A DNA stretch of 64,000 nt from Promethearchaeota archaeon (GTDB lineage Archaea > Asgardarchaeota > Lokiarchaeia > Sigyniarchaeales > SOKP01), in contig JAUVXW010000001.1 of NCBI GenBank assembly GCA_030603385.1, positions 160,001-224,000 of the forward strand, written 5' to 3'. Within the stretch, counting starts at the first letter, position 1. Each line of letters opens with the position of its first letter. Shown here piece after piece: positions 1-64,000 of the stretch. The notes beneath the pieces were generated by a model. That model was not told the DNA's origin. It saw only the letters and a program-made list of their open reading frames with translations, and did no database searches. The position numbers and the translations under genes were made by a program.

Positions 1-1
1 C

Positions 2-679
2 GTAAAAATTGTAAAAGAAATTTGTGAAAAGTTCCCAGCTCTTCAAGGAAAGCGACTTTTGCCGATCCTTCAAAAAGAAAGTCCCGGATTTATTGTAAAT
101 CGCTTGACGATTACGACTGGTCTTTATTTAATCTGGCTTCTTGAATATTCGAGGGAAAAAGGCATACCTTTGGAAAATGTAGATGCAGATGCTGAATCTC
201 TAGCTGAAATTGGACCTTTTGCTAAAATGGATTATTTCGGACTTGATACTACTTATAATGTTATGAGTTATTTCGCAGAAGTGCTTTCTCCAGAATTTTC
301 TCCAGGAAAAACAATAAGTAATTTAGTAAATAACGGTCATCTTGGAAAAAAAACGGGAAAAGGACTTTTCGACTGGAAAGACGGGAAACTCAATATTTCA
401 AAAACTGAAAAAGCAGGACTTTTTAATGTAGAGCTATTTATGGCAATCCAATTAAATGAAGGCTGTAGACTCTTAGAAGATAAAATTGTTTCTGGTTATA
501 AAATAATTGATGACACTATGATGGCAGGAATGAACCTACCAGGACCTTTTGGACCTGGAAAAAGAAGTTATGAGAAATGGACAAGATTATTGGAAGACTT
601 TGTAGAAAACTCAGGTATTAAGTATTTGAAACCGTGTAAACTAATGAAATCTGGTGATTTTGTTAATATGAGAAAATAA
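2..679 (+). CDS. 3-hydroxyacyl-CoA dehydrogenase, C-terminal part (5' end lies before the window)
   Basis: KESPGFIVNRL, GPFAKMDYFGLD and GHLGKKTGKGLF are 3HCDH C-terminal motifs; frame is open from base 2. Confidence 0.85.
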   Translation, partial: VKIVKEICEKFPALQGKRLLPILQKESPGFIVNRLTITTGLYLIWLLEYSREKGIPLENVDADAESLAEIGPFAKMDYFGLDTTYNVMSYFAEVLSPEFSPGKTISNLVNNGHLGKKTGKGLFDWKDGKLNISKTEKAGLFNVELFMAIQLNEGCRLLEDKIVSGYKIIDDTMMAGMNLPGPFGPGKRSYEKWTRLLEDFVENSGIKYLKPCKLMKSGDFVNMRK

Positions 680-840
680 TTGCTTTATTTTTTGGGATCC
701 AATCAATTCTAGTACACAAAAAAAATGAAACTAAAGAATTTGAAGATAAATAGTAAATTTTTTTTCATAATATCGATTGATGATTTTTTAAATAAACTAA
801 GATTTATTATATATAAGCCTAATTATAAAAAATTTTAAAT

Positions 841-1131
841 ATGTCGAAAGTCGAAAAATCCCCCAAAACGGGATTCGAAAAAATTATAGAATATTTTAAT
901 TCTGAACTTGAAATAAATCATCCTATTGCAATTGCAAAAGTCGTAGAAGATACAGGATTTTCTTGGAGCTTTATTAAAAAAACGCTAGCTAAAATAATAG
1001 AAGAATATGATGGATTCCATTTTGAAAAATCAGGAAATACATGGATTACATGGAAAGACAGAGAACATATTATAAAGAAATTAGATGATACATGTTCTCG
1101 CTTTTTGGAGGAATCCGATGAGGGATGTTAA
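841..1131 (+). CDS. small hypothetical protein, possibly winged-helix
   Basis: 96-aa ORF with an HTH-like segment IAIAKVVEDTGFSWSFIKKTL. Confidence 0.55.
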   Translation: MSKVEKSPKTGFEKIIEYFNSELEINHPIAIAKVVEDTGFSWSFIKKTLAKIIEEYDGFHFEKSGNTWITWKDREHIIKKLDDTCSRFLEESDEGC

Positions 1132-2405
1132 TCTTTAAATTTATTTCTCTTTCTTAATACATCATTTTCATATTTCTCAATTTCTTTAATCCAAGAATAT
1201 CCTACTGGCACATTATTTTTTAAACAGAAATAATCCCAGACAGGACCAAAGGGGAGTGTTTTTAATTCTTCTAGAAATGCGAGTCGTTGAAAGTATTGAC
1301 CATTCTCTTCATACTCCCTTAAAGTTTCCCAGGGTTGAAGTAAAGCATACAATAAGCTCTTCTGAACAGCTCGAGTTCCGATCACCCATGCTCCAATACG
1401 ATTAATGGAAGCATCAAAATAATCCAATCCTAAATGAATTCTATCCATGGCTTTACTCCTTACAATTTCTTCTGCTAGCTGAATCAAGTCATTACTCAAA
1501 ATAACGACATGGTCACTATCCCATCTTACCCCTCGACTGATATGAAGCATTAATTCGGGGATAAATGGAAGTATAGCCGAAATTTTATCTCCAACTGACT
1601 CAGTAGGATGAAAATGTCCAGTATCGAGAGTTAACATTACTTGATTAGCTATTGCATAACTTAGATAAAAATCATAACTTCCAACTACGAAAGATTCGCT
1701 CCCAATACCGAAAAGTTTCCCTTCAATGGTATCCTTCATCTCAGAGGGAGGATACTTCTCTTGTAGAATCTCATCTAATGAATCTTTTAATAATTCTCGA
1801 TATCCCATTCTATCAACAGGAATGTCTTTTAAGCCATCAGGTATCCAAATATTATGAATACAGGGTTTTTTTAACTGTTTACCTATTTCAGCACTTATTT
1901 CCCGACATCTACAAACATGTTCTATCCAAAATTGACGAATTTCTTTTGATTTACTGCTTAAAGTAAAACCATCATCCGCTTTTGGATGAGAAAAAAGAGT
2001 AGAATTCAAATCTAATTTCAGTTCTTTTTCTTTAGCCCAATCAATCCAATATTGGAAATATTCAGGTGTATATTGATTACGTTCAATGAATTTTCCCCCA
2101 AAATCTCCATGGAAAGAATGTAAATTTACACGATGACTGCCTGGAATTAAAGATAGTGCTTTTCCTAAGTCTTTTTGTAGTTCTTGGATATTTCTCGCTT
2201 TTCCAGGATAATTTCCTGTAGCTATAATTCCACCTCCACTCAGTTTTGCGTTTGGTCTTTCAAAACCACTAACATCATCACCCTGCCAGGCGTGAATTGA
2301 TATTGGAATCTCCTTTAATCTTTTCAAAATGTTCTCAGTATTTATTCCAAGATCTTCATATCTTCTCTTTGCTATTTCATAGGCTTTCTTAATTTCGTTA
2401 TTCAT
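1128..2405 (-). CDS. rhaA: L-rhamnose isomerase
   Basis: ISIHAWQGDDVSGFE, ATGNYPGKAR, LDTGHFHPTE, HISRGVRWDSDHV, DYFDASINRI. Confidence 0.93.
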   Translation of the reverse strand: MNNEIKKAYEIAKRRYEDLGINTENILKRLKEIPISIHAWQGDDVSGFERPNAKLSGGGIIATGNYPGKARNIQELQKDLGKALSLIPGSHRVNLHSFHGDFGGKFIERNQYTPEYFQYWIDWAKEKELKLDLNSTLFSHPKADDGFTLSSKSKEIRQFWIEHVCRCREISAEIGKQLKKPCIHNIWIPDGLKDIPVDRMGYRELLKDSLDEILQEKYPPSEMKDTIEGKLFGIGSESFVVGSYDFYLSYAIANQVMLTLDTGHFHPTESVGDKISAILPFIPELMLHISRGVRWDSDHVVILSNDLIQLAEEIVRSKAMDRIHLGLDYFDASINRIGAWVIGTRAVQKSLLYALLQPWETLREYEENGQYFQRLAFLEELKTLPFGPVWDYFCLKNNVPVGYSWIKEIEKYENDVLRKRNKFKD

Positions 2406-2415
2406 TTTTAACCCT

Positions 2416-2556
2416 TCAATTTAATATCTTCTTTCCAGTTAATTCGGGAAGTTTAATACCCAACTCGAATTTTAGAACCCGATCAGGCAATTCATGATTA
2501 AATACAGTATTAATCCGTTGAAACGATGCCCATTCCGTTTGATCTATTGATATCAC
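2416..2556 (-). CDS. possible 46-aa small ORF or gene remnant
   Basis: Hand translation VISIDQTEWASFQRINTVFNHELPDRVLKFELGIKLPELTGKKILN*; fills the gap between two co-oriented genes. Confidence 0.3.
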   Translation of the reverse strand: MISIDQTEWASFQRINTVFNHELPDRVLKFELGIKLPELTGKKILN

Positions 2557-2583
2557 CTAAATTAGTAAAGGATTAATAATTAA

Positions 2584-4023
2584 TTAGTTTACCTTTAGGA
2601 TGAATCTAGCATATCGATGAAGGGTTGGCTCTCCGTCATCTTTCACATCAAGAATCATATGAACGAAACCGGATTCTTTTGGGTCTTCAAATGACAGAAT
2701 TATTTTTACAGAAAATGGTGAATCGATATTTATATTTCCTTTATAAGTTCCTGCTTCTTTATAACTGAACCAATGATAGAATAGATTATTTCCATCTGGA
2801 TCAGAAGATTCTGTAGCATCCAATTTTATTATGTCGTTCCCACTAATTTCTCTGTTTAATTCACCTTTCACCACCACCTTCGGAGGATGGTTAGCATCTT
2901 CATATTTAGAAGTAGATGCCCAATCCATTCTCGCAGCAAAATCATGCTGGTATGCCTCGCGCCAACGCCAAATTGTTGCTTGGTTTGAGTGATAATTTCC
3001 TGGAACATCTCCTTTTAATTCCCCAGGGCCATCACCAACAATTATGGTATCAAAACTGTCAGTAAAAATAGGTCTTTTCTCTCGTTCATGTTGAGCTAAC
3101 TCGTATCGACCACCCCAACCACCAAAAGTAGGGCTCTGCAAGCTTCTTAATCCGTTAGGGATGAGCCATAAGTAAGTTTGTGTGTCGGTTTCCATAGCAG
3201 TAGTATTTTCTCCAAAATGGATTAGATCTGGATAAACTTCTCCTAAAGGACCGTGGTTATTTTGTATATTTTTTTTAAGCCAATCTTTAGTTATTAATGA
3301 TGAGTTTGGACCGCCTTTAAACCTATATGTAAGTTCTCCAGAAATTCCTGCCCAGGTAGCGACTCTATGGTTCCTAAACATCGCTATCATAAAATCTCTA
3401 TTAACTTCTGTTTTAGGAATATTAAAAGGGGTATTAACGTAAAATAAATTGGGGAAAGTATCTTTTAACCAATGCGATGCGTGATCCTGATCTACATGGC
3501 AATAAACTCTTATCTTAGCAATAAAAGTGTCAAGTTCTTTTTTAGTACGTGTTTCTCCGACTTTCCATAATGATTGAGCTAGTACATTAGCTCCACCCCA
3601 AAGGGTAATCCATACAGGTCTCGGATCATCTTTATCAATAACTTTAATAGTCCATTCAGATCCTTCAGTATCCTTTCCTAAGCCGACACCCTCCATTCCA
3701 TACTCCTTTGATCCCTCTTTTAAAATCGCAAATAATTCTTCTCTTGTCGGATAGTAATCATCAGTATGTTTCATTAAGTTATTTCTTGGGTCTCCCCTAT
3801 AGGCTTCGATTATTTCCTCGATTAAATCTCTTCGTAAAATATCTCGCTGCCACATAGATGTACATGTGACTAACCCTTCAATATCAATTTCATTGGCATA
3901 GGTTAAAAGTCGGACGATAGATTGTTGATCATCAGCTTCGTTTCCTATGTCAGTATGAACTAAGAGACGTGCCTTAGCAAGAGGATCAAATACTCCGAAT
4001 TTATCTGTCTTGAAATTAATCAT
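2584..4023 (-). CDS. DUF1593 nucleoside-hydrolase-like protein with C-terminal Ig/PKD-like domain
   Basis: TDIGNEADDQQSIVRLLTYANEIDIEGLV, WGGANVLAQ, GGWGGRY, WRWREAYQHDFAARMDW, DATESSDPDG. Confidence 0.85.
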   Translation of the reverse strand: MINFKTDKFGVFDPLAKARLLVHTDIGNEADDQQSIVRLLTYANEIDIEGLVTCTSMWQRDILRRDLIEEIIEAYRGDPRNNLMKHTDDYYPTREELFAILKEGSKEYGMEGVGLGKDTEGSEWTIKVIDKDDPRPVWITLWGGANVLAQSLWKVGETRTKKELDTFIAKIRVYCHVDQDHASHWLKDTFPNLFYVNTPFNIPKTEVNRDFMIAMFRNHRVATWAGISGELTYRFKGGPNSSLITKDWLKKNIQNNHGPLGEVYPDLIHFGENTTAMETDTQTYLWLIPNGLRSLQSPTFGGWGGRYELAQHEREKRPIFTDSFDTIIVGDGPGELKGDVPGNYHSNQATIWRWREAYQHDFAARMDWASTSKYEDANHPPKVVVKGELNREISGNDIIKLDATESSDPDGNNLFYHWFSYKEAGTYKGNINIDSPFSVKIILSFEDPKESGFVHMILDVKDDGEPTLHRYARFILKVN

Positions 4024-4053
4024 TAGTTTGTAAAAAATAATTAAATTTTAAAA

Positions 4054-4075
4054 TTAGTGTGAATTTTCACACTAA
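4054..4075. promoter_or_regulatory. inverted repeat, candidate transcription-factor operator in a divergent promoter
   Basis: TTAGTGTGAA-tt-TTCACACTAA, perfect 10-bp arms, between two divergent starts. Confidence 0.55.
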
Positions 4076-4116
4076 ATAAAATTAATGTATTTTCACACTA
4101 AATAAAATTAATGTAT
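4063..4116. repeat. 26-bp tandem duplication
   Basis: ATTTTCACACTAAATAAAATTAATGT at 4063-4088 and 4089-4114, plus a further AT. Confidence 0.9.
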
Positions 4117-4129
4117 CTGGTTAATTTAA

Positions 4130-5074
4130 ATGAAAATTGAAAAGTCAAGCCAAGATCTCGAAAATGAGGTAATTTATTCTGGGCTCTGTATTCACTGTGG
4201 TAGTTGCAATGCATTTTGCCCACATATGGATTTTAACCAAGAAACTGGAGAGGCTTATGTTGTAGATGAATGTGCTGAAACTGTAGGGCTCTGTTATAAT
4301 GCATGCCCAAGAAGCTTTCTACCGATATCAGAAATTGAACAGAAACTATATGGAAAAACTCGTATTGATTTAGCAGTAGGGGTTTATAATGATATAATTC
4401 AGGTTAAATCCAAAAATAAAGATGAAATTTTATACAACCTTACTTTAGCTGCTTTTGAATCCGGAGTTGTAAAACATATGGTTCTAAGCGAACCAAAAAG
4501 TAAAAAACCTCCTGTAGCATTCCCAGTTGTAGTAGATAACGCAAAAGATGCTAAGAAATATATACCAAAAACAACAATGGATAACGCAGGACCTCTAATT
4601 ACCGGTATTGGTAAAGCCTATAAAGACTATAAACGCGATATTGGAATAATAGCAAATCCATGTCACTTACAAGGATTAGCAAAAATTCTCACTAGCGATT
4701 TCAACACCGGAGCAGAGAGAACTTCTTTATGTATTGCTTTTGCTTGCTCTTCTGGTGGGATGACGGGTTGTAAATATTGTACTGATTTTTCTGGGGAATT
4801 CTCCGATATTTCCTATTCACCTTGGGGTGCTCCAAAAGGCTCTGGTGAAGCGCTTTTAATAATTCGAACTGATGTTGGTCAAAAGGTTGTTGATGCTGCT
4901 GTTAAACAGAAATTGATTGAAATTACTGACCCAAATCCGGATTTATCAGAAATGAAGAAATTTCTTAATAAGAAACGTAAAAAGAATTTCTTGACTCTTC
5001 TCGGTAAAGATTTAATAACCGCAAAATATTTAGATCTTAATGTTGATGAGTTAAAAGATATTCTTGAAGAATAA
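4130..5074 (+). CDS. coenzyme F420 hydrogenase/dehydrogenase beta-subunit (FrhB/FdhB)-like Fe-S protein
   Basis: N-terminal ferredoxin CIHCGSCNAFCP...CYNACP; NPCH; GCKYCTDFSGEFSDIS; IIRTDVG. Confidence 0.75.
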   Translation: MKIEKSSQDLENEVIYSGLCIHCGSCNAFCPHMDFNQETGEAYVVDECAETVGLCYNACPRSFLPISEIEQKLYGKTRIDLAVGVYNDIIQVKSKNKDEILYNLTLAAFESGVVKHMVLSEPKSKKPPVAFPVVVDNAKDAKKYIPKTTMDNAGPLITGIGKAYKDYKRDIGIIANPCHLQGLAKILTSDFNTGAERTSLCIAFACSSGGMTGCKYCTDFSGEFSDISYSPWGAPKGSGEALLIIRTDVGQKVVDAAVKQKLIEITDPNPDLSEMKKFLNKKRKKNFLTLLGKDLITAKYLDLNVDELKDILEE

Positions 5075-5330
5075 ATAACTTTTTAATTTCTATTTCTTTT
5101 TCCTTTTGTTTTGTAACTCTTTATCAATACAAAGAATTTTTCATGATTTAAGAAAAATTTTTCTTATATCCTTCTAAAGTTAAATTGATCCAGAATCTTG
5201 TTTTTTTTAAAGAGTTATATAAATATAAAATCGATTTAATCTTATTAAAGCAAAAAAAATTATTTACAATTAAAGTCTATATAATTATTAACAATTTTAA
5301 TCTAGCTAAGTTTGGTGATAGTAAGGGCTT

Positions 5331-5870
5331 ATGGATAAAATTCCGCGAAAATTATTGTTCAAGATCTGCGTCGTAGGAGATGGAGGGATAGGTAAGAGCA
5401 CAATGGTGCAGCGATTACTGACCGGGCAGTTTATAGCACAAAAGATTACGATTGGGACAGACCTTGCGACCTGGGACATCCAAATCAATGATTCCATAAT
5501 GACAAGACTCCAGATATGGGATTTCGCTGGCGAAAGGCGTTTTCGGATCTTTCTCCCTAGTTATGCTCGAGGTGCGACGGGGTGCTTATTATGTTATGAT
5601 ATTACCCGGCGAACAAGTTTCGATAGTTTAGAAGAATGGTATGGTATCGTGAAAAATAATGCGGTGGACCCTGTATTTATTCTAGTTGGAGAAAAGCTCG
5701 ATTTAGCTGATGTAAGGAGAAGTGTGGAAACAGACCAAGCCGAAAAATTTAATAATACTCATAATATTGACCGTTTTTTCGAGACTTCCTCTAAGAGTGG
5801 GGAAAATAATGAGAATATTTTTGAAACTTTAACACAGTTGATTTTAAAGAAAAAGGGATTTTTAGATTAA
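5331..5870 (+). CDS. Rab/Ras-like small GTPase
   Basis: GDGGIGKS, TIG, WDFAG, GEKLD, ETSSK. Confidence 0.92.
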   Translation: MDKIPRKLLFKICVVGDGGIGKSTMVQRLLTGQFIAQKITIGTDLATWDIQINDSIMTRLQIWDFAGERRFRIFLPSYARGATGCLLCYDITRRTSFDSLEEWYGIVKNNAVDPVFILVGEKLDLADVRRSVETDQAEKFNNTHNIDRFFETSSKSGENNENIFETLTQLILKKKGFLD

Positions 5871-5875
5871 AGTTT

Positions 5876-6754
5876 TTATTCAATATTTAATTGGTCTTTT
5901 ATTTTTTTATCAAGTGCCTTAAGGTGTTCAATTATAATAATTTGAATATTCTTAGGTAATGGTTCGAGAATTTTATCTAACTCTTCTTTGCTAAAATTGT
6001 TAACATCCCGATAAGTTAAAATCAGAGAAATGACCGCAAAAAGAGGAGAAATTAATAGTATAAAATAGATAAGAGAAGAAGTAGTCATCGGATCTGATCC
6101 CCCACTTCCAGTTCCAGGTAGATTAAGTTGAATTCTGAAAAGGGGATCTTGGTTCGAAGTAATAATTAAAATAGAATTTAGAATGTTTAGAGTAATGAAG
6201 ACGAATAAGTTAATTAATGCAATTAATCTAAAATTTTTTATTTTTAAGAATGAAACAATGGAATCATAAGTTTTAGGATTTTCTTTAGTAATTCTGCTAA
6301 GAATAATTTCTACTTTCGAATACTTCCATAGATCAATAAAAATCCAAAAAAATCCGAAAGTGTATAAAAAAATAAACAACCCGTTAAAATATGGGAAATA
6401 CTGGTCTACTATATGTGGATTGTATAGAGATTCAGCCCCTATCCAAAATAACAGAATTAATTGAAAGAGAGCAGAGAAAAATAATCGGTTCGCGTGTTTC
6501 TTTTCTAGGCCTATCGGATTATAAATAATAGGTCTCTCCTCAAATTCAGTTCTCCATTTATTTGTATTAACAATTCTAAAAAATATTGAAAAAGCAAAAG
6601 TAATAAGTGGATACAATAAAAGAGATATATCCTCCCATACTTGAGTGATTACTAATAGAAAAAGAAAACTAAATATGATTAAATCACGAACTAGAGTTTC
6701 ATTAATAAGGTCTTTTATTGATAAATAAAAATTATTATTAATATCTTCACTCAT
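5876..6754 (-). CDS. hypothetical integral membrane protein
   Basis: About six hydrophobic segments in a 292-aa ORF. Confidence 0.7.
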   Translation of the reverse strand: MSEDINNNFYLSIKDLINETLVRDLIIFSFLFLLVITQVWEDISLLLYPLITFAFSIFFRIVNTNKWRTEFEERPIIYNPIGLEKKHANRLFFSALFQLILLFWIGAESLYNPHIVDQYFPYFNGLFIFLYTFGFFWIFIDLWKYSKVEIILSRITKENPKTYDSIVSFLKIKNFRLIALINLFVFITLNILNSILIITSNQDPLFRIQLNLPGTGSGGSDPMTTSSLIYFILLISPLFAVISLILTYRDVNNFSKEELDKILEPLPKNIQIIIIEHLKALDKKIKDQLNIE

Positions 6755-6954
6755 TTTTTTATTAAAAGCAATCTTAATAATTAAACTTTTATGATTATTA
6801 GTTTTGAATTATCTGCTTATAGCTTGTGAGTAAATTAGATTCAATTTAGCCAAAGCATAACTCTTGCTAACCCTAAAAATTTAAATTAATCACACTATTT
6901 TATTCCACAACATACCTCTTACACATTAAATAATGTTAAGATGGTGTAGAAAAA

Positions 6955-8052
6955 GTGAAAAGTGAAAAACTCAATAGTAGAAAGACGCCTCTTTATGATG
7001 TTCATCGAAAACTCGGCGGTCGCATGGTAGAATTTTCTGGATGGTTAATGCCTGTTCAATATGAGAGTATTATTAAGGAACATGAAGCAGTTCGTTCTAA
7101 TGCGGGAGTGTTCGATATATCCCATATGGGTGAGTTTCTACTTAAAGGTAAAGATGTAATCCCATTTCTCCAATATATCATGATAAACGATTTAAAATTA
7201 TTGGAAGTATCTAAGGGTCAATATTCTTGCATGTGTTACGAAAATGGAACTGTCGTTGATGATTTATTTTATTATGAGGAAAGAGAAGATCTTTTTAGAA
7301 TAATTGTTAATGCTGGTAATATCGAGAAAGATTTTAAATGGCTAAATAATCACATTAAAAATTATGATGTAAATGTGCAGGATCTCTCATCTGAACGAAG
7401 TCGTTTAGCATTTCAAGGTCCTAAAACAGATGATCTACTTCAACCACTTGTAGATGTTGATCTATCTGAAATTAAAAGATTCTATTTTAGGTATTGTAAT
7501 CTTAAAAATATGCCAATATTTATAGCTAGAACCGGCTACACAGGGGAACGCGGGTTTGAAATTTCATTTGATAAGAAGAATTCAGAAGAAATATGGAATA
7601 ATTTGGTAAATACAGGAGCAAGTCCAGCTGGCTTAGGGGCAAGAGATTCGTTAAGGTTAGAAGCATGTTATTCATTATATGGGCATGAAATAAGTGATAC
7701 AATTACGCCAATAGAGGCTGGATTAAATTGGTTAGTAAAACCCAAGGAAGGTATTGAATATCTTGGTAAACAAGTGCTTATGAAGCAAAAATCTGAAGGC
7801 ACTGAAAGAATTTTAGTTGCTCTTAATTTATTAGATAAAGGAATAATTAGAGAAAACTATAAGATATTTAAGAATGGAAACGAAATTGGATATGTAACAT
7901 CTGGTGGATATTCACCTACTCTTAAAAAGACTATTGGATTAGGTTTGGTAAAAAGTCAATATAAAGAAGTTGGAACTGAATTAGAAATCGAAATTCGAGG
8001 TAAACTTCTAAAGGGAATTATTGTTTCTATACCATTTTATCGAAATGTGTAA
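6955..8052 (+). CDS. gcvT: glycine cleavage system aminomethyltransferase T
   Basis: RKTPLY, FSGWLMPVQY, FDISHMG, RTGYTGERGFE, GLGARDSLRLEA. Confidence 0.96.
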   Translation: MKSEKLNSRKTPLYDVHRKLGGRMVEFSGWLMPVQYESIIKEHEAVRSNAGVFDISHMGEFLLKGKDVIPFLQYIMINDLKLLEVSKGQYSCMCYENGTVVDDLFYYEEREDLFRIIVNAGNIEKDFKWLNNHIKNYDVNVQDLSSERSRLAFQGPKTDDLLQPLVDVDLSEIKRFYFRYCNLKNMPIFIARTGYTGERGFEISFDKKNSEEIWNNLVNTGASPAGLGARDSLRLEACYSLYGHEISDTITPIEAGLNWLVKPKEGIEYLGKQVLMKQKSEGTERILVALNLLDKGIIRENYKIFKNGNEIGYVTSGGYSPTLKKTIGLGLVKSQYKEVGTELEIEIRGKLLKGIIVSIPFYRNV

Positions 8053-8086
8053 AAAACGTAAAAACTTAGAAATGAAGTGAAAGCTA

Positions 8087-8479
8087 ATGAGTTATGAATT
8101 TCCTAGTGATTTAAAATATACAACATCTCATGAATGGGTAAATTTACATGATAAAATTGCTACTGTTGGCATTACTGACTATGCTCAGCATCAATTAGGT
8201 GACATAGTTTTTGTAGAACTCCCTGCTGTAGGAATGGTATTAGAGAAAGAAAGTAACGCTGGTGAAATTGAGTCAGTGAAAGCAGTTGGAGAACTCTTAA
8301 TGCCATTATCAGGAGAAATTATTGAGATAAATGAACAACTTGCTGAGAGCCCAGAACTCGTAAATTCTTCTCCTTTTGGGGACGGCTGGATGATTAAATT
8401 TAAAATTTCTCATGCAATTGAAATTGATGAACTTATATCTGTTGAAAGATATAAAGAATTAGTTAAATCAGAAGAATAA
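8087..8479 (+). CDS. gcvH: glycine cleavage system H protein
   Basis: HEWV, GITDYAQHQLGDIVFVELP, lipoyl-lysine motif IESVKA. Confidence 0.96.
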   Translation: MSYEFPSDLKYTTSHEWVNLHDKIATVGITDYAQHQLGDIVFVELPAVGMVLEKESNAGEIESVKAVGELLMPLSGEIIEINEQLAESPELVNSSPFGDGWMIKFKISHAIEIDELISVERYKELVKSEE

Positions 8480-8554
8480 TAATATTTTTTTTTATTTATT
8501 CATTAAATTATTTTTGTTAATTGTTTATATCAAATAATTGAGTGGAAAAATTAA

Positions 8555-9892
8555 GTGGATTTTGTACCTCACGATAGAAAAACAATTGCTGAGATGTTGA
8601 GGGTAATTGGGGTAGCAGATATAGAAGAATTATTTCAAGATATCCCTAAAGATTTAATTAAAGAAAAGTTAGATTTACCCACGGGATTATCTGAACCTGA
8701 TCTTTTTCGCCATATGGAAGAAATTTCAAGAAAAAATAAAATTTATTCGAGTTCTTTCTTAGGTGCTGGGTGTTATTATCATTATATCCCTTCCTTAGTT
8801 GATTTTGTTATTTCTAGATCAGAGTTTTACACATCATACACACCTTATCAAGCAGAAGCTAGTCAAGGGTATTTGCAAGCCATTTATGAATATCAAACAA
8901 TGATTTCCAGACTTACTCAAATGGACATTGCTAATGCAAGCATGTATGATGGCTCTACTGCTCTTGCTGAAGCAGCTATCATGACCACTCTAATTACTAA
9001 TAAAAAATCTATATTTATGTTGGAAGGAATTCACCCAGAATATATTGAAGTTGTTAAGACTTATTGTTGGGGGCAAAATATTAGTATTGAAATAATAACT
9101 GAAGATAAATTATTGAATCAATTAAATGAAGATGTTGCTGCATTATTATTCCAAAGTCCCAATTTCTTTGGTGATATAGAGAATATCTCAAAATTGGTGA
9201 AGCATGTTAGGGAGAAAGCTCCAAATTGTTTACTGGTTCAAGTAATGACTGATCCTACATGCCTAGGAGTTATTAAACCACCGGGTTTAACAGATATAGA
9301 TATCTTTGTAGCTGAAGGACAGTCTTTTGGCATAAGTCCATCATTCGGAGGACCTGGATTAGGGATTTTTACTGCTAAAAAGAAATATCTAAGAAAAATG
9401 CCAGGTAGGTTGGTTGGAAAAACTAAGGAGATTAATGGAACGCGCAAAGGATTTATTTTAACATTACAAGCGCGTGAGCAGCACATCCGACGCGAAAAAG
9501 CTAGTTCGAACATATGTACAAATCAAGCATTATGCTCGTTAGCAGCATTAGTTTATCTATTAGCAATGGGAAGAACTGGATTAAAAGGGATTGCGACCCA
9601 AAATTTTCAAAAAGCTCATTACCTCAAATCTAAAATTGGAAAAATTCCTGGTTACAAAATCTTAAACACCAAACCAACATATAACGAGTTTTTAGTTAAC
9701 TGTCCTAGTATTGATTCTCTTATTTATCAATGTAAGCAGCGGAACTTACTTCCGCCCCTTAAAATATCGAAATACTACCCTCAAATGAAAAATACTGCTT
9801 TGGTGTGTATAACAGAAATGAATTCAAAAGATTCAATTGAAGCATTTATTCAAGCTGCTCAAGTAGCATTAAACAATAAAGCGGAGGGGTAA
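8555..9892 (+). CDS. gcvPA: glycine dehydrogenase subunit 1
   Basis: YTPYQAEASQG, NASMYDG, REQHIRREKASSNICTNQAL. Confidence 0.96.
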   Translation: MDFVPHDRKTIAEMLRVIGVADIEELFQDIPKDLIKEKLDLPTGLSEPDLFRHMEEISRKNKIYSSSFLGAGCYYHYIPSLVDFVISRSEFYTSYTPYQAEASQGYLQAIYEYQTMISRLTQMDIANASMYDGSTALAEAAIMTTLITNKKSIFMLEGIHPEYIEVVKTYCWGQNISIEIITEDKLLNQLNEDVAALLFQSPNFFGDIENISKLVKHVREKAPNCLLVQVMTDPTCLGVIKPPGLTDIDIFVAEGQSFGISPSFGGPGLGIFTAKKKYLRKMPGRLVGKTKEINGTRKGFILTLQAREQHIRREKASSNICTNQALCSLAALVYLLAMGRTGLKGIATQNFQKAHYLKSKIGKIPGYKILNTKPTYNEFLVNCPSIDSLIYQCKQRNLLPPLKISKYYPQMKNTALVCITEMNSKDSIEAFIQAAQVALNNKAEG

Positions 9893-9897
9893 ATATT

Positions 9898-11334
9898 ATG
9901 AAATCAAATATAACTCTAATCTTTGAAAAGGGAATAGATGAAGAACTACAAAATTATATACCTGAAATGGACATAGAAGTCGCAGACCTTAAAGAAATTA
10001 TTCCTCAGATTCTATTAAGAAATGATATACCCATTCCAAATGTTCCAGAAATTGTAATTGTTCGTCATTTTGTGAAATTAAGTCATAAAAATTATGGTGT
10101 TGATACAGGAATTTATCCATTAGGTTCATGTACAATGAAATACAACCCTAAAATTAATGAATCTATTGAAAGATTACCCGGTTTCAGTCAAATTCATCCA
10201 TTACAAGAGGAAAATCAGGGTTCAATCAAACTCTTATATAATATCTCAAAATTCTTAGGAGAAATAACGGGTATGGATAGATTTACACTTCAGCCGGCGG
10301 CGGGAGCGCATGGAGAATTAGCAGGATTATTAATTATGAAAAAATATTTTGAACATAAGGGAATAAAAAAAGAAAAAATTATTGTACCTGATTCCGCTCA
10401 TGGAACTAATCCTGCATCGGCAAAAATGGCAGGCTTCTCAATTATAGAGTTAAAATCAAATGAACAAGGAGAAGTGCCACTTGACCATTTAGAATATGCA
10501 ATGCAGGGAGGTGATGTAGCGGGAATAATGCTAACAAATCCTAATACTTTAGGAATCTTTGATCGACATATTAAGGAAATTACACAAATTGTGCATAATA
10601 ATGGTGGATTATGTTATTACGATGGAGCAAATTTAAATCCGATGCTAGGTATATGTAGGCCTAGAGATATGGGATTTGATATTGTCCATCTTAATCTACA
10701 TAAAACCTTTGCTACACCACACGGAGGAGGTGGTCCAGGTTCAGGACCTATAGGTGTTATAAATGACCTTAGTCCTTTTCTTCCTGAACCATGCATTATT
10801 TCAACTGAAAATGGATTAGTATGTAAAGAATCTACTGGTAAATCTATTGGTAGAATTAAATCTTTTTGGGGTAATTTTGGAGTTATTGTTAGAGCTTATG
10901 CTTATATTTTAGCTTTAGGTGCCGAAGGACTACTTCGGGTAGGTCAGATTGCCGTATTAAATGCCAATTATTTGCGTGTCTTATTACAAAAGAAATATTA
11001 TCTTCCTTTTAATCGGGCATGTCAGCATGAATTTGTAATTTCTGACAAAAATATGGCTAATAACATAACAACTGAAGATATTGCTAAAAGAATTCTTGAT
11101 TATGGGATATACGCCCCAACTATTTATTTTCCTCTGATTATACAAGGAGCTTTAATGATAGAGCCTACTGAAACTGAATCAAAGGAATCTTTGGATTATT
11201 TTGTTGAAATAATGAACAAAATCTATGAAGAAGCTAAGGAAAATCCCCATCTTTTAAAAAATGCACCTCACAATTTACCTGTTAAACGTTTAGATGCAGT
11301 TATAGCTGCAAGAAAGCCTGTATTACACGATTAA
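9898..11334 (+). CDS. gcvPB: glycine dehydrogenase subunit 2
   Basis: YPLGSCTMKYNP, QPAAGAHGE, HLNLHKTFATPHGGGGPG. Confidence 0.96.
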   Translation: MKSNITLIFEKGIDEELQNYIPEMDIEVADLKEIIPQILLRNDIPIPNVPEIVIVRHFVKLSHKNYGVDTGIYPLGSCTMKYNPKINESIERLPGFSQIHPLQEENQGSIKLLYNISKFLGEITGMDRFTLQPAAGAHGELAGLLIMKKYFEHKGIKKEKIIVPDSAHGTNPASAKMAGFSIIELKSNEQGEVPLDHLEYAMQGGDVAGIMLTNPNTLGIFDRHIKEITQIVHNNGGLCYYDGANLNPMLGICRPRDMGFDIVHLNLHKTFATPHGGGGPGSGPIGVINDLSPFLPEPCIISTENGLVCKESTGKSIGRIKSFWGNFGVIVRAYAYILALGAEGLLRVGQIAVLNANYLRVLLQKKYYLPFNRACQHEFVISDKNMANNITTEDIAKRILDYGIYAPTIYFPLIIQGALMIEPTETESKESLDYFVEIMNKIYEEAKENPHLLKNAPHNLPVKRLDAVIAARKPVLHD

Positions 11335-11433
11335 TATCGGTATTTGAATAAATTTTTATACTCTTTGGCAATATAAAATTTAAAATAAACAAATTTAGTA
11401 AGACCTAGTTAATTACAATTTTGGTGTACAAAA

Positions 11434-13401
11434 ATAAATTACTTATCTTTTTTTCCGTATGACAAATTTAGGAAAGATCAAGAAAACATTATCAAGCAAA
11501 TTGAAATAGATTCGAAATCAAAAAAAAATATATTATTAGTAGCTCCTAATGGAACTGGAAAAACAATAATTGCGTTAAGTGGACTTCTCCCATTAGTATA
11601 CGAGAAAAACTTAAAGATGATTTATATGTGTAGAACACATTCTCAAAATCGAAGGGTTACTAAGGAATTAATTAAAGTATCCCAAAAAATAACCGAAGAT
11701 AACCTTTCTGTAAAATTAAATGGTCTTTCAATTAGAGGAAGGAATGAGATGTGCTTAAATGAAACACTGTTAACATTAAAATTAAATCCAAAAGAGTCAA
11801 TGTCAGTCTGTAGAGACTTAAGGCAAAATAGAAATTGTAGTTATTTCTTAAATTTATTAAAAAAAAAAGGAGAAGTGGAAAATCCTGTATTGATAGCACC
11901 AGAATTATTCAATAAACCTATTGATGCTGAAGAACTAATAAATTTTTGTAAGGACAAAAGATTATGTCCTTATTTTTTATGCAAATTTCTCTTAAAAGAG
12001 ATGAAAGTTATTATCTGTAATTATCAGTGGCTTTTCAATCCGTATATTCGAGATTTATTTTTACAATTTATTGATCAAGAGCTTAAAAATTGCATCTTAG
12101 TTCTCGATGAATGTCATAATATAATTGATATAGCAACAGAGGTAAATTCAGATAGATTAACGCCCTATTCACTGAAGCTATGTTTAAAAGATCTTGAAAT
12201 GTATAGATCCCCCATTATTATGCAAGATTTTGTTAAAATCTTGTTGGATCACTTGAATGAAAAAAAACTTGATCTAAAACTCGGAGAACAAGAAGTAGAT
12301 CCAAATAAATATCTAAAATATATATTTGAAAAGTTAAAATTCAGAGATTTGAATGGATTTAAAAATTTAATTCAAGAAATTCAAGAATTTAGTATTTCAA
12401 TTCATGAAGTGAAGTTAGCTAATGGTAAACTTTCAAGGGATTTTTTGGGGTCTATAGCTGAATTTTGGTTAAAATGGTTAAAAACCTTTAATTTAGATAA
12501 TTATTTCTTTTGCTTTAATCTTAAGGAAATAAAAGGAAAAAGATCGATTTCATTAGAGATAGTAGCTTTAGATCCTAGAGAAATTGTAATTCCAATTCTA
12601 AAATCCGCTTATACATCCTTAAACCTTTCTGGAACAGTAAACCCTTATGTTTATAATAATTTAATGGGGTTGAACGAGAGTGGTAAGAGCTATAAAGGTA
12701 TAATTACAGATTCACCATTTCCAAAGAAAAATATAAAAGCAGTAATAATTGAGGGTGTGGACACAAAAAGAGCTAATAGAACGCCAGCAATGTTTAAAAA
12801 AATGATAGGTAAAATTAATGAGGTATTGGCTTGTACACCAGCAAATATTGGCATATTTTGTGCTTCTTACCAAATCCTTAGAGGCCTTCTTTCAAATGGG
12901 ATAAAGAATATCATAGAAAAGAACAATAAAAATCTTTTTATTGAGGATCCTGGATTATCTGCTTCAGAGAACAATGCGATGGTCGACGATTTTAAAGCAC
13001 AAGCATCTAATAGTGGTGCAGTATTACTTGGAGTATGTGGAGGAAGGAATTCAGAAGGAGAAGATTATCCGGGAGATTATATGAATTCTGTTGTCATAGC
13101 AGGATTTCCTTACCATTTACCTACTCCAAGAGTTGATGCAAAAATTAAGTATTATGATAAAGTTTTTAAAAATCAAGGATGGAATTTTGCGTATTTATAT
13201 CCTGCTATTCAAAGAGCTAATCAAGCTTCTGGACGCCCCATAAGAAAGTCTTCTGACAAAGGAGCAATAATATTTATGGATAGCCGTTTTAAAGCGAAAT
13301 ATAAATGGATTTCTAGTTGGATTAGAGAAGAACTAGAACTTATTCCTGATAAACCTAACGCTGTAATTCAAAACCTAAATCCCTTTTGGGATACTAAATA
13401 A
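11434..13401 (+). CDS. xpd: XPD/Rad3-family Fe-S DNA helicase; start lies upstream of the ORF-track start
   Basis: In-frame upstream FPYDKFRKDQ (Q motif) and APNGTGKT (Walker A); Fe-S cysteines, DECH, SGT, GRNSEGEDY, QASGRPIR. Confidence 0.88.
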   Translation: MNYLSFFPYDKFRKDQENIIKQIEIDSKSKKNILLVAPNGTGKTIIALSGLLPLVYEKNLKMIYMCRTHSQNRRVTKELIKVSQKITEDNLSVKLNGLSIRGRNEMCLNETLLTLKLNPKESMSVCRDLRQNRNCSYFLNLLKKKGEVENPVLIAPELFNKPIDAEELINFCKDKRLCPYFLCKFLLKEMKVIICNYQWLFNPYIRDLFLQFIDQELKNCILVLDECHNIIDIATEVNSDRLTPYSLKLCLKDLEMYRSPIIMQDFVKILLDHLNEKKLDLKLGEQEVDPNKYLKYIFEKLKFRDLNGFKNLIQEIQEFSISIHEVKLANGKLSRDFLGSIAEFWLKWLKTFNLDNYFFCFNLKEIKGKRSISLEIVALDPREIVIPILKSAYTSLNLSGTVNPYVYNNLMGLNESGKSYKGIITDSPFPKKNIKAVIIEGVDTKRANRTPAMFKKMIGKINEVLACTPANIGIFCASYQILRGLLSNGIKNIIEKNNKNLFIEDPGLSASENNAMVDDFKAQASNSGAVLLGVCGGRNSEGEDYPGDYMNSVVIAGFPYHLPTPRVDAKIKYYDKVFKNQGWNFAYLYPAIQRANQASGRPIRKSSDKGAIIFMDSRFKAKYKWISSWIREELELIPDKPNAVIQNLNPFWDTK

Positions 13402-13403
13402 AA

Positions 13404-13598
13404 TTACTTTTTCTTAAAACTCTCTAATAGTCGCTTTTTTGGTTTAAATTTTATTAATATGCTCGCTACTGCAAGTAGTGGAAAAATTATCATGAAATAC
13501 ATAGCAATATCATATGGATTATCATTAGAACTAAATATCATCAATAAAAGAGTGAAAACTAATCCACCCAAAAAACCTCCTGAGGAAGAAAGAAAGAA
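13404..13598 (-). pseudogene. C-terminal remnant of a membrane transporter (MFS-like)
   Basis: Hand translation SSGGFLGGLVFTLLLMIFSSNDNPYDIAMYFMIIFPLLAVASILIKFKPKK...*; two TM helices, an upstream in-frame stop and no credible start. Confidence 0.45.
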
Positions 13599-13613
13599 TC
13601 AAGGTTTTTACTC

Positions 13614-15422
13614 CTAAGCTTTTAATGCTTGTTTCTCTTTTATTTTTCTGTATAAGCTAATTAACTTTTTCGAAACTATACTCCATCGAAAATTATTTTC
13701 TACTCTTTTATAGCAATTCTCTTTAATTTTATAATAAAAATCTGGATCTAATATGACTAAAGATTTAAGAACCTCATCAGGTATTTGATTAACCATATTA
13801 AGTGCTTCTTGTTCATAAAGCGAATCTTTATTTTTTGCTCTCTTAGAGATTTCTGCTAATAGAAAAAGAGAAATTAAAGCGTTAGCAAATTGAGAAGGAT
13901 TATCTTTTTCAATTATAATACCAGTGCCAATTTCAGAGAAGTTTCTAATATCAATAATGGTCTCTTGAAATCCTCCAACACGTGTTGCGATAATGGGAAG
14001 CTTTAATGACATTGCCTCTAAAGCAACGATACCAAAAGGTTCCCATCTTGATAATGCACAATACAAATCTGCAGAAATATGTGCTAAATGAAAAATATCT
14101 TTCGCAACTCCAAAAATTATACGGAGATTATCTGGGAACTTTTTAACAGTTTGAGAATAAGATTTAATTTCTCCTAAACTGTAATCAGTAGGTAGTATTA
14201 GAAATAGAAATTTTGCGTTTGGTATAACCTTGATTACTTCAGGGATTGCTTTAAAAATGGTTTCAAAACCTTTCTGTTGTGATATCCTTCCTGTAGTAAT
14301 TACTAAAGGCCCTGAATCTTCAAATGCTTTTACATTTCCATTCTTAATGAATTGATTGCCATTTGAGATCTCATTTATTACATTAAGTATTTTTTCAGAA
14401 CGAATAAGAGGGCTTTTGTCTAAATGAGCAATTTTATGAGTCAAGAGGTATTTCTTCATATCTGATAAAGTTAATTTCTTCTCAATAGGAAAATCTAAAA
14501 ACATCCGTATTTCTTCTCCATGTTTATCTATGACTTGCTGATAAATCTCATTGTAATCCCAATCGCATCCATCCCAAATAAAATCAGATTTAAACACAAT
14601 TAAGTCATTTCCACAATTCGGTATTATGTCTGATATAAGATATGATTGACTAACAGTTGTAACCATATCACATACAACCGCACCGATCTTTTCCAAAGTC
14701 GGAAGTTGACCTATTTTATTAAGCGGACTATATTTTTTACATAAATCAAAAATCTCACTTAAAGTTAGTAAAGTATGACCCTTTTTTAAAAGTATCCTAA
14801 TCGGGGTTTGATCTATGCCACATCCCGTATAAAATTCAATCTCATACCTAGAACGCGTTAATAAGTGGATAGTAATTATTGAATAGACATCTAAACCATT
14901 TTTAATTAAAATTTGTTTTATACCAATAAATGGTATTACAGCATGATAATCATGTAGATGTATTATATTTGGCAATTTTTCTCTTTGATTATCAATAAGA
15001 TAATCTAGATAACATTGCATTCCAATGCTAAATAAAGAAATCTTCCCCCTAAGAGTATCAGGATTGTATACTGCAGGATCATCCAAAAATCTATTTGTAA
15101 ATGAATTTTCTCCAGTTAATAAAATGATATTTACATTATCGATTTTAGATTTATGAAATGAAATACTATAATTACTTTCAAGCTCATTCAATCCAAAAAT
15201 TGAGGGATTAATCTGACCAACACAATTGAAAGGTAATTTTTCCCATTCATAATTTTTTTTAAGGTTATTTATTTGACCGTGAGATGGAATAAAAACAGTA
15301 AGTTCAAATTTATCCGCAATATGTTTTGCTTGGTTAGCGGGTACTTCTCCCAAACCCCCTACTTTAATAATTCCAGCATATTCGAATGTAAATATCCAAA
15401 CTCTTTCTTTTTTCTCACTCAC
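13614..15422 (-). CDS. glgA: glycogen/starch synthase (GT-B glycosyltransferase)
   Basis: KVGGLG, IHLHDYH, GRISQQKG, SRWEPFGIVALEAM, VGGFQE. Confidence 0.85.
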   Translation of the reverse strand: MSEKKERVWIFTFEYAGIIKVGGLGEVPANQAKHIADKFELTVFIPSHGQINNLKKNYEWEKLPFNCVGQINPSIFGLNELESNYSISFHKSKIDNVNIILLTGENSFTNRFLDDPAVYNPDTLRGKISLFSIGMQCYLDYLIDNQREKLPNIIHLHDYHAVIPFIGIKQILIKNGLDVYSIITIHLLTRSRYEIEFYTGCGIDQTPIRILLKKGHTLLTLSEIFDLCKKYSPLNKIGQLPTLEKIGAVVCDMVTTVSQSYLISDIIPNCGNDLIVFKSDFIWDGCDWDYNEIYQQVIDKHGEEIRMFLDFPIEKKLTLSDMKKYLLTHKIAHLDKSPLIRSEKILNVINEISNGNQFIKNGNVKAFEDSGPLVITTGRISQQKGFETIFKAIPEVIKVIPNAKFLFLILPTDYSLGEIKSYSQTVKKFPDNLRIIFGVAKDIFHLAHISADLYCALSRWEPFGIVALEAMSLKLPIIATRVGGFQETIIDIRNFSEIGTGIIIEKDNPSQFANALISLFLLAEISKRAKNKDSLYEQEALNMVNQIPDEVLKSLVILDPDFYYKIKENCYKRVENNFRWSIVSKKLISLYRKIKEKQALKA

Positions 15423-15661
15423 GATGCTTCGAACCTTTTTTAAGCGCCGTTAAAAGCAAAAAATCAATTTAACATTCATGTTGATTTAATTTAAGTCTTT
15501 AAAAAAAGAATTTTATTAAAACTTAATTAAAATTTGATTTGTTTGATTCGAATACGACAAAAAGTAAATATTTTGAGGAATATAATAAAAACTAATGGAA
15601 CAAATTTATATTAATTCATAAAAATGGTATATTATAAGAAAAAGTATTGGTGATATGTACA

Positions 15662-16036
15662 ATGAACAATATTGAAGTGATAGATACTGGCACTCCTAAA
15701 GCTGGACCCTATAGTCTTGGTATAAAAGCAGGAAACCTTGTTTTTCTTTCAGGACAGGTTACTGATCTAGTTACTAAAGGTATAAAAGAACAAACCTTAA
15801 CAGCTTTAGAAAAAATTAAAAAAGTTTTAGAAGTCGCCGGTGCAAGTGTTTCAAATATCGTTAAAACCACAGTTTATTTAAAAAATATGTCAGATTTTAA
15901 GGAAATGAATGGTGCATATAAAGATTTTTTTTTACAAAATGGTGTTAAAGAAAAATTCCCAGCAAGAACTACTGTTGAGGCTACTTGTCCTCTTCCAAAT
16001 GGGTTAATTGAAATTGATGCTATAGCAGTTCTTTAG
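15662..16036 (+). CDS. RidA/YjgF/UK114 family protein
   Basis: GPYS, LSGQ, VKTTVYL, PARTTV, IEIDAIA; ATG at 15662 follows a GGTGA element. Confidence 0.9.
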   Translation: MNNIEVIDTGTPKAGPYSLGIKAGNLVFLSGQVTDLVTKGIKEQTLTALEKIKKVLEVAGASVSNIVKTTVYLKNMSDFKEMNGAYKDFFLQNGVKEKFPARTTVEATCPLPNGLIEIDAIAVL

Positions 16037-16068
16037 TAAAAAAGGTATAAAACCATATTTGAATTTTT

Positions 16069-16359
16069 GTGGGCATAATGAAAAACAAGTATATAATTAT
16101 TGATTCAAAGGATAATTGTGCTACTGCTCTGGAGGATATTCCTCAAGATGCCAAAATAGATTTAATAGATAAAATCATTAAAATTAATCACAAAATTTCT
16201 CTAGGGCATAAATTTGCTATCAACAATATCGAAAAAGAAGATTATATAATAAAATATGGTGAAATAATTGGAATTGCGACTGAAAAGATAAGTGAGGGTG
16301 ATTGGATTCATACACACAACATTAGAAGTTCCTATTTAGAGGTGAAAAAGGATGGATGA
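16069..16359 (+). CDS. UxaA-family dehydratase small (SAF-domain) subunit
   Basis: DNCATAL, GHKFA, IIKYGEIIG, GDWIHTHN. Confidence 0.88.
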   Translation: MGIMKNKYIIIDSKDNCATALEDIPQDAKIDLIDKIIKINHKISLGHKFAINNIEKEDYIIKYGEIIGIATEKISEGDWIHTHNIRSSYLEVKKDG

Positions 16360-17476
16360 AGGCTTTTTAGGGTATCCCCGTTCTAATGGTATGGCTGGTA
16401 TTCGTAACAAAATAGTTGTTGTATCTTCAGTGGTTTGTGTGAATACTGTAGTTCGAAGAGTTGTTGAAAAAATAGATAATGCCGTAGCAATTACACATCC
16501 TTTCGGATGCGGTCAATGGGGAACAAGTTTTTCAAATACATTTAATATTTTGGCAGGTCTCGCAAGTAATCCAAATGTTTATGGTGCTCTTGTCATTGGA
16601 TTAGGATGTGAAAATCTTTTTAGTAATCGTTTAGCTGATAAAATAAAAGAATCAAAAAAGCCAGTAGAATCTTTTAATGTACAGGACGTGCAAGGAGGGA
16701 CTCTCGGTGCAATTGAAAAAGGTGTAAGTATTTGCAAAAGATTTGATAAAGAAGCAAAAGATTTGAAGAAAGAATTTTTTGATTATTCACATATTACATT
16801 AGGCTTAGAATGTGGTGGATCTGATGCAACATCTGGAATTACAGCAAATCCAACTCTTGGAATTGTATCTGATAAGTTAGTAAACTTAGGAGGAACCAGT
16901 ATCCTTCCAGAAATGGCAGAATGGGCTGGAGCTGAACATTTATTAAGTAAAAGGGCAATAAATGAAGAAGTTGCTAAAGAAATTATGAGACCTTTTAAAG
17001 GAAAATTAATTGAAAACCGTTCTCCTGGAAATATAGCTGGTGGATTAAGTACACCTGAAGAAAAATCACTAGGGAATATTGCTAAAGGTGGAAAAGCTAC
17101 TATACAAGGTGTTATTCAATATACAGAAAAACCTAGAGGAAAAGGATTATGGTTAATGATAGAACCTGGATTAGACGTTGTGTCCATGACTGCTCTTGCT
17201 GCAGCGGGAGCTAATATAATTGTTTTTACAACTGGTCGTGGAACACCATTTGGAAGCCCAGTAGCTCCAGTTATTAAAATTTGTGGAAATCCGAAAACTT
17301 GTGATTATATGGCAAGCAATATCGATATAGACGCTAGCAAAATCATAACTAATAATAAAACAATAGAAGACATTTCTGAAATATTATGGAAAAAGCTGAA
17401 AGAGGTTTGTAACGGAGAAAAAACCATTACTGAAAAACTAGGATTCGAAGAAGATATCGGGATTTGGCGTGCTTAG
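16352..17476 (+). CDS. UxaA/GarD/SuyB-family dehydratase large subunit
   Basis: GIRN, HPFGC, GLGCE, GLECGGSDATSG, SPGNIAGG, EEKSLG, FTTGRG. Confidence 0.88.
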   Translation: MDEGFLGYPRSNGMAGIRNKIVVVSSVVCVNTVVRRVVEKIDNAVAITHPFGCGQWGTSFSNTFNILAGLASNPNVYGALVIGLGCENLFSNRLADKIKESKKPVESFNVQDVQGGTLGAIEKGVSICKRFDKEAKDLKKEFFDYSHITLGLECGGSDATSGITANPTLGIVSDKLVNLGGTSILPEMAEWAGAEHLLSKRAINEEVAKEIMRPFKGKLIENRSPGNIAGGLSTPEEKSLGNIAKGGKATIQGVIQYTEKPRGKGLWLMIEPGLDVVSMTALAAAGANIIVFTTGRGTPFGSPVAPVIKICGNPKTCDYMASNIDIDASKIITNNKTIEDISEILWKKLKEVCNGEKTITEKLGFEEDIGIWRA

Positions 17477-17616
17477 TATAATTCTTTTTTAATTTTGCTT
17501 TTTACCTTTTTCGGTTAAATCAACTTTTGAATTTTTACTTTCATTAAATGAAAACATATTTTAAAAATCATATTTTTACCTTATTTAAATTTAGATAATA
17601 ATATTGGTTTGAAATT

Positions 17617-18837
17617 TTGGATGAATTAGAGAAAGTTATATTAGATAAAATAGATAATATGAGGGAAGAAATTATAGAATTCCTTCAAGAGATGATAAAA
17701 AAACTATCTGCAGTTCCACCTGGAAAATATAAAGAAATTTCAAAATTTATAGCTTCTAAAATGAACGAGTTTGGGATACAAACTCAAAGGAAACGACACA
17801 ATGTTATAGGTGAAATAGGTAATGAAGAGGGACCAACTCTAATATTCAATGCTCATTTCGATACTGTGCCTACTTTTAATGGTTGGACAAAAAATCCTTA
17901 TGGTGGAGAAAGGATTGGGGAAAAAATTTATGGACGAGGTGCATCTGATGACAAATCATGTGTAGCAGCAGAAATTTTTGCCACCAAGGCTTTGATTGAC
18001 ATGGGGGTTAAGTTAAATGGAAAACTAATTGTTTCTGGTGTAATTAATGAAGAAATTGGAGGCATGTTGGGTTCTGAGTTTCTTGTAAATGATGGAATAG
18101 TAAAAGGAGATGCATGTTTATTAGGTGATTCTGTATGTGATTATCCAGTTGCATATCGAGCAGGAACATTTCAGATAAGTTTTATAATTAAAGGAATACG
18201 TAGACACGCACAAGGATGGCCGGATTTACCCCCACCTAATCGGAATATATATTCTGGAATAAATACAATTAATAAAATGCTACCAATTATGAATTTTCTA
18301 ATGGAATTACAAGAAGAATTAAAATCTAAAGAAACTAAATATCCTCTTTCCCCAGATATGCCGTCTAAAATTAGTAGTGTTAATTTTACAATGATAGAAG
18401 GAGGAGTCTCAGTAAACACTGTACCTGATAAATGTGTTTTACATTGCTTGATTAATACAATACCAGAACAAAATATTGATGAATTGAAAACAAGAATCTT
18501 AGATTTTATTGAAGATTTAAAGAAAAATGATCCTAATTTAGACATAACAGTACAAATATCAATACATATTGAACCACAAATAACAGATACTAACTCAGAT
18601 TTTGCGAAAATTGTCAAAAATGCTTATCAAGCAGTATATAATGAAGAAAGAGATTTTAAAATCATGTTGCCAACAACAGATGCTCATTTTTTCCAACAAA
18701 AAGGAATAGAAACAATTTTAATTGGACCGTTTCGAGGAGATAATAACATTCATTCGACCGATGAGTTTGTATATATTGAAGATTTGATAAACGTGACAAA
18801 ACTATATGCAATAACAGCATTAAATTATCTGAGATGA
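17617..18837 (+). CDS. M20 family metallo-hydrolase (ArgE/DapE-like)
   Basis: NAHFDTVP, GRGASDDK, NEEIGG, HSTDE. Confidence 0.9.
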   Translation: MDELEKVILDKIDNMREEIIEFLQEMIKKLSAVPPGKYKEISKFIASKMNEFGIQTQRKRHNVIGEIGNEEGPTLIFNAHFDTVPTFNGWTKNPYGGERIGEKIYGRGASDDKSCVAAEIFATKALIDMGVKLNGKLIVSGVINEEIGGMLGSEFLVNDGIVKGDACLLGDSVCDYPVAYRAGTFQISFIIKGIRRHAQGWPDLPPPNRNIYSGINTINKMLPIMNFLMELQEELKSKETKYPLSPDMPSKISSVNFTMIEGGVSVNTVPDKCVLHCLINTIPEQNIDELKTRILDFIEDLKKNDPNLDITVQISIHIEPQITDTNSDFAKIVKNAYQAVYNEERDFKIMLPTTDAHFFQQKGIETILIGPFRGDNNIHSTDEFVYIEDLINVTKLYAITALNYLR

Positions 18838-18855
18838 ATTTTATTTACTAAAATT

Positions 18856-20025
18856 ATGTGTGATACGTTATTAGCACTTGGCAATTCTACTGTTGATGGA
18901 AATGTTATTTTTGGTAAGAATTCGGATCGTCCTTTCGATGAGGTTCAATTAATAGTTTATGTTCCTCGAAAAAAGTATGAAAGAGGAAATGTTTTGAAAT
19001 GTACGTATATCGAAATTCTTCAAGTTAATAAAACTTATGCCGTCCTTTTAAGCCAACCATGGTGGATGTGGGGAGCAGAAATGGGCGCAAATGAATATGG
19101 TGTTGTAATTGGGAATGAAGCGGTACATACTCTGGAACCTATAAGAAATATTGGATTGTTAGGGATGGATTTATTAAGGCTAGGTCTTGAACGAGGAAAA
19201 ACAGCAAGAGAAGCGTTGGATGTGATTATCGATTTGTTAGAAACATATGGTCAGGGTGGAGGTTGCGCTTACAATGATCCAAGTTGGATTTATCATAATT
19301 CATTTATAATTGCGGATCCTAATGAAGCTTATGTATTAGAAACTGCTGATGAGTGGTGGATTGTTGAAAAAATAAAAAATGTAAGATCTATATCTAACAG
19401 TATTTCTATTAGAGGACAAGGTGATATAAGAAGAGATGGCATTATTCAGCAAGCAATAGAGAAAGGTTATTGTAAAGATGATAAGGATTTTGATTTTGCT
19501 GTGACTTTTTCTGGATCTCCAATATCTTCGATCCCTTCACCCTATTCAAGGCAAGGAAAAGCTACTATATTATTGAAAGAAAATAAAAGTAAAATTACAC
19601 CAAAATTAATGATGAACTTTCTTAGAGAACACCAAGCAGGGATTTGCATGCACGGTGGTTTTGAATCAACTTGCTCACAAGTTTCACATTTAACGAAAAC
19701 AAAGAAATCAATACACTGGTTTACAGGAACTACTCTCCCTTGTGTTAGTATTTATAAACCTTATGCGTTCCCTATTGAAGGTCAGAAATTCTATGATTCA
19801 GGTCCATATTCTGCGATTAACTCTGATTGGTTTTGGTGTAAACATACTATATCAAAACCTATAAATAGAAAAACCGAAATTGGAAGGATTGAAGATTCCC
19901 TTATTTCTAGAATAGATTATATGCTAAATCAAGAGGACAAAATCTCTAAAGATGAATTCATAGATAAAATTAGAAGCCTTAATATTGAAGCTTGGAACAA
20001 ATCTTACCAGATTTTACATCAATGA
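18856..20025 (+). CDS. C69 family dipeptidase / secernin-like Ntn hydrolase
   Basis: N-terminal MCDT, GKNSDR, WGAEMGANEYGVVIGNE, GMDLLRLGLER. Confidence 0.9.
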   Translation: MCDTLLALGNSTVDGNVIFGKNSDRPFDEVQLIVYVPRKKYERGNVLKCTYIEILQVNKTYAVLLSQPWWMWGAEMGANEYGVVIGNEAVHTLEPIRNIGLLGMDLLRLGLERGKTAREALDVIIDLLETYGQGGGCAYNDPSWIYHNSFIIADPNEAYVLETADEWWIVEKIKNVRSISNSISIRGQGDIRRDGIIQQAIEKGYCKDDKDFDFAVTFSGSPISSIPSPYSRQGKATILLKENKSKITPKLMMNFLREHQAGICMHGGFESTCSQVSHLTKTKKSIHWFTGTTLPCVSIYKPYAFPIEGQKFYDSGPYSAINSDWFWCKHTISKPINRKTEIGRIEDSLISRIDYMLNQEDKISKDEFIDKIRSLNIEAWNKSYQILHQ

Positions 20026-20156
20026 AAATATTCTATTTTATCCGGATTGTTATATCTCACTGAAAAGGTACTAAAATCTTTTTTTAATAAAACTTAATAG
20101 TTTAAGAGTATTTCTTTTTTTAATATATTACAACAAAATCTTTGTTGATTATTCAG

Positions 20157-20450
20157 ATGTCACAGAGTAAACTAGATCTTTTAGGTATGGAAGGAGTTAT
20201 CTCAAATTATAAGCGAGGTCGCCATACTGTCCACCAGAAACATTGTATATTAGTTTTTTCAAATATTCAGAGTAGAAAAGATGCAAATAAACTTATCGGT
20301 AGAACCGTTGTTTGGAAAAGTTCAACTGGTAAGGAATTAAAGGGTGTAATTACACGTGCTCATGGTAATAGTGGTGCTGTAAGAGCCCATTTTAAGAAAG
20401 CAGGAGTTCCAGGTCAAGCTCTTGGAACAAAAATAAAAATAATCAAATAA
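20157..20450 (+). CDS. rpl35ae: 50S ribosomal protein L35Ae
   Basis: GVISNYKRG, GVITRAHGNSGAVRAHF, PGQALG; likely ATG at 20157. Confidence 0.92.
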   Translation: MSQSKLDLLGMEGVISNYKRGRHTVHQKHCILVFSNIQSRKDANKLIGRTVVWKSSTGKELKGVITRAHGNSGAVRAHFKKAGVPGQALGTKIKIIK

Positions 20451-20609
20451 GGATTTTTATTAAAAGCTCATTTTTGTTTTCCATTATATCTGGATATTAC
20501 ATGATACATGAATAATATATTCTTTTTTGTATTTTTGACATTGTAACATCTTTGATAAAGCGATTTATAAAGATTTTAGAATTATTTGGTTGAAGTTTAA
20601 AATTTAAAA

Positions 20610-22631
20610 ATGTCAGATCAAGTTTGCCGATTTTGTCAAAGATATGTGCAGTTGACTTATTATTGTGAAGAGTGTGGTGCTAATTGTTGTTCTGACTGTT
20701 TACACGAAAAGAAAGTTGATTTTTATACATGCCAAGAGTGTAATTCTAAAAATATCGAGATTTCTGATTCTGAGAAAAAAAAAACATGTAGAGATTGTGG
20801 TAATGAAAATATAATAAAAGTAAATCAGCTTTTAAAATCATGTCCAAAATGTGGATCTCACAAAATTATTAATATTTATGAGAAAAAAGAAGAATTAGAG
20901 AAAGAATTCTTAGAATTGATTAAAAATTCTCGTTTGTTTATTCATCCCTTAAGAGAGGCTCTTGATAAGTTATATATTCTTCAACAAGAAATAAAAAATG
21001 CAAGAGATCCCCCAATAAGATGCTATCATTTTCCTAAAATGGAATCTGATTTATTAGCTCTCTTTAAACTGTTTATATATGTGCAAAATACATTATTTGA
21101 TAAAATTAATGCTCATTTTAATCAAATGGTATTATATAAAGAATATTTTTTTGACATTTACGCTCAACCAAATTCTAATATAACAATTATAGAAGGTATT
21201 TTTGATAATCTTCTAAGAAGCCATAATTCAATCAATGATTTTGTATTCAATAACGTTAAAACTTTTAAAGATAGCATAGGTTCTTTTGAAGTGAATCTAA
21301 AATTTATTGAAAAAATTAGTCTCTATTTTTCTACTTATAAGAAATTAATAAAATTGGCAGAAAAGGAAAAACCTGTTTATGCAATCTATGCTAAATTAGT
21401 CAACGGATTGAACACAGATGATAGATATAAGAAAGATAGAGGAATTTTATTTATCACTAATTTAGATTTATCTTTTATTCATGAGTATGGTGTGAGAAAA
21501 AAAAAGCAAGCGTTAACCTTTAAAGCACCGGTTCAAGATTTAATAAGGATAAAAGAAAAAGGAAGATTCTTCAAAAAGCTATATATTGAATTTGAGTATG
21601 GGAAATATGAATTTACATTGCCCCCTAATGCTCTTTCTAGAGTTATAGAATATATTCTATTGGCAAGAACATTTGACGAATCCACTGTTTATGATATCAA
21701 ATCAGCAACTAAACTTCAAGGAGTTGATATCGATTTAAATGAGTTAGTAAATTTCATTGAAGAAAGTATTAACTCATTTTTTAGCTTAAAATGCCAATAC
21801 AACAAGAGTTCTCAAAAGATAGGCAGTTATAATCAAATTTTTCCTCAAAATTTTAATGCTCAACCTAACCAAATTCCAATTTTAATGCCTCAATCTCGAA
21901 ATCAAGGATTTTCTTATCAGGATCATAATTTAGGACAATTTGGAATTAATCAACCATTAATACAAAATCCAAATAATCAATATTCGCCATACTATCCACC
22001 GGCACCAGTTCAATCACCTCAAGGAGTAAATAACTACATAAACCCTATGTATCAATATCAAGGACCATACCCTAACCAAAGTAAATTTTTTTCTCAAAAC
22101 TTCATCAATCCAAATCGATTCCAAAATTATAATCCTCAAAAAATTAATCCCAACTATGTGGAATTCCTAGATGTTGAAGAGAGGGATATTCTAACGAGGA
22201 ATTTAGAACAAGCACAAGGATTCAGCCCACAATATCCAAATCAAATAAATCCCAACGTATTAAATAATAAATATCCATTCCAAGAATTTAACAATAATCA
22301 TTTGTCTGATTTGTTTAATTCAAATAATTCTTTAACACAGCAATCTTATAGACACAAAAGAAAATTGTTTAAATTAGATCGAGAAAAACATGAAAAAATG
22401 CTTGAATTAGAAAAAGAACATTATAGCCTTAAAGCGACGTTGAAGAAGCTTGAAACTAAATTTGATCAAGGTTCAATATCAGAAAGTGATTATTTTAGAA
22501 CATTTAGAAATTTAAATAAAGAAATATATTTAATCGACAATAAAATTCAAAATCTACGACAGAGTTTAGAAGAATTAGAATCCATTAAACAAAACAGCAG
22601 AAATTTTGATAATAAAAGATTCTATACTTAG
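20610..22631 (+). CDS. multidomain protein: Zn fingers, helical region, PH-like domain, Q/N/P-rich linker, C-terminal steadiness-box-like (ESCRT-I-like) hairpin
   Basis: Six CxxC pairs at the N-terminus; GILFITNLDLSF PH-like strands; LKKLETKFDQGSISESDYFRTFRNLNKEIY resembles the Vps23/TSG101 core. Confidence 0.6.
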   Translation: MSDQVCRFCQRYVQLTYYCEECGANCCSDCLHEKKVDFYTCQECNSKNIEISDSEKKKTCRDCGNENIIKVNQLLKSCPKCGSHKIINIYEKKEELEKEFLELIKNSRLFIHPLREALDKLYILQQEIKNARDPPIRCYHFPKMESDLLALFKLFIYVQNTLFDKINAHFNQMVLYKEYFFDIYAQPNSNITIIEGIFDNLLRSHNSINDFVFNNVKTFKDSIGSFEVNLKFIEKISLYFSTYKKLIKLAEKEKPVYAIYAKLVNGLNTDDRYKKDRGILFITNLDLSFIHEYGVRKKKQALTFKAPVQDLIRIKEKGRFFKKLYIEFEYGKYEFTLPPNALSRVIEYILLARTFDESTVYDIKSATKLQGVDIDLNELVNFIEESINSFFSLKCQYNKSSQKIGSYNQIFPQNFNAQPNQIPILMPQSRNQGFSYQDHNLGQFGINQPLIQNPNNQYSPYYPPAPVQSPQGVNNYINPMYQYQGPYPNQSKFFSQNFINPNRFQNYNPQKINPNYVEFLDVEERDILTRNLEQAQGFSPQYPNQINPNVLNNKYPFQEFNNNHLSDLFNSNNSLTQQSYRHKRKLFKLDREKHEKMLELEKEHYSLKATLKKLETKFDQGSISESDYFRTFRNLNKEIYLIDNKIQNLRQSLEELESIKQNSRNFDNKRFYT

Positions 22632-22713
22632 ATCTTTATTAAAACATATTTTATGCAGATTCTGCATATTTCACATAATCTAAGTTTATATTCTTTTAAG
22701 CTTTATAGAAAAT

Positions 22714-23727
22714 ATGGATAATCCCTCCACTACAATAGTTGGAAGTTGGCCTTTAAACAATAGCAATGAAAATATGTTAAAGGTATTTGAAGATTTAATT
22801 CAAATTGGCATTGATTATCCATGTTATCCTCAATTAATTTCTATGATTTCTCAATTTTTATCCCCATTAGCAAAAGAAATTGCCCAATTAGAAGAAATTA
22901 ACCACAAATTTTATTTATCAGATGATTTCAAAATCCCGGAAAACCCGGTAGCTTTAGAATACGGTGAATTTATTAAAAGCTTTTTTAATGAACGACCACA
23001 GCTTTTAGAACAAATTAAAGGAACAAAAGCCTGTTTAACAGGTCCATTCACCTTAGCATCTGAAATAATTTTGAAGGGTGAAATTGCTAAGGGTTTAAAA
23101 CCCAGAATCTTTACGGAACCCAGAGCAATAATGGTAGATTGGATTGTGGAAAAATTAGCAGAAATCATGAAACAATTAGGAAAAGCCTATAATAATATGG
23201 GTATAGATATAATTTCTATGGACGAACCTCTTTTGGGGATTTTAATAGGAAGAAAAGTGTTATTTCACTCTGAAGATTTCATTTTAGAAATTCTAAATAA
23301 ATCTATCTCAGAAATAAAATCATTGTCATCTATTCATGTGTGTGGCAGAATTAGCCCTAAATGCCGTGATATACTCCTTCAAACTGAAGTGAACATATTA
23401 GACCATGAGTTTAGAACTAACGAAGAGAACTTTGATATTTTTCAGAAAGAACATCTTACAAATACCGATAAATTTTTAGCTTTAGGCTCAGTTAAATCTA
23501 AGTTTTTGCCAGTAGAAGGATATGAAATCAATGATTATGTTGAAGGAATAGACTCTCTTGAAGCTTATATTCGAAAAGCAATTAAACAATACGGTAAAGA
23601 AAATTTATTAATTAAACCTGATTGTGGTTTTCTGCCTTTAAAAGACACTTTTGGAGAAGAAATCGGTTATGAAATAACAATTAAAAAACTCAAAAATATG
23701 GTTCAAGCGTTAAAAAGAATCAAATAA
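22714..23727 (+). CDS. cobalamin-independent methionine synthase-like protein (single catalytic barrel)
   Basis: VGSWP, TGPFTLA, DEP, Zn ligands IHVC, E and PDCGF. Confidence 0.82.
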   Translation: MDNPSTTIVGSWPLNNSNENMLKVFEDLIQIGIDYPCYPQLISMISQFLSPLAKEIAQLEEINHKFYLSDDFKIPENPVALEYGEFIKSFFNERPQLLEQIKGTKACLTGPFTLASEIILKGEIAKGLKPRIFTEPRAIMVDWIVEKLAEIMKQLGKAYNNMGIDIISMDEPLLGILIGRKVLFHSEDFILEILNKSISEIKSLSSIHVCGRISPKCRDILLQTEVNILDHEFRTNEENFDIFQKEHLTNTDKFLALGSVKSKFLPVEGYEINDYVEGIDSLEAYIRKAIKQYGKENLLIKPDCGFLPLKDTFGEEIGYEITIKKLKNMVQALKRIK

Positions 23728-23771
23728 TGATAAATTTACCTAGAAAGTGTAAAAAATTTAAAGATAAAGTA

Positions 23772-24419
23772 TTAGCTTTGTAGTTCCTTCCTTAATTTTT
23801 CTATTTCTTTATTTAGTTTTTCTTTTGATTTAACTTCCTCAAGTTCTTCAATTTCATATTCAGGAATATATTGTAATTCATCGGAAGGTGTTTCAGGCAT
23901 TGTTCCTCCTTGATCAAGAAGCATCTCGGTCTCAAGTTGATTTAATTCCTCTGTAACATCAATTGCAAGATCAATTTCAGGGTCTCCTGCTAAGATATCT
24001 GCGGCTTCTTCAATTTCTGCAACATAAGCTTCAGAATCTTCTGCAATTTCTGCAACCTTTGCAGGAGAAGCTTTTGTAGCGATATATTCTAATTCATCGC
24101 GTATTCCGCTAAATATTTCACCTGTAGCTGAGATTAATTGTCCTTCTTCGATTGCTTGAATCTGCCGTTCTATTTTTAATCTAATATTACTTGTTCTATC
24201 AACTTTAATATTATAAGACTTGTATTGAATAAGATAATTCTTCGCGCGATCTTTTTCACCACGTTTCAATGCTATCTTCGCATTTTTACGGCTTATTTCA
24301 GCTCGTTTGCTATAATTCCTATTAATTAAATTTAATCTATGAATATGGCTCTTAGCCTTTGATACTAAGTCATCTTTCTCTTTACCTTTCCGAGGAAATA
24401 GCTTTTTTTTTAATCCCAC
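23772..24419 (-). CDS. ESCRT-III Snf7-family protein (Vps20/32/60-like)
   Basis: Basic N-half with AKIALKRGEKDRAKNYLIQYK, acidic C-half, DVTEELNQLETE, C-terminal helix. Confidence 0.8.
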   Translation of the reverse strand: MGLKKKLFPRKGKEKDDLVSKAKSHIHRLNLINRNYSKRAEISRKNAKIALKRGEKDRAKNYLIQYKSYNIKVDRTSNIRLKIERQIQAIEEGQLISATGEIFSGIRDELEYIATKASPAKVAEIAEDSEAYVAEIEEAADILAGDPEIDLAIDVTEELNQLETEMLLDQGGTMPETPSDELQYIPEYEIEELEEVKSKEKLNKEIEKLRKELQS

Positions 24420-24546
24420 TGACTATTCAACTCTTTTTTTTATGAATTATATGATTTTACTAACTTAAAAATTTAATATTATTCAATATAATATAATAAA
24501 TTAATTCTCAACAAAAAAGTTTGCATAGACCGAATTTTGATTTATT

Positions 24547-25662
24547 ATGAAAAAAATAATCCTAAATTTTGAGAGTAAGCAAAATAATTTTAAAGAATTA
24601 GTTCAAGAAGCCTTTAATAAAGACATCTTAAATTATTTAGTATCGAATAACACTTATTCTGAGTTTAAAAAAATAGAACGTATTAATCTCTTTACAAAAG
24701 ATCTGGATATTCCAGTGAATTATTTTATAACTGATAATAGAGAGAAACTAAAAGAATTACTAGCTAATAATAAATTCTCAGAAGGAATAATTGGATTTTA
24801 TAAAGAATTAAAATCGAAGGATGATGAGAAAGCGATTATAGAACTTTCTAAAAGTAAACAAGTCGATTTTATTATTGTATCGGCTAAAGACTGGAAAATT
24901 ATCCCTTTTGAAAATCTTATAGCCGAAATGCATAAAACCGATACTGATTTAATTGCTGAAGTAGATACAGTTGATGAAGCTGAATTAATGTTAAAAACAT
25001 TAGAAATTGGAGTAGATGGAATACTTTTGACGCCAAGAAGTATCAATGATATTATTCAATTAAAAAAGCTTATGCATGTCACTTTTCAGATTGAACTTTT
25101 AAAAGCAAAAGTAGTTAATATTGAGAGTATACCTGAAGCTGAAAGAGTTTGTGTCGATACAACATCGCTTCTAAAAGTAGGAGAAGGACTTCTCGTAGGT
25201 TCAACAGCTACAGGTTTTTGTTTAATTCATTCCGAAACATTTGAAACACAATTTGTGGCATCCAGACCATTTAGAGTCAACGCGGGGGATGTATCTGCTT
25301 ATGTTTTAGTACCTGATGATGATCCAGAAAAAAAATATCGGACCAAATATCTGAGCGAATTGAAAGGTGGAGATAAAGTTTTAGCAATTACAGAAAAAGG
25401 TGAGGTTAGAATTGTATCAATTGGAAGGGTTAAAATTGAAACAAGGCCAATGTTGAGATTTGAATTGGAAGCTTCAATAGGAGATAAAAAAATTCCTATA
25501 AGTTGCATTTGCCAAAACGCTGAAACAATTCGTTTAGTAGGAGTTGATGGCAAAGCTAAATCTGTTGTTGATATTAAGATTGGAGATGAGGTCTTAGTTC
25601 ATATAGGTCCTGGTGCAACTCATTTCGGCACACCTATAAAAGAAACCATAATTGAAAAATAA
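24547..25662 (+). CDS. 3-dehydroquinate synthase II (archaeal type)
   Basis: DWKIIPFENLIA, LEIGVDG, RVCVDT, RPFRVNAG, GRVKIETRP, QNAETIRL. Confidence 0.93.
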   Translation: MKKIILNFESKQNNFKELVQEAFNKDILNYLVSNNTYSEFKKIERINLFTKDLDIPVNYFITDNREKLKELLANNKFSEGIIGFYKELKSKDDEKAIIELSKSKQVDFIIVSAKDWKIIPFENLIAEMHKTDTDLIAEVDTVDEAELMLKTLEIGVDGILLTPRSINDIIQLKKLMHVTFQIELLKAKVVNIESIPEAERVCVDTTSLLKVGEGLLVGSTATGFCLIHSETFETQFVASRPFRVNAGDVSAYVLVPDDDPEKKYRTKYLSELKGGDKVLAITEKGEVRIVSIGRVKIETRPMLRFELEASIGDKKIPISCICQNAETIRLVGVDGKAKSVVDIKIGDEVLVHIGPGATHFGTPIKETIIEK

Positions 25663-25686
25663 GATAGAAAAAGAAATTTATTACTT

Positions 25687-26814
25687 CTATACATTAGAGT
25701 TTTTAAATAATGGAATTATTTCCTCACTAATTATTCTTGAAGCATCCCAGTAAGTAAATGGAGCATTTTTACTCGAAGCTCCATTAGTAGATGAAAATAT
25801 GAAATGATTTGCACCTGCCTCTATATACTTACGAATTCTTTTAATAATTTCGTCTTTTGTTCCAATCATCGTGCCATCGCGTATTAAATCATCTGGAATA
25901 TCTTCTACTATCGGTTCTAATTTTCTAAGATCAAATTTCAAAACATCATCTCTATCAATCTTTAGAATATTCAACTCTTCACTTTTATAGCCGGTAGCGT
26001 CTATATAAAGTTGTTCGTACTCATCTTTCCAATATCCTAATTCTTTTATTCGACGAGGACTTGTTATTAATTCAAATTTATTTCCTCGAATTCTTTGATT
26101 GATCTTATTTGTATCATCATTTATAAAGATAAATTGGAATACCCCAAATGAAAATTTCTCTAAATCCCTTCCCTTTTCATTCATTGCTTTAACGATTTGT
26201 TGTTTTTTAGTTTTATAGGTCTTGGAATCAATTCCTACAGGCATCCATCCATCTGCAATTTCCCCTGTCAGCTTTAAGGTTTTAGGACTATTAGCACCAA
26301 TCCAGATTGGGATATCTGATACAGGTTTAGGAAGTAAAACCGCATTTTTCGCAGTATAGTATTGTCCTTCGAATGAAATATCCCTACCTTTATCCCAAAA
26401 TAATTTCATAAAATTAATAGATTCCCTCATTTTGCCAAGCGCATGGTCGATTGGAATGCCATATGCCTTTAAATTCATCGCTTCTCCTGCTCCAATCCCT
26501 AAAATAAGATTCCCTTCTGTAAGGTGGTTAATGGAGGTACACAACTGTGCTAGAACCGCGGGATGTATTCTATGAGGATCTGTAACAGCCGTTCCAAAAG
26601 ATTTTCCTTTTACCAATTCTGCCATTGCACCAAACAATACCCAAGGGCTTAAGTAATCGTCAACTAAAGTACCACCCATACCCGATAGATGATCAGGAAG
26701 CCACAGAGAATCCCAATTTTCCTTACTCGCTGCTATAACTTTTTTTCGAAAGAAGTCATAAGAATGAAGATAATATATTTGATGACCAAATTTTATTTCA
26801 CTCAAATTTATCAC
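25687..26814 (-). CDS. LLM-class flavin/F420-dependent oxidoreductase
   Basis: WLPDH, HPAVLAQ, ILGIGAGEAMN, PIWIGA, ADGWMP. Confidence 0.88.
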   Translation of the reverse strand: MINLSEIKFGHQIYYLHSYDFFRKKVIAASKENWDSLWLPDHLSGMGGTLVDDYLSPWVLFGAMAELVKGKSFGTAVTDPHRIHPAVLAQLCTSINHLTEGNLILGIGAGEAMNLKAYGIPIDHALGKMRESINFMKLFWDKGRDISFEGQYYTAKNAVLLPKPVSDIPIWIGANSPKTLKLTGEIADGWMPVGIDSKTYKTKKQQIVKAMNEKGRDLEKFSFGVFQFIFINDDTNKINQRIRGNKFELITSPRRIKELGYWKDEYEQLYIDATGYKSEELNILKIDRDDVLKFDLRKLEPIVEDIPDDLIRDGTMIGTKDEIIKRIRKYIEAGANHFIFSSTNGASSKNAPFTYWDASRIISEEIIPLFKNSNV

Positions 26815-26913
26815 TCAAAAACTATTTAGATATTGTTAACAAATAGTATATAGTTTTAAAAATTCTTTCTTTCTTAAATTATTATATAGCAAATTAATAC
26901 CAACACAAGAAAC

Positions 26914-28191
26914 ATGACGACATTTTGGGCTCCTGTATTACACATTTACCAACCACCTAACCAAGATCTTAAAGTTTTAAAATCAATAGACAAAGAATGC
27001 TATAAACCTTTATTTAGCTTAATGGAAGAATTTGATGATGTTAAATTTTGTTTAAATATCAGTGGTATTCTTATTGAGTTATTATATGAATTCGACTTAT
27101 CAGATACAATGGATTTATTAAAAAACTTAGTATCTGAAAGTAAAATTGAAATTGTCGGGACTGCTAAATATCATCCCATCCTCCCCTTAATCCAAAAAAA
27201 AGAAGCCCAATATCAAATTCAGATGAACGAAGAAATAAATAGGAGAGAATTTGGTCGATGGCAAAGAAAAGGTTTTTTTCCACCCGAACTGGCAATATCT
27301 GGAAGCGTTGCTAAATATATTCGTCAGTTAGGATACAAATGGGTTTTAATGAGTGGTATAGCTTGCTCTGAGGATTGGCCATACGATAAAATTTATACTT
27401 CTCATGATGGACTCCAATTATTTTTCAGGGATGATATTCTTAGTAACAAGATTTCCTTTAAAAATATATCAGCAAAAGAATTTATAAAAACAATTAAGGA
27501 GATTTTCCAGCCAAATGCAGACCCTAAGCAAAAATCTTTCACAGAGATTGATCGATATATTATTACTGCTATGGATGGCGAGACATTTGGCCATCATATT
27601 AAAAATTACGAAAAAACTTTTCTAAAAAAGGTATTAGATCTTATTAATGAGGAAGAAAGAATTAGAACTGTATTTGTTTCAGAATTGGATCGATTTTTTC
27701 CACTTAGTAATAAAAAAATCATCCCACGTGAATCGAGCTGGAGTACAACCTATGAAGATATTCAAGCAGGCATTCCTTATCCATTATGGAAACATCCAGA
27801 AAACAATATCCATAAGAATTATTGGAAACTAGTGAATAGTCTCAACAATTTAATGAATTTAGCTGACAATATAGATTTAACAACGGACAGGGAGATTGAG
27901 AATTACTATAACACCGCCAGATATTTCTATAATCGCGGAATCTATTCGTGTCCTACATGGTGGTCCAATCCTCAAAATGGAACTTGGAGCCCAAATCTTA
28001 TTTATAAAGGGATAGAATTACTCATGAGAGCTGCTCTGAATGCTCAAATGGCATTAGTTTACTCTGAAAAGTCTGATCAGAGTGATGTGTACTATGATTC
28101 CATCTCACTATATCACAGTTTACTTTTAATGGAATTATCTAATATTACAAAAAAGACCATGAAGAAGTATAATGAAAGTAGAAATACGTAA
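26914..28191 (+). CDS. glycoside hydrolase family 57
   Basis: HIYQP, YHPILPL, GFFPPELA, DGETFGHH, SSW. Confidence 0.88.
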   Translation: MTTFWAPVLHIYQPPNQDLKVLKSIDKECYKPLFSLMEEFDDVKFCLNISGILIELLYEFDLSDTMDLLKNLVSESKIEIVGTAKYHPILPLIQKKEAQYQIQMNEEINRREFGRWQRKGFFPPELAISGSVAKYIRQLGYKWVLMSGIACSEDWPYDKIYTSHDGLQLFFRDDILSNKISFKNISAKEFIKTIKEIFQPNADPKQKSFTEIDRYIITAMDGETFGHHIKNYEKTFLKKVLDLINEEERIRTVFVSELDRFFPLSNKKIIPRESSWSTTYEDIQAGIPYPLWKHPENNIHKNYWKLVNSLNNLMNLADNIDLTTDREIENYYNTARYFYNRGIYSCPTWWSNPQNGTWSPNLIYKGIELLMRAALNAQMALVYSEKSDQSDVYYDSISLYHSLLLMELSNITKKTMKKYNESRNT

Positions 28192-28193
28192 TT

Positions 28194-28580
28194 CTATATA
28201 TTAGTTGAAATCAATTCATTTAGAATTTCATTCCACTTATCTAAATGACGTACATACCAAGCTACTGAATCAGATTCTCCGCTCTCATTTTTAAATATTA
28301 TTTTTAAAAGAGGCCTAAATGCAGATCTATGCATATGAGATTTTGGATTTCTAATCTCAATGATAGACTTAACTGGAATTAATAACTCTTTTTTGGGTTT
28401 CCACATTCCAAAGTATAATTCTTTTTCTGTAAGTAATAAGACCCCATTCCCGCGAACTTTCCATGTCCCTAACGACTCTTGCCCAAAAAAATTGCTTGCG
28501 TCGTCAGCAATTAATACATTCTCATCCTTAAATTTCTCATGGATTTCATTTATTCTTTGTTTAAAATTTTTTTTTAACAT
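28194..28580 (-). CDS. small PH/GRAM-like domain protein
   Basis: GNGVLLLTEKELYF...LLIPVKSI...WNEILNEL pattern. Confidence 0.55.
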   Translation of the reverse strand: MLKKNFKQRINEIHEKFKDENVLIADDASNFFGQESLGTWKVRGNGVLLLTEKELYFGMWKPKKELLIPVKSIIEIRNPKSHMHRSAFRPLLKIIFKNESGESDSVAWYVRHLDKWNEILNELISTNI

Positions 28581-28623
28581 ATTATTATCAAGTTATAATT
28601 CTATATATTTTACATCAGTTATA

Positions 28624-28758
28624 TTAATCATTCTGCCATGATCGAGGTCGAAATTGTGAAACTGGAAAAAAATCAGTTTATAAATTCATACGTGACATCG
28701 GAACACTGTCAGGTTTTTCGAAATGAAAAGCTCTTCTTACCTTCTCCGTACTGCTCAT
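28624..28758 (-). pseudogene. N-terminal remnant of a URO-D/MtaA-CmuA-family gene
   Basis: MSSTEKVRRAFHFEKPDSVPMSRMNL*TDFFPVSQFRPRSWQND*; typical family N-terminus with an internal TAA. Confidence 0.55.
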
Positions 28759-28908
28759 AAAATCTCAATTGAATCTAATTATTAATTAATGATAAAAATA
28801 TAAACATAAATTATTTAATACCTAGTTTATATATTAAACCAAATATAAATTTAAAAAGAATTTAGCTTGAAACCAGAGTTTTCTAAATTTTAAAGTAATT
28901 GGTAAATA

Positions 28909-29985
28909 ATGTCTAAAGATAACGAAAAAAAAATTAAATACTGCGTTTATTGTGGTGTTGATGTCGAAAAAAATAAAACTTATTGCCCAAATTGCGGTAA
29001 GCTAATTATAAAACTTAACTCAAGTGAAACACCAGCAGAACCACGTCCTATTCATAAACCAGTTTCCATGCAAAGGGTTGAAATTTCACGTAAATGTCCT
29101 GGTTGTGGTTCAATTGTTACCTCAACAATTTTAGAACAATGTCCGATATGCAATGCTACTTTAGAAAAAATTCCTGAGGTAAAAAAAATTGCTATCCAAA
29201 AAAAGCCAGGATTGATATTTACAGACAAAAAATTAGAACCCGAACAAAAATTTATATTGAAAAAGGATAAATGGAATTTAAAAGAAGGTTTAAATATCTT
29301 TGGAACTTGTATATACGTTTACATAATAGCCTTTTTTCTTATATATTTCTTATTAGTTTTTCAAGGGGAAGGTGATTCTATTGAACAAAATATTCAAATG
29401 CTTATAATAAGCCAAATTCCTGAAATGTTAATTGCTATTTATCCTATATATTACATACTCTCAAAAAATCATAACTATTCAAAATTAGGCTTTTTTAAAG
29501 ATTCTAAAAAAGTTCTAATAGGCATTTTTATAGGTGTAATAGGAGCAATTAGTTTAATATTACTCAACCTTTTTTACAATTCTTTAATCAGCTATTTAGC
29601 CGAGATAGGCTTGGACATTTTTGATATGGAAACTGAGATCATCATACAAAATCAAATTATTAGAGATGCAGATTTTATATATGTTTTCTTGCTTATAGTA
29701 TTAATTGCTATTGGAGCGGCATCATTAGAAATTGTATATAGAGGCGTTTTGCATAACACTTTAAAACAGAAATTTCGTAATGACGTTTATACAATTCTTT
29801 CGGTTGCATTGATCTATTCAATTTTTATTATATTTATATATCCTAATCCCGCCTACTTCTTATTGAATTTCTTGGGATTTGTAGTATTAGGAATTCTTTG
29901 GGAATTATCCGATGGGAACATTTATAGTACTCTCATTGCAAGTGTTTTTTATAACATTCTCTTAATTGTCTTAATCTATTTTTAG
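28909..29985 (+). CDS. double zinc-ribbon fused to a CPBP (Rce1/Abi-like) membrane domain, probably non-catalytic
   Basis: Four CxxC pairs; SLEIVYRG replaces EExxxR and the His motifs are absent. Confidence 0.7.
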   Translation: MSKDNEKKIKYCVYCGVDVEKNKTYCPNCGKLIIKLNSSETPAEPRPIHKPVSMQRVEISRKCPGCGSIVTSTILEQCPICNATLEKIPEVKKIAIQKKPGLIFTDKKLEPEQKFILKKDKWNLKEGLNIFGTCIYVYIIAFFLIYFLLVFQGEGDSIEQNIQMLIISQIPEMLIAIYPIYYILSKNHNYSKLGFFKDSKKVLIGIFIGVIGAISLILLNLFYNSLISYLAEIGLDIFDMETEIIIQNQIIRDADFIYVFLLIVLIAIGAASLEIVYRGVLHNTLKQKFRNDVYTILSVALIYSIFIIFIYPNPAYFLLNFLGFVVLGILWELSDGNIYSTLIASVFYNILLIVLIYF

Positions 29986-30103
29986 TTTTAACCTTTCATT
30001 ACTCCCTCAATATAAAATTTTAATAATAAGGAAAATCAATAATCTCTATAATTATTTCAATTATTTTTACACGATAAAATATTAGTAGATAGGAGTAAAA
30101 AGA

Positions 30104-30814
30104 TTGAGTAAGACGTTTTACAGAAATAAGGGTTCTAAGGACAATATAGTTATATCCCTTGCGGGGGTTCATGGAGTAGGTAAAACAACAGTCTTCAATC
30201 TTCTTAAAAAAATATTCAAAGATAATAATAAATTTAAATTTTTTCCTGAAAGATATGTAAAAAAACCGCCATTTCCGTTTGGTTCTTCAGATAAGCAGAT
30301 TGGTTTTAGAAGTGAACTTCATTTTCTTCAACAACTCATTAGAAGAAATCAAAATATTTTGAATTTTGATAATAATTACAACGGCAGAATAATAATATTA
30401 GATAGAACTCCTTTATGTGTATTAATATATTCTAAGAGTTTAAATCTTAAAGAGAAAGATTTTACTCTTATTCTAGATACTTATAATTCCATTAAGTGGA
30501 AAGAAAATTATATAATTTATTTGACTGCGAAACCTGATGTAATTTTAAAAAGGATAGTACAGAGAGGCTCACTTGATAAAATAAGAAGAGAGTGGAATGA
30601 GGATGATAACAACTATTTACTAAAAATTCTTGCTTATTATAAACAATTCTTATCTAATAAAACCAATGTGTTTCCTATTAACACAAATGATCTATCTCCA
30701 AAAGAAGTAGTCGATAAGATTAAGATAATAATTACTGACTTATCTGATTATTCTTTTGAGAAGATTGAACAATCTTCCACTACTCAAATGAATTTAGATA
30801 AGTTTTCAAAATAG
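30104..30814 (+). CDS. deoxynucleoside/thymidylate kinase-family P-loop kinase
   Basis: GVHGVGKTT, ILDRT, IYLTA...KRIVQRG. Confidence 0.75.
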   Translation: MSKTFYRNKGSKDNIVISLAGVHGVGKTTVFNLLKKIFKDNNKFKFFPERYVKKPPFPFGSSDKQIGFRSELHFLQQLIRRNQNILNFDNNYNGRIIILDRTPLCVLIYSKSLNLKEKDFTLILDTYNSIKWKENYIIYLTAKPDVILKRIVQRGSLDKIRREWNEDDNNYLLKILAYYKQFLSNKTNVFPINTNDLSPKEVVDKIKIIITDLSDYSFEKIEQSSTTQMNLDKFSK

Positions 30815-30906
30815 AATAATGAAAAAATATATTAAAATAGTCTTTCTATTTATACTTAAATCTCAAAATCTTATTCAATTCAAATTATCTTATAAAGGAA
30901 TAATAA

Positions 30907-31914
30907 ATGTCATCGATTGCTAAAGATATCCAAGAAAAAATGATGTATCTTTTAAAAGATGAAGAGAGTAAAACTGAATTAGAAAATTTGGCAGTCCTTG
31001 ATAGAGTAGGGATGAAAGTAGCAACCGCGTCTTCTTCAGAAGTTGATGCGGATGCAACATCGGCCTCAAGTACTGCTTTAATTGATTTAGGTTTAAGATT
31101 AAATCAAGCAACTGACCATGGGGCTTTAACTGAAATAATTTTACATAATTCCTCGGGATATAGCATATTAATGGCAATAAATGATGAATATATCGTATTT
31201 GGGGGGTTAAGAGCTGTCGTCCGGATAGGATTTTATCTAGGTTATTTGAGAGAATTAGCAAGAAAGCTGAATAAATTAATTTCTGGCGATGAAGAAACTG
31301 AAATGATGCTTTCTTTAGAAGCTTCAGAATTGGAGAAAATCAAGCAACAACAAATGGAGGAAAAGGTTTCAACCATTAAAAAGCCTTCAGTCGAACAAGA
31401 TAAAGCTGCTTTAGATGATTTATTAGGATTTTTGGATGATTGGGAAAAAGAAGGCGAAGAATTCGAGGATCTTGAAGCAGAAATTGATAATAATGTTGTC
31501 TCAATCCCAAAATCCATTGACCTTGGTATTGATCATGAAGTGAAAGAAATAGGGGAAACTATCACCCCTCAATTTGAAGAAACATCTATCTCTAAAACTC
31601 ATCCACAATTTAAAGTTTATGACGATGAAGTTCCTCCAATTGCTCTGGATGACTACACACCAATGGAAATTGAAGAGGATTTAGTTTCTGAGGAACCATC
31701 ACCTATAGAAGAAGCAACGACTTATGAGGAATCTCCTCCGGTAGAAGAATTGCCATCATCAGGTGAACTACCTTCTTTAGAAGAATTAGCACCTCCTGAT
31801 TTTGATATTGAATCTTCTGCTTCTGAATATGATACTGAATTTGTATTAGAGGAAGAATCAGAAACGTTAGGATCGGTGCTACGCGATCTCGGTTGGGACC
31901 AAGAAGAAGATTAA
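30907..31914 (+). CDS. roadblock/LC7-domain protein with long acidic tail
   Basis: LAVLDRVGMKVA...SASSTALIDLG...EIILHNSSGYSILMAI; D/E/P-rich C-half. Confidence 0.75.
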   Translation: MSSIAKDIQEKMMYLLKDEESKTELENLAVLDRVGMKVATASSSEVDADATSASSTALIDLGLRLNQATDHGALTEIILHNSSGYSILMAINDEYIVFGGLRAVVRIGFYLGYLRELARKLNKLISGDEETEMMLSLEASELEKIKQQQMEEKVSTIKKPSVEQDKAALDDLLGFLDDWEKEGEEFEDLEAEIDNNVVSIPKSIDLGIDHEVKEIGETITPQFEETSISKTHPQFKVYDDEVPPIALDDYTPMEIEEDLVSEEPSPIEEATTYEESPPVEELPSSGELPSLEELAPPDFDIESSASEYDTEFVLEEESETLGSVLRDLGWDQEED

Positions 31915-31938
31915 ACCCTATTTCGAAATTTTAATAAT

Positions 31939-32172
31939 TTAGTATCTTCTATCTTTCGAAACTATTTTTACATTTAAGGCTTCTGGTCCTTTTCCCTCTT
32001 TTGAATCCTAGATTTCGAATTCCACCTTATCTCCTATATCCAACTTGCGGAATCCCGACATATCTATATTAGAGAAGTGGACGAATATATTTTCTTGACC
32101 ATCAACATTAATGAATCCATATCCTTTTTTTGCATTAAACTATTTAATAAAACCTTTTAATCTATCAGACAT
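31939..32172 (-). pseudogene. cold-shock protein (CSD) gene with two in-frame TAG codons
   Basis: [20 protein letters not shown]...IFVHFSNI...[21 protein letters not shown]; RNP1 and RNP2 intact; TAG at 32140-32142 and 32008-32010. Confidence 0.85.
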
Positions 32173-32342
32173 TTGCGTTTCTCCAATTTTAGTTATAGCA
32201 AATTAATTAAAATAACAAAAAAGCTTCTCATCTATAACGTAAAATAAAATTATATAGGAAAAGAAATTTTACTTTTAAATTTTTTTTAAATAAACTCTCA
32301 TATCTTAGATAAAATCAATAAATAATAATTTACTAGATTTAA

Positions 32343-33707
32343 GTGAATATGATTTTTGACAAAGTTCTACAAATTTATCAGGAATATTATATATGCGTCC
32401 ATTGTCTTGGTAGAATGTTTTCTCTTTTAGCATCACAAACAACAAACCAAAAAAGAGGAGACTCTTTATTACTTTCATTAACTATGGAAAATCATAGAAA
32501 GTATTTATCGAATAATAATCAGGAACAAAAAAAGGCAATATTTTATTTAAAATTATTAGCCGAAAAAGCTAAATATTTACCTGCTCAGACTGTATTAAAA
32601 AATGAGGGAATCGAATATACACTAAAGAATACAAACCGATCTTGTCATCTTTGCAATAACATTTTTTCAGAAATTGAGAAGTATGCTAAAAAAGGTATAG
32701 AAGTTCTTGAAGGAATTGAATTTAATAACTTCTTAGTTGGATCAACTCCAGACTCTCAAATAATAAATAAGGAGGATAGATTTAAAGCTGAATTTAACAT
32801 TTTAGAAGCAGAATCTTTTAAAAGTCATTTCAATCGTGTAGTCGGCAAAATTCTGATGGAAAAACTTAAGAAACCTCCTGAATTCAATAATCCAGATGTT
32901 TTATTAGTATATTTTATAGGTTATGAATTATTTAGTATCAAATTAAACCTGAAATCTCTTTTTATTTTTGGAAGATATAATAAATTAATGAGGGGAATCC
33001 CCCAAACTCACTGGTTTTGTAGAAATTGCATGGGAAAAGGATGTAAAATATGTAATTTTACTGGAAAACAATATTTAATAAGTGTAGAAGAATTGATAAG
33101 CCCAGAATTCATTAATGAATCAGAAGCTAAAGATTCTAAGTTTCATGGTGCTGGAAGAGAAGATATAGATGTGAGGATGCTAGGTTTAGGAAGACCATTC
33201 ATTCTCGAATTAAGAGATCCCAAAACTCGCAAATTAGATCTATCTAAAATAGAGAAAATTGTAAATCGAAAGAAGAAGAAGAAGGTTAGAATTCAAAAAT
33301 TAAGATATAGCAGTAAAAGAGAAGTGATCAGACTTAAAACAGAAGCAAAAGATACTAAAAAAGTTTATAAATCTTTAGTAGGATCTGACAATAAGATATC
33401 TAAAGAAGAATTTGAAGAAAAATTAAATAAATTGAAAAATACATTTGAAAATCAAGAAATCCATCAACGAACACCCAACAGGGTTTCCCATCGGCGTGCT
33501 GATAAAATTAGAAAGAAATATGTCTATAAAATAGAAGGGAAATATGTAAAATCTAATTTATTTGAATTTACAATCAAAACACAAGGGGGAACTTATATAA
33601 AGGAACTTATTAACGGCGACGATGGGAGAACATCTCCTTCTTTTTCAGAAATCTTTAAAACACCACTAACATGCAAAGAGTTAGATGTACTAGAAATCTT
33701 AATCTAA
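32343..33707 (+). CDS. pus10: tRNA pseudouridine(54/55) synthase Pus10
   Basis: CVHCLGRMF, GRYNK, FHGAGREDIDVRMLG, QRTPNRV, GGTYIKELI. Confidence 0.95.
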   Translation: MNMIFDKVLQIYQEYYICVHCLGRMFSLLASQTTNQKRGDSLLLSLTMENHRKYLSNNNQEQKKAIFYLKLLAEKAKYLPAQTVLKNEGIEYTLKNTNRSCHLCNNIFSEIEKYAKKGIEVLEGIEFNNFLVGSTPDSQIINKEDRFKAEFNILEAESFKSHFNRVVGKILMEKLKKPPEFNNPDVLLVYFIGYELFSIKLNLKSLFIFGRYNKLMRGIPQTHWFCRNCMGKGCKICNFTGKQYLISVEELISPEFINESEAKDSKFHGAGREDIDVRMLGLGRPFILELRDPKTRKLDLSKIEKIVNRKKKKKVRIQKLRYSSKREVIRLKTEAKDTKKVYKSLVGSDNKISKEEFEEKLNKLKNTFENQEIHQRTPNRVSHRRADKIRKKYVYKIEGKYVKSNLFEFTIKTQGGTYIKELINGDDGRTSPSFSEIFKTPLTCKELDVLEILI

Positions 33708-33936
33708 GATTGATACTAAATAAAACATTTATATAAAATCAAAAAATAAATAAACAATTATTTCATAATTGTTTGGTGCTTTTAACTCGTTCTATAGTAG
33801 ATCTATAAGGTATGAAATTATGGCTTCTAAGAATATTAAGTTTAATAAAAAAGTAAATAAATCATGTAATATGTTATAATTTAATTAGAGCCTGTATAAC
33901 AACTCCTTTGGGCTTTATTAAGAACAGGAAAAAATC

Positions 33937-34242
33937 ATGACTTCTCACAAGGGCTATAGGAAAAAAACTCGCCAAAAGCACAGAAAAAACGTTCGTAAAC
34001 GAGGACTTGGAAGTATTGAAAAATATTTAATAGATTATGAAGTAAATGATAAAGTTGATATAATTACTGACTCCTCTCAACATAAGGAAGGGATGCCTCA
34101 CTTTCGTTATCACGGACGTACTGGCACGATCGTTGGCCAACGAGGGCGCTGTTATATAGTGGAAGTAAAATTAGGGAACTCAACAAAAACTCTAATTATT
34201 GGTACAGAACACCTAAGATTAAATCCTGTTTCTATAAAATAA
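33937..34242 (+). CDS. rpl21e: 50S ribosomal protein L21e
   Basis: GYRKKTR, GMPHFRYHGRTG, EHLR. Confidence 0.95.
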   Translation: MTSHKGYRKKTRQKHRKNVRKRGLGSIEKYLIDYEVNDKVDIITDSSQHKEGMPHFRYHGRTGTIVGQRGRCYIVEVKLGNSTKTLIIGTEHLRLNPVSIK

Positions 34243-34261
34243 AATATATATCAATATTGGT

Positions 34262-34633
34262 ATGGCAATGTCTGGACGAAAAATAGACGAAAAACCGGTT
34301 TCCATCCCGGAAGTAAAAGAAATGATGGAATATGTAAAGGAACAAATGGAAGAAGTTGATTCTGAAGAAGGGATGTCTCATTTTCAAGAAATTACTTATA
34401 ATTATGTTAATAAATTTGCCAAAATAGATGTCACAAAGGCAAAAAAAATAAAAAAGTTTCTTATGGATAAGTATGATTTTGAAGAAATTTATACGATTAA
34501 TATTATTAACATCTTTCCAAAATCAGTTCCGGAGCTTAGGGTTATACTTGAAAAATCTTTTACAGGAAAAACATTAAATGACGAACAGTTAGAAGTTGTT
34601 TTAGAGGAGCTAGAAGAAATCGAATCATCTTAA
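34262..34633 (+). CDS. rpoF: RNA polymerase subunit F (Rpo4)
   Basis: VSIPEVKE, YVNKFAK, IINIFPKSVPELRVIL; conserved position after rpl21e. Confidence 0.85.
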   Translation: MAMSGRKIDEKPVSIPEVKEMMEYVKEQMEEVDSEEGMSHFQEITYNYVNKFAKIDVTKAKKIKKFLMDKYDFEEIYTINIINIFPKSVPELRVILEKSFTGKTLNDEQLEVVLEELEEIESS

Positions 34634-34756
34634 TTTAGATCGAAGAATTTATAAATCTATATTGTTTTAAATTTTAATGTACTACCCCAATTCATTAAGT
34701 AGTTTATAAAAATTAAAATTTTAAAATGGCTAACGGAAAAGTAAAAATTAAAATTA

Positions 34757-35407
34757 TTGGTAATGATGGAAAGAAGAGATCGATACAGAGGTCCTCCTCG
34801 CAGAAGAGGTTATCAAAGTGGTCCCAGAAAGAAAAAACAGTTTATAAAAAAATTTCGGGAAATTGTAATCTTAGATCTTCTTTTGCATGGTCATCCCGAG
34901 GAAGATAGACCAAGCTGGGCAAAAAAACCGATAGCCCAAGTTCTTACTTTTCCAGATTTTGTTCTTTATGAAGTTAAAATAAATAAAAACTCTGATATTA
35001 AAGTTCAAGAACAAAAAACCTATGAGGGATTTTTAAACGAAGATAAATTAAGAGAAGTCTTAAAGAAAATCGATTTTAATGATTTAACTAGCACATCAAA
35101 AGCGTTAATTCTGCCCATTCTTGAAAAGGAGGTTTTAAAATATGAGGAAGAATTTATCAATTTCTTTAATAACTCTACTTCGATTACACCTAGAATGCAC
35201 GCTTTAAAATTACTACCAGGGATAGGTCAAAAACATATGTGGGAAATCCTTGAAGCAAGAGAAAGACAAAAATTCGTAACATTTCAAGATATTTCTGACA
35301 GAACGAGTATATCAAATCCAGCCAAACTAATTTCTCAAAGAATTATAAAAGAACTCCAACGAGATGTAAAGTACTACCTTTTTAGTAAAACTCAAAAATA
35401 TGAATAA
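34757..35407 (+). CDS. DUF655 putative RNA-binding protein
   Basis: FFNNSTSITPRMHALKLLPGIGQK, RIIKEL, KYYLF; conserved rpoF-DUF655-rsmA synteny. Confidence 0.88.
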   Translation: MVMMERRDRYRGPPRRRGYQSGPRKKKQFIKKFREIVILDLLLHGHPEEDRPSWAKKPIAQVLTFPDFVLYEVKINKNSDIKVQEQKTYEGFLNEDKLREVLKKIDFNDLTSTSKALILPILEKEVLKYEEEFINFFNNSTSITPRMHALKLLPGIGQKHMWEILEARERQKFVTFQDISDRTSISNPAKLISQRIIKELQRDVKYYLFSKTQKYE

Positions 35408-35412
35408 ATAAT

Positions 35413-36255
35413 ATGAATTTTAAAGATGTACAACTAATCCTTAATCAATTGGATTTCAAGCCTAAAAAACATTTAGGTCAAAATTTTTTAACCAACACAA
35501 ATATATTAGAAAAAATAATAAATTTGTCTGAGATTTCAAGAGAGGATATTATATTAGAAGTTGGACCTGGTATAGGTGCATTAACAGAATCATTAATAGA
35601 AAAAGCAAAGAAAGTATATGGAGTTGAAATTGACCCGATTCTTAGCAAATATCTTTCAGAAAAATTCTCAATATATAACAATATTGAAATAATTAATGAT
35701 GACATCTTAAAAGTTGATATACCATCACACAATAAGGCTATATCAAATGTTCCATATAAGATAACTGGGCCTATCTTAGGAAAAGTGTTTTTCAAAAAAA
35801 ATCCTCCTCAAGGGATATTGACTATTGAAAAAAGTATTGCAGACCGAGTTTTTTTATCTGAAAATTATAAGAGATTTTCTAGAATTAGCATAGGTTTAAA
35901 TTCTTTTATGGAACCAGTTGTAAAATATTCAATTCCGCGAAATAGCTTCTATCCTATTCCAAAAATTGATCTTACTCTTATTAAAATTGTTCCCAAAGAA
36001 AGTCTAAATCCTATTTTATTGAAGGAAGAATCAGTTCAATTATTTTTAAAATTTATTGCTGGAATCATGCCATACAAAAATAAAAACATCGTTAATGCCC
36101 TCTACTTTTTTTTTAAAGCTAATAATGACCCTTACCATACAAAAGTGAAAATTTTAGAAATTTTACACGAAAATAACTATGAAAATAAAAAATTATTTAA
36201 CTTTAAAATTGAAGAATTTATTGAACTAAGCAAAATTTTTTTATTCCTAAATTAA
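35413..36255 (+). CDS. rsmA: 16S rRNA adenine dimethyltransferase RsmA/KsgA
   Basis: LGQNFL, LEVGPGIGALT, EID, SNVPYKI, FYPIPKID. Confidence 0.92.
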   Translation: MNFKDVQLILNQLDFKPKKHLGQNFLTNTNILEKIINLSEISREDIILEVGPGIGALTESLIEKAKKVYGVEIDPILSKYLSEKFSIYNNIEIINDDILKVDIPSHNKAISNVPYKITGPILGKVFFKKNPPQGILTIEKSIADRVFLSENYKRFSRISIGLNSFMEPVVKYSIPRNSFYPIPKIDLTLIKIVPKESLNPILLKEESVQLFLKFIAGIMPYKNKNIVNALYFFFKANNDPYHTKVKILEILHENNYENKKLFNFKIEEFIELSKIFLFLN

Positions 36256-36268
36256 AACTACTGAGGAT

Positions 36269-36964
36269 TTGATAACAATTAAATTTGTACCCGATCCTTT
36301 AATCGAATGTGATTTGAAGAATGTTTATTATCCCTCTGATGATTCATATTTATTAATTGATTATTTTAGGAAAAAAATAAATGATGATCTATTTGATGGA
36401 ATTAAGTTAGAAGAAATTGAAAATGTATTAGATATGGGTACTGGTACAGGTATCATCGCAATTTTTTTTCAAATACTTAAATCTCTCTACCCAAAATTCA
36501 ATCCTAAAATATATGCCTCTGATATTTTAGAAGATTCAATAATTTGTGCTAAAAGAAATGAAATTCTTAATAAAAGCAAAAATAAAATTACATACTTTCA
36601 ATCTGATTTATTTAAATCTTTTCCAGAATCTTTAAGATCTAAATTTAATATTATAGTTTTTAATCCCCCCTATTTACCCTCCTCCCCATTAATAAAGGAA
36701 AATATAAATAAAAAAGGTATTGATCATAGTTGGGAGGGAGGTTATAAAGGGATTGAAATACTAATTGTTTTCCTTAAAGAACTAAAGAGATTTCTAAATT
36801 ATGAGAACGCTCATTTTGTCTATTACATAAGTTCTAGTAGGTCAGATATAGATGAGTTAGAAAAAAGAATAATTAACGTTGGATATAAGAATGAAAAACT
36901 AGAAAAAATACATATTTTCTTCGAAGATATTATTTTAAACCGATTGCAATATATTAAAGACTAA
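36269..36964 (+). CDS. HemK2/PrmC-like glutamine methyltransferase
   Basis: VYYPSDDSYLL, LDMGTGTG, FNPPYLP, WEGG. Confidence 0.88.
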   Translation: MITIKFVPDPLIECDLKNVYYPSDDSYLLIDYFRKKINDDLFDGIKLEEIENVLDMGTGTGIIAIFFQILKSLYPKFNPKIYASDILEDSIICAKRNEILNKSKNKITYFQSDLFKSFPESLRSKFNIIVFNPPYLPSSPLIKENINKKGIDHSWEGGYKGIEILIVFLKELKRFLNYENAHFVYYISSSRSDIDELEKRIINVGYKNEKLEKIHIFFEDIILNRLQYIKD

Positions 36965-38241
36965 AAAGGTCTTCTATTTCTTCTTTTTTCTAATAGTGAA
37001 ATCCCCTCCATATGCAAAATTCTTATCAGATTATTCAACAAAAGATCAACCTCATTTGGCTTAAACACAGAACGTTTATGTGCCTCAATTTGAGGAATAG
37101 GTAATCCATAGTGTTCATTTAAACTTGATATAGGTAGTAAAATTGAAGAAATTAAATCTGCTTTTTTAGAAGCTTCTTCAATAGAATCTTTTTCATCCAT
37201 AAAAAATTCGATTCTACAAGGTGTATCATATATAGTTGTTTTAAGATAAAATGCATAAAATGAAAGTGGAAAATAATACGGAATTTCCTTTTTTATCCCG
37301 GTGTCTCTTATTTTATCGATCTCTCGTTTACAATTAAAAATACAGCTCCTTTCAGACTTTTTCAGTATTCTATTAAATAAATCGATGTCTGAGAAATATC
37401 TAATAACTTCTCTATAATTTAATTTAATAAAATCGCTCAACTTTGAATAACTTGGCTTTAATAACTGAATTGAGTCACATAAAAGATTTGATAATGCAGA
37501 TGTTCTTGTATCCTTAATTGAGCCAATTAGGATAATACCCTTTTCTTTGCAATTTGAATATAATTTGTGATATTCTTTTAATAAAATATCATATTTTATC
37601 GATATCTCAGGATCTTTAGAAAATAATAAATTTATGGGCATAATAACTATGGATCCATCAATTATTATGAGATCAATATCATTAGATTTTTTTATCATCT
37701 CATTAAGTAAATTGATTTCTAAGTATCTCATGTCCATTGAAACTTTAGCATCAACAGTACTCTCATCTCGATTAAAAAAATCCCCCTGAACAAAATAATT
37801 ATTAAACCCACTCAAATCTGGGAAATATTCAATATTTGCAACATGGTTTTCTTTAAAATAGTATTTTACAGCGATTCCTTTTAAAAATGAGAAATCCGCA
37901 TTCATGAATTTCTTTGTCACTGAGCTTCCATCAACGCTTACGATGTTTAAACCTCTTAAATTCGAAGATAATAATGATTTCTTTAGAAATTTTTCTTTAA
38001 TATAAAATCTTGGAGATTTTATAAAATCTGAAAAATCTAACTCGTCTAGATTTTTCAAGATAATCTTAGAAAATGTTTTCTTTAATTTTTCAAGCTCAAG
38101 ATATTCTTTAGCAATAATTTTTAAATCTTTTAATAAAATTTGTTCTTTTGTCAAGCCCATATTACTTCTTAATGCACTTTTACTATTAGGAAGTGTTAAT
38201 TTATCATTATTAAGATTAATGGGATTTTCTCTTATTGTCAT
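36961..38241 (-). CDS. nurA: NurA-family nuclease
   Basis: VDGS, IIIDGSI, GSIKD, YGLPIPQIEAH. Confidence 0.8.
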   Translation of the reverse strand: MTIRENPINLNNDKLTLPNSKSALRSNMGLTKEQILLKDLKIIAKEYLELEKLKKTFSKIILKNLDELDFSDFIKSPRFYIKEKFLKKSLLSSNLRGLNIVSVDGSSVTKKFMNADFSFLKGIAVKYYFKENHVANIEYFPDLSGFNNYFVQGDFFNRDESTVDAKVSMDMRYLEINLLNEMIKKSNDIDLIIIDGSIVIMPINLLFSKDPEISIKYDILLKEYHKLYSNCKEKGIILIGSIKDTRTSALSNLLCDSIQLLKPSYSKLSDFIKLNYREVIRYFSDIDLFNRILKKSERSCIFNCKREIDKIRDTGIKKEIPYYFPLSFYAFYLKTTIYDTPCRIEFFMDEKDSIEEASKKADLISSILLPISSLNEHYGLPIPQIEAHKRSVFKPNEVDLLLNNLIRILHMEGISLLEKRRNRRPF

Positions 38242-38335
38242 TACAAGAACTAAAAAATAGGGATAATAATAATAATAATGAGATATTTAATTTTTTGATT
38301 TTTTAAGGTTAAATGAAAAGCAAATTTATAATAAA

Positions 38336-38977
38336 ATGACAATACAATTAGGAGAAAACCCTTGGATTTTAATAGGGTTAATATTACTGGAGATACTCCT
38401 CGTTATTATACCTGCTTATATTTCTAGTAAAATTGAGAAAAAAACCTTTAAAAAATTATTGTTTGAAATGGGGTTTCAGAAGAATGATGATATTTTGATT
38501 AAAGTTATCGCTGGATTAAGTATTGGCGTCATATTTTTCTCATTTGGAGATTTCATTCTCATCTTTTTTCGACATATAATAATAGAAAATTTGTTTGGCA
38601 CTAGATTTATTGAAGTAGGACAAGAAGGAGTAATTAGTACTCTCCCCATCATGCCCAATATGATCCAAATAATCATTCTTGTGATACTACAAATAGTTAT
38701 AATTGGTCCTTGTGAGGAAGCCTTTTTTAGAGGATTTATCATAAAAAAAATTAATATAAAAATAAAATTAGCATATTCTGTTATAATTTCATCGATCTTT
38801 TTTGCACTCTATCACGTTCCCCCTTTTATAGTCCCTTTAACTACAACTATAACCTATTTTGGCTATTATTTTGCATTTGGCGTTTTATTAGCTTTGATTT
38901 TCATATTTTTTGAATATTCATTAATCCCTTGCTCAATATCCCATTCTTGTCTTAATATCCTTTTATTATTGGTATGA
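38336..38977 (+). CDS. CPBP family intramembrane metalloprotease
   Basis: EEAFFRG, FFALYH and SHSCLN are intact. Confidence 0.85.
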   Translation: MTIQLGENPWILIGLILLEILLVIIPAYISSKIEKKTFKKLLFEMGFQKNDDILIKVIAGLSIGVIFFSFGDFILIFFRHIIIENLFGTRFIEVGQEGVISTLPIMPNMIQIIILVILQIVIIGPCEEAFFRGFIIKKINIKIKLAYSVIISSIFFALYHVPPFIVPLTTTITYFGYYFAFGVLLALIFIFFEYSLIPCSISHSCLNILLLLV

Positions 38978-39119
38978 TTTTTGCATAGGATGAAATATTA
39001 AATTTAAATTAAACAAAAATTAATTAATATTAGGTATATTATTTCATAAGGTTTTATTTGAGCTTTTAAAATAGTATTACTCTTAAAAGCTAAGAAAAAT
39101 TCCTGAAGCAAATCGATCG

Positions 39120-39647
39120 TTGAGGAGAATGACAGAGTACGATTATACGTTCAAATTAATGATGTTGGGTGATGCTTCAGTAGGAAAAACATCACTCACT
39201 CTTAGATATATCTCAGGATACTTCAGGCAAGACTTAAAACTGACACTAGGGGTTGATTTCTATTCTAAAACAACACTCTTTAACGATAAGAAAGTTAAAT
39301 TACAAATCTGGGACTTTGGTGGTGAAGAACGATTCAGATTTCTACTTTCTCAATATAGTAAAGGAGCAAATGGTGCATTCTTTCTTTATGATATAACAAA
39401 TCCAATGAGCCTAGAACATTTACCCGAATGGACACAAATAGTTCGAGAGAATGCGGGAGACATCCCAATATTGTTAATTGGTTCAAAAAAAGATTTAGAT
39501 GAATTTCGAGCAGTTCCGCAAGAAGATGGAATATTAGCAGCTAAAAAATACAATCTTACTTCTTTCATTGAATTATCTTCGAAAACAGGAGAAAATGTTG
39601 AGAAAGCATTTGATGTATTGACTGAGTTTCTTTTTGAAGATTATTAA
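39120..39647 (+). CDS. Rab-like small GTPase
   Basis: GDASVGKT, TLGVDF, WDFGG, GSKKD, ELSSKTG. Confidence 0.92.
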   Translation: MRRMTEYDYTFKLMMLGDASVGKTSLTLRYISGYFRQDLKLTLGVDFYSKTTLFNDKKVKLQIWDFGGEERFRFLLSQYSKGANGAFFLYDITNPMSLEHLPEWTQIVRENAGDIPILLIGSKKDLDEFRAVPQEDGILAAKKYNLTSFIELSSKTGENVEKAFDVLTEFLFEDY

Positions 39648-39755
39648 TATCAAAGAAGTGAAAATCTATCTTTTAAGTTTCTTGTTTTAAGTTTGAAATG
39701 CTACTTACAGATTATAATAATATAATTTAAATCTAATAAGATTAAATTGATCATT

Positions 39756-40268
39756 ATGAATGAAGAAGAACCGCCTAGACCTAAAGGAATAGATGCAAAC
39801 ACTAAAGCACCTCAAATAGATACTGTAGATATTTATGAAAACCAAATTAATTTAAGTGAACTTCTCAAGGATTATGAGGGGGTATTAATAGATTTTTTTC
39901 GAGGGAACTGGTGAAGTCATTGTAAAACCCATTTAAAATTATTAACAGAAAATTTATCTGAATTCAAAAAGCGTAACATAAAAATTATCTCAATTGCAAG
40001 TGATAGTGTAAGGCTTCTGAGAACTTTTAAAGAAGAAAATAATTTTGAAGTCGATATGGTCTCTGATCGTGGCGCAAAAATAGCTAAAGAATATGATGTT
40101 TACTGGTTTGCCCCTGGAGGAGGAAAAGAATACAAAATAAAACAAGCAGTTCCAAGCAAATTTTTAATCGATAAAGATGGTATTATTGTATGGAAATATA
40201 TCGGTAAAGATAAAACAGATAGACCTTCCATTGAAATGATGACATCAATTATTGATGAATATTTATAA
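39756..40268 (+). CDS. peroxiredoxin-like (AhpC/TSA) selenoprotein with a UxxC motif
   Basis: ATG 39756 is in frame with the 40056 ORF; FFRGNW-UGA-SHC (TGA 39912-39914) sits at the first Cys of the thioredoxin-fold CxxC; PSKFLIDKDG, DRP. Confidence 0.88.
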
Positions 40269-40284
40269 AATCCTAATTAAGAAT

Positions 40285-40344
40285 GATTCGTGCGTGAAAA
40301 AATGAGACGCCCGAGGACGACCTTGCAAGGGGCGGGATTTAATC
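40285..40344 (+). promoter_or_regulatory. SECIS-like element in the 3' UTR
   Basis: GC-rich island after the stop: AUGA (40302-40305), CGCC/GGCG stem, apical CCUU-GC-AAGG hairpin, closing GA (40336-40337), then a U-tract. Confidence 0.72.
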
Positions 40345-40429
40345 TTTTTTATTTTTTTTAATAATTTTCTTAGAAAATTTTTTATTTGTCATTTATTATG
40401 TATTGCTCAAAACTTAGTTTACAAAATCT

Positions 40430-42088
40430 GTGAAAATTATGTTTAATCGAGCATTTAAAAACTTCTTGACTAAGAAACCTTCAAAAGTGGATTTATATCC
40501 ATATTTATATTCAATTTCTTTTGGAGAATTAGGAAAACCTAAAGAAGAGATTAGAACTGAACCAATTAAATGTAGTAATTGTGGTGCGATCTTCACTGAT
40601 ACTGACTTAATTCAAGTAGATTCACAAAAGGGTTCTTATTATGTATGCGAATTCTGTGGGACAATTAATACAATAGACAAATCTAAGATTGAGAAAAAGC
40701 TCCCAAATGACATAGATATTATTTTAATAGAAGCGTTAAAAAAAGGACCAAAAAAAGAAGAAAAGATAACAAAAATGGATAAAACTGAGGGAGATCTTTA
40801 TATTTCTGTAATCGATATCTCTGGTAGTATGAGTGGTGCTAAAATTGAAGCTGTTAAGAAATCATTAATTCAAACTTTAAAAGATTTCAAGATTAATTCT
40901 CCTTCCACTAAATACTTATTAATCGCATTTGAGAGCTCAGTTTACTATTATTTAAAACATGATAAAAATCCTCTTAACTTTAGTGGAGATTTACTCTTTT
41001 CTTTAGAAAGAATAAAAGATCAGTTGATTAAATCAATAAAAAAGGAAAAGTTTTTAGGTTCCATAGGAGAATTCGCTGATGGTTGGATAAGAAAAGTTGA
41101 AGATCTTAGATCGATGGATATGACCGCCTTGGGGCCCGCACTATATTTTGCAATTAATTCTTTTGAATTATTCAAACATACAGGAAGAATTACATTACTA
41201 ACTGATGGATTGGCAAATCAAGGGATAGGTAATTTATCTGGTACCAGTCCTGGTGCTGAAAAATTTTATGAAAATATGGCAGAATTATGTAATCAACACA
41301 AAATTATTGTTGATGTTGTAGGAGTATCAACTTCTGGAGATAATAATGAAATGGGGTTACAAACCTTAGGAAAACTCACAGATAAGACTGGTGGAACATT
41401 ATATTTAATATCAAGTGAAGAGATGGAAGAGATCTTCTCCGAACTTAGGCAAATGAGGTATATAGGAAAAGATGTAAAGGTTAAAGTTATTGTTCCCCCA
41501 AGCATTATTATCAAGAATATTACGGGAGCATACAGTTCTAAAAGTGCTATTAAAGGTTCTGAAATAAACTTAGGGGCAATTACAGAGGATAGAGAATTAT
41601 TCTTAGAACTAGAATCCGCTAAAGAACTAGTTGAAAAAGAAGAAGTTCCTATACAACTTCAAGTAGAATACATTGATAACGATGGTCGCAAAAGAATGAG
41701 AGTTATTAATGATCGGGTAAAGGTGACTAAAGATGAAAATAAATTTAAATCTCAATATAACCAGAAATTTAACGTTATGATGAATATTCAAACTGCCGGA
41801 CGGAGTTATTACGCAGGAAAAGCTAAAGAATCAAAAGCACGATTGAGAAGTTTAAGAGATGAAATGTTGGGTGAAATGAAACATTTAAAATCAGTTAATA
41901 TGACTTTCGCGGAAAAAGATTTTACTGAGGGATTAGCTTTTCTAGACGACGAATTAGAAGAAATTGAAATGGAAGAAGTAAAGGGAACTCAAGCACCCAC
42001 ACTGAGTTTTTTGGCTGTAAAAGGTCAAAAACGAGCAAGAATGTCATCAGGTGCCCTAAAAAAGCGGATGGAAAAAAAGAAAAAATAA
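40430..42088 (+). CDS. Sec23/Sec24-like zinc finger plus vWA domain protein
   Basis: PIKCSNCGA...YVCEFCGTIN; DISGSM, TALGPAL, LLTDG; beta-sandwich and helical C-terminus. Confidence 0.75.
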   Translation: MKIMFNRAFKNFLTKKPSKVDLYPYLYSISFGELGKPKEEIRTEPIKCSNCGAIFTDTDLIQVDSQKGSYYVCEFCGTINTIDKSKIEKKLPNDIDIILIEALKKGPKKEEKITKMDKTEGDLYISVIDISGSMSGAKIEAVKKSLIQTLKDFKINSPSTKYLLIAFESSVYYYLKHDKNPLNFSGDLLFSLERIKDQLIKSIKKEKFLGSIGEFADGWIRKVEDLRSMDMTALGPALYFAINSFELFKHTGRITLLTDGLANQGIGNLSGTSPGAEKFYENMAELCNQHKIIVDVVGVSTSGDNNEMGLQTLGKLTDKTGGTLYLISSEEMEEIFSELRQMRYIGKDVKVKVIVPPSIIIKNITGAYSSKSAIKGSEINLGAITEDRELFLELESAKELVEKEEVPIQLQVEYIDNDGRKRMRVINDRVKVTKDENKFKSQYNQKFNVMMNIQTAGRSYYAGKAKESKARLRSLRDEMLGEMKHLKSVNMTFAEKDFTEGLAFLDDELEEIEMEEVKGTQAPTLSFLAVKGQKRARMSSGALKKRMEKKKK

Positions 42089-42112
42089 AAGTAGAAGTGA
42101 TTTCTCAAGCAC

Positions 42113-43141
42113 TTACTCAGAAATTTCAAGTATAGCTCTTCCTACGAATTCTCCTCTCTCCAATTCCTCAAAAACTTCATTTATCTCTGAGAGCTTCGCG
42201 GTTCTGCCTACATGAGTTTTTACTTTACCCTCTGCTGCTAACTGAACTAGTTCTCTCATTTCCTCAACAGTACCAACTAGGGACCCAATTATATGAAGTC
42301 CTTTTAATATAAAGCCAAATGGATCGACTGATATTGACCCTTCACTGAAAGCAGGTAATCCTACTGCGATTAGGACCCCCCCACGCTTGAGCAACTTCAA
42401 ACCGAGTTCAAAACCAGCTACTTTTGATGAGAATACTATGCTTGCGTTCACACCCTTGTATTTCTTGGAGATTGTCTCTATCGCTTCACTAACATCTATA
42501 GCATCATCTGCACCCATTTTTCTGATGAAATCTAATTTCTTAGGGCCTATATCGACTCCAATGACTTTATATCCAAAGGCTTTGGCTATCTGTACACCAT
42601 AATGGCCAAGTCCTCCTGCAGCTCCAATAATAGCTATCGATTTACCCATTTGAATTCCGAAGATAGTAAGTTTTTTGATTGCACTATATGCCGTTAAACC
42701 AGCACACGCTAATGGTACTTCTGTATTATCGATTTCATCAGGTAGTTTTACTAAAGCTTTCGCCCAGACAGATATATATTCACCATAAGCACCTATCAAT
42801 TGCCTTTGCTGTGAACAGAGCATAGGTTTACCAGCAAGACAATGTTCACAAGCACCACACCAGTATGCACCTGCAGTACCACCTAGACCTAATATCACTC
42901 TGTCTCCTTTCTTTACAAATCTCTCAGCACCAGGTCCTAGATCTTCTACTATTCCTATCGCTTCATGTCCCAGTGGAAATGGTGGTTTAACTACTGGCCA
43001 ATCACCATTAGAGAGATGTAAATCTGAATGACAAACACCCGCCGTAGAAATTTTAACTAAAGCCTCTTCGTGTCCTGGAGAAGGTTTAGGTATATCTTTA
43101 ATACTTATACTACCAATTTTTTCAACTATAGCTGCTCGCAT
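42113..43141 (-). CDS. zinc-dependent alcohol dehydrogenase (MDR, AdhP-like)
   Basis: GVCHSDLH, GHE, CGACEHC...C, CAGLTAY, GAAGGLG. Confidence 0.92.
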   Translation of the reverse strand: MRAAIVEKIGSISIKDIPKPSPGHEEALVKISTAGVCHSDLHLSNGDWPVVKPPFPLGHEAIGIVEDLGPGAERFVKKGDRVILGLGGTAGAYWCGACEHCLAGKPMLCSQQRQLIGAYGEYISVWAKALVKLPDEIDNTEVPLACAGLTAYSAIKKLTIFGIQMGKSIAIIGAAGGLGHYGVQIAKAFGYKVIGVDIGPKKLDFIRKMGADDAIDVSEAIETISKKYKGVNASIVFSSKVAGFELGLKLLKRGGVLIAVGLPAFSEGSISVDPFGFILKGLHIIGSLVGTVEEMRELVQLAAEGKVKTHVGRTAKLSEINEVFEELERGEFVGRAILEISE

Positions 43142-43287
43142 TATAATTTTTCCTTTCTCTTCTTTTTAAAAACTATAAAATATCGAATTTTTCTGTATAT
43201 TATATCTGAATATTTAATCTTTTCTTAAGTTGGTTATTTTCAAAAGTAAAAAAAAATTTTTAAATCCATATAGTACTAATTCTAATA

Positions 43288-44124
43288 CTATTGATTCTTT
43301 TCAAATATTCCTTGAATCACCTCAATTCGTCCTTCCTTGAGGTTACGGACAATATTCCTCCATTTTGTAGAAGGATCCGCGACTATGAGACCAAGACTAA
43401 TTGGTTGAGGATTTTTAGATCGAGGTTTGCTTCTCGCACGCTCGATTCCTTCAAGTATTTCTTTTGTTTCATCCTTCCATGAAAGTTCTTTAAATCCGCT
43501 ATTACTGATAAGTTGACGAAGTTCGCTAGCTGTGAAGAGAAAATTGATATCAGGATTATTTGCCCATATCACAGGGAAGTGTATAGGTGTAATCGAACCA
43601 GCGCAGATTGTGTTAAGTGCTAAACGACCCTTTGGATAGAGAACACGCTTAGATTGAGAGAGAACTCGTTCCTTGTTCTCGATGTTCATTAAGACATGTT
43701 GCATAAACACAATATCGAAGATCTCATTATCAAAAGGCATATTTAGCGCATTTCCCTGCCGAATTTCTATTTTATTACTTAATCCTACCCTATCGTTAAT
43801 AATTTCTGTGGCATTGCAATATTCTTCACAGAGTTCGAGTCCTATAATATGACATCCAAACTCAGAAGCTAATGTCCGAGCAGGACCCCCAATACCGCAC
43901 CCAATATCAAGTACTCTCATACTTTCATTAAGGCCAACGGCTCTAGCAAGTTCTATGGTTGCCGATCTTCCACGCAGATGAAGCTCCTCAATTGGAGCAA
44001 GAATATCTTGAATTAATCTTGCAGTATCTAAACCTTCACCTTCTAATATCGCGAGAATTTTCTTACCGAGATCTGACTGTCCGTATTGGGCATTTATAGC
44101 TTTTTCGTAGTTCAAACTAAACAA
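43288..44124 (-). CDS. class I SAM-dependent methyltransferase
   Basis: VLDIGCGIGGPAR, GNALNMPF, FDIV, HVLMNI. Confidence 0.88.
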   Translation of the reverse strand: MFSLNYEKAINAQYGQSDLGKKILAILEGEGLDTARLIQDILAPIEELHLRGRSATIELARAVGLNESMRVLDIGCGIGGPARTLASEFGCHIIGLELCEEYCNATEIINDRVGLSNKIEIRQGNALNMPFDNEIFDIVFMQHVLMNIENKERVLSQSKRVLYPKGRLALNTICAGSITPIHFPVIWANNPDINFLFTASELRQLISNSGFKELSWKDETKEILEGIERARSKPRSKNPQPISLGLIVADPSTKWRNIVRNLKEGRIEVIQGIFEKNQ

Positions 44125-44383
44125 ATCCTTCTTGTTTGAATACTACAATATCATATCTTTAAAAAAAGTTATGTAATTAAAAAAAATAAATATATGAAAT
44201 AATGTTTCACTTATTTTTTTCTTTTGATTAAGAAAAGGCTTATTCCCATAACACCGGTAGATCTCCTCATCAAGAATAAAGATGGTAAAGAAAAGGTTTT
44301 AGAAAACTACAATACCATATTTTTAAAAAAAGTTATTAAAAAAAAATAGATAAAAAATTTGTATGTTAGCAACATAAAATTGG

Positions 44384-44590
44384 CTATATTAAACTAATAG
44401 CAATTTTCATGTCAGCTGCTGTTACTTTCTTTCTGCCAGAGTGTTTTGCAATGTCAAGCGCGCAACCAGTTAGACCTTTAGCATATTCTTCTAAATAATC
44501 CATTAATTTATCAACTGCAGCTCGACTTACGATTTCTGCTCCGGCTTTTTTCATTAGAGCCCTTAATGGACTCCATGCAAATGCTGCCAT
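44384..44590 (-). CDS. archaeal histone (HMf-like)
   Basis: PLRALMKKAGAEIVS, AKHSGRKKVTAAD. Confidence 0.92.
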   Translation of the reverse strand: MAAFAWSPLRALMKKAGAEIVSRAAVDKLMDYLEEYAKGLTGCALDIAKHSGRKKVTAADMKIAISLI

Positions 44591-45157
44591 TTTTTTATTC
44601 CTCCACTAATTTTTAATTTAAGTTTGTTTTATTTAAAATTAAATACTTTGATAAAATTGATGTATTTATAATTCTAAATTGTTTTTTCTTGTATATAAAT
44701 GTGTTGGTTGTTTTTTTATAACCGAGCAATTTGATCAACTAGATTTAATCGACAAAAAAAAGTGGGATAGAAAAAAAACTTTTTTTTTATTAGTAAATTC
44801 CAATAATATGATCTGATCAAAATCTGAGATCATTTGGGGCACTTTATGATCTTGAACCAGTAATTTCATTATGAAATGGTCAAAATCTATAACCAAACCT
44901 CATTAGATCTTTTATGAAATAAATCTTCGAGCAAGCTAACAGCCTAAATATTCGTATAAAAATATAGTGAAGCGGAAAATCTCTCCATTACTTTTGAAAA
45001 TAAGGATAGAGATTTGTTAAACAATAGTAGAATTGCATTACGGGCGATTATAAAAGATGAAAAAGTCTATAATCTACTTTATCCAATATTGGCTCAAAAG
45101 GTCTCGAAGAGATATTAAATATAAATAAGTAAAAATATTATTAGATTAGAATAATAA

Positions 45158-45173
45158 TGTATACTAGTATACA
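45158..45173. promoter_or_regulatory. 16-bp perfect palindrome, probable toxin-antitoxin autorepression operator
   Basis: TGTATACTAGTATACA, 14 bp before the antitoxin ORF. Confidence 0.6.
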
Positions 45174-45187
45174 AAGATACAAAAAAG

Positions 45188-45472
45188 GTGATTTTCATAA
45201 GCACCATACGGATTGATAAAAAACATTTAAAATTGTTGGATAAATTGATTTCTCATTTAATATTACGAGGAAATAAAATAAGCAAGAAGGATTTTGTAGC
45301 AAAGCTGATAGAGGATGCAATGATAGCTGAAGGTCTTGAAGAAAATGAATCTTCAGATTCAATAATGGATGATCACGCATGGAAGGGATTGGAAGATGTT
45401 TTTGAGTTAGGTATTGAAGATTTATCGGAAAAAGTCGATGAATTCTTATATCAGTTAAATGAGGAAGAATAA
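45188..45472 (+). CDS. putative antitoxin (RHH-like N-terminus, acidic C-terminus)
   Basis: STIRID strand followed by helices; DLSEKVDEFLY tail; overlaps the PIN gene. Confidence 0.7.
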   Translation: MIFISTIRIDKKHLKLLDKLISHLILRGNKISKKDFVAKLIEDAMIAEGLEENESSDSIMDDHAWKGLEDVFELGIEDLSEKVDEFLYQLNEEE

Positions 45473-45884
45473 AATGGCTGTTTTTTTAGATACAGGATTT
45501 TTATTAGCAGTTAAGAACAAAGATGATAAAAATTTCCAAATTGCACAATCTTGGATGAGGAGGTTTCTAAAAAATGAATTCGGGGAGATATTTACATCAA
45601 CATTAGTGTTTAATGAATTGGTGACCTTAGCATTGGTAAGAATAAAACGTCCTGATTTTGCGATAAATCTAGGAAATTATATTTTGAAGAGTAGAAAGAT
45701 AAAGATTATTAGTCTTACGGATGACGATTTTAAGAATTCTTGGGAGATCTTTCAAAAATATAAGGAAAAAAGATTATCTTTTACTGATAGCTCCATTTTA
45801 ATTCAGTGCAAACGTTTAAACTGCAATTTTTTAGCTACCTTTGATAAACATTTTAAAGGTTTAATACCCTCAAATTTAAATTGA
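45459..45884 (+). CDS. vapC: VapC-type PIN-domain toxin
   Basis: VFLDTGF, VFNE, LSFTDS, ATFDKHF. Confidence 0.88.
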   Translation: MRKNKMAVFLDTGFLLAVKNKDDKNFQIAQSWMRRFLKNEFGEIFTSTLVFNELVTLALVRIKRPDFAINLGNYILKSRKIKIISLTDDDFKNSWEIFQKYKEKRLSFTDSSILIQCKRLNCNFLATFDKHFKGLIPSNLN

Positions 45885-45972
45885 TCTCGCTATTATTAGT
45901 AGTAGTACTTGTTTAGGGGGGGCAACACGGGGGAGGGAGATTAAATTTATAGATACGTATTACTAAAAAATA

Positions 45973-46740
45973 TCATTTTAGTTTTCTTGCTTTAATAATG
46001 AATCTATGATCATTCGAGTCTAATTCTAAATATCCCCTTTCATCGATATGCGAGTGAATTTCCAGTAATTTATTATAATATTTCTCTATAGAAAAACCAG
46101 GTAGTTCCCAAGGAACAGCTTTAAGGTGATAAACTATAGCTCCAACATCAAAAATTCTTGTTGATGTGATATTTTCTTTTCTTTCTAATATCTCAAAACC
46201 AGTCGTTTCTAATTTGTTTACTGCATAATCTAGATTCCATTCTATTTCAATTTCTAGTTCTTCCCTTCCAGTTAAAAGAAGCCTGAGTTTTGAGTCGTTT
46301 TTATCTCCAACTTGTTGAGTAATGAAAATTCCGTTAGATTTGAGAACTCTATATATTTCTATTTGGGAGTAAAATTCATGGCGATTAATGATTAAATCAA
46401 ATTCTTCATCCTTGAAGGGAAGGTGCTCATCATCTTTGCAATAAAATACCTTCGCACCTAAAGGTTCTAATTTTTTTTTAGCAATAGACACGTTAGGTTC
46501 ATATTTTTCAGTAGCACAAGTATGTTTTGGTAAAGGTACAAGGGATGATAAAAATTCACCTCCTCCTGTTCCCATGTCTAGAAGAGATTCAGACTTCCTT
46601 ATAAGAGGTAAAAGCATACTTGTATAACTCCAAGTTAAAGGAGCATTTACGATCCTATCACTAATATACGAAAAATCCCACCCTGAGAAAGGATGATCAG
46701 CTTCTGAAATAAGAAAATTAAATAGTTCATTACTTCTCAT
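45973..46740 (-). CDS. SAM-dependent methyltransferase
   Basis: FSGWDFS, LLDMGTGGGE, FDLIINRH, FITQQVG. Confidence 0.85.
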   Translation of the reverse strand: MRSNELFNFLISEADHPFSGWDFSYISDRIVNAPLTWSYTSMLLPLIRKSESLLDMGTGGGEFLSSLVPLPKHTCATEKYEPNVSIAKKKLEPLGAKVFYCKDDEHLPFKDEEFDLIINRHEFYSQIEIYRVLKSNGIFITQQVGDKNDSKLRLLLTGREELEIEIEWNLDYAVNKLETTGFEILERKENITSTRIFDVGAIVYHLKAVPWELPGFSIEKYYNKLLEIHSHIDERGYLELDSNDHRFIIKARKLK

Positions 46741-46874
46741 AAAAAATCACACAAAATTTAATTATAGCAAATTCAAGCTTCTAATTATTTCAAAATTCTT
46801 TCTTTAAACAATATTATCTGTATTAATAATTTTTAAAAAGGATTTATGTTAAAATGTAATATATTTAGAAATAA

Positions 46875-48068
46875 TTGAATTTAAAAATGAATTATGATGT
46901 AGTAGTTTCGGGAGCAGGTCCGGCAGGTTCTAAGTGTGCTGAAGTTATAGCAAAAGCGGGTTATAAAGTTGCTTTAATTGAAAAAGATATAAATTATCGA
47001 AAGCCATGTGGTGGGGGGCTCCCTAGAGCTAGCATATATAAATATTACCCGCAATTGAGGAAATTAGATTTGGTTAAAAAAAATGCAATTTTAATGTTTT
47101 CTGCCGATCATCATAAACTCGAACACTCTTATAAAGATTCTGAAGATAACCCAATTGTAATAGATAGGTTGGAGTTTGATAATTTAGTGAGAAATGTAGC
47201 AGTTGAGGCTGGAGCGGAACTCTTTGATAAGAATATATCATACGACTTCATATATAAAGATCAAAAAAGAGTTGGAATTAGAACAAAAACGCCCTTAGGT
47301 GTAAAGGAATATTTAGCTAATATAATTATTATTGCAGATGGAATGAGCTCTAAACTAGCTAACAAATCGGGATTAAGGGGGAAATGGAAACCTCTAGAAA
47401 TAGGCATAGGTAAAGTCGAGATTTTAGAGGGTCACAATAATTTAAATGAGAGGTGTACATATTTCTTTTTTAAAGAATATGGGTATAACTGGATCTTCCC
47501 AATAGATAAACAGAAATTCAATATTGGGTTAATTACGTATTACGAGAGTAATTTAAAATATAACTTAAATAATCTGTTTAAGGAATTCCTCCATGAGGTG
47601 CGTAATAAAAACCTGCTGTTAGAAAAAGATTATAAAGTAATATGGTCAGCATCATTTCCTGAGCCAGCAACGGGAGTTTTGGAAAAAAGTCTTTATGGTG
47701 ATAATATAATTCTTATAGGTGACGCAGCGGGATTTGTTGCTCCTATCAGCGGAGAAGGTATTCATGGTGCCATTGTCTCTGGTCAAGTAGCTGGAGAAAC
47801 TTCTATAGGTGCTATAGAAAAAGAAGATTTTACAGTGAATTCTCTTAAGGAGTTTAAAAAACATCCAAAAATTAGAAAGATTATTAGAATGTTTAAATTC
47901 CAACATAAATTTGTAAATTTCATTTACGAAAACGAGGGTGAAAACATTAATAAAGCCTTTAAGATGGCAGAAGAGAGTAGTGAATTTAAACAAATAATTA
48001 TAAATACCTTTATTTTCGGTCAAACACCCCCTAAAGATTTTATTTCGCAAATAAAAGGTATGAATTAA
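46875..48068 (+). CDS. geranylgeranyl reductase family FAD oxidoreductase (paralog 1)
   Basis: GAGPAG, KPCGGG, ADG, YNWIFP, GDAAGFVAPISGEGI. Confidence 0.88.
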   Translation: MNLKMNYDVVVSGAGPAGSKCAEVIAKAGYKVALIEKDINYRKPCGGGLPRASIYKYYPQLRKLDLVKKNAILMFSADHHKLEHSYKDSEDNPIVIDRLEFDNLVRNVAVEAGAELFDKNISYDFIYKDQKRVGIRTKTPLGVKEYLANIIIIADGMSSKLANKSGLRGKWKPLEIGIGKVEILEGHNNLNERCTYFFFKEYGYNWIFPIDKQKFNIGLITYYESNLKYNLNNLFKEFLHEVRNKNLLLEKDYKVIWSASFPEPATGVLEKSLYGDNIILIGDAAGFVAPISGEGIHGAIVSGQVAGETSIGAIEKEDFTVNSLKEFKKHPKIRKIIRMFKFQHKFVNFIYENEGENINKAFKMAEESSEFKQIIINTFIFGQTPPKDFISQIKGMN

Positions 48069-48117
48069 ATATTTTATAAAAGAAGAACTCAATATCATTA
48101 AAACAGGTGTTATTAGC

Positions 48118-49302
48118 ATGTATGATGTAATAGTTTCAGGAGCTGGTCCAGCAGGATCCAGATGTGCAGAAATTTTAGCTCGGAATGGTTTTAATGTTGC
48201 ATTAATAGAAAGGGATACTAATTGGAGAAAGCCATGTGGGGGTGGCTTAAGTGCACGAATCATGAATAAATATTATCCACAACTAAGAAAGTTAAATCCT
48301 GTATTAAAAAAGGGCGGATTTATGTTTTCTGCTGATTTTCATAAAATAGAATATAATTGGGAAGGTTTTGGGGGAGATTCAGTCGTAATGGATCGATTAG
48401 AATTAGATAATTTGATTAGAGATATTGCAGTTGAAGCTGGAGCAGAACTTTTTGATAAAAATATTTCATTTGACTTTATCATTAAAAATCAGAAAAAAAT
48501 TGGAATTAAAACGAAAACTACATCTGGAACTAAAGAGTATTTAGGAAAAATAATAGTAATAGCTGATGGAATGAGTTCTAAATTAGCAGTAAAATCCGGT
48601 TTGAGAGAGCGTTGGAAAATTGAAAATATTGGATTGGCAAAATGCTCGATCATTGAAGGTAAAACAGATTTTGATGAGACGAAATCCTATATTTATTTTA
48701 GACCTTATAAAGGATATGGATGGGTTTTTCCTATAGATGATAAACGAATTAATATTGGTTGTGGTACATTTGAAGAAGATAATCTTAATTATAATTTAAA
48801 TCAGATTTATGATGATTTTATAAATAATCCTAATATTAAACAGTATTTTTCTGGATCTAATTATAAAAATAAATGGACAGGAGCGTTTCCACTTCCCGCG
48901 AAAGGGATATTAGAAAAGAGTTTATATGGAGATAATATCATGATCGTTGGTGATGCTGCTGGATTTGTGTCCCCAATTAGTGGGGAAGGTATTCATCCAA
49001 GCATAGTGTCTGGACAGGTCGCTGCTGAAACGGCAATTAAAGCGATTGATGAGGATGATATTTCTAAGAAATCTTTAAAGTCTTACAAACAACATCCCAA
49101 TATTAAGAAGATAATTAGGAATTTCAAATTAAAACGTTCAATGGTGGAATTTTTTTATGAAAATGAAGGAAAAAATCTTGATATAATGTTTAAATTAGCG
49201 GAAGCTGATGAAGATTTTAAAACTCAGGTTATAAATATGTTCTTTTCTAACGCTGCTCCTTCAAATGAATTTTTTACAAAAGTTAGAGCTTCAAGTATGT
49301 GA
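48118..49302 (+). CDS. geranylgeranyl reductase family FAD oxidoreductase (paralog 2)
   Basis: GAGPAG, KPCGGG, GYGWVFP, GDAAGFVSPISGEGI. Confidence 0.88.
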   Translation: MYDVIVSGAGPAGSRCAEILARNGFNVALIERDTNWRKPCGGGLSARIMNKYYPQLRKLNPVLKKGGFMFSADFHKIEYNWEGFGGDSVVMDRLELDNLIRDIAVEAGAELFDKNISFDFIIKNQKKIGIKTKTTSGTKEYLGKIIVIADGMSSKLAVKSGLRERWKIENIGLAKCSIIEGKTDFDETKSYIYFRPYKGYGWVFPIDDKRINIGCGTFEEDNLNYNLNQIYDDFINNPNIKQYFSGSNYKNKWTGAFPLPAKGILEKSLYGDNIMIVGDAAGFVSPISGEGIHPSIVSGQVAAETAIKAIDEDDISKKSLKSYKQHPNIKKIIRNFKLKRSMVEFFYENEGKNLDIMFKLAEADEDFKTQVINMFFSNAAPSNEFFTKVRASSM

Positions 49303-49414
49303 TTCACAAAATTAAATTTATAGAATTTTTTTATAAATTTTTCGCTCTCCAAGGTTTTAAAAGAGTGGGATTGGGTTTTTTTATTTAAAAACAACTCTAA
49401 AAATTGTGTATCAA

Positions 49415-49582
49415 ATGGGAACTGAAATAGAATTTATTCCTCGAATTGAATTATTGACCTGTCCATTTATCGAAAAATGTGAACTTCCAAAATTACGATT
49501 TTTATGTAAAATTCCTGAATGCAAGAATTGCATCGAATATAGGGATTGGTTAAAAAAACTAAAGTCCAGAATTCTTTATTAG
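49415..49582 (+). CDS. 55-aa Cys-rich small protein
   Basis: Hand translation MGTEIEFIPRIELLTCPFIEKCELPKLRFLCKIPECKNCIEYRDWLKKLKSRILY*. Confidence 0.55.
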   Translation: MGTEIEFIPRIELLTCPFIEKCELPKLRFLCKIPECKNCIEYRDWLKKLKSRILY

Positions 49583-49712
49583 ATTAAATTTAGATTTAAA
49601 ACAAAACCACTCACTTCTAAGTTCGGTATAGATAGATAAAATAATTATATAATCTATTATACTTAATCTTAGTTTAATGGAGATTAAATATTTGTAAGGA
49701 GAACTTTAAAAC

Positions 49713-50765
49713 ATGGGTGAAATCAATCCTAAAATTTTAGTAGTTTCTGATATTCATTTAGGTTCCTTGGATAGCGAAAAAGATTTATTTATTCAATTTT
49801 TAAGAAAAATTGTTAATGGAGAGTTTGAAACTGAATTAAAAGCCCTTATAATATTAGGAGATTTTATTGATTTATGTACAGATATTCCTAAAACTCTTTT
49901 AAAAAGGGAGCAAATCCAAGAAATATTCACTCTTTTACTAGAAATCAAAAGGAATATAAATCTCGTTTTTGTACTTGGAAATCATGAAATCCCTGTTACG
50001 GGAGATTACGATGAGAAATTTAAACGTCGAAAAGAAAAATTTTTGAGAAGGTTTAAGAGTAGCAAATTCGGTGAGTTGTTTGATAATGAGATTTACTATC
50101 AATATTTATTATTAAAAAAGTTAAACAACGAGGACATGCTTTTGTTATATGATACACGAGATCAAATTGAGGATAATCCTGTTAACAAGATAAGAATTGA
50201 TGGACTTGAATTAGAGGAGGATTATAGATGTTTTATGACGCATGGTTATCAATTCGATGGTGATGTATATCGCTTTTTTGTAGGACAGATATGGAAATCT
50301 TTAATCTCTAACAATAAATTTGAAATAAAAGAGACTTATGATTATTTTTGGAACGCAGTAATTAAAAATGGCAGAAAAATTAAACCTATTACATTTAGAA
50401 AGATGAAAGAAGAATTGGCTAACTTGAAAAATGAGTCAATAGAATCACAACATACCCTTTTCTCAGGATTAAATATTTTAGAATTTAATCTAATTAAAGC
50501 AAACATGCGTGTATTGAAAAAATGGGAACACGCTAGTAAACCTGATTACTATTTTGATGAGATAAAAAGGTTCTTAGAGGATGACGAATATGATTTATCA
50601 AAAATAAATCATTTAATATACGGACATTCGCACCATAAGGGAATGTATAAAGGAACGGTAAATGGCCATTCAATAGAAATTATTAACGATGGCTCATGGC
50701 AACATATGCATCCTTCCTATGTAGAAATTCTTAATCGGGGTAAAATCAATTTAAAATCTCTATAA
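49713..50765 (+). CDS. calcineurin-like metallophosphoesterase
   Basis: SDIHLG, GDFID, GNHE, HG, GHSH. Confidence 0.85.
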   Translation: MGEINPKILVVSDIHLGSLDSEKDLFIQFLRKIVNGEFETELKALIILGDFIDLCTDIPKTLLKREQIQEIFTLLLEIKRNINLVFVLGNHEIPVTGDYDEKFKRRKEKFLRRFKSSKFGELFDNEIYYQYLLLKKLNNEDMLLLYDTRDQIEDNPVNKIRIDGLELEEDYRCFMTHGYQFDGDVYRFFVGQIWKSLISNNKFEIKETYDYFWNAVIKNGRKIKPITFRKMKEELANLKNESIESQHTLFSGLNILEFNLIKANMRVLKKWEHASKPDYYFDEIKRFLEDDEYDLSKINHLIYGHSHHKGMYKGTVNGHSIEIINDGSWQHMHPSYVEILNRGKINLKSL

Positions 50766-50922
50766 GCTTAACCTTTTTTAAAGATTATGTAAAATTAACA
50801 ACAATTGTTAGTTTTAGAGATCAGTTGTACATTTAAATAATGTTCACAATTTATAAATCTCAACTTTTATTTTAAATTATTAATCTTAAAATATTTAATT
50901 CATTAGAGTTTAGATTTTATTA

Positions 50923-51531
50923 ATGACAACACAAGATACTCCAATCTTTAAGGTAAATGATGGTAATAAGCCGATCTATATTTTAAAGATCGTAATTTTA
51001 GGCCAGGAGCGTGTAGGAAAGACATGTATAGCCAAACGCTTATGTTTTAATACTTTCGAAGTTGAAACAAAGGAAACGTTGGGAATCGAGTTCTATACCT
51101 ATGACCTTCCCATTACAGTAAGCGGAGATGAAACTTTTGTTAGAATTAGCATATGGGATTTTGGTGGCCGGGAGCAGTTTAAAAAATTATTTCCATATTA
51201 CATTAATGGTGCCAATGGTATATTTATGGTATTCAGTTTAGTGGATCTTCAAACCTTACTAAGATTAGATTGGTGGTATGAAAGATTAGGTGAATATAAT
51301 CATGCGGAAACTCCAAGAATGTTTGTTGGCGCCAAAAATGATATTATTGGAAATGTTGACGATAAGACGCGAGTAGATAAATTAGTAGTAGATAGATTTA
51401 TGAAACGGCACGCTGAAAGTGATTTTTACAAATGCTCTTCGAAGGAAAATTTTAATATTAAGAAAATTTTTAAAGAGCTAGTTATTAAGATTTTAGAGAA
51501 GAATAAATTAGATTACGAACGAATTGGTTAA
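50923..51531 (+). CDS. divergent Rab-like small GTPase
   Basis: GQERVGKT, TLGIEF, WDFGG, GAKND, CSSK. Confidence 0.88.
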   Translation: MTTQDTPIFKVNDGNKPIYILKIVILGQERVGKTCIAKRLCFNTFEVETKETLGIEFYTYDLPITVSGDETFVRISIWDFGGREQFKKLFPYYINGANGIFMVFSLVDLQTLLRLDWWYERLGEYNHAETPRMFVGAKNDIIGNVDDKTRVDKLVVDRFMKRHAESDFYKCSSKENFNIKKIFKELVIKILEKNKLDYERIG

Positions 51532-51667
51532 AGTAAAGTAATCTTTTTTCCTACTAAAACCACAAATGAACTTTTTCTAAGGGAACGTATAATAGTTGAT
51601 ATATTTCAAGAAGAAATACTACCAACTAAAGAGGAACTTTCTGAATTAATGAGTAGAACATTCATAA

Positions 51668-52645
51668 TTAAATAAGGATTACAATTACACCAAAAATAGT
51701 CAGAATTACACCAATAAAGCCAAATTTAGAAATTTTTTCCTTGTTTACAAAATAAGTTAATGGAAGGGAAAATAGAGGGCTTGCACTTGCGATTAATGCT
51801 ACAACATCAGCTCCTGCTACATGTACGGATTCAGTATATAGATGTGCTCCAAGTGAAGTTCCTATAATTGAAGCACTTATTAATAAAACCCATGTACGGA
51901 GAGATTTCTTTTTATTAGCGAAATTATTGTTTTCTTTATTTAAGTAATTCTCCCTCCACACCATTGAGCTCAAGATCAATAAAGCAAATGGGAACCGGAT
52001 TACATTTCCTATAATAGAACTAAGTTCTTCTACTTGGATAATCTTATCTATTCTGACAATAGCAACTTCAATCATAACAGCCCCAATAGCCCAACCTAGA
52101 GATGCAGCAAAACAAAAAATAATTGCTTTAACTATATCTTTTCTAAATATTTCTTGAAATCTGATTTTAATTGTTTGTTTTGCGATAGAGTTTTTATTAT
52201 CGTTTGAATTCTCAGAGTTTATTTTGGCTTTACCAATTATAATGATTCCAACACCAATTAGGAGGAGTGAGAAAATTAAATTAAGTTTAAATGGTCTATT
52301 GAGAAAAATTAGAGATAGTATGAATGTAAATAGTGGAAAAGTCATCGAAATAGCAAGTGCAATAGTTGTTCCTAGTTTTTTTTGAGCAGTAAAATAAGCT
52401 GTATCCCCTATCACTTGACCAAAAACGAAACTAAAAATTAACAACACCCATAATTCCAAGGGGATTATAAAAATAAGGTTTAACTGATTTAAAAAGAAAA
52501 CTATAAGGATGAAGGTTAATGTACCTACAGCTGTTCGAAAAAAATTGATAAAAGTTGGGCTAGCTTCATGCTCTGTTTTGCGAAAAATAACATTAGACGC
52601 AACAAATGTTAACACAGCTAAAATTGCGATGATTTCTCCTGGCAT
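51668..52645 (-). CDS. DMT/EamA family transporter
   Basis: About ten TM helices in two repeats; IGDTAYF, PLFT, SPLFS. Confidence 0.85.
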   Translation of the reverse strand: MPGEIIAILAVLTFVASNVIFRKTEHEASPTFINFFRTAVGTLTFILIVFFLNQLNLIFIIPLELWVLLIFSFVFGQVIGDTAYFTAQKKLGTTIALAISMTFPLFTFILSLIFLNRPFKLNLIFSLLLIGVGIIIIGKAKINSENSNDNKNSIAKQTIKIRFQEIFRKDIVKAIIFCFAASLGWAIGAVMIEVAIVRIDKIIQVEELSSIIGNVIRFPFALLILSSMVWRENYLNKENNNFANKKKSLRTWVLLISASIIGTSLGAHLYTESVHVAGADVVALIASASPLFSLPLTYFVNKEKISKFGFIGVILTIFGVIVILI

Positions 52646-52711
52646 TGTACACGTAAATTAAAGAACACATAAATTGTTTTCCATTAAAATGACATTATAA
52701 ATGGATAAATA

Positions 52712-54184
52712 CTAATTATTTTCTTTACTAAGTTGTGATATTTTTTTTCCAAATTCAAATAATTTTAAGAAGGATTTAGCCGCTGCTTCAAGAGAGGGAT
52801 AAACAAGGAAATTATCCTTAAGAAGCATATCAACAAAAATTTTGCCAGATTCACTAGGATACTGATGTAAAATGATCATCATAGTTTTATTTTGTTTTTC
52901 TACATAATCTCTTATTTCTAATAAGTTATTATAATACCCTTTAAAGCGTCTACCTTCTATATCTTTCCAAGCATCTGTTTCTAATATTATCAAACTTATG
53001 TTTTCATCAATTGCAGCCTTGGTCACATCTACAAGTTCTTTTTGATATGTTACAAATGGTAAATCTAAAGGATTTGACAAACTACCTATTCGTATTGGAT
53101 AGATATTAGTGAGTTTTTCCAAAGTTTCACCTTTAAAGTGAGGGACTTCAAACCCCATTTCTATTAAGGTATCCGTTGCTAAGATTCCAAACCCACCAGA
53201 CCATAATATAATTAAGACCCTTTTATTGCTTGGATATTCAATCTCCCTTTCAAGCTTCTTGAATCGTTTAAAATAAGAAGAAAATAAATAAGTATCATCA
53301 ATTAATTCATCCAGAGAGGAAGAAGCCTCAATAATAGGCGTTTGCTTAAACACAGCATTCCATATATTCTTCTTAGTTGCCATAGATCCTGTATGTGATA
53401 ATACTGCAGTTTGGCCTCTTTCAGTTTTTCCTCCTCTCATAAATAAAACTGGTTTTTTCATACCTTTTAAAACTTTAAATAAATTTTTTCCTTCATCCTT
53501 ATGAATTGGGGAAATTCCTTCAAAGTATACGCAAATTACATCCGTATCCTTATCATCATTCAAATATTGTAAAACCTCAGAAATTTGAATATCAACACAA
53601 TTACCAATACTTACTCCAATTGAAAATCGAAGGTGATATCTCCTAGATCCAAATTTAATCATTTTTGAATGTAAATCTCCCGATTGAAAAATCAGACCAA
53701 TATTTCCATGTTCTTCTGGAAATGAAGAATAGTAAGCTGTTTTTCCTTGTGGACTATAAATTCCCATGCAATTTGGACCGATACTTCTTGTATTTTTGTA
53801 ATCATCTAATATTTCTTTTATTTTGTATTCAATTTCAGTACCAGTTTTATCAAATTCACCTGTTCCTGCAGTAAATATATGAATAAAATTCACTTTCTTT
53901 TTTGAAAGAACCTCTTGTAAAGCTTGAACAAGAAGGTCTCTTCTAATAGATAATATCAAAAGATCAATTTTATCTACGGGAATTTCATCAATGGATTTAT
54001 AGCACTTAAGCCCTAAGAAACTTTCCTCTTTGGGAGAAACTAAATATAAATTTTCTAGATTAAATCCCTGTCTTCTAAATCCTTTTACAAAGAAATCGAC
54101 AGTTCTACTAACTCTATATATGACAACATTTTTTGGTTTAAACAGCAATTCTAAAGATTGGTTATTATCATCTGACTCCAACAT
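52712..54184 (-). CDS. acyl-CoA synthetase (NDP-forming) alpha-subunit-like protein
   Basis: IGPNCMG, QSG, SIGN, YFEG, SHTGSMA, NPLD. Confidence 0.82.
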   Translation of the reverse strand: MLESDDNNQSLELLFKPKNVVIYRVSRTVDFFVKGFRRQGFNLENLYLVSPKEESFLGLKCYKSIDEIPVDKIDLLILSIRRDLLVQALQEVLSKKKVNFIHIFTAGTGEFDKTGTEIEYKIKEILDDYKNTRSIGPNCMGIYSPQGKTAYYSSFPEEHGNIGLIFQSGDLHSKMIKFGSRRYHLRFSIGVSIGNCVDIQISEVLQYLNDDKDTDVICVYFEGISPIHKDEGKNLFKVLKGMKKPVLFMRGGKTERGQTAVLSHTGSMATKKNIWNAVFKQTPIIEASSSLDELIDDTYLFSSYFKRFKKLEREIEYPSNKRVLIILWSGGFGILATDTLIEMGFEVPHFKGETLEKLTNIYPIRIGSLSNPLDLPFVTYQKELVDVTKAAIDENISLIILETDAWKDIEGRRFKGYYNNLLEIRDYVEKQNKTMMIILHQYPSESGKIFVDMLLKDNFLVYPSLEAAAKSFLKLFEFGKKISQLSKENN

Positions 54185-54773
54185 TTTCCTCAGATTTTAG
54201 TATTAATTTTGTATTACAATTATAACAATATATAGGAGTTGAATTAAATTCTGTTCCACAATTAGGACACTTTGATCTTATATTGCTTATGATAACGTTT
54301 AAATCCTCTATTTGTTCCTCAATTTTAACTTTTGTAATCTTTTTTAATGTCAAAGATATTCCTATGGAAACTATGACAATTAATAATATTAGTAAGATCG
54401 AATGTAGAATATGAAAAGAAAATTTGGAATCAAAATAATCTCTTGAATAACGGTAAAGAAAAATATACACAAAAAAATTTGGAAAGAAGAAAGTCATTAT
54501 ATTCATTGAATAAGCTTTTTTAAATTCATTATATAAGAAAATAGGAATGATTGACACCAAGATCCAAATAAAGTACATAAATAACAAACCAGATAAATCA
54601 TTAAATAAAACATAATTCGCTATGAATTGGGTAATCCTTTTCTGAGCACTTGAAGCATCAATATCAAAAATTATATTAAACTGATAGCCAAAATAAAATA
54701 TAAATAAACTCAGAATAAGAATCTGAATAATAAAGAGAATAATTTTACTCCGAAAAAAATCGATTATCTTCAT
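54168..54773 (-). CDS. membrane protein with C-terminal zinc ribbon
   Basis: Four TM segments; CPNCG...YCYNC. Confidence 0.7.
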   Translation of the reverse strand: MKIIDFFRSKIILFIIQILILSLFIFYFGYQFNIIFDIDASSAQKRITQFIANYVLFNDLSGLLFMYFIWILVSIIPIFLYNEFKKAYSMNIMTFFFPNFFVYIFLYRYSRDYFDSKFSFHILHSILLILLIVIVSIGISLTLKKITKVKIEEQIEDLNVIISNIRSKCPNCGTEFNSTPIYCYNCNTKLILKSEENVGVR

Positions 54774-54940
54774 TATTAATTATTTAAATTATAACCAAAA
54801 ATTAAACTCTTTTAAACTTCAATTGAAATTCTCGCTGAAAATGATAAAATTTTTATTTTTAAATAAAACCACTTAGTATTTTCTTCTAATAGGTTCAACT
54901 CATATTTATTAAAAAACTCTGAAGGTGATTTCTTTATCTA

Positions 54941-55963
54941 TTATAACGTGTGATTATTTCTTTTCTTTTTTAATGTTCTATACACAGTACCTATTATTAA
55001 AATAAATAATGAACTAACTAGGAGTCCAATGTCATATCCTGGAATCTTTACGCTACTCGTATTTCGCTCTGGACATTCTATTAATGGATAATTATCTTGA
55101 TTTCCTGCAGAGCCAGAAATATTATAGGGAATATCCCCAATACCATCATCATCCACATCATTGTAAGGATAATCATCCCAATAATTTCCTATAATTCCAT
55201 TATCCCAATAATTGTTAATACCATCATCTAATGCATTAGAAGTATTATTAAGACAATTTAAGTATACCTGATTATTCGAAGTATTAGAATATAAAGCGAT
55301 CCCATAATTTCCATTATCCTTGATAATATTCTCCGAAATGACATTATTCTCACAACCAGGATGCAAACATATTCCAACATCTAGGTTACCTGACACAATA
55401 TTGTGTGAAATTGTATTATTACGAGTGTGACCACCCGAAGCATCTAATATTATTCCAAAAACTAATCCGTTTGAAGCATTATTATTTGAAATTATATTGT
55501 AGCTTGAATTTCCCATATATATTAATGCTCCTGTATTTACTGCCATACTATTCTCCGTTATTTTACCATTAGAAACATTCCCTAGTACAATTCCTGGATA
55601 TCCAGATGATATGAAATGGCAATCTTTTATTATAAAATACTTCATAGAATTGCTAATAATTAAGGGGATGGTAGGAATGCTGGGAATATTGAAGATATGA
55701 TTCTTTATAATAAATGGATTACTTGATGTTCCAGATCCAGTACAATAACCTTGATCTTTTGCCCAGCTCCAATTTGTAAGGCTCCCAGGAAGGTCGTTTA
55801 TCCATATTGGAGTATCATATATTGTAGAAATTTGTGGAATATCTTTTCTAGAAATTTCCTCAGATTTATGATGTATAATGTATGGAATGCTGAAATAGAG
55901 AGGAGGTATAAACAAAGTCACTATTAGTGAATAAACTAAGAATCTTTTTGCATTTATTTTCAT
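54941..55963 (-). CDS. secreted/surface beta-helix (NosD/CASH-like) protein with a Loki-CTERM/PGF-CTERM-like anchor
   Basis: N-terminal TM; GSGTSSNPFII; Asn-rich repeats; GNYWDDY; DNYPL; IPGY + TM + basic tail. Confidence 0.8.
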   Translation of the reverse strand: MKINAKRFLVYSLIVTLFIPPLYFSIPYIIHHKSEEISRKDIPQISTIYDTPIWINDLPGSLTNWSWAKDQGYCTGSGTSSNPFIIKNHIFNIPSIPTIPLIISNSMKYFIIKDCHFISSGYPGIVLGNVSNGKITENSMAVNTGALIYMGNSSYNIISNNNASNGLVFGIILDASGGHTRNNTISHNIVSGNLDVGICLHPGCENNVISENIIKDNGNYGIALYSNTSNNQVYLNCLNNTSNALDDGINNYWDNGIIGNYWDDYPYNDVDDDGIGDIPYNISGSAGNQDNYPLIECPERNTSSVKIPGYDIGLLVSSLFILIIGTVYRTLKKKRNNHTL

Positions 55964-56216
55964 TAATCTAAACCGATTTAAGTCTTAAATTTTATTTGGA
56001 TTATAGTTTAATCAAATGATTTTATTTATTAATATTCCTATTATTAACTTTTTTTGAAATTCTATTTCAATAACTGGTCAGTCTTTTAATAAACTCCTTT
56101 TTTAACGATTTTGAATTCAATTTTTCTATTAACATAGATGCAATCCTAAGGTTCTTCTTTTCCAAAAAACTGTTAATTAGGATTGTTAGAGTTGCATCTA
56201 AATTAGTTTTTTATTA

Positions 56217-56507
56217 ATGTATGATATTACAAATGCTCAAACGTTAAAGCGATTATCTGAGTGGGTTCAACTAGCGAAGAACTATAAAGAGGATGTCCCA
56301 ATTTTATTAGTGGGAAATAAAATTGATTTGGAACAGAAAAGAGAAGTCTCTAAAGAGCAAATTGAAAGATTTAAAGTAAATAACAAAATATCAGAATCGA
56401 TGGAGATCTCTCTAGAAACGGGAGAAAATGTGGAAGAGATGTTTTTGAGACTTACAAAAATGCTTCTAAACAAATTAGATGGGAAAAAAAGGAAAAAAAG
56501 GAAATAA
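56217..56507 (+). pseudogene. C-terminal half of a Rab-like GTPase, 5'-truncated
   Basis: YDIT, LVGNKID and EISLETGENVEE present; G1-G3 absent; stops upstream. Confidence 0.7.
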
Positions 56508-56531
56508 TAGAATTCCTTTAGCAATATTAAA

Positions 56532-56735
56532 ATGAGGATATATATTGGATGTTTCAAGGATAATACAAGGAAATCTTGTTTTATAAGAATAGAAACTCAA
56601 AAATATATAAGATACATTAACTTTTACGATAAAACCAAATTATGGGATATAAAAAAATACAGAGATGGTAAGGAAACTATAGAGAAAAAAGGAACCAAAT
56701 GGATAAATATAAGGAAGGTAAATATAAGGAGTTGA
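56532..56735 (+). CDS. small basic hypothetical protein
   Basis: 67-aa ORF only. Confidence 0.3.
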   Translation: MRIYIGCFKDNTRKSCFIRIETQKYIRYINFYDKTKLWDIKKYRDGKETIEKKGTKWINIRKVNIRS

Positions 56736-56824
56736 ATAAATAAATGAGTGAATTAAGAGAGAAAGTTTTAAGACAAAATGCAATTATAAAACCTTTTTAA
56801 GAAAAGAGCAGGAAGTGAGTAAAA

Positions 56825-57433
56825 TTGGATGATAAAATCAAGAAATTATTGAATTCTGTGAGAGAACTTGGAGATAAGTTAAGAAATGAATCTTTAAAAA
56901 AAAGAGAGAGATTGAAACTCGAAAGGGAATGGAAATTAAAAGATCAGGAGTTAATGAATTATACGAGAAAACTTGAAATGAAAATGAGGGAATCAGAAAT
57001 GGATAGGAGAACTGAAGAGATAAAGAGACTTAGGGAAGAATATAAAAAAATAATGAAAATATCATATAATTCACATCCTAATATAGATCACAGTTGGAAT
57101 CCTTTAAGAATACAACGTACAATTGAAGAAGTATATAAGAAAGCTCAAGAAAAAGAGTTGGATAAAAACAACTTAATGAAAGAGAGTCCTATGATAAAAG
57201 TAAAAGATGAAAAATTTAAAAGATGGCTATTGCGTTATCGATTTAAGGAATTAGCAAAAATAACTCCTGATCCGAAGGCAGTTAGAACTATGCTTTTGGC
57301 TTTTAAAGATTGGGATGAAGGGAAAATTGATATGGAGATGTTAAAAAAAATTTTTGACGAATGTAAAAATCCAAAATTTAATCCTGATGAATTTTTGAAA
57401 AAATATCCTATATTTAAACCAAAAAAGAAATAG
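56825..57433 (+). CDS. hypothetical coiled-coil protein
   Basis: K/E/R-rich 202-aa ORF whose stop overlaps the next start. Confidence 0.55.
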   Translation: MDDKIKKLLNSVRELGDKLRNESLKKRERLKLEREWKLKDQELMNYTRKLEMKMRESEMDRRTEEIKRLREEYKKIMKISYNSHPNIDHSWNPLRIQRTIEEVYKKAQEKELDKNNLMKESPMIKVKDEKFKRWLLRYRFKELAKITPDPKAVRTMLLAFKDWDEGKIDMEMLKKIFDECKNPKFNPDEFLKKYPIFKPKKK

Positions 57434-59685
57434 TGAGTTCAGAATCGCAAAAGCAAAGCCATTCAACTGAAGAAGCTGATAATAAAAGCGAAAGTGAAAC
57501 GGTTTCAAAGAATACGTTAGATTTAAGAGAAAAATACAGGCAAAAAACAGGGAAGAGACCGATTTACAATAAAAAGGAGACTAAAGGTTTTCTCTCGTGG
57601 TTAGAAAGACAAAAGAAATTAGCCCTAAAAATGAAACAAGAAAAGAAGGAAGAACAAATCGGGGAAACAAAGGAAGCGTGGCAAATCCTCTTAGAAAAAT
57701 GGGTATGGGAAGCTAACGGATCTAAAATCTCAAAAGAAGTTAATGAAGAGCTTATAGATATTATTAGGAAATATTAAAAGTTTAGAAATATATATCTGAA
57801 ATTGATTAATTTACTCGAAAAAAGAAATCTAACTAAAGAAGAAGATGAAGCTATTGAAAAATTGTTTAAAAAACTTGAACAAGTAAGTCGAATTCAAGCG
57901 AATATGTTTACAAATCTCAGAGCCTTTCGATCATTATATAATCAATATCATATATGGGACATGAATCGAATTTTAAAAGAGCGTGAATAATTCATAAAAC
58001 ACCTTAATCAGAAGTTACAGAATCTTAAAATTGATGAAGCGACCCCGCAAGTTGTTAAAAAATATTGGAAGGAGATTTTAAAAGAAAATTTACATAAAAT
58101 AACAACTTTAAGTTTGAATCAAAAATCACAAATTGTTAAGATCATCCAAAAAGATACATTAAATGAAGAAGACAAGAGAGAATTCGTCTCAGTTCTAAAA
58201 AAACTTCCAATAGAGGATTTGATTTCGTTATTAGGAAAGGATTTTGAAAAACACTCAAAAAATTATGTAAAATGGGATTGGGACTTCTATGAATATATTA
58301 AAAAAGATATGCTTACTTCTTACATAAAGAAAAATGAATCAATTTTGTTTTTAGAAAAAAATGTTTCTGTAGAAACACAGAATGACAAACGCACGGATTA
58401 TTCTACCCTTCAATTTATTGATAATCTTATTAGGGAAATCACAAATATTGCTCCTTCAGACTTAGTCAGGATTAGTGGTAAGAGTGCTGGTAAGATTTCG
58501 TTAACTTGGGTCAGTAAAAATATATTTAAGAGACCTGGTGGCTATTTATCAAAAGTTCGCCAGTGGATTTTAAATCCTAACAATGATAATTATAATCCAG
58601 AATTTAAATTCGCTTTATCTGATTTAGATACTGTGATGGAAAGCTTAAAGTATTATGCTAGAGAGTGGCGAGAATCTATTAAGGAGTGTTGTGTAATTTT
58701 TGATTTATATTCTCTTTTAAATAACTTAAAACAAGTTCCTAATCAACAATTTCATATTTATAACCCAAATCTCAACTTTAGGTTCTTTAGTAATATTAAC
58801 GATAGAGTCAATAGTAAAAAAACCAACTATTGGCTTGGGTTTTTATGTGCAGATGGCTATACCCAAAAGGGATATTCATTAGGTATAACTTTATCACGTA
58901 AAGATCGAGATCAATTAATTAGATTTTGTCAGGATATAGGTTTAAATCCTTCACAAAAGGTAAAGAATTTTGAGAGGGAACTCAATGGAAAAATATACGA
59001 ACAATCAAGAGTGACATTTGGTTGCAAGCCTATGATTATTAATCTCTTAGAATTAAATTATAAGGAAGTTCCAGAGTTTATTAAAATTTCTAGGGACGCT
59101 TCAAATGATTCAGATGCATTAGCTTGGTTATTTGGATTATATGACGGTGATGGTCAACAAGGAAAGACTTCAATTTACTCTACTAAACGTCAACTTTTAG
59201 AACAAATCAGAACTAGTTTTAACGTTCCTAATGAAGTGTATAAAGCTAAAGATCCAAGAATAGAGTTAGATGTCTACGGATATCCTAAACTTGACTCACA
59301 TGGTGACCCTGTATTAACTAAGACTCTTTATGTTTTACGCTTGGGTCCAAGTTTATTTAATAAAATTATGGATAATTATAGAGATAGTATGCCAAGAAAG
59401 AGGAAATACTTTGATGAAAGAATAGATGCTGCAATAAAATTAAAAAGATTATTCAGTAATAAAAGAGAACTTCTTCAAGGCTTAGTGGACCAGCTTCCAA
59501 CCACTCAAATCTTGTTAATATTACAAAAAACCATTGGTGTATCTCGAAACGCGTTATATAATTTGATAGTTGAATGGAATATTGTTCTTCCTCCTGTTGG
59601 ATATTGGAATACTAAAGAGGGGAAGAGTAAAAAACAGTTCCCTCAGTGGTTTATTGATACCGTGGGTTATATTGGTGAAATATAG
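57433..59685 (+). pseudogene. large LAGLIDADG endonuclease-domain gene interrupted by two in-frame TAA codons
   Basis: ORFs at 57433, 57802 and 58114 share one frame with only TAA 57775-57777 and 57988-57990 between them; motifs YWLGFLCADG and WLFGLYDGDG. Confidence 0.75.
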
Positions 59686-59885
59686 CTAAAATTATAAATT
59701 TGAAAATCACAAATTTTTTATCTTTTGGTGTATTTTTTTTCTTACAGTGAAAAGCTTGTCACCTTTTTTCTTTAAAAATTGTCTTATTAAAATTATAAGA
59801 GGATGTTTTCTTCCATGAAGGATCCTTTTGTTCTTAAAAAAAATAACGCTTATAGAGGTATTTTAAATATGGAGGTATGTAGTTC

Positions 59886-62873
59886 ATGAGCTATACGTTC
59901 TCACGCACTAAAATGATAGAAAAAATCAAGTTTGGTTTGCTTAGTCCAGATGAAATTCGTAAGATGTCTGCTGCCCGAATTATTACGGCTGACACTTATG
60001 ATGAGGACGGACTCTGAATTTTATTTCGGAATTCAGACGTAATTCCCATCCCATCTGGCTTAATGGACCAACGGCTCGGAACGATTGAGCCTGGTCAAAG
60101 ATGTCAGACATGTGGTAATTTAGTTTCAAATTGTATGGGTCATTTTGGCCATATAGAATTAGCACGTCCCGTTATTCATGTAGGATACTCAAAGAAAGTT
60201 TTAAAAGTGTTACGCAGTATCTGTCCGGATTGCTCTCGTTTAATGCTAACTGAAGAGGAAAAAGAGGAATTCAGACAAGAGCAAATAAAACATAGAAAGA
60301 TTTTTTTCGAGGGGGATGAAGAAGCTTCGAAACTCGTATTTAAACGTGCCAGAAAAGCTAAAAATTGTCCTTATTGCGGTACTAAGAAGAAAAAAATTAT
60401 TATTGAGAAACCTACCACATTTTATGAAGAAGAAGAAGGAAAAGGTTCCCGCAGAATAACACCTATAGAGATTCTAGAACGTCTTAAGAAGATGAGTGAT
60501 GTTGATCTTAGAATCTTAGGTATTTCCCCTGAAAATGCTAGACTTGAGTGGGTAATTTTTACCGTGCTCCCTATCCCCCCTGTATGTGCAAGACCATCAA
60601 TTACTTTAGATAGTGGTATCCGTTCTGAAGATGATCTAACACATAAATTAGTAGATGTTATACGAATTAATCAAAGATTAAGAGAAAATATTGATGCAGG
60701 AGCACCTCATTTAATTGTAGAAGATCTTTGGGAATTATTACAATATCATATTACCACATATTTTGATAATCAAGTTTCTGGGATACCACCTGCAAGACAT
60801 CGTTCTGGAAGAGCCCTTAGAACCCTAACTCAAAGATTAAAAGGTAAAGAGGGTAGATTTAGAAGTAATTTAAGTGGCAAAAGAGTGGATTTTTCTGCGA
60901 GAAGTGTAATTTCGCCTAATCCATATATAAGTATAAATGAAGTAGGTGTACCTATAGAGATAGCGAAAATTTTAACTATCCCCACTAATGTTAATGATTG
61001 GAATATTGAAGAAATGAAACAAATGGTCCTAAATGGACCTGTTCATCATCCTGGAGCTAATTACATCATACGGAGTGATCGTAGAAGAATTGACCTACGT
61101 TATGTTAAAAATAGAAAAATTATTGCAGATATGTTAGCACCAGGATTCACTGTTGAGCGTCATTTGGATGATGGAGACTTAGTATTATTTAATCGTCAAC
61201 CATCGCTCCATAGAATGTCGATAATGGCACATGAAGTAAAAATCATGGAAGGGCGAACTTTTAGATTAAATTTAACTGTATGCCCTCCTTATAACGCTGA
61301 TTTCGATGGAGATGAAATGAATTTACATGTACCTCAAAGTGAAGAGGCTCGAACAGAAGCAGAATTGCTTCTTAAAGTACAAAACCACATATTGTCACCC
61401 CGTTTTGGAGGTCCAATTTTAGGAGGAATTCAAGATTTTATTTCAAGTGTTTTTCAATTTACGAGTAAAAACTCTCTATACAATAAAAAAGAGGCATTAA
61501 ACTTATTTTATATTGGAGGGATATTTGAAGATAAACCTGATTTTAGTTTAGAACAATTAACTCCTATAACAACTGATCCAGAACCTTTATATTCTGGTAA
61601 AGATATATTCAGTAGCTTATTTCCTGATGATTTAAACTTAAAAGTTAAATCAAAATTTTGTAAAAAATGTGACGTATGTGAAGAAGAAAACTGCGCTTAT
61701 GATGCTTATGTTGTAATTAAAAATGGAAGGCTAATAACTGGAACAATAGATGAAAATTCCTTCGGTGCTATGCAACCAAATAGTATCTTGGCGCGAATTA
61801 TTAAGGATCATGGAAATGCGCGTGGTAGACAGTTTTTAGATAGCGCTACTAAACTGTTGCTGGGCGTTATTCGGAAAAATGGTATGACAATGGGATTGGA
61901 TGAGGTTTATGTACATGGTCATGCATATGATGTAATTGAAAAAATATTAAAGGACGGAAATGAAGAGTCTAACAAACTAATAAAAGCCTTTCGTGAAAAT
62001 GATACTACTATTCTTAAAAGAGCACCTGGCCGTTCTATGAGAGAAACTTTGGAATTGAGAATACGCGGGGCATTGGCAGAGGCCCAAAAAGAAGCAATAG
62101 AATCAGCAGCTGATTTCATAGGAGATGAAGCACACTCAGTTATTATGACTAAATCTGGAGCAAGAGGAAATTTATTAAACTTAGGAATGATGTCTGCTGT
62201 TGTGGGACAACAAGCTATAAGAGGTGAAAGAATTAACAGAGGTTATGTAGGGAGTAGGAGAACATTACCTCATTTTAAAGTTGACGACCTTTCACCAAAA
62301 TCTAGAGGTTTTGTATCTTCATCTTATCGAAATGGGTTAAAACCTGTAGAATTCTTCTTTCATGCAATGGGTGGGAGAGAAGGACTCGTTGATACAGCAG
62401 TAAGAACATCTCAGAGTGGATATATGCAGAGAAGATTAGTAAATGCATTACAAGATATGGTTGTAGAAAATGACGGAACTGTTAGAAATTCTGACAAGAA
62501 CATAATTCAGTTTAAATTTGGCGACGATGGTATAGATGCAATGCATACTGATCATGGTTCAGCAGTAAATTTGGATGTGTTATTATTAAAAGCAAAAGCT
62601 CTTGATGTAGGAGAGATTCGTGAAGAAATTAAGCAAGAATCTATCTCTCGAAAAGCTACTTCTAAAGCAAAAAAAGCTATTGATGTGAAACCTAAGGAAA
62701 AGGCTCCTCCAAAAGAAAAGCCCAAAAAAGAAATAAAACCTAAAAAAAAAGAAAAGGTTCATGATGAAGATACATCGATAAAGCAATTTGAAGACGAAAC
62801 TGGAAAGAAGGCTATTTGGAGAGGGAAAGAAACAAAAGCTTATATAGATTGGAAGCAAGAAAAATTAGGATAA
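59886..62873 (+). CDS. rpoA1: DNA-directed RNA polymerase subunit A' (Rpo1N), interrupted by a 30-nt insertion
   Basis: ATG 59886 after GGAGG; [15 protein letters not shown] and DTYDEDG in frame with GLMDQRLG; CxxC Zn sites, [25 protein letters not shown]. Confidence 0.95.
60013..60042 (+). other. candidate bulge-helix-bulge mRNA intron (30 nt) in rpoA1
   Basis: In-frame TGA 60015-60017 within a hairpin; 3-nt bulges ACU and AAU flank an ACGG/ACGU helix; excision restores DGLPIP. Confidence 0.7.
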
Positions 62874-62925
62874 GATAGAAATCAGAACATTTTGTAGTGT
62901 AAAATAAAATTTGTAAGGTTTATAG

Positions 62926-64000
<1,075 letters not shown>

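What the first reader, a model, noticed from the sequence alone, without database searches (positions are those of the whole stretch)
60000..60050. Candidate BHB-type mRNA intron in the essential RNA polymerase gene rpoA1
Seen: rpoA1 begins at ATG 59886 and reads ...[29 protein letters not shown]. That is ten extra codons, including UGA, in a segment that in archaeal A' subunits is DEDG-x-PI. The insert is a hairpin (UCUGAAUUUU/auuuc/GGAAUUCAGA). With its flanks it forms an outer helix GAUGAGG(60000-06)/UCCCAUC(60044-50) with 6 of 7 pairs, a central helix ACGG(60007-10)/ACGU(60037-40) with 3 pairs plus G.A, and 3-nt bulges ACU(60011-13) and AAU(60041-43). Established: archaeal splicing endonuclease cuts after the 2nd nt of each bulge. 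Here that removes exactly 60013-60042 (30 nt) and yields GAC GGA CUU CCC AUC = D-G-L-P-I, in frame. The archaeal mRNA intron I know is crenarchaeal cbf5; I know of none in an Asgard RNAP gene. Inference: EndA/RtcB-type splicing of an essential mRNA, possibly coupling RNAP supply to splicing activity. Alternatives are ribosomal bypassing (GAC GGA ... GAC GUA around a stop in a stem), readthrough, a split gene restarting at ATG 60063, or an assembly error.
Basis: partly seen in the sequence, partly recalled or inferred. Interest (0 to 1): 0.93.

Follow-up and report, generated by a model that had tools for sequence, protein, structure and literature searches.

The report
tRNA-type mini-intron in Asgard rpoA1
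The only gene for the largest RNA polymerase subunit in this Asgard-type archaeon is interrupted by a real 30-base hairpin shaped like a tRNA intron, so its mRNA very probably has to be cut and rejoined before translation, which published work shows for only one archaeal protein gene (cbf5).

Summary
A 30-nt insert (60013-60042) with an in-frame TGA splits rpoA1. It is real DNA: three independent metagenome contigs and a second species genome (G048) carry it at the same place. About 49 other genomes of the genus lack it, and the alignment gap is exactly the segment that the bulge-helix-bulge (BHB) cutting rule removes, restoring the conserved DEDG-L-PIPSG.

rpoA1 is single-copy. Exon 1 differs between intron-bearing lineages only by synonymous changes. 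The genome has an alpha/beta pair of EndA genes and one RtcB.

Seven other genomes of the genus carry different small introns at two further rpoA1 sites, and compensatory base changes support the BHB fold there. A motif-free comparison with a relative found similar 30-32-nt inserts in uvrB, a small GTPase and other genes of this genome.

I conclude it is a BHB intron spliced by EndA and RtcB (confidence about 0.8). No RNA evidence could be obtained. The site-1 BHB is relaxed: it has one G.A pair and lies 4-8 kcal/mol above the minimum-energy fold. The proposed coupling of RNAP supply to splicing has no support.

This scan had already noted such introns in other genes of this genome and in other Asgard genomes.

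The parts
59871..59876 (+). Shine-Dalgarno-like GGAGGT, 9 nt upstream of the rpoA1 start codon
   Evidence: Read directly from the sequence. No comparable motif precedes ATG 60063.
59886..60012 (+). rpoA1 exon 1 (42 codons plus the first base of the Leu codon)
   Evidence: Translation. Pfam RNA_pol_Rpb1_1 positions 2-34. All differences between intron-bearing lineages are synonymous.
60000..60006 (+). Outer (exon-exon) helix, 5' strand; pairs with 60044-60050
   Evidence: 6 of 7 pairs. These exon bases are invariant in the intron-bearing lineages, but differ at synonymous sites and pair poorly in intron-less relatives.
60007..60010 (+). Central 4-position helix, 5' strand (exon); pairs with 60037-60040
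   Evidence: A-U, C-G, G-C plus a G.A mismatch. The elf1 intron of the same genome has the same G.A position.
60011..60013 (+). 5' bulge (ACU); predicted cut between 60012 and 60013
   Evidence: BHB geometry. It coincides with the alignment gap.
60013..60042 (+). 30-nt intron
   Evidence: Absent from all other genus and order genomes aligned here. Present in G048 and in metagenome contigs L032, L033 and L034. Single copy in the genome.
60015..60017 (+). In-frame TGA inside the intron
   Evidence: Translation.
60014..60036 (+). Intron hairpin: stem 60014-22 with 60028-36, loop 60023-27
   Evidence: In G048/L032 the two G.U pairs become A-U and one loop base changes.
60037..60040 (+). Central helix, 3' strand (intron)
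60041..60043 (+). 3' bulge (AAU); predicted cut between 60042 and 60043
60044..60050 (+). Outer helix, 3' strand (exon 2)
60043..62873 (+). rpoA1 exon 2, through the stop codon
   Evidence: Translation. Pfam Rpb1 domains 1-5. 97% protein identity to G019.
62929..63999 (+). rpoA2 (subunit A''), which runs off the window
   Evidence: Pfam RNA_pol_Rpb1_5 positions 66-265.

Best explanation
The segment 60013-60042 is an archaeal bulge-helix-bulge (BHB) mini-intron inside the rpoA1 coding sequence. In the pre-mRNA, the end of exon 1 pairs with the 3' part of the intron to form the central helix, and pairs with the start of exon 2 to form the outer helix. The middle of the intron forms a 9-bp hairpin. 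The heteromeric splicing endonuclease (EndA alpha/beta) cuts after the second base of each 3-nt bulge, at 60012/13 and 60042/43. RtcB then joins the exons, and probably circularises the 30-nt intron. The product reads GAC GGA CUU CCC AUC, that is D-G-L-P-I, which is the sequence every relative encodes without interruption. Shown here: the DNA is real, the geometry fits, the frame and motif are restored exactly, the exons are under selection, the gene is single-copy, the enzymes are encoded, and sister introns show covariation. Inferred: the cleavage and ligation themselves. The intron is a recent, lineage-restricted acquisition, not a conserved regulatory device. It lies at the edge of a recombination tract that distinguishes this genome from its nearest intron-less relative.
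For: 1) Real DNA. Three independent metagenome contigs and the species genome G048 carry the insert at the same codon.
2) Exact boundaries. The MAFFT gap against relatives equals the segment that the BHB rule removes. The chance of such geometry at fixed boundaries is about 8e-6.
3) Function retained. There is one rpoA1 in the 94%-complete genome. All nine genus genomes with an interrupted rpoA1 have no second full-length copy. The spliced genes of G000 and L032 differ by 251 synonymous and 85 non-synonymous codons, and exon 1 differs only synonymously (alignments).
4) Structure conserved. At site 1, both stem changes turn G.U into A-U, and the exon halves of the outer and central helices are invariant in intron-bearing lineages.
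5) Sister introns. Five genomes have a 30-nt intron after GHFGH. Its pairs are 95.7% standard, five pairs changed on both sides, including an exon-intron pair of the central helix, and slid controls give 26-56%. Four genomes have a 35- or 85-nt frame-shifting intron 5 nt further on.
6) Same genome. A motif-free comparison with 1.6 Mb of G006 found stop-bearing or frame-shifting 30-32-nt inserts in uvrB, a small GTPase and a gene on C26. A fifth insert, in an AMP-phosphorylase-like gene, fits less well.
7) Enzymes. There are two EndA paralogs, one keeping Y-H-K and one lacking the His, and one RtcB. Asgard archaea are reported to have the broad-specificity (alpha-beta)2 EndA (PMC5829648).
8) Internal control. 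tRNA introns of this genome fit the same geometry with 3-4 of 4 central pairs.
Against: No RNA evidence was obtained. The site-1 motif is relaxed. It has a G.A in the central helix, U60013 can pair with A60037 instead of being bulged, and the BHB conformer is 4-8 kcal/mol above the minimum-energy fold, which has a 3x3 internal loop. Site 1 itself shows only one-sided changes, with no double compensatory change. My genome-wide BHB-plus-ORF-rescue scan showed no excess over frame-shifted controls, because adjacent-gene junctions swamp it. One of the homology-detected inserts (AMP-phosphorylase-like, on C10) does not fit the canonical cut rule.
Confidence: 0.8

Rival explanations
1. Programmed translational bypassing, as in T4 gene 60 or the mitochondrial 'byp' elements. 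The insert stays in the mRNA and the ribosome hops over the hairpin and its stop codon.
For: A stop codon sits in the 5' arm of a stable hairpin. GAC at 60006-08 is repeated exactly 30 nt downstream at 60036-38. In uvrB, the GTPase and elf1, the codon before the insert is repeated at the end of the insert.
Against: The codon in the P site when the ribosome reaches the TGA is CUC, and no matching landing codon exists. A GAC-to-GAC hop would need take-off without a stop in the A site and would give VI instead of the conserved GL. Site-2 introns and the C26 intron have no matching codons. Bypassing does not predict exon-intron covariation in the central helix. It also cannot decode the 5-nt micro-exon of G043 and G062. 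The codon repeats are explained by both bulges starting with A and having similar second bases.
Confidence: 0.04
2. A broken or decaying gene: a pseudogene, or a split gene that makes a 43-aa peptide plus a 936-aa protein restarting at ATG 60063.
For: ORF tables give two pieces, 59886-60017 and 60063-62873, and a gene caller would annotate the second piece alone.
Against: rpoA1 is essential and single-copy here. Exon 1 keeps a strong SD-like motif and only synonymous differences across three intron-bearing lineages. No SD-like motif precedes 60063. A restart there would drop the conserved LPIPSGL residues. The same pattern recurs in nine genomes of the genus, none of which has a second copy.
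Confidence: 0.04
3. Stop-codon readthrough or recoding (for example Sec at UGA), giving RpoA1 with a 10-residue insertion.
For: The insert is in frame (30 nt) with a single UGA. An earlier, unchecked note reports Sec codons in hdrA of this genome.
Against: The two differences in the insert between G000 and G048 are both non-synonymous but preserve the structure. Sister inserts carry UAA or UAG, two stops, or shift the frame (31, 32, 35 and 85 nt). About 49 relatives have no insertion here.
Confidence: 0.02
4. An assembly or sequencing artefact.
For: The genome is a 58-contig assembly with about 7% estimated contamination.
Against: Four further independent assemblies contain the insert, with lineage-specific differences around and within it.
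Confidence: 0.01

Closest known systems
BHB intron in the cbf5 pre-mRNA of Crenarchaeota (Watanabe 2002; Yoshinari 2006; Yokobori 2009, PMC2738675)
   Same: It is a short intron inside a protein-coding sequence. It folds into a bulge-helix-bulge built partly from exon sequence. The host has a hetero-oligomeric EndA. Presence and absence vary among related lineages (gain and loss).
   Different: The host lineage is an Asgard, Loki-type genus and the host gene is the essential RNAP subunit A'. It is not a single conserved site: there are three sites within about 45 codons of rpoA1 across the genus, and several unrelated genes of the same genome are interrupted. Splicing is not yet shown experimentally here.
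Non-canonical BHB introns of archaeal tRNA genes, including the heavily interrupted Asgard tRNA genes (Marck and Grosjean 2003; PMC5829648; preprint 10.64898/2026.10.13.758758)
   Same: Same geometry and the same predicted enzymes. The tRNA introns of this genome fit the same cut rule, with 3-4 of 4 central pairs.
   Different: The substrate is an mRNA, so the exon halves of the motif must also encode protein. Exon synonymous sites appear to be fixed so that they pair.
   Same: Both are short hairpin inserts with stop codons inside otherwise intact coding sequences, sporadic among relatives.
   Different: There are no matched take-off and landing codons at the position that keeps the conserved residues. 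Exon-intron covariation and the exact BHB geometry are not features of bypass elements.

Membership tests
Archaeal BHB intron (EndA/RtcB substrate) | [quoted passage not shown] | tested here: met
   Bulges 60011-13 and 60041-43; central helix 60007-10 with 60037-40. It has 3 standard pairs plus G.A, so it is a relaxed form. The conformer is 4-8 kcal/mol above the minimum-energy fold. tRNA introns of the same genome also have 3 of 4 central pairs.
Archaeal BHB intron (EndA/RtcB substrate) | Flanking helices: an exon-exon outer helix and an intron inner helix | tested here: met
   Outer helix 6 of 7 pairs; inner helix 9 pairs.
Archaeal BHB intron (EndA/RtcB substrate) | Cuts after the second base of each bulge give the functional mature sequence | tested here: met
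   Removing 60013-60042 equals the alignment gap against the relatives aligned and restores DEDG-L-PIPSG in frame. The alternative +1 register has no BHB.
Archaeal BHB intron (EndA/RtcB substrate) | Covariation that maintains the helices | tested here: inconclusive
   Site 1 shows only two one-sided changes (G.U to A-U) among three lineages. The sister site-2 intron shows five pairs changed on both sides.
Archaeal BHB intron (EndA/RtcB substrate) | The host encodes the splicing endonuclease and an RtcB ligase | tested here: met
   Two PF01974/PF02778 proteins (198 and 200 aa, 33% identical, one lacking the catalytic His) and one RtcB.
Archaeal BHB intron (EndA/RtcB substrate) | The intron is absent from mature RNA, or an excised circular intron is present | not testable with these tools
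The single metagenome scan returned only intron-containing contigs.
Programmed translational bypass element | Matching take-off and landing codons, with a stop or hungry codon next to the take-off site | tested here: not met
   The take-off codon before the TGA is CUC, and the triplet before CCC is AUU. The GAC/GAC repeat is not next to a stop and would change the conserved GL to VI.
Self-splicing group I or group II intron | A ribozyme core of hundreds of nucleotides | tested here: not met
   The insert is 30 nt. No relevant Rfam match in 59600-60400.

The most novel reading that the evidence does not exclude
BHB mini-introns may be a dynamic, population-polymorphic class of elements in this Loki-type genus. 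They are gained repeatedly at hot spots of essential mRNAs: rpoA1 has three sites within about 45 codons, and two genomes have two introns separated by a 5-nt micro-exon, which would need ordered splicing. They may pass between lineages by homologous recombination with short co-converted flanks. Here the intron sits at the edge of a donor-like tract next to a 4.8-kb island that carries a LAGLIDADG-like ORF. If so, routine protein-dependent mRNA splicing and intron gain and loss existed in the closest prokaryotic relatives of eukaryotes.
Probability: 0.35. Interest if true: 0.88.

Novelty: new member of a known kind. Interest (0 to 1): 0.74.

Why it matters
In the papers I could search, published archaeal mRNA splicing is limited to one gene, cbf5 of Crenarchaeota. 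Here the catalytic subunit of the only RNA polymerase of an Asgard-type archaeon cannot be translated unless 30 nt are removed. The same holds for uvrB, elf1, a GTPase and other genes in the genome. If splicing is confirmed, the tRNA-splicing machinery does routine, essential mRNA splicing in the closest prokaryotic relatives of eukaryotes. That bears on how intron-tolerant gene expression arose. There is also a practical side: annotation pipelines truncate or split these genes. The presence and absence of the introns among 54 genomes of one genus gives a natural system for studying how such introns are gained and lost.

Tried and rejected
The metagenome scan, which allowed both spliced and unspliced forms, returned only unspliced DNA contigs.
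2) Genome-wide BHB scan with an ORF-rescue criterion and frame-shifted controls. It showed no excess at the true register, because junctions between adjacent genes give thousands of false rescues. I dropped it as a census and replaced it with a motif-free tblastn comparison against 1.6 Mb of relative G006.
3) Other copies of the intron. The 30-nt sequence has no other copy in the genome, so it is not a repeat or a MITE. The introns of different genes share their shape and length (about 30 nt) but not their sequence.
4) Rfam scan of 59600-60400. Nothing relevant.
5) The 45-nt insert on C53 found by the census has no BHB and the identity there is low. I did not count it as an intron.
6) A target-site duplication reading of the short direct repeats at the intron ends. 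I rejected it in favour of similar bulge sequences and palindromic central helices.
7) Literature. I found no paper describing BHB introns in Asgard protein-coding genes; the only examples concern cbf5, tRNA and rRNA.
8) Taxonomy was not verified with a tool. 'Asgard/Loki-type' rests on gene content (elf1, many Ras-like GTPases, split A'/A'' subunits), 31% G+C and earlier notes of this scan.
Full report
OBSERVATION. rpoA1 starts at ATG 59886, behind a GGAGGT motif at 59871-76. It reads into a TGA at 60015-17 and resumes in the same frame up to the stop at 62871-73. Pfam puts the first 42 residues on positions 2-34 of Rpb1 domain 1 and the ORF from 60063 on positions 44-312, so one gene is interrupted. 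The stretch folds well (z = -2.9), but the minimum-energy fold is not the BHB. It pairs 60011-12 with 60039-40 and leaves a 3x3 internal loop. The BHB conformer costs 4-8 kcal/mol more.

IS IT REAL DNA? The genome (3.89 Mb, 58 contigs, 30.8% G+C) has the 30-mer only once and only one rpoA1. I scanned public metagenome contigs with the two exon flanks and a 0-30-nt gap. Three contigs matched, all with the full 30-nt spacing. They are not the same strain. L034 has the identical intron but about ten synonymous differences in exon 1. L032 and L033 match the species genome G048 and differ inside the intron at three bases. An assembly error is therefore excluded.

COMPARATIVE TEST OF THE BOUNDARIES. 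Across the 54 genomes of the genus, 51 matched the region, and only G000 and G048 carry an insert at this codon. The 15 order-level relatives that matched have none in the N-terminal 385 residues. MAFFT places the gap at exactly 60013-60042, and relatives read DEDG-L-PIPSG without interruption. At fixed 30-nt boundaries, geometry of this quality occurs at 8e-6 of positions in this genome.

IS THE GENE STILL USED? The spliced reading of G000 and that of L032 each have a single, terminal stop. They differ by 251 synonymous and 85 non-synonymous codons. Within exon 1, all differences among the three intron-bearing lineages are synonymous. Exon 1 has therefore stayed under protein-level selection since these lineages split. 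That argues against a pseudogene and against a restart at 60063. The exon bases that form the outer and central helices are invariant in the intron-bearing lineages, although synonymous sites vary freely nearby. In intron-less relatives the same codons differ and would pair poorly.

STRUCTURE CONSERVATION. At site 1, the two stem changes in G048/L032 turn G.U pairs into A-U, and the third change lies in the loop. This is consistent with the fold but is not double compensation.

Stronger evidence comes from sister introns in the same gene. G017, G069, G045, G043 and G062 have a 30-nt stop-bearing intron right after GHFGH, inside the zinc-binding motif. On their alignment, 95.7% of cells form standard pairs and five pairs change on both sides. 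One of these is a central-helix pair between a Gly third-codon base in the exon and an intron base. Sliding the partners gives 26-56%. For most of these introns the BHB is the minimum-energy fold or lies within 1.2 kcal/mol of it.

Five bases further downstream, G022 and G058 have an 85-nt intron and G043 and G062 a 35-nt intron, all of which shift the frame. In G043 and G062, only a two-intron reading with a 5-nt micro-exon restores H-I-E-L-A. Each of the nine genomes with an interrupted rpoA1 has only that one full-length copy.

SAME GENOME, OTHER GENES. My BHB-plus-ORF-rescue scan failed as a census, because junctions between neighbouring genes swamp it and there is no excess over shifted controls. 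I replaced it with a motif-free test: ORFs from 1.6 Mb of relative G006 were run by tblastn against G000, and 1,789 ORFs had hits. Besides rpoA1, this recovered:
- a 30-nt stop-bearing insert in the P-loop of a small GTPase (C1);
- a 30-nt insert in the YYDYYQPE|AY motif of uvrB (C4:251907);
- a 30-nt insert in an AMP-phosphorylase-like gene (C10);
- a 32-nt frame-shifting insert in a gene on C26;
- a doubtful 45-nt insert on C53.
With elf1 (31 nt), five of the seven, rpoA1 included, have BHB cut sites exactly at the homology-defined boundaries. The C10 insert is off by 2 nt at its 3' side, and the C53 insert has no BHB. The reciprocal search over the first 0.4 Mb of G006 found no credible G006-specific insert. 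The introns share no sequence, only their shape and a length of about 30 nt. In the six BHB-fitting mRNA introns I compared (twelve bulges), the first base of both bulges is A.

MACHINERY. G000 encodes two EndA-family proteins of 198 and 200 aa. Each has the N- and C-terminal EndA domains, and they are 33% identical. One keeps the Tyr-His-Lys positions and the other lacks the His, as expected for an alpha/beta pair. There is one RtcB. Kaneta et al. 2018 (PMC5829648) report that Asgard archaea have the (alpha-beta)2 EndA with the L1 loop linked to broad substrate specificity. aragorn finds only 18 tRNA genes, 7 of them with introns. Four of those introns fit my BHB geometry function with 3-4 of 4 central pairs and a 6-bp outer helix. 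This validates the cut rule internally and shows that a 3-of-4 central helix is tolerated here.

HISTORY. From about 59630 to 60054, G000 is 90-96% identical to the G048-type contig L032 but only 60-80% identical to G019. From about 60115 onward it is 97-100% identical to G019 and 85-90% identical to L032. A recombination breakpoint therefore lies within about 50-100 nt 3' of the intron. Directly upstream, G000 has a 4.8-kb island (about 54861-59700) that G019 lacks and L034 has in part. Its last ORF gives a weak, below-cut-off LAGLIDADG_3 match. The intron thus arrived in G000, or was lost from G019, together with flanking DNA by recombination. I cannot tell which, and nothing links the LAGLIDADG-like ORF to the intron.

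RIVALS. Bypassing fails for four reasons. There is no landing codon for the CUC take-off. A GAC-to-GAC hop would alter the conserved GL. Exon-intron covariation is not explained. The 5-nt micro-exon could not be decoded. Readthrough or Sec fails because the insert evolves like non-coding structure and the sister inserts carry other stops or shift the frame. The pseudogene and split-gene readings fail on selection and copy number.

KNOWN OR NEW. Six full-text searches found BHB introns in archaeal protein-coding genes only for cbf5 (PMC2738675 and the references cited in PMC5829648). A 2026 preprint on Asgard introns treats tRNA genes only. Earlier notes of this scan had already flagged similar introns in other genes of this genome and in other Asgard genomes. 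I re-tested uvrB and elf1 here. The rpoA1 intron is therefore a new member of a known kind, inside a phenomenon that looks far broader than the published record.

VERDICT. The idea that the intron regulates RNAP supply has no support.

Noticed in passing
L039 (G043) 269-392 minus strand; L040 (G062) 282-405 minus strand: rpoA1 of these two relatives has a 30-nt and a 35-nt intron separated by a 5-nt micro-exon. The central helix of the second intron uses the last base of exon 1, which suggests ordered splicing.
   Followed up: partly
window 54861-59700: A 4.8-kb island directly upstream of rpoA1 is absent from the nearest relative G019 and partly present in metagenome contig L034. Its last ORF (58114-59685, 523 aa) gives a weak LAGLIDADG_3 match (E 4e-4, below the cut-off). 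rpoB is not upstream of rpoA1 here.
   Followed up: partly
window 59630-60115: The locus is mosaic. The promoter, exon 1 and intron resemble G048/L032, while the rest of rpoA1 resembles G019. The breakpoint lies within about 100 nt 3' of the intron.
   Followed up: partly
G000 C4:251907-251936; C1:11438-11467 (minus strand); C26 (32 nt, minus strand); C39:2120-2150; C10:126772-126801: Other protein-coding genes of this genome (uvrB, a small GTPase, a gene on C26, elf1, an AMP-phosphorylase-like gene) carry 30-32-nt stop-bearing or frame-shifting hairpin inserts. Four fit the BHB cut rule exactly. The C10 insert is off by 2 nt at its 3' side.
   Followed up: partly
BHB-fitting mRNA introns examined in G000 and relatives: The first base of both 3-nt bulges is A in 12 of 12 bulges. 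This may be a sequence preference of this lineage's EndA.
   Followed up: no
G000 whole genome: aragorn finds only 18 tRNA genes in 3.9 Mb, 7 of them with introns. Most tRNA genes are probably hidden by non-canonical or multiple introns.
   Followed up: no
G020:C4:52128-54902: rpoA1 of relative G020 has one in-frame TAG somewhere in the 935-residue match. I did not locate it.
   Followed up: no
window 56217-56507: A 96-aa ORF that looks like the C-terminal part of a Ras-like GTPase (LLVGNKIDL motif) lies inside the island. It may be a gene fragment or another interrupted gene.
   Followed up: no
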